Below are positions 1 through 21,129 of a DNA stretch of 21,129 nucleotides, in pieces. The position numbers and the translations under genes were made by a program. This DNA comes from Elusimicrobiota bacterium. Lineage in GTDB: Bacteria; Elusimicrobiota; Elusimicrobia; UBA1565. A model generated the notes under the pieces. That model made no database searches. It was given only the letters and a program-made list of their open reading frames with translations, and had not been told where the DNA came from. How positions within the stretch are numbered: position 1 is the stretch's first letter; each line of letters begins with the position of its first letter. The DNA is taken from positions 1-21,129 of the forward strand of contig JBDRPD010000082.1 in the NCBI GenBank assembly GCA_043827405.1, read 5' to 3'.

Positions 1-140
1 AGTTCCTCGTCCCAAAACAGCAGGTAGGCCGCGAGCTTGAGCCCCAGGTGCTCGGGCGTCTCATTCTCAACCGCGGCCAGCACCAGCTTGCGCGAGGCGC
101 TGTTGACCTGGAGATCGGCGCGGATTTTCAGCGGGAACAT
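1..140 (-). CDS. YaeQ-like protein, N-terminal part (runs off the window start)
   Basis: Not in the ORF track. Manual translation from ATG at 140-138 gives [46 protein letters not shown], which resembles the YaeQ 'LTLARHPSET.ER...RLLA...DE.L' segment. Confidence 0.65.
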
Positions 141-248
141 CAGAGGAAGGCCAGGGCGAAAACGGTCGCGAAGATCGGCACGGGCAAAGGATACTACTTC
201 CTATCCGCTAGCTCCAAATTCGCCGGCACGCGCGTCGTTCTTTTGCGA

Positions 249-254
249 TATAAT
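249..254 (+). promoter_or_regulatory. Putative -10 box for the phosphoketolase gene
   Basis: TATAAT lies 42 nt upstream of ATG 297. A GGAGG Shine-Dalgarno is at 285-289. No clear -35. Confidence 0.5.
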
Positions 255-296
255 CGAGCGACGCTGAGGACTCTCGATTCGCATGGAGGATCGGCC

Positions 297-2723
297 ATGG
301 CAAGAAAAAGAAACACTGCAAAGAGCGGGCGCAGCCTGCGCGCAAAAAAGCGCGCGCACCGCGGGCTCACCACCGCCGAGGCCAAGGCTATTGACGCTTA
401 CTGGCGGGCGGCCAACTATCTGTCGGTCGGCCAGATATACCTCTTCGATAATCCATTATTAAAAGAGCCTCTTAAGCTCAAGCATATCAAGCCGCGGCTG
501 CTCGGCCATTGGGGGACCACTCCCGGCCTCAACTTCATCTACGCGCATCTCAACAGAATCATCAGCCAGCGCGATCTCAGCATGATCTATCTGGCTGGTC
601 CGGGCCACGGCGGACCCGCGCTGGTGGCGAACACGTATTTAGAGGGGTCTTACAGCGAGTTCTATCCGCATATCGGACAGGACGCCGATGGGATGCGCAA
701 GCTCTTCAAGCAATTCTCCTTCCCCGGCGGGATTCCGAGTCACGTCGCCCCAGAGACTCCCGGCTCCATCCACGAAGGCGGCGAGCTCGGCTACGTCGTC
801 TCACACGCCTTCGGCGCGGTATTCGATAATCCCGATCTTATCGCGGCCTGCGTGGTCGGCGACGGCGAAGCGGAGACGGGCCCGCTCGCCGCTTCGTGGC
901 ACTCCAATAAGTTTCTAAACCCCGCGACCGACGGCGCGGTCCTGCCGATACTGCACCTAAACGGCTACAAGATCGCCAACCCCGCCGTGCTGGCCCGCAT
1001 CAGCCATGAGGAGCTGGAGGCATTTTTTCGCGGCTGCGGGTACGACCCATATTTTGTTGAAGGCTCCGATCCTGCGCGCATGCACCGGATCATGGCGGAA
1101 ACGCTGGACGAAGTGTTCGACAACATCCGAGATATCCAGGCACAGGCGCGCGCCGGCGGCAAGGTCGGTCGTCCGCGCTGGCCGATGATCGTTCTGCGCT
1201 CGCCCAAGGGCTGGACAGGGCCCAAACAGGTGGACGGCAAGAAGACCGAGGATTTCTGGCGTTCCCATCAGGTCCCGCTGTCCAAGCTGACGGAGAAGCG
1301 TTCGCACCTCAAGCTATTGGAAAAATGGCTGAAGAGTTATCACCCGGAGGAGCTCTTCGACAAAGCAGGCCGGCCGATCGGCCAGCTCTTGGAACTGGCG
1401 CCCAAGGGAGCGCGACGCATGGGGGCCAACCCGCACGCTAACGGCGGGCTGCTGCTTAAGGATCTGCGGATGCCCGATTTCCGGGATTACGCGGTCAAGG
1501 TGTCGAAGCCGGGCGCAGCGATGGACGAGTCGACGCGCGTCATGGGGAGGTTTCTGCGCGATGTGATGAAGTCCAATATGGACCGCCGCAACTTCCGCGT
1601 GGTGGGGCCGGACGAGACCGCGTCCAACCGCCTAAGCGCGCTTTTCGAAGTGACCGACCGCACCTGGCTCGATCGGACCATTCCGGAGGACGATCATCTG
1701 GCTCCCGACGGCCGCGTGATGGAGATTCTCAGCGAGCACACATGTCAGGGCTGGCTGGAAGGGTATCTCTTGACCGGTCGGCACGGGCTATTCTCCTGCT
1801 ATGAGGCGTTCATCCATATCGTGGACTCGATGTTCAACCAGCACGCCAAGTGGCTCAAGGTCACCCGGGACGAGATCCCATGGCGGAGGCCGATCGCCTC
1901 GTTAAACTATCTGCTGACTTCACATGTATGGCGCCAGGATCACAACGGATTCAGCCACCAGGACCCGGGCTTCATCGATCACGTAGTCAACAAGAAGGCG
2001 GACGTCGTCCGCGCCTACTTCCCGCCGGACGCGAACTGCTTATTATCGGTAACCGATCACTGTCTTCGCAGCCGCAACTACGTGAACGTGATCGTAGCCG
2101 GCAAGCAGCCGCAGCCGCAGTGGCTCGACATGGACGCCGCGGTCAAGCATTGCACCAAAGGAATCGGTATCTGGGAGTGGGCCAGCAACGACCGGGGCTC
2201 GGAGCCGGACGTGGTCATGGCATGCTGCGGGGACGTGCCGAGCTTAGAGACCTTGGCGGCGGTGGAGATCCTGCAGCGGCAGTTCCCCCCCCTGAAGATC
2301 CGCGTGATCAATGTGGTGGATCTGATGACTCTGCAGAGTCAAGACGAACATCCGCACGGACTTTCGGATCGAGAGTTCGACGCGCTCTTCACCAAGACAA
2401 AGCCGATCATCTTCGCCTATCACGGCTATCCCTGGCTGATTCACCGCCTGACCTACCGGCGGTCCAACCATAACAACCTGCACGTGCGCGGCTACAAAGA
2501 GGAGGGGACCACGTCGACGCCGTTTGATATGGTGGTTCTCAACGACCTTGACCGCTTTCACCTGGTGGAGGATGTGATCGACCGCGTTCCGCAGCTGGGA
2601 TCGGTGGCGGCCTACGTCAAGCAAGCCATGCGCGATAAGCTTATCGAGCACAAGCAGCACATCGCGAAGCACGGCATCGATATGCCCGAGATTCGCGACT
2701 GGATATGGAAGGGTGGCAAGTAG
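297..2723 (+). CDS. xfp: Xylulose-5-phosphate/fructose-6-phosphate phosphoketolase
   Basis: Family motifs [43 protein letters not shown], ThDP-binding GDGEAETG...[35 protein letters not shown] and GYKEEGTT. Start reassigned to ATG 297 (GGAGG 7 nt upstream) instead of 48. Confidence 0.97.
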
Positions 2724-2755
2724 CGGGACGAACCCGCGCGTTCGCAGGCCGGCCC

Positions 2756-2783
2756 TTGACAGAAAGTTACAGCCTGCTATAAT
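2756..2783 (+). promoter_or_regulatory. Perfect-consensus sigma70 promoter with extended -10
   Basis: TTGACA (2756-2761), 16-bp spacer, TG at 2775-2776, TATAAT (2778-2783). Predicted TSS about 2790. Confidence 0.88.
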
Positions 2784-2788
2784 CATAG

Positions 2789-2834
2789 AAGTCACGGAGG
2801 CTCGCGCCAAGGCGCGGGCGGCGTGGCTTTTTTT
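2789..2834 (+). terminator. Long hairpin followed by T7 (intrinsic-terminator-like)
   Basis: AAGTCACG/CGTGGCTT lower stem, internal loop, GCTCGCGC/GCGCGGGC upper stem, then TTTTTTT at 2828-2834. Confidence 0.6.
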
Positions 2835-2857
2835 GCGGTACGGGGCGGACCAAACAT

Positions 2858-2944
2858 ATGAAACAGCTTATTACTCGGAGCGCGTTCTACGCATGCGATT
2901 TCGTCATGGGTAATATGCGTCCCGGCAAGGGGGTGCCGATGTAG
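2858..2944 (+). CDS. Putative leader peptide, 28 aa (MKQLITRSAFYACDFVMGNMRPGKGVPM)
   Basis: ATG 2858 to TAG 2944, with an A-rich start context (CAAACAT-ATG-AAA) and G-rich weak SD (GGGGCGGA). It lies between a strong promoter and a terminator, and its last codons are complementary to the terminator's 5' flank. Confidence 0.6.
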   Translation: MKQLITRSAFYACDFVMGNMRPGKGVPM

Positions 2945-2975
2945 AAGGACCCGGCACTTAAGCCGTACCGGCGCC

Positions 2976-3008
2976 CCCATGCTCCAAATCAGGAGTGTGG
3001 GTTTTTTT
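2976..3008 (+). terminator. Intrinsic terminator (attenuator) upstream of the tRNA-like RNA
   Basis: CCCATGCTCC-AAATCA-GGAGTGTGGG, a 10-bp stem with two G-U pairs, followed by T7 (3002-3008). Confidence 0.82.
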
Positions 3009-3027
3009 ATGCACAGCTTTACACGAT

Positions 3028-3101
3028 TACGGAGTCGTCGAAGCGGAAAGACAGCGGCCGCAAGGCTGAAAATACGGGTTCGAATCCCGTCTCTGTAATC
3101 A
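3028..3101 (+). ncRNA. tRNA-like RNA lacking a canonical anticodon loop (GCAA tetraloop instead)
   Basis: Acceptor TACGGAG/CTCTGTA, extendable to 10 bp (3025-3034/3091-3100). U8; D arm GTC...GAC with A14 and GG in the loop; stem CGGCC-GCAA-GGCTG; perfect T arm ACGGG-TTCGAAT-CCCGT; 3' end ATCA rather than NCCA. Confidence 0.82.
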
Positions 3102-3123
3102 GAATTTTGCAGGAAACAGATCT

Positions 3124-3155
3124 GGGGACCGCACCCCCCGTGGCTTGCGGTCCCC
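3124..3155. terminator. Hairpin between the tRNA-like RNA and the convergent mscS stop
   Basis: Perfect 10-bp inverted repeat GGGGACCGCA / TGCGGTCCCC with a 12-nt loop. U-tracts are weak on both strands. Confidence 0.6.
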
Positions 3156-3160
3156 GCAAT

Positions 3161-4273
3161 TTAGCCGGGGATATTCTGGATCGAAACCGGGCTGCCGACG
3201 TGGACGGTCTGGGTGGGGAAGGCGATCTCCACGCCGAGCGCCTGCATCTCGCGCACGATGCTGAGGAAGAACTTCTGCTTGGCATCGAGGAACTCCGCCC
3301 ATTTGGTGGTGCGGGTGAAGCAGTAGATGAGGATGTCGAGCGAGTGCGGCCCGAAGTTGTCGAAGTTGACGAGGAAGAAATCTTTGCGGATATTGTCGTC
3401 GGTCTTGATGAGCTCGCGGATTTTATTAACCGCCGCCTCGATCTTGTCGGCGGGGGTGTTATAGGTCAGCCCGAGACGGAAGGTAATCCGCCGCTTGTTC
3501 ATGCGCGACCAGTTATTAATGATCGAGGTCGTAAACATCATATTGGGAACCGTAACCAAGCTATTGGCGAAGGTCCGCACCCGGGTGGTGCGCAAACCGA
3601 TCTCCTCCACCGTCCCCTCGCAGGACGGCATCTCGATCCAGTCTCCGACCCGGAACGGCCGGTCGAATAGAACGACGATAGAGCCGAACAGGTTGGACAG
3701 GCTGTCCTTGGCCGCCAAAGCGACCGCGGCGCCGCCGAGGCCGAAACCGGCCAGCAGGCTGCCGACCGAGTAGCCCATGTTCTGCAGGAACAAGATGCCG
3801 CCGATGATGAGGAGAAAGACCTTCAGCGACTTCTGTACTATCGGCAGCAGCTGCTCGTCAAGGCCGAAGGCGGTCTTCTTGGCGTGCTTGGCCCATTCGA
3901 CGAAAACACCATCGATGACTCGCAGACAGAGCCAGAGCGTGAACAGAACCGTTACCGAACGAAAGCCCGCGTAGAGAAAGCGCCGGAAGTCGACCGGCTC
4001 AGTCGGGACCGGCAGGGAGTGAATGGCCAGGTAGAGGCCGAGCGCGAGCAGGGCCAGCGGCAGCGGCTTGCGCACGACCTCGATCACGACATCGTCGAGG
4101 CGGGTCTTGGTCTTATCGGCCGCCCGCGACAGGCCGTCGAGGAACTTCTCGCACAGCCGGCGCGACACGAAGCCGGCGAAGACGAAGAACAACGCCAGCA
4201 GGTACTGGTAGACGGCAATGCCGAAATAGGGTTGGCTCAGGAAACGTCCGGCCGCGTGCGCGAATTCCTGCAT
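3161..4273 (-). CDS. mscS: Small-conductance mechanosensitive channel, MscS family (YnaI-like, extra N-terminal TM helices)
   Basis: SLLAGFGLGGAAVALAAKDSLSNLFGS, DRPFRVGDWI, GTVEEIGLRTTRVRTF, VTVPN and IAFPTQTVH motifs; about 5 hydrophobic helices. Confidence 0.95.
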   Translation of the reverse strand: MQEFAHAAGRFLSQPYFGIAVYQYLLALFFVFAGFVSRRLCEKFLDGLSRAADKTKTRLDDVVIEVVRKPLPLALLALGLYLAIHSLPVPTEPVDFRRFLYAGFRSVTVLFTLWLCLRVIDGVFVEWAKHAKKTAFGLDEQLLPIVQKSLKVFLLIIGGILFLQNMGYSVGSLLAGFGLGGAAVALAAKDSLSNLFGSIVVLFDRPFRVGDWIEMPSCEGTVEEIGLRTTRVRTFANSLVTVPNMMFTTSIINNWSRMNKRRITFRLGLTYNTPADKIEAAVNKIRELIKTDDNIRKDFFLVNFDNFGPHSLDILIYCFTRTTKWAEFLDAKQKFFLSIVREMQALGVEIAFPTQTVHVGSPVSIQNIPG

Positions 4274-4347
4274 GACGGGTCCAGTGTACTTAATTTGCCC
4301 GCCGCGGAGGCAAGCGGGGTTGCAGACCCGATTTCATATACTGACTC

Positions 4348-5301
4348 ATGCGCCAAACGCTTGCCTGCCTCGCGCTCGCCCTGCTCTCGGCCGCCTGCGT
4401 CCCCCGCGTACAGAAGCCCGGCGCGGAGCGCGCGGCGCCGGCGCTGACGGACAGCGCCTACCTCACCGCCGACGGCAAGAGCCTACCCCTCGCGCGCTGG
4501 ACGCCGGAAGGCCCGCCCCAGGCCGTCGTCGTCGCGGTGCACGGCTTCAACGACTACCGCCGAGCTTTTAATGGGACCGGCGCCTTCCTGGCCGAGCGCG
4601 GCATCCTCACTCTGGCCTACGACCAGCGCGGCTTCGGCGAGAACGAGGACGCCGGCATCTGGACCCCGGGCGACGTGCTCGCCGACGATCTCCTGGGACT
4701 GCTCGCCCTGGTGCGCGCCGCGCATCCGGACGTCCCGGTCTACGTCCTCGGGATGAGCATGGGCGGCGCCGTGTCGCTGCACGCGCTGAGCCGCAGCACC
4801 GCGCCCCCCGACGGCGTCGTTCTCGTCGCCCCGGCCGTCTGGGGCTGGTCGACGATGAATCCGTTCTACAAAGCGACCCTCTGGCTCGCCGCCCACACCG
4901 TCCGCGGCTGGCGCCCTTCGGGCCGGAGCCTGCATATCAAGGCCTCGGACAATGTGGAGATGCTGCGCGCGCAGGGGCGCGACCCCTACATCATCAAGAA
5001 AACGCGCATCGACGCCGTTTACGGGCTCGTCGGCCTCATGGACGACGCGCTCGAAGCCGCGCCGAAGCTTAAGCTTCCCATCCTGCTCCTTTACGGCGGG
5101 AACGACCAGATCATCCCGGCGCGCTCCATGCAGGCGCTGCGCCGGCGGCTCGGGAAGCATGAATACAAGTTCTACTCCGACGGGTACCACATGCTGCTGC
5201 GCGATCTCGACGGCGCCAAGGTTTTGGCTGATGTCGCCCGCTGGCTGGAGGACGGCTACTCGCCGTCGAAGAGCCCGTCGAGGGTGCCGCGGGCGTTGTA
5301 G
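4348..5301 (+). CDS. Lipoprotein alpha/beta-hydrolase (lysophospholipase/monoglyceride lipase family)
   Basis: Signal peptide with lipobox-like LSAAC; VHGFNDY, YDQRGFG, nucleophile GMSMG, acid GGNDQII and His in GYHMLL. Confidence 0.9.
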   Translation: MRQTLACLALALLSAACVPRVQKPGAERAAPALTDSAYLTADGKSLPLARWTPEGPPQAVVVAVHGFNDYRRAFNGTGAFLAERGILTLAYDQRGFGENEDAGIWTPGDVLADDLLGLLALVRAAHPDVPVYVLGMSMGGAVSLHALSRSTAPPDGVVLVAPAVWGWSTMNPFYKATLWLAAHTVRGWRPSGRSLHIKASDNVEMLRAQGRDPYIIKKTRIDAVYGLVGLMDDALEAAPKLKLPILLLYGGNDQIIPARSMQALRRRLGKHEYKFYSDGYHMLLRDLDGAKVLADVARWLEDGYSPSKSPSRVPRAL

Positions 5302-5840
5302 GTGCCGGGGAAGGGCGCGGGCTTGAGCCGGAGGCCCACATCGCGCAGGCGGTTGAGCAGGGACGGCGCGCCGCCGCCCTCGGCGTTCTTCATTAAAACC
5401 GCGATGCGCTGCCCCCATACCGGCCTGAGCCGCTCCATCCCGGAGAGGACCTCCTCGAACTGGTCCGGCCGGGCCAGCGAGTTGGCCAAGAGCAGAGCCG
5501 CCGCCTGATCCGGCTCGAGCGCTTTTTTGCCGAGCCCGCCGGTGACCTTCTGCGCCGTAGTGCGGCCGGAACCGGTATGCAAAATTGCATTCTGCAGGTA
5601 CTCTCCAACCTGCTCCGGCCGGGTCATGGTCGCCACCTTCTGCAGATGGGTGGCGAAATTGCCCAGCATCTCGGCGGCGAAAAACGGCTGCTGGCTGAGC
5701 GAGACGGCCAGCGAGTTGACATAGGCCGGCACGAAAGGGCCCGTGGGCGCCTTCACCGGGGTCTTGATCGGGGGAAGCAGAGCGATGGCGGCGCCGGCGG
5801 GCGCCGAGAGTGCCGTGATTAGGAGGAGCGCGAGCTTCAT
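5256..5840 (-). CDS. Secreted hypothetical protein, 194 aa
   Basis: Signal peptide MKLALLLITALSAPAGA and natural amino-acid composition. The 3' end overlaps the hydrolase 3' end by 46 nt. No recognisable domain. Confidence 0.75.
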   Translation of the reverse strand: MKLALLLITALSAPAGAAIALLPPIKTPVKAPTGPFVPAYVNSLAVSLSQQPFFAAEMLGNFATHLQKVATMTRPEQVGEYLQNAILHTGSGRTTAQKVTGGLGKKALEPDQAAALLLANSLARPDQFEEVLSGMERLRPVWGQRIAVLMKNAEGGGAPSLLNRLRDVGLRLKPAPFPGTYNARGTLDGLFDGE

Positions 5841-5942
5841 ACCTAAATGATACCCGGATGCCGCCGCCCGGGGAGGGGCCTAAGGCCCGGCCGATTCACG
5901 TCGGATGACCCAGGCAGGAATGGGACCTTTTCCGTGCGGGTC

Positions 5943-5971
5943 TTGACGCTGTCATTGGCTATGGCTACTCT
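5943..5971 (+). promoter_or_regulatory. Putative sigma70 promoter of the histidine kinase
   Basis: TTGACG (5943-5948), 17 bp, TACTCT (5966-5971), ending 11 nt before ATG 5983. Confidence 0.5.
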
Positions 5972-5982
5972 ACAGTTACAGC

Positions 5983-7905
5983 ATGGAAGAATCGCGAAAC
6001 CGGGGACGTCTTTCCCTAAAACTTCTTCTTTGGTTCCTGTTGATTTCGCTGGTGCCCGTCGGCGTCATGGGCTGGCATCTCATCAACACGTCCCTGAACG
6101 TGCTCAAGGATGTCTCCATCCGCAACCAGCGGGCGATGGCTCAACGCTTCGCCGAAAACGCAAACGCTACGCTGGCGGGGTTCAAGGAAGCGCTGCGCGA
6201 GACCGTCCGTCTCGGCGAGTTCGCCGATACGACGCCGGAGACCCGGGAACGCTACCTCGAGCGGGTCATGCAGCTCCAGCCGGCCTTTCTGGAGCTTTCG
6301 GTGGTCAATATATTCGGGCAGGAGCAAATCCGCATCGGCCGCTTCCAGGCGGAGAAGCTCGAAACCCGGAACTTTTACGACTCCCCGGCGTTCCAGACCG
6401 CGATCAAGCGCGAGGAGTATCTGGGCGGCCTGGAGCGCCTCAAGGGGCTGTATCCCGCCATGACGATCTCCGTGCCCATTATGGAAACCACGGGCATCTC
6501 CACCACATCCGCCAAAGCCGCCTCCCTCTCCACCGCCCCCGTCAAAGGCGTACTGATGGGAAAAGTCAGCCTGGCGGGGCTGACCAACATGCTGCAAAAA
6601 GAGCTGTCAATAACAGACAAGCGCGAAGCGGTCATCGCGGCGCCGGACGGCTTCATCGTCTCGCACTCCGACCCGGACAAAGTCTACCGCCTAAACGCCA
6701 TGCTGCCGGAGAATGTGCTCAAAGCGCTGGCGGAACGCACCGCGGACATCGGCGGCGGCGAGATTTCCCTGGAGAAGGGGAAGAGCGTTCTCGGCGGCTA
6801 CGCGGCGGTAGAAGGAACCGGCTGGTTCGTCTACGTGCAGCAGCCGCTGGAGAGCGCCTACCATGCGGCGAGCCGCATGCGGCGGCAGATTCTGCGGATT
6901 CTGCTCTGGGTGATCCTGATCACCGTCCTGCTGTCTTTGGCCATCGCCGCCCACATCACGCTGCCCATCCGCGAGCTCACCCAGTCCGCCGAACAGATCG
7001 CGGTCGGCCGCTTCGAGGACCTGCCGGAGCTGACCCTGACCAACGACGAGATCGGCGACCTCGGCCAATCCTTTCTCAAGATGACCAAGGCCCTGCACGG
7101 AAAAACCGATGAGCTGGTCGGCGCCAAGCAGGCGCTGGAGAAGCTCAAGAGCACGCTCGAAACGCGGGTGCGGGCGCGCACGCGCGAGCTCGACGCCGCG
7201 CAGGACGAGCTCGTCACCAAGGAGCGGTTGGCGGCCATGGGCCAGATGGCGTCGGTGGTCGGCCACGAGATCCGCAACCCGCTGGCGGTCATCAATAACT
7301 CAATCTTCTTCATTAAGACCAAGCTCGGCAAAGCCGGCCGGATCACGCCGCAGCTGGAGCGCCACGTAAAAATGATCGAATCGGAAATCCAGCAGGCCAA
7401 CGTCATCATCAACGAGATATTGACCTATTCCCGCTCCCGCGAGCTGGTGCTTAAGGAGCTCTCTCTGAACAAGTTCATCGCCGATGTGCTCGCCGTCTAT
7501 CCTTTCCCGGGACATATCGAGGTCCGCAAAGAGCTGGACGCGCGGGACGCGGCGATCAAGATCGATCCGGACGAGATGCGCCAGGCGATGCGCAACCTGA
7601 TCGGCAACGGCGTCGAGGTCATGCCGGAACGCGGGACGCTCACCGTCCGCACCAAGGTTCTCGACGAGCAGTGGACACAGGTCGACATTCAGGACACCGG
7701 GACCGGCATCTCCCCGGACGTCCTCAACAAGATGTTCTCCCCCTTCTACACGACGAAGGCCCGGGGCACCGGGCTCGGGCTCGCGGTGGTCAAAAAGGCG
7801 ATGGGACGCATGGGCGGAAAAGTGGAGGCGTTCAGTGAAGTGGGCAAGGGAACGCTGTTTCGCCTCTACATCCCGCGGCAGCCCGAGGCGAACCGGACGC
7901 CGTAG
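5983..7905 (+). CDS. Membrane sensor histidine kinase (TM, Cache-like sensor, TM, HAMP, HisKA, HATPase; NtrB/AtoS-like)
   Basis: Two TM helices; HAMP (ITLPIREL...DEIGDLGQSF); H-box VGHEIRNPL; N-box NLIGNG; DTGTGI, FSPFYTTK and GTGLGL. Confidence 0.95.
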   Translation: MEESRNRGRLSLKLLLWFLLISLVPVGVMGWHLINTSLNVLKDVSIRNQRAMAQRFAENANATLAGFKEALRETVRLGEFADTTPETRERYLERVMQLQPAFLELSVVNIFGQEQIRIGRFQAEKLETRNFYDSPAFQTAIKREEYLGGLERLKGLYPAMTISVPIMETTGISTTSAKAASLSTAPVKGVLMGKVSLAGLTNMLQKELSITDKREAVIAAPDGFIVSHSDPDKVYRLNAMLPENVLKALAERTADIGGGEISLEKGKSVLGGYAAVEGTGWFVYVQQPLESAYHAASRMRRQILRILLWVILITVLLSLAIAAHITLPIRELTQSAEQIAVGRFEDLPELTLTNDEIGDLGQSFLKMTKALHGKTDELVGAKQALEKLKSTLETRVRARTRELDAAQDELVTKERLAAMGQMASVVGHEIRNPLAVINNSIFFIKTKLGKAGRITPQLERHVKMIESEIQQANVIINEILTYSRSRELVLKELSLNKFIADVLAVYPFPGHIEVRKELDARDAAIKIDPDEMRQAMRNLIGNGVEVMPERGTLTVRTKVLDEQWTQVDIQDTGTGISPDVLNKMFSPFYTTKARGTGLGLAVVKKAMGRMGGKVEAFSEVGKGTLFRLYIPRQPEANRTP

Positions 7906-7912
7906 GAGGAGC

Positions 7913-8290
7913 CTAGGCCGGCTTCCGGTCGATGGCCGCCCGGACGCGTTCCAGCAGATTTTCCGTCTCGAAAGGCTTCATGATATAGTCCGCGGCCCCG
8001 GCGGCCAGCGCCTGATCTCTTTCTTTACTGCTGCGCTTTACCGTCAGCATAATGACCGGGACATCACCGACCTGCTCGGACGCGCGCAGCGACTCAACAA
8101 ACTGCAGCCCGTCCATAACCGGCATCACCCAGTCCGCCAGCACGAGCGCGGGCTTGGACTCCAGGATCAGGTTGAGGCCGGTTACTCCATCGCCGGCCAA
8201 GCGAACTTCATAGCCGGCCTTCTCAAGGATATCCTTGATGGTTAGACGGAAATCTTCATCATCGTCGATGACGACAATTCTATCACCCAT
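7913..8290 (-). CDS. Single-domain response regulator (receiver only)
   Basis: IVVIDDD, phosphoacceptor in LVLADWVMPVMDG, IMLT and DYIMKPF; AGAGAGG SD upstream. Confidence 0.95.
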   Translation of the reverse strand: MGDRIVVIDDDEDFRLTIKDILEKAGYEVRLAGDGVTGLNLILESKPALVLADWVMPVMDGLQFVESLRASEQVGDVPVIMLTVKRSSKERDQALAAGAADYIMKPFETENLLERVRAAIDRKPA

Positions 8291-8422
8291 AAACCTCTCT
8301 TGACGCGTTCTATCTACGCGCGACCGTACGCTTCAGCGGGGGGATGTGACTCAAGTCTGTAACCCAGGTCACACCGTAAGTATGCCCCGAAAACCGCAGA
8401 TTTTCAATGGTTTTATCAGCCT

Positions 8423-10060
8423 CTAAAATGCGGCGCGAAAGCTGAGTCGCCTATGCGCGATATCCGCTCGCAGGCGCCGGAGAAATTCATCATCCGGGAA
8501 GCGCTCCAGCCCGCGCCGCTGCCAGTCCAGGGCTTCGTCGAAACGGCCGGACCGGGCGAAGTGATAGGCCATAATCCGGTAGGAATAGGCGTCCTGAGGA
8601 TCGAGCTCGGCGGCGCGCGTGAAGTCGGCCGCGGCGCGAAACATATCTCCTGTTTTCAAGTGCGTACGGCCGAGCCAGCGATGCAGGCTCGGGGATTCCC
8701 ATTTGAGCGCGCCCCCCGCCATAGGCTCATAATGCGCCAGCAGCCGGTCCGTTCGCTCCCGCCGCAGCGCCGCCGCCTCCGTGAACTCCGCCAGCGCCAA
8801 GGCATAGCGCCCGCCGCGGTAGTACGACTCGCCCAGGCCTTCCCGCGCCTTCGCCGACCAGGGATAGATGCGAACCAAACCGCCCCACAAACGAGCCCCT
8901 TCGCACCATTCCCGTCCGCGCGCCCCGGCCGATCCGGCCCATACCAGCAGCAGCAGCGCCGCCAGGCGCGGACGCTTGACCAGGAACCAGGCCGCGACGA
9001 CCGCCAAGCCGATGTAGGGAAGATAGAGCCAGCGCTCCGCCATATAGCGCGTACTCAGGAGATTGAAGGGCAGCAGATTCGACGTGATCCCCAAAAAGAC
9101 GAGCGGCCACACCGCCCACGCGAGAACGGCGCGCTCTTCCCGCAGCCGGCGCCACAACAGCACCGCCGCGAAGACGACGCATGCCCCGCCGAAAAGCCAG
9201 CCCAACACTTCCAGGGGCGACTGCGCCGGCAGGGCGAAATAATCGATGCGCAGAGCGGCCGGCAAAACAAAAATACGCACCGCCGTCACCACACCCTGCA
9301 GCCCGTAGTACAGGCGCTCGGCCAGCGGCAGGGAAACCCCGGCCTCCGCGCCCGGTCCTTTGAGCGCGATGAAACGGACCCCGGCGTAGACCGCCGTCAC
9401 CGCGGCATAAACGGCATAGGCGCGCCGCCGCTCCCACAACCGCGCGCTGCCGCCCCAAAAGTAATCGCCCGCCGCGGCCAGCACAATTCCCAAGGCGCCG
9501 GTTTCCTTGGCCAGCATGGCGCAAACGCCGCCGGCCGCCGCCGCCGAGGTATTCCCCCGGCGATGCGCCCAGGCGAAAACAAGCAGGCCGCAGGCGGCCA
9601 GCAGCTCCTCATTGAAGGTCACGCACATGAGCGTCTCGACATGCGCCGGATGCAGCAGAAACAGCGCGGCGGCCAGCGCCCCCGCCCGCGGCGGCAGCCG
9701 GAACGCCCGCAGCGCGCCGAACAGCAGCAGCGCGTTGAGCAAGTGCAGGGCGAGGCCGACCGACCGCATCAGTCCCGGCGACTCGCCGAAAGCCCGCAGC
9801 TGCAGCACATAGCTGAGAGTCGCCAACGGACGCCATGACGCCTCCTGCGAGAGCTCGAAGTAGCTTCGGGTCAGGAAGTCCGCCGGCCGCACCGGCTGTT
9901 CAAGCGCGGCATTGTCCGCGAGAAAGACGAGATCGTCCCAGACGAAGGGCGCGTCCAGACAGGGGATATAGACGAGCAGGCACAAGAGAGCGCCGAATAC
10001 CAGCACCCCGATATAGCGGCGGCGGGCGGCGGCGAAAAACATCTTAAATCGGCTTCCCAT
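8423..10060 (-). CDS. TMTC-like GT-C membrane glycosyltransferase with C-terminal TPR repeats
   Basis: PFVWDD, WRPLATLSY, LHPAHVET, LAKETG and AERWLYLP are typical of bacterial homologues of TMTC O-mannosyltransferases. About 10 TM helices, then TPR-like helices. Start uncertain (10084, 10060 or 10042). Confidence 0.82.
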   Translation of the reverse strand: MGSRFKMFFAAARRRYIGVLVFGALLCLLVYIPCLDAPFVWDDLVFLADNAALEQPVRPADFLTRSYFELSQEASWRPLATLSYVLQLRAFGESPGLMRSVGLALHLLNALLLFGALRAFRLPPRAGALAAALFLLHPAHVETLMCVTFNEELLAACGLLVFAWAHRRGNTSAAAAGGVCAMLAKETGALGIVLAAAGDYFWGGSARLWERRRAYAVYAAVTAVYAGVRFIALKGPGAEAGVSLPLAERLYYGLQGVVTAVRIFVLPAALRIDYFALPAQSPLEVLGWLFGGACVVFAAVLLWRRLREERAVLAWAVWPLVFLGITSNLLPFNLLSTRYMAERWLYLPYIGLAVVAAWFLVKRPRLAALLLLVWAGSAGARGREWCEGARLWGGLVRIYPWSAKAREGLGESYYRGGRYALALAEFTEAAALRRERTDRLLAHYEPMAGGALKWESPSLHRWLGRTHLKTGDMFRAAADFTRAAELDPQDAYSYRIMAYHFARSGRFDEALDWQRRGLERFPDDEFLRRLRADIAHRRLSFRAAF

Positions 10061-10136
10061 TGCTGCGCTGTGGAATGATAACATAGTCGGGCATTCCCGC
10101 CTGATTGCGGAATAGCCTATTTTCTACAATGCAGAC

Positions 10137-10610
10137 ATGAGCCGTCCGCGACCGAACGAAGGCTTCACGCTCATCGAGATGCTGGTCGTCGTGATCATCA
10201 TCGCGACTTTGGCCTCGATCAGCACCCCGCAGTATTTCAAGGTCGTCGAAAGCGCCCGCATCTCGGAAGCCAGCTTCCTGCTGTCCACCATCCGCAACGG
10301 CCAGGAAGGCGTCCTCGCCAGCGCGGGCGCATACATGCACAGCAATGCCGAACTGCCCGCCCTTGACGTCGAGCTGCCGGGCGAGGATCCGACCTACGGC
10401 ATGAAGTACTTCTTCATGGTCGTCGGCGAAGGCTCGCCGGACGGCTGTCCGCCCAACGGCGCGTACTACAACATAGCTTTCATCCGTTATGGGGAAAACG
10501 CCAAGGTCATGCGCCGCTACTTCGAAAACTACATGATGGTCTACGAGCGCTGCACCAACCAGATCACATTTCCCGGCTGCCCGAACTGCGCCAACGATTT
10601 CAAACGCTGA
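10137..10610 (+). CDS. Type IV pilin-like protein (prepilin N-terminal methylation domain, PilE-like)
   Basis: G|FTLIEMLVVVIIIATLASISTPQY..VVESARISEA class III signal with Glu5; four Cys in the C-terminal half. Confidence 0.92.
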   Translation: MSRPRPNEGFTLIEMLVVVIIIATLASISTPQYFKVVESARISEASFLLSTIRNGQEGVLASAGAYMHSNAELPALDVELPGEDPTYGMKYFFMVVGEGSPDGCPPNGAYYNIAFIRYGENAKVMRRYFENYMMVYERCTNQITFPGCPNCANDFKR

Positions 10611-10613
10611 GCT

Positions 10614-11267
10614 ATGCTGAAATACCTCATCATCGTCGGAGCCCTCATGATCGGCGGCGGCGTCTGGTATGCCCAGCACAGCAGCGGGGTTATCGAACAG
10701 CCGGCACCGCCTCCTCCTCCTCCTCCTCCGCCGCCGCCGCCGCCGCCGCCGCCTCAGCTGTCGCCGGAGCAGGTCGACGAAGTCCGCACCAAGCTTTTCG
10801 ACGCCGACCGCGAGGTGCGCCTGGCCGCCTTGGAGAAAATAGCGAAATTCGTCGGCCGCGATGCCGACGCGCTGCTCACCCAGCAGCTGAAGATCGATTC
10901 GGACGCCGATATTCGCATCCGCATCCTGCGCCTCCTGGAAAAGCGCGGACCGGAGGACGCGCCGCGGCTGATCTATCCGGCCCTGCGCGACACCGAGAGC
11001 AATGTGCGCGTCGCGGCGATCACCTCGCTGAAAAACATTTACGCCTACTCCTCAGGCAACGCCCTCACCCAGATGCTCTACGATGTGGATGAGGGCGTCA
11101 AGCGCGCCGCGCTAGATGCCCTAAACCACTTCGCCGAGCGCAAAATCTCCCGGCGGCAAACCACGCGCAGCTACCAGCTTCCCCCTGACTTCGCATCGCT
11201 CTACATGAAGGCGATGGCCAATGCCTACGGGCACAAAGAAGCGCCGGCGCCGGAACCGGCGCGATAA
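10614..11267 (+). CDS. Membrane-anchored HEAT-repeat protein with polyproline linker
   Basis: N-terminal TM helix, 16 consecutive Pro, then four HEAT-like units (LFDADREVRLAAL, DSDADIRIRIL, LRDTESNVRVAAI, LYDVDEGVKRAAL). Starts 3 nt after the pilin stop. Confidence 0.85.
   Translation: MLKYLIIVGALMIGGGVWYAQHSSGVIEQPAPPPPPPPPPPPPPPPPQLSPEQVDEVRTKLFDADREVRLAALEKIAKFVGRDADALLTQQLKIDSDADIRIRILRLLEKRGPEDAPRLIYPALRDTESNVRVAAITSLKNIYAYSSGNALTQMLYDVDEGVKRAALDALNHFAERKISRRQTTRSYQLPPDFASLYMKAMANAYGHKEAPAPEPAR
10707..10754 (+). repeat. Trinucleotide tract CCG(CCT)6(CCG)8CCT encoding Pro16
   Basis: Read directly from the sequence. Confidence 0.95.
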
Positions 11268-12422
11268 TCAGGCGAGAGACCGCGAACGGCTGTTAAACAG
11301 CCCGGTCAGCCGTACGGATTCCGCGGCGAGGCGGCTGCGCTTAAGCATCGCCAGCATTTCCTCGGAAGCGGCGATACGCAGGGCGGCGAGCTTGTTCATC
11401 AGCAGGCTCCCGGGGCAGGAGGTCGCCGTATGGTGGGCATGTCCCTCGAGCGCGCCGCTCTTTTTGGGATCGACCCGATACTTGACCGCCAGATAGGCGA
11501 CCAGGCGCTTGAGGCTTTCCATTTGATCCGGCGTGGGATCCTTCTTCATGAAGTTCCCCATTAAAGCGATCCCCAGGTTGCCGCGATTGGCCCCATGCGC
11601 ATGCGCGCCCAGCATATTGGACGGGCGGCCCTGAACCACCCGGCCGTCGCCGGCGATCAGAAAGTGGTAGCCGATATCCTGGAAGGCCTGCTTGCCCTCC
11701 AGCGCCCGGCCGACCATATGATAGTGCTGAATATTGCGCGCCGTCTGCGCGGTATTCTGCTCGCCGTGGGGAGTATTTCCCTCCGTATGATGCACCGTCA
11801 TCCGCACCGGCGTCGTGGGAGAGGCTTCTCCTTTGCGCTTTTTGGCGCCCCAACCGAGACGGTCCAGCACCCCGTAGGCCTTGTCGTAAGCTTCCTGCTG
11901 GAAGCGCTCATAGGCCTCCATGACCACCGGGCCGCCCGGGATCACATTGGCCAGCGCCCGCTTCTCCCGCAGCTGGCTTTTGGCGAGCGCCAGAGGAACG
12001 TCGCTCGTCTTAAGCCCCCCGCCCGAACCAAGACCCGCAGAGGAATACGCGGTCTTGGTGAGGCCGTCGAAGCACTTGCGGCCGCCGCCGCCGGCAAAGA
12101 CGGGCGTCGAGGACTTCGCCCGTACCTGACCGAACGACTTGGCCCCGTCGAACAGCCGGCTCTGCGCCTGAGCGGACGACTCCCCGACGCCGCCGATGGA
12201 ACCCTTGGAGGATGCTCCCGGCGCATCGACGCAGTACTCGTCCCCCATCTTCGAATAGGCCGCACTGTAGCTGTCCGCGCTCTGCTTGCGGGCGGACGAC
12301 TGCCGCGGCGCCGGAGAGGAATCCGACGTGTTGGCAGCATCCTCATCACAGTTGCAGGCCGTCGACATGGAGACCGCGAGGGCGAGGGCAAGCAGGCGGT
12401 TGAAGGCAGGCGGCGTTCGCAT
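11268..12422 (-). CDS. Exported N-acetylmuramoyl-L-alanine amidase (Amidase_2/PGRP-like) with a low-complexity N-terminal region
   Basis: TVHHTEG, IQHYHM, DIGYHFLI, GR...GAHAHGAN, GIALMGNF and GH...TSCPG zinc-amidase motifs; signal peptide ending STAC (possible lipoprotein). Confidence 0.9.
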   Translation of the reverse strand: MRTPPAFNRLLALALAVSMSTACNCDEDAANTSDSSPAPRQSSARKQSADSYSAAYSKMGDEYCVDAPGASSKGSIGGVGESSAQAQSRLFDGAKSFGQVRAKSSTPVFAGGGGRKCFDGLTKTAYSSAGLGSGGGLKTSDVPLALAKSQLREKRALANVIPGGPVVMEAYERFQQEAYDKAYGVLDRLGWGAKKRKGEASPTTPVRMTVHHTEGNTPHGEQNTAQTARNIQHYHMVGRALEGKQAFQDIGYHFLIAGDGRVVQGRPSNMLGAHAHGANRGNLGIALMGNFMKKDPTPDQMESLKRLVAYLAVKYRVDPKKSGALEGHAHHTATSCPGSLLMNKLAALRIAASEEMLAMLKRSRLAAESVRLTGLFNSRSRSLA

Positions 12423-12457
12423 GACGCCATAGTGTGGGCCGGGAGGCGCAACTTTTT

Positions 12458-12491
12458 AAGGGCCTATGGGTCTCATGACAAATAGGCCCTT
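12458..12491. repeat. Perfect 10-bp inverted repeat in a divergent promoter region
   Basis: AAGGGCCTAT (12458-12467), 14 bp, ATAGGCCCTT (12482-12491). Confidence 0.8.
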
Positions 12492-12599
12492 GGTCCTATG
12501 CGACAGCCGACCGGACGCCTCATAAAAAAGCCTTATTAACAAATAGTTTCCCCCCCCTGGCGAAGCCTTTATCGCTCTGCTACCATTTAGCGAATAGGC

Positions 12600-15500
12600 A
12601 TGGATCCCGCCAAAAAAATAAGCCAGGATGTCGAGTCCATAAACAATCTCGACGCCGCGAAGATGACGCTGCGCTGGTCGCTCGGCCGCCTGCGCCTGAT
12701 CGAGGAGCGCAATAAGGCTCTCGAGACCGAGGTCGACAAGGCCCAGTCGGCGCTGCTCGCCCAGAGCAAGGCTTCCAACAACGAGCAGACCTCGGTGCTC
12801 GACCGCAAGGATTACTACCAGAAGCTGGAAAGCCTGCTCTCCGACTACTGCAAAGGGACGCTCGACCTGCAGTCCCTCCTCGGGCGCGAAGCCGACATAG
12901 AGAAGCAGGAGAAAGACCTGCTGAAGAACCGCGGCGACTTTGAGCGCGAGATCGCGGAGCGCAAGGACGCCCTCGAGCGCCGCTTCAAGAAGCTCCAAGC
13001 CGAGATTGAAATTCAGGCCGAGCGCCAGACGGAGAACATCGAGAGCATCCTCGAAGACCGCAAGAAGCAGCTCGACAAAGCCTACCTCGACCGCGAGCTG
13101 GCGATCCGCTCGACCGACCACCAGCTGGAGCTGCGCGAACAGGCGATCACGGACCTCGACCGGCGGCGCGACGAGCTCCAGGAGGAGCGCAAACACGCGC
13201 TGGAATCCCGTATCGGACAGTGGGAGGTCGAGCTTCAAGAACAGAAGGCGCTGGACAAACGGCAGGCGGAAGCCGAGCGCAAAACCCTGACCGAGCAGGC
13301 GAAGCAATGGGAAGGGCAGGCGCGCCGCTACCTCATGAAGATCGAGGAGCTGGAAGCCGGCAAAGCCCAGCTGCAGGAGCGGGAGCTGGCCCTGACGCTG
13401 GAGACCGAAAAGCGCATCGAAGCGCTGAAAAGCGAGCATGAGGCCAAGAGCCGCCACCTTTCCGCCCTGTTCGAGGACCGGCGCAAGGAGCTGGAGGGCG
13501 TCGAGCATGAGCTGCGCAAGCAGAGCGCGGCCAAGTCGGTCGAGCTTAAGCAGCAGGTCGCCGACGCGGAAACGCGCATCCGGCTCCTGGCCGACAACCT
13601 GGAGCGCTCCAACAACGCCGTCGACGACCTGCGCAAGCAGCTGGAAGACTCCAAAAACACCGCGCAAAGCTTTAACACCGCGGCCGAGGTCGAGCGGGCC
13701 AAGACCGAGAAGTGGCGGCAAGCCGCCGCCGAAGCCCGCTCCGAGGTCGAGAAGCTCAAGGAAGAGTTCTTCAAGAAGCAATCCGACAAGGACATAGAAC
13801 ATACCTCGCAGGAAGAAGCCTACCTCGATGATCTGCGCCGGAAAGAAGCCGAGCTGAAGGCGCACTGGGAGAAGCGAAACAAGCAGCTTGACGAGGACCG
13901 GCAGGTCTATCAAGCCAAGCTGGACGCCGAGCTCGCCGCCAAGGTCCGTGAGCTCAGCCAGGAGCACGGAAACCGCCTGCAGGCGGCGAGCGAAGAGAGC
14001 CGGGCGCAGATCGCCGCGCTCACCAAGCAGGTCAAGGACGCGGAGGCCAAGATCGGCATCTGGCAGGAAGCGACCTGGGACGCGCGGCGCGACACCGCCG
14101 CGCTCAAGGAGCGCCACCTGCGCGAGGACGCCAAGCTGGAGCACGAGCATACGGAGAAGCTCCAGGCCCTGCTCGGCGATTTCAAAGAACAGGAAGGCGC
14201 GCTCGAAGCGACGTTCAAGAGCAAGATCGAGGAAGTGCGCGCCAAGCACGCCGAGCGTGTCCGCGAGCTGGAAAGCCGCATCAACTCCCTCGAGGAGAAA
14301 AACGCGACCCTCGAGGACTCCGTGGACCGCACGCGCCAGAGCGCCGAACAGAAGGACGAGCGCGGCCGGGCGGCGGAGCAGCAGATCGAAGTGCTCAAGG
14401 AAAACCTCGCCGTCGAGCGCGGCCGGACGCAGGAGCTGCTCAAGGCCGCCGAGAAGATGCGCGCCGAAAACGCCGGCCGCATGTCCGAGCTGACGCACCG
14501 CGTCGAGGCGGAGATCCTCAAGCTCAAGAACGCCGAAGGCGCGCTGCAGGCGGAGAAAGAGAAAACGGCGGTGCTGGAACGCCAGCTGATCGAGTCCCGG
14601 GCCCGCATCCAGGCGCTGGAGGAAGCGGCGATTCACGAGCGCGAGCGGGCGGAGAATTTTAAAGGCGATACCGAGGCGGTTCGCGAGGACCTGCGCAGCG
14701 CCTACCGGGTAAGGACCGAGGAGCTCCGCACCCAGCACGCGGCGGAGACGGCCCGGCTCGAAAAAGAGATCGGCGCCCTCAAGCAGAAGCTGCAGAGCGG
14801 AGAGGTCACTTTGGCCGCGGAGCAGAACGCGGCCGCCGAGGCGCACAAGCTGCTGGCGGCCGCGCAGGACAAGCTGCGGGCGGTGGAAGACACGCTGGCC
14901 CAGGAGCGCGCCCGCGCCGAAGAGCAGCGCGCCGCCTCATCGCATGCCCGGCTGGAGCTGCGCGACGCGCATGCCGCGGAAAGCGAGAAGCTCGAGCAGG
15001 AGTTCGCCCAGCGCGAGACCGAGCTGCGCGGGACGATCGAATCGCAGGCGCAGAAGCTCAAAAACGAGGAGCACCGCAACCTGCACGCCGAGCGCGTGGG
15101 CGCCGAGCTGCGCAAGCGCCTCGCGGAAGCGGAAAAGCAGACCGGGGACCTGGAGCAGACGCTCGAGCAGTCCCGCGGCGACGCCGACAAGCTGCGGCGC
15201 GAGCTGACCCGCCGGCAGGAGGAGCTGGAGCTGGAGCGGCGCGCCGAGCGCGAAGCCCTGCACAGCGAGCACGCCGCGCTCATCGCCGAACTGCAAAAAC
15301 GCATCGAACAGGCCAACCAGATGATCGCCGGCCGGGACGAAGCGCTGGCGGTCGAGCGGCAGAAGACCCAGGACCTGGACAAGCGCCTGCTCGTCTTCGT
15401 CGATCGAACCCGCGAGCTGGAAGAAACGCTGGGGCAAGAGCGGGCCGCCGCCGAAAAAGCGCGCAAAGAGGCGGAGCGCACTCTGGCCGAGCTGCGCGGA

Positions 15501-18296
15501 AAAGGCGCTTACGAACGGACGACGATCATCGGCGAGCACGCGGCCATGGTCGGCGAGCTGCAAAAACGCATCGAGCAGGCCAACCAGATGATCGCCGGCA
15601 AGGACGAAGCGCTGGGGATCGAACGGCAGAAGACCGAAGATTTGGAGAAGCGCGTCCTCGCCTTCCTCGAGCGGACCCAGGAGCTCGAAGAAACGCTGCA
15701 GCAGGAGCGCGGCGGAGCCAGCACCTCGCGCACCGAACTGCAGAAACAGCTGGAACAGGCGCTGCAAACCGTCGCCGCCGGAGAGGAAGCGCAGGCGGTC
15801 GAAAAGCAGAAGACCGCGGAGCTGGAAAAACGCATCTTCGCCTTCACCGAACGCGAGAACGCGCTTGAGGACACGCTGCAGCGGGCGCATACCGAGCGCG
15901 ATTGCGCCCAGGGCGAAGCCAGCGCCGAGATCGAGAAAGTGCGCGCCGCCGCCGTGCGCGAGCGCGAAGCGCTGCGGTCCGAGCACGCGGCGAACATGGA
16001 GGAGATGCGGCGGCGCAACGAAGACCTGGCGCAGGAGATCGCCAAGGGACACGAGGAGCTCTCGGTCCGCGCGCACAAGATCGAGCGGCTCGAGGAACGC
16101 ATCGCCGCCTTCCAGAAGCGAACCGACGCCCTGGAGCTGGCGCTCAGCGAGGACGCCCGCGAGCGCCTCGAGAAGGGCGAAACCCTGGACGAAGTCACGC
16201 GGAAAGCCCCCGGCAAGATCGGGCGCATGCTCAGCCAGATGTTCGAGAAGGACCGCGCGCTCGAGGCGGCCTGGCTGGAGCGCAGCCGCGAGCTCGACCA
16301 GGCATACGAGGAACGCAACCGCGAGATGGAGGAGGCGCATGCCGAGCGCCTGGCGGAAATCGAGCAGTCCCTCCTCAAGGAGCGCGAAAAATCGCAGCAG
16401 CTCATGCAGGCGCTCATGGAAGCGCAGAAGGCGCAGGACAAGCTCAAGCATGAGCAGGCCGAAGCCCTGCAGAATCAAGCCGGAAAGCTCTCCGCCAAAG
16501 CCGCTGAGAAAGTAGAGTCCATGAGCGCCGCCGAGGCGGCCCGCACGCTGGCGCTCAAAAAGCAGATCGAAGCCCTGCACGATGAGCTCACCGCCACGCA
16601 GGAAACCCAGCAGGCGCTGATCAAGGCGCACTCGCACGAGGTCAAGGAGCTCAGCGAAAAACTCAAGAACGAAGCCTATAAGAAAGAAGAAAGCCTTATC
16701 GCCGGCGAGGCCGGCCGCATCGAGGAACTCAAAGGCGAGATCCGGGCCCTGCAGGAAGACGTAAAGGCCGCGCACAAGGCGCGCGAGGAGCTGAAAAAAG
16801 AGCATGCCGAGGAGCTCCACTGGCGGGCGGAGAAGCTCAAGGAGGATTTCTACAAGCAGGAGGAGAACCTCATCGCCGGCGAGGCCGCGCGCCTCGAGGA
16901 GCTGAAAAAGAAAATTGGCGCCCTGCAGGACATGCTCAAGGGCCGCGACGAGAGCCTGGTCACCGAAACCCGGCGCTCGGAAGCCCTGGAAAAAAGAATC
17001 GCCGTCATGGAGGAGCGCCTGCACAAGCAGGAGCGCGCGCTCGCTGAAGAGCGGGCGGAATCGGAGAAACTGCGGGAGGCCGGCTCCACAACCAGCGAGC
17101 AGGCGGTCCGCAAGCATCTCGAGCTTGCCGATAAGATGCGCACCGAGCACGCCGCGCGCATCGCCGAAATGCAGCAGCGCGTGGAAGCCGCCCTGGCCGA
17201 GATTCAGGCGCGCGAAGAGCGCATCACCGAGGAGAAGCTCAAGCGTGCCGAAAACGAGCAGCAGGTCGCTGAGGCCCAGGAGAAGGAACGGGAGCTTAGA
17301 GAGCTGCTGGCCGCCGAGAAGGAGCGCGCCGCGGCCTACAATCAGCGCATCGCCTCGCTGCAGGAGCATCTCAAGAACCTCGAAAGAACGCTGGAAAACG
17401 AGCGTCAGGAAACGGAGAATCTCCGAAACACCGACGCGGTAACTCATGACGAGGCCGTCCGCGAGGCGCTCGAGCACGCGGAGAAGCTGCGCGCCGAGCA
17501 TGCGGGCCGCATCGCCGAACTGCAGAAGCACGTAGAAAGCGCCGTCGCCGGACTGCAGGAGCGCGACGAGGAGCTGAGCGCGGCCCAGCTGCGCAGCGCG
17601 GAGCTGGCCAAGCGCAGCGACGCCTTAAAGGCCCGCATCCAAACCCTCGAGGCCAACCTCGAGGCGGAACGCAAGAGCGTCGAAGAGGCGAAGCGGGAAA
17701 CCGAGCGCGGCCGCGATGAGGAGTGGAACGAATACCGCCGCGCTCTGGACGAGGACCACAAGCGGCGGCTGGCGGAATTCAAATCCGAACGCACTTTGCA
17801 TGCGCAGGAAATCGCGCAGCACCGGGCGGAGCTTGAAAAGGAGCGCGCCGAGCTCGAGGATGAGATCACCGCGAGCCGGGGCAAGCTGGCCGCGGAGCAG
17901 CATCGCCTGGCGGCGCAGTCCGCGGAAACCAAGGCCGCCCTGGAAAAGGAACGCGCGCGCAGCGCCGAGGAGCTCGCCCAGGCCAAGGCCGATATGGAGG
18001 AGGAGCTCGCGGTCCGCGAGAAGAACCTGGAACAGGGACGCAAGAAGCTGGAGGAGGAGAAGGCGCGCAGCGCCGCCAAGATCGACAACGTGCGCAAGGA
18101 ACTGCGCGCCAAACAGGATGAGCTGACCGCGCACGTGGACAAGCTGCTTAAAGAAAAGGCGGAGCTCGACAAGCACCGCCAGGAGCTGTCGAAGCGCTGG
18201 GAGGACAAGCGCCAGAAGCTCGCGCTCCTCAAGGCAAAGATGCTAAAGGATATAGAGGAAACAATCCGTAAATCCCGCGGCCGGCCGCAAAATTAA
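12600..18296 (+). CDS. Giant cytoplasmic coiled-coil protein, 1898 aa, with internal repeats
   Basis: E/K/R/A/L/Q-rich helical sequence, almost proline-free. No TM helix, signal peptide or Walker motif. Internal 89-aa and 58-aa repeats. Confidence 0.9.
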   Translation: MDPAKKISQDVESINNLDAAKMTLRWSLGRLRLIEERNKALETEVDKAQSALLAQSKASNNEQTSVLDRKDYYQKLESLLSDYCKGTLDLQSLLGREADIEKQEKDLLKNRGDFEREIAERKDALERRFKKLQAEIEIQAERQTENIESILEDRKKQLDKAYLDRELAIRSTDHQLELREQAITDLDRRRDELQEERKHALESRIGQWEVELQEQKALDKRQAEAERKTLTEQAKQWEGQARRYLMKIEELEAGKAQLQERELALTLETEKRIEALKSEHEAKSRHLSALFEDRRKELEGVEHELRKQSAAKSVELKQQVADAETRIRLLADNLERSNNAVDDLRKQLEDSKNTAQSFNTAAEVERAKTEKWRQAAAEARSEVEKLKEEFFKKQSDKDIEHTSQEEAYLDDLRRKEAELKAHWEKRNKQLDEDRQVYQAKLDAELAAKVRELSQEHGNRLQAASEESRAQIAALTKQVKDAEAKIGIWQEATWDARRDTAALKERHLREDAKLEHEHTEKLQALLGDFKEQEGALEATFKSKIEEVRAKHAERVRELESRINSLEEKNATLEDSVDRTRQSAEQKDERGRAAEQQIEVLKENLAVERGRTQELLKAAEKMRAENAGRMSELTHRVEAEILKLKNAEGALQAEKEKTAVLERQLIESRARIQALEEAAIHERERAENFKGDTEAVREDLRSAYRVRTEELRTQHAAETARLEKEIGALKQKLQSGEVTLAAEQNAAAEAHKLLAAAQDKLRAVEDTLAQERARAEEQRAASSHARLELRDAHAAESEKLEQEFAQRETELRGTIESQAQKLKNEEHRNLHAERVGAELRKRLAEAEKQTGDLEQTLEQSRGDADKLRRELTRRQEELELERRAEREALHSEHAALIAELQKRIEQANQMIAGRDEALAVERQKTQDLDKRLLVFVDRTRELEETLGQERAAAEKARKEAERTLAELRGKGAYERTTIIGEHAAMVGELQKRIEQANQMIAGKDEALGIERQKTEDLEKRVLAFLERTQELEETLQQERGGASTSRTELQKQLEQALQTVAAGEEAQAVEKQKTAELEKRIFAFTERENALEDTLQRAHTERDCAQGEASAEIEKVRAAAVREREALRSEHAANMEEMRRRNEDLAQEIAKGHEELSVRAHKIERLEERIAAFQKRTDALELALSEDARERLEKGETLDEVTRKAPGKIGRMLSQMFEKDRALEAAWLERSRELDQAYEERNREMEEAHAERLAEIEQSLLKEREKSQQLMQALMEAQKAQDKLKHEQAEALQNQAGKLSAKAAEKVESMSAAEAARTLALKKQIEALHDELTATQETQQALIKAHSHEVKELSEKLKNEAYKKEESLIAGEAGRIEELKGEIRALQEDVKAAHKAREELKKEHAEELHWRAEKLKEDFYKQEENLIAGEAARLEELKKKIGALQDMLKGRDESLVTETRRSEALEKRIAVMEERLHKQERALAEERAESEKLREAGSTTSEQAVRKHLELADKMRTEHAARIAEMQQRVEAALAEIQAREERITEEKLKRAENEQQVAEAQEKERELRELLAAEKERAAAYNQRIASLQEHLKNLERTLENERQETENLRNTDAVTHDEAVREALEHAEKLRAEHAGRIAELQKHVESAVAGLQERDEELSAAQLRSAELAKRSDALKARIQTLEANLEAERKSVEEAKRETERGRDEEWNEYRRALDEDHKRRLAEFKSERTLHAQEIAQHRAELEKERAELEDEITASRGKLAAEQHRLAAQSAETKAALEKERARSAEELAQAKADMEEELAVREKNLEQGRKKLEEEKARSAAKIDNVRKELRAKQDELTAHVDKLLKEKAELDKHRQELSKRWEDKRQKLALLKAKMLKDIEETIRKSRGRPQN
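14466..16250 (+). repeat. 267-nt (89-aa) degenerate tandem repeats within the coiled-coil gene
   Basis: An 'EHAA.IAELQKRIE'-like motif starts at 14466, 14733, 15000, 15267 and 15534 (exact 267-nt spacing), then follows a 180-nt truncated unit and a further unit at 15981. The copies at 15267 and 15534 are also similar at DNA level. Confidence 0.85.
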
Positions 18297-18299
18297 GAC

Positions 18300-19289
18300 A
18301 TGGCGCTCGAACCGGACGACGTCGAAAATCTGCTCAAGAACTACCGCTCCGAGCTCGTCGAGATGGACGTGGAGCTCCCCACGTTCTACCTCGAGGGAAA
18401 ATCCCGGCAGGACCGCGCGATCCCGATCGACGCCGAGATCATTACCACGCCCGATCTGGTCAAGGAGATCGACCAGCTGTGGGCCGAGATCGAGCACCGC
18501 CGCATCGGCCCGGACCCCACGCGCTGGATCTGGGCCTTCTTCGCCTCCGTCATCGCCGGGGCCGCCCTGGGCACGCTCGCGGTGTTCATCTTCAAGCTCC
18601 CCGGAGCGCCGGTCCCGGCGGCCGACGTCGCGGCGGGGTCGGCGATCCAGACCATCCCCTTTCCGACCGGACATACCACGGGCCTGGCGGTCATCCGCGG
18701 CGCCTTCCTCTCGATCGACGCCCGGACGCAGGAGATCATCACCCTCGATCCCGGCAGCACCCAGATCGTGCGCGCCGCCGACTTCCCGAACCAAGCGGCT
18801 TCCGGACTCGCCGCCGGCGACCGGGAGCTGTGGAGCACCGACGCCGCCAGCGGCTGGATCTACCGCCATAACGCCGAATCTTTCGCGATAAAGGAAAAAA
18901 ACCCCAGCCCCGGCAGCCGTCCCACCGCGATCCTATGGGACGGCACCAGCCTGTGGACGACCGACGCCGAAACCTCGAAGCTCTACCGCCACGCCGACGA
19001 AAAGGGCCTGCGCGTCCTGCTGAGCAAAAAAATAGCGGACGGCAACCCCGCCGGCCTGGTGCGTGTCGGCGATCACATCTGGGCCGCGGGCCGCCGGAGC
19101 CGGACGATCCACCGCTATCGCATCGGCGCGGGCCTCGAGCCCGAAGGCACGGCGCATATCGGCGACATCATTCCCGCCGGCAGCCGTCTCGACGGCATAA
19201 CGGTCGAGGGCGACTGGATCTGGCTGCTGACGGACTCTCCTTCCGAACTGCACCGCGTCCCGCGCGGGCGCATCCGCTTCGGCTCCTGA
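18300..19289 (+). CDS. Single-pass membrane protein with a C-terminal beta-propeller-like (YncE/NHL-type) domain
   Basis: Acidic N-terminal segment, TM helix WIWAFFASVIAGAALGTLAVFIF, then repeats such as SGLAAGDRELWSTD, TAILWDGTSLWTTD, AGLVRVGDHIWAA and DGITVEGDWIWLLTD. Starts 3 nt after the coiled-coil stop. Confidence 0.8.
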   Translation: MALEPDDVENLLKNYRSELVEMDVELPTFYLEGKSRQDRAIPIDAEIITTPDLVKEIDQLWAEIEHRRIGPDPTRWIWAFFASVIAGAALGTLAVFIFKLPGAPVPAADVAAGSAIQTIPFPTGHTTGLAVIRGAFLSIDARTQEIITLDPGSTQIVRAADFPNQAASGLAAGDRELWSTDAASGWIYRHNAESFAIKEKNPSPGSRPTAILWDGTSLWTTDAETSKLYRHADEKGLRVLLSKKIADGNPAGLVRVGDHIWAAGRRSRTIHRYRIGAGLEPEGTAHIGDIIPAGSRLDGITVEGDWIWLLTDSPSELHRVPRGRIRFGS

Positions 19290-19339
19290 CCGGAGCTTCT
19301 CCCAGGATTTGCTAGGATAATTTCACAGGAGGAATCGCC

Positions 19340-20326
19340 ATGCCCGAATTTCGCCAGAACATAGCCACCAAAGAGTGGGTCATTTTCGACACCGAACATC
19401 CGCATAAGCCCGAAGAGCTGCGTAATTCGGCCAAGCCGGCCAAGAGCCCGCAGAAGGAATGCCCGTTCTGTCCCGGAGCCGAGGCCAAAACCTCCGGAGC
19501 GACTTTCGTGGTCGGCGGCGACGACGCCTGGCGCATCCGCTGCTTCGAGAAAAAGCACCCGGTGCTGATGCAGAACGCGCCGAAGATCAAAGACCGCCAT
19601 CCGCTCTACCGCGCCCTTCCGGGCGAGGGCATCCACGAAGTCATAGTCGACACGCCCGATCATGAGGCGCATCTGGCGACCATGCCGGAAGCGCAGGCGT
19701 TGGACCTGTTCGCCACCTACCAGCAGCGTTTCCAGACCATGCTCCACAATCCGCATATCGCGATGCCGCTGCTGTTCAAAAACCACGGCAACGGCCCCGA
19801 CTGCGTGACCAGCCACGAGCATTCACAGATCGTGGGAACCAGCGTGGTGCCGCTGAGCATCCGCAGCCGCATGGACGAGGCGACCAAATACTACGAGTCC
19901 ACCGGCCTATGCGTTTTCTGCAAGATGCTGGAACAGGAGATGAAGGACCAGGTGCGCGTGATCGAGGAGAACAACCACTTCCTGGCCTTTGTCCTCTACG
20001 CCTCGCTTTCCCCCTTCCACATCTGGATTCTGCCCAAGCGCCACGCCACCAGCTTCGGGGATGCCAATGAGAAGGAGATCGCGGACCTGGCGCGCATCAT
20101 GCAGAAGGTGGCCAAGCGCCTGGACCAAGGGCTCAATGATCCGGCCTACAACTATGTGATCCAGTCCACGCCGCTGGACCGCGGCGATTCCGAGGCCTTC
20201 CACTGGTACATGACGATGATCGTACACACGACCAAGGCGTCAGGCTTCCAGCTGGGCTCGGGGATGTTCACCAATACGGTGCTCCCCGAAGAGAGCGCGC
20301 GCTACCTGCGGGACCTCAAGATATAG
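19340..20326 (+). CDS. GalT-family (HIT superfamily) nucleotidyltransferase, divergent
   Basis: MPEFRQN..TKEWVI, CPFCPG.E, G.HEVIVDTP.H, FKNHG, HEHSQI, C.FC.M, PFHIWILPKRH, FHWY and N.VLPEE.A..LR; AGGAGG SD. Confidence 0.88.
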   Translation: MPEFRQNIATKEWVIFDTEHPHKPEELRNSAKPAKSPQKECPFCPGAEAKTSGATFVVGGDDAWRIRCFEKKHPVLMQNAPKIKDRHPLYRALPGEGIHEVIVDTPDHEAHLATMPEAQALDLFATYQQRFQTMLHNPHIAMPLLFKNHGNGPDCVTSHEHSQIVGTSVVPLSIRSRMDEATKYYESTGLCVFCKMLEQEMKDQVRVIEENNHFLAFVLYASLSPFHIWILPKRHATSFGDANEKEIADLARIMQKVAKRLDQGLNDPAYNYVIQSTPLDRGDSEAFHWYMTMIVHTTKASGFQLGSGMFTNTVLPEESARYLRDLKI

Positions 20327-20704
20327 CTAAGCCGCGGCAGGCGGAGCTTCCGGCAGCGCAGGCCCGGCATACTCGGCGTCGCCGAAGGCGAGGATCGGGA
20401 AGAACACGAAGCCGATCAGGTACAGCCCGATAGCGAAGCCGACCCCTTTGCCGAAGGCCCGTGCCAGGGCAAGCATGGCGAGAAAGGCGAAGACCAGGTT
20501 CACCAGCGGCACGAACAGCAGGATCAGCCACCAGCCGGGCTTGCCGGCGATCACCAGCAGCACGTAGAGGTTGTAGAAGGGGATGATAGCGGCCCAGCCG
20601 GGCTTGCCGGCCTTGACGAATACTTTCCACAGGGCGGCGATCGAGACGACGACGATCGCCAGCTGTATCAGGAGTACGATCGCATTGGGGCCTTGGCTTT
20701 CCAT
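20327..20704 (-). CDS. DUF5684-like small integral membrane protein
   Basis: LWKVFVKAGKPGWAAIIPFYN, GKPGWWLILLFVPLVN and LARAFGKGVGFAIGL...FPILAFG.A.Y pattern; GAGG SD. Confidence 0.85.
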   Translation of the reverse strand: MESQGPNAIVLLIQLAIVVVSIAALWKVFVKAGKPGWAAIIPFYNLYVLLVIAGKPGWWLILLFVPLVNLVFAFLAMLALARAFGKGVGFAIGLYLIGFVFFPILAFGDAEYAGPALPEAPPAAA

Positions 20705-20859
20705 TCTCGACCTCTTCCGAGCAGATTGACCGGCGCAGTAGTATAGCCGACGCGCCGGAATTACTCAAGGGCGCGGGAACCAAACGGCAGGGTCAGTTCG
20801 ATGCGCCGGCCGGCCGCGCCGGTTGTTTCGCTCCTGCGATCGTGATATTCTCTCCCTAG

Positions 20860-21129
20860 ATGAAGCATGCGGCTTATCGTCGGCGCTGCGCGCTCGCGGC
20901 CAGGTTCTTTCCCGTCATCCCATCGCTCTTCCTGGCCGCCTGCGCCATCGCGACCCCCAAGGTCCGCCTGGCTTCCGACGAGCTCGGGATGCGGCTGACC
21001 CGTCCGGCACACATGGCGCTCACCCTCGCATACTCGCCGACGGGCAATCATGTCGCGGCCGGCACGGCGACCGGCGACCTGCATCTCTGGGACGTCGCTG
21101 CGGGCCGCAAGCTGTGGACCGTGAAGGCG
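20860..21129 (+). CDS. WD40-repeat lipoprotein, N-terminal part (runs off the window end)
   Basis: Not in the ORF track. Manual translation gives MKHAAYRRRCALAARFFPVIPSLFLAAC...LAYSPTGNHVAAGTATGDLHLWDVAAGRKLWTVKA, with a lipobox LAAC and a typical WD40 blade. Confidence 0.8.
   Translation, partial: MKHAAYRRRCALAARFFPVIPSLFLAACAIATPKVRLASDELGMRLTRPAHMALTLAYSPTGNHVAAGTATGDLHLWDVAAGRKLWTVKA

Follow-up and report, generated by a model that had tools for sequence, protein, structure and literature searches.

A tRNA-like RNA encoded on an Elusimicrobiota contig has the stems of a cloverleaf, with a GCAA-capped arm in the position of the anticodon arm. What such an RNA is, and what it might be for, is the question raised by this locus, which we analysed within a stretch of DNA of 21,129 nucleotides (the window). 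The element is, with high confidence, tRNA-derived, non-decoding and positioned behind a leader (Table 1). Farther along the window, at 12600-18296, lies an ORF of 1898 residues that is coiled-coil-like and strongly A-skewed.

Table 1. Coordinates of the leader, the tRNA-like element and their surroundings in the window.
Feature	Position	Strand	Remarks
Phosphoketolase gene	297..2723	+	upstream neighbour, outside the unit
sigma70-type promoter	2756..2783	+	12/12 consensus, 16-nt spacer, extended -10
T1, first hairpin and U-run	2788..2834	+	z -5.43
Leader ORF	2858..2944	+	28 codons; no Pfam match
Antiterminator strand	2924..2933	+	within the final codons of the ORF; pairing partner 2974-2983
T2, intrinsic terminator	2976..3008	+	10-bp stem, U-run
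tRNA-like RNA	3025..3101	+	GCAA-capped arm in anticodon position; tRNA positions 1-73 = 3028-3098
Acceptor stem	3028-3034/3091-3097		7 bp, one G.U; read from the letters
Acceptor extension	3025-3027/3098-3100		extends the acceptor to 10 bp
U8; A14; G18G19	3035; 3041; 3045-3046
D-stem	3037-3039/3050-3052		plus G13.A22
Capped hairpin	3055-3059/3064-3068		closed on GCAA (3060-3063), C3059-G3064 closing pair
T-stem	3074-3078/3086-3090		loop with TTCGAAT
A73	3098		followed by TCA
Hairpin H	3124..3155	+	10-bp stem; conserved
MscS-family gene	3161..4273	-	convergent neighbour, ends the unit, outside it

The element has several features of a canonical tRNA, including the 7-bp acceptor, the GG of the D-loop and a 5-bp T-stem with a TTCGA loop, and lacks one, the 7-nt anticodon loop with U33. 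Positions 3028-3098 match the Rfam tRNA family (RF00005) at 38.4 bits (cut-off 29, E 5.3e-5), the third-lowest score among the 49 tRNA matches of the genome. This is the sole Rfam match in the window at E<=1, with none to tmRNA, Y RNA, T-box or other families; the genome's own tmRNA is located elsewhere, outside the window. ARAGORN calls no tRNA at the element and no ordinary tRNA gene in the window. (The program also finds no tRNA-Asn in the 98%-complete assembly G000, the genome containing the window, probably because of an assembly gap.) The folding z-score of the element is -4.31, and none of 200 shuffles is equally stable. In ViennaRNA the pairs of the GNRA-capped arm have probabilities of 0.98-0.99, while an alternative register with a 7-nt loop and the anticodon CGC is 7 kcal/mol worse (probability 0.01). 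The earlier description of a cloverleaf with intact elbow and paired acceptor, extendable to 10 bp, in which a GCAA tetraloop replaces the anticodon loop and precludes normal decoding, is thus confirmed. The same program favours D/T mispairing over the cloverleaf by 1.5 kcal/mol, with pair probabilities of 0.06-0.13 for the D and T arms in a calculation that leaves out tertiary contacts, and this mispairing would count against a strictly kept L-shape.

The 3' end had been read as ATCA and taken to make aminoacylation doubtful. It indeed encodes no CCA, but neither do most tRNA genes here: only 15 of 46 encode one (the 49 Rfam matches minus the element and two weak matches), so the missing CCA alone says little. 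An indel or assembly error at 3058-3064, the possibility on which the annotation had made its own reading depend, is refuted by a contig from run X4 (another sample and study, depth 4.1), which spans 2994-3250 with no gap and carries the same 77 letters. All 4 of its substitutions in 257 letters lie outside 3025-3101, although 0 changes in the 77 nt of the element against 4 in the remaining 180 nt is not a significant difference (~0.24, an estimate). Run X1, the probable source run, also agrees with the window letters at the element. The element lacks its own promoter, which suggests co-transcription inside a longer transcript, and no ECF-type promoter lies upstream.

The main context of the element, absent from the first-pass annotation, is a leader attenuator and a collapsed tRNA array. 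In trpL- and thrL-type attenuators, a short ORF ends in an antiterminator strand that pairs alternatively with the 5' arm of a terminator followed by a U-run; termination is favoured when a ribosome has reached the stop codon, and read-through when it has stalled. The window leader shares the ORF-antiterminator-terminator geometry and the U-run, but contains no run of codons for a single amino acid and has an additional terminator (T1) ahead of the ORF; its homologs differ further in that their cargo consists of tRNA genes. A search for 12/12 sigma70 promoters found 2 sites (0.2 expected), and the promoter is conserved across 18 aligned loci. A T1-type hairpin with a U-rich run is present in all 18 loci folded, and its 5' arm holds a conserved RGUCACGG motif (2790-2797 in the window), a motif that the search pattern itself contained. 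In 18 of 19 loci, a frame of 20-54 codons begins at the first ATG downstream of T1 and closes shortly ahead of T2, with the stop 18-31 nt before T2 in the 17 loci where T2 was placed by script; shuffles give such a frame in 0.018-0.074 per locus, the loci being related and not independent. The T2 helix is 99.3% paired, with two pairs changed on both sides (0/500 shuffles as high), and the antiterminator is paired in 97.8% of 135 cells in 15 loci, with weak covariation (30/500 shuffles as high). The two helices are mutually exclusive, as in leader-peptide attenuators. From these features we infer a ribosome-read transcription attenuator.

In the window, the ATG used by loci L091 and L095 is lost and replaced by a new ATG in the same frame 4 codons behind it, so that the switch looks maintained; insertions ahead of the leader ORF stop are of +3 and +6. 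The leader peptides are unlike one another across loci, no clear Shine-Dalgarno site was found before the ORF in the loci examined, and there are no control codons that would single out one amino acid or a small group of them. The codon mix is wider than that of ordinary genes but no wider than that of nucleotide shuffles (only 2 of 18 loci exceed the shuffle null in their number of distinct codons at p<0.05), and a "pan-codon sensor" as a selected trait was rejected for this reason. Since the codons are varied but not beyond shuffles, and the peptides dissimilar, the leader is read as a general gauge of elongation and not as a sensor of one amino acid. A T-box reading was also rejected, there being no Rfam match and no T-box motif. 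The contig graph of run X1 branches at 2749-2778, where another sequence also leads into the promoter from upstream; the unit may thus have two upstream neighbours in that sample, and run X2 supports the junction seen in the window.

The relatives of this leader were reached through a weak DNA match on the promoter, which led to locus L031 of genome G002, where the leader heads 24 tRNA calls and an RNA ligase gene (of the T4 Rnl1 type, 10360-11388, behind the array). At ~11676-11738 the same locus has another tRNA-like element, one with a shortened arm that ARAGORN does not call. In all, 19 distinct leader loci were found. L101 was left out, having T1 and lacking the ORF and T2 (at its positions 3001-3620 the same promoter and T1 are followed by a short structured motif repeated several times), and alignment A5 excludes L104, L119 and L120 on account of their differing T2 sequence. 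At E<=1e-3 a model of the leader end has matches in 25 of the order's 101 genomes, and at E<=1.1e-9 in 18 of 101, many of the genomes being incomplete; the spread within the order is patchy, as it is for the tRNA clusters known as L-arrays. A pattern scan of genomes gave 17 matches (5 repeats of known loci and 5 by chance), and all 12 true ones are titled Elusimicrobia; a metagenome scan also gave 17 (6 copies of L031 DNA, 5 by chance). A two-mismatch motif search over 401 genomes of the phylum returned exact matches only in G000 and G002, others being at control level, and viral scans for the leader gave 0 matches. Outside the order, a 150-genome sample of the class contained two convincing matches to the leader model (G386 and G397), both without the T1 motif.

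The leader usually heads arrays of spare tRNA genes, and these often collapse, leaving paired stubs. The decay takes many forms, including fused halves and missing genes. The Gln(UUG) slot is a paired stub with its acceptor stem kept in L163, L164 and L166, and a slot matching Arg(CCU) is a paired stub in six loci. L108 retains an odd D-armless tRNA-like RNA and two tRNAs; L119, L120, L175 and L182 retain one such RNA and a small ORF; L104, L109, L174 and L176 have no tRNA at all, only the small ORF. Behind the window leader, the capped element is the only tRNA-type gene left. As judged from these gene contents, the window fits into a series running from long arrays to loci without any tRNA, as a less reduced stub.

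Other components of these loci deserve mention. The small ORFs (~50-60 codons) are of two kinds, one in L104, L119, L120, L175, L176 and L182 and the other in L109 and L174; their proteins would be made under the same leader switch. The D-armless RNA is a conserved tRNA-Ser-like RNA with a non-canonical T-loop and, borne on an arm that is short or long, a loop that is mostly GUGAC (L090, L091, L093, L106-L108, L114, L119, L120, L124-L126, L163-L167, L175, L182); where loci have collapsed, it is often the last element to remain. RNase P RNA-like genes, recognized by eye from conserved motifs, lie inside the tRNA arrays of L106 (~1840-2130 after the promoter) and L093 (~2290-2580).

Downstream of the element, hairpin H has homologs in L031, L109 and L174. 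In L109 and L174 it lies directly behind T2 with no tRNA-like element between, so the element is not needed to make H; in L031 the Gln(UUG) gene lies two tRNA genes ahead of H, which fits collapse of an array. Positions 3138-3146 of H are complementary to the leader 5' end (9 bp, one G.U), and in 16 loci H, or the loop of the odd tRNA-like RNA, is complementary to the leader 5' end over 4-11 contiguous pairs. The 9 contiguous pairs in the window are reached by 1 of 308 background windows. Covariation is marginal (run 7.3 versus 6.95 for swapped partners, p 0.038; Watson-Crick pairs, p 0.59), the swapped pairs being nearly as good because the leader motif was fixed by the search pattern. We tentatively suggest that H may feed back on T1 through pairing with the leader 5' end. 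The idea that the capped arm pairs functionally with H (a 9-bp match) was rejected: the H stem is kept in L174, which has no tRNA-like element, and the match is probably due to chance. The 5' strand of the acceptor (3029-3034) shares six letters with the leader (2794-2799), and the 3' strand could pair with the leader 5' end over 8 bp, again probably by chance.

The ancestry of the element appears split between two sources. The likeness to tRNA-Gln noted from the sequence at first pass is real: among 223 tRNA calls from arrays and the genome, the best match is the tRNA-Gln(UUG) of L031, with 51 identities over 75 columns. The second source is a family belonging to a widespread module, in which an ECF-type promoter precedes a U1-A72 tRNA-like RNA whose anticodon loop varies or is odd; next comes, in many cases, a hairpin, and then a sigma70 promoter driving a short terminated RNA, the 5' end of which shows complementarity to the anticodon arm and frequently to the D arm as well (L128-L131, L135-L141, L145-L147, L150, L154, L032; G000:C24:15576-15651). 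In 18 loci the match between the two RNAs is 10-15 nt, versus a mean of 5.5 for swapped partners, and the module looks like an RNA-only antisense pair; no description of tRNA-like RNAs paired with covarying antisense small RNAs was found in the literature searched. When a model of the element was run over the 101 genomes, a member of this family came first among the matches listed, at 57.6 bits versus 51.0 for the array Gln, and the identities over 65 positions are 47 and 46, respectively. The element shares with the family U1-A72, the lack of an encoded CCA (found in 0 of 21 members) and an acceptor extension, at least 3 extra pairs being present in 10 of 21 members versus 1 of 44 housekeeping tRNAs (p 1.8e-5). 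The stem of the arm, on the other hand, matches the array Gln at 9 of 10 positions versus 5 of 10 for the family, and the 5' half of the element resembles an array tRNA-Cys. A chimera is possible on these comparisons.

The cap itself can be traced further. Its 11-12-nt core is that of the variable arm of housekeeping tRNA-Leu and is identical to that of this genome's own tRNA-Leu(UAA); at least 10 nt of it occur in 3 of 324 distinct tRNA calls, all of them Leu variable arms. Among the best 150 of 278 matches to the element model, no GNRA-capped homolog is present in the 100 other genomes of the order, and none of the 32 top matches inspected has a 4-nt loop (at most 48 candidates were scored per genome, so a weak homolog could be missed). 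A viral scan for the capped arm returned 6 matches, none tRNA-like. The suggestion that the tetraloop was selected therefore goes beyond the evidence: compensatory changes in the stem may predate the loss of the loop, and selection on the cap is unproven from one lineage.

Taking these observations together, we favor the view, at a probability of roughly 0.45, that the element is a non-decoding structural stub, the last tRNA-type gene of a collapsed, attenuator-gated operon of spare tRNAs, made only when ribosomes stall. A ribosome reaching the leader stop codon would cover the antiterminator, allowing T2 to form, and nothing downstream would be made. When the ribosome stalls or lags, the antiterminator would pair with the 5' arm of T2, and the polymerase would read into the element and H. 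The element would fold with intact elbow and acceptor and read no codons, acting as punctuation, i.e. a block or cut mark for tRNA-processing nucleases, and might set the 5' end of H or stabilise it. The genome has an RNase P RNA, which counts for such a role. A selected role is plausible, if not provable from one lineage, because an intact switch has hardly anything else left to govern. Counting against it are the production of H without the element in L109 and L174, the lack of a GNRA-capped homolog in the 100 other genomes among the matches listed, and the low weight given by ViennaRNA to the cloverleaf. A sealed 10-bp acceptor may also hinder RNase P rather than attract it.

An inert relic, a pseudo-tRNA caught in array decay whose GCAA cap stems from a deletion or from conversion with a tRNA-Leu variable arm as the donor, with no selection involved, is rather unlikely, though it accounts for much: the restriction of the capped element to one lineage among the matches listed, the many forms of decay in this family, including fused halves and missing genes, and the identity of the cap core with the variable arm of the resident tRNA-Leu(UAA). 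Arrays of this type can include pseudogenes, as in Anabaena (3 of 26; PMC8421152). Simple decay is harder to reconcile with four intact stems, elbow bases and a 10-bp acceptor around a fully remodelled loop, with a promoter, ORF and two terminators that remain intact though only the element and H lie downstream, and with an identical element in the strain of a second study.

Less likely again is a stress-induced tRNA mimic or decoy that titrates or signals to proteins binding the elbow or acceptor (a synthetase, EF-Tu, a tRNA-end nuclease or a sensor of uncharged tRNA), or that is leucylated for non-ribosomal use. The element would then be the only non-regulatory cargo behind an apparently maintained switch, and it has A73, A14, A15-U48, G18G19/U55C56 and U54-A58, the E. 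coli LeuRS elements given in PMC6614811, in a list for E. coli that does not include the anticodon. Short-armed tRNA-like elements are also present among 7 viral matches, which are not homologs. The element nonetheless has no long variable arm in the Leu position, its sealed 3' end has no CCA, no partner gene adjoins it, and it is not conserved in the 100 relatives among the matches listed. A fuller RNA stress circuit, in which stalling opens the attenuator, the anticodon-less mimic acts on tRNA-binding proteins, and H pairs with the nascent leader and holds T1 open, is decidedly unlikely; if true, it would be one of two Elusimicrobiota modules using the tRNA anticodon position for RNA-RNA pairing.

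Quite improbable is a relocated member of the ECF-promoter family, with an anticodon arm that serves, or once served, as a pairing surface for an antisense small RNA. The top model match among those listed (57.6 versus 51.0 bits) and the shared U1-A72, extended acceptor and missing CCA would be explained, but the ECF-type promoter is missing upstream, no antisense partner was found genome-wide either behind a promoter or before a family-type terminator, the arm stem sides with the array Gln, and the 9-bp match of the arm to H is probably chance. A GNRA cap is moreover a poor start for loop pairing. That the element is an assembly error, or a decoding tRNA read as Cys (GCA) or Ala (CGC), has a negligible likelihood. 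In favour of this reading, the tetraloop contains GCA, a 7-nt loop can be formed on paper with CGC as the anticodon, and the 5' half is Cys-like. Against it, the X4 contig has the same letters, the alternative register is far less stable, U33, U73 and G3.U70 are all absent, and ordinary genes for Cys and Ala(CGC) tRNAs are present elsewhere in the genome.

Known systems offer partial parallels to a structural stub within an attenuated operon. The mascRNA-type elements are processing signals with a tRNA-like fold. In plant mitochondria, t-elements are tRNA-like folds used as cut signals (PMC1920247). Like both, the element is tRNA-like and non-decoding, and it is predicted to lie inside a longer transcript, but it is bacterial, its acceptor is closed over 10 bp, and two relatives have H without it. 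The pseudo-tRNA tRNA-Other of Bacillus cereus (PMC3399842) is tRNA-shaped, is not used in translation, may have a function and flanks a genomic island; the present element is likewise tRNA-shaped and non-decoding. Allo-tRNAs, according to PMC5389517, have 8/4 or 9/3 acceptor branches and anticodons, and irregular tRNA polycistrons hold clustered tRNAs, some inactive in translation; the element differs in its 7/5 branch and lack of an anticodon loop. The loci homologous to the window most resemble L-arrays in being long, patchy clusters of spare tRNA genes with some dead genes, and their leader anatomy predicts induction under translational stress; unlike them, the window locus has no working tRNA. 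In Anabaena, L-array control is attributed to the repressor TrcR (PMC10272220), and the strings "attenuat" and "terminator" have 0 occurrences in PMC8421152. Neither leader-peptide control of tRNA arrays nor a GNRA-sealed bacterial tRNA was found in the literature covered; the supplements of PMC8421152 and PMC5389517 may list such leaders or irregular tRNAs.

The capped tRNA taken alone is an oddity of one lineage, and the larger result is its setting. A ribosome-read switch conserved across the order seems to gate arrays of spare tRNAs, so that the switching on of such arrays becomes testable outside the cyanobacteria; at the window locus, the switch survives with a non-decoding tRNA as its sole tRNA-type cargo.
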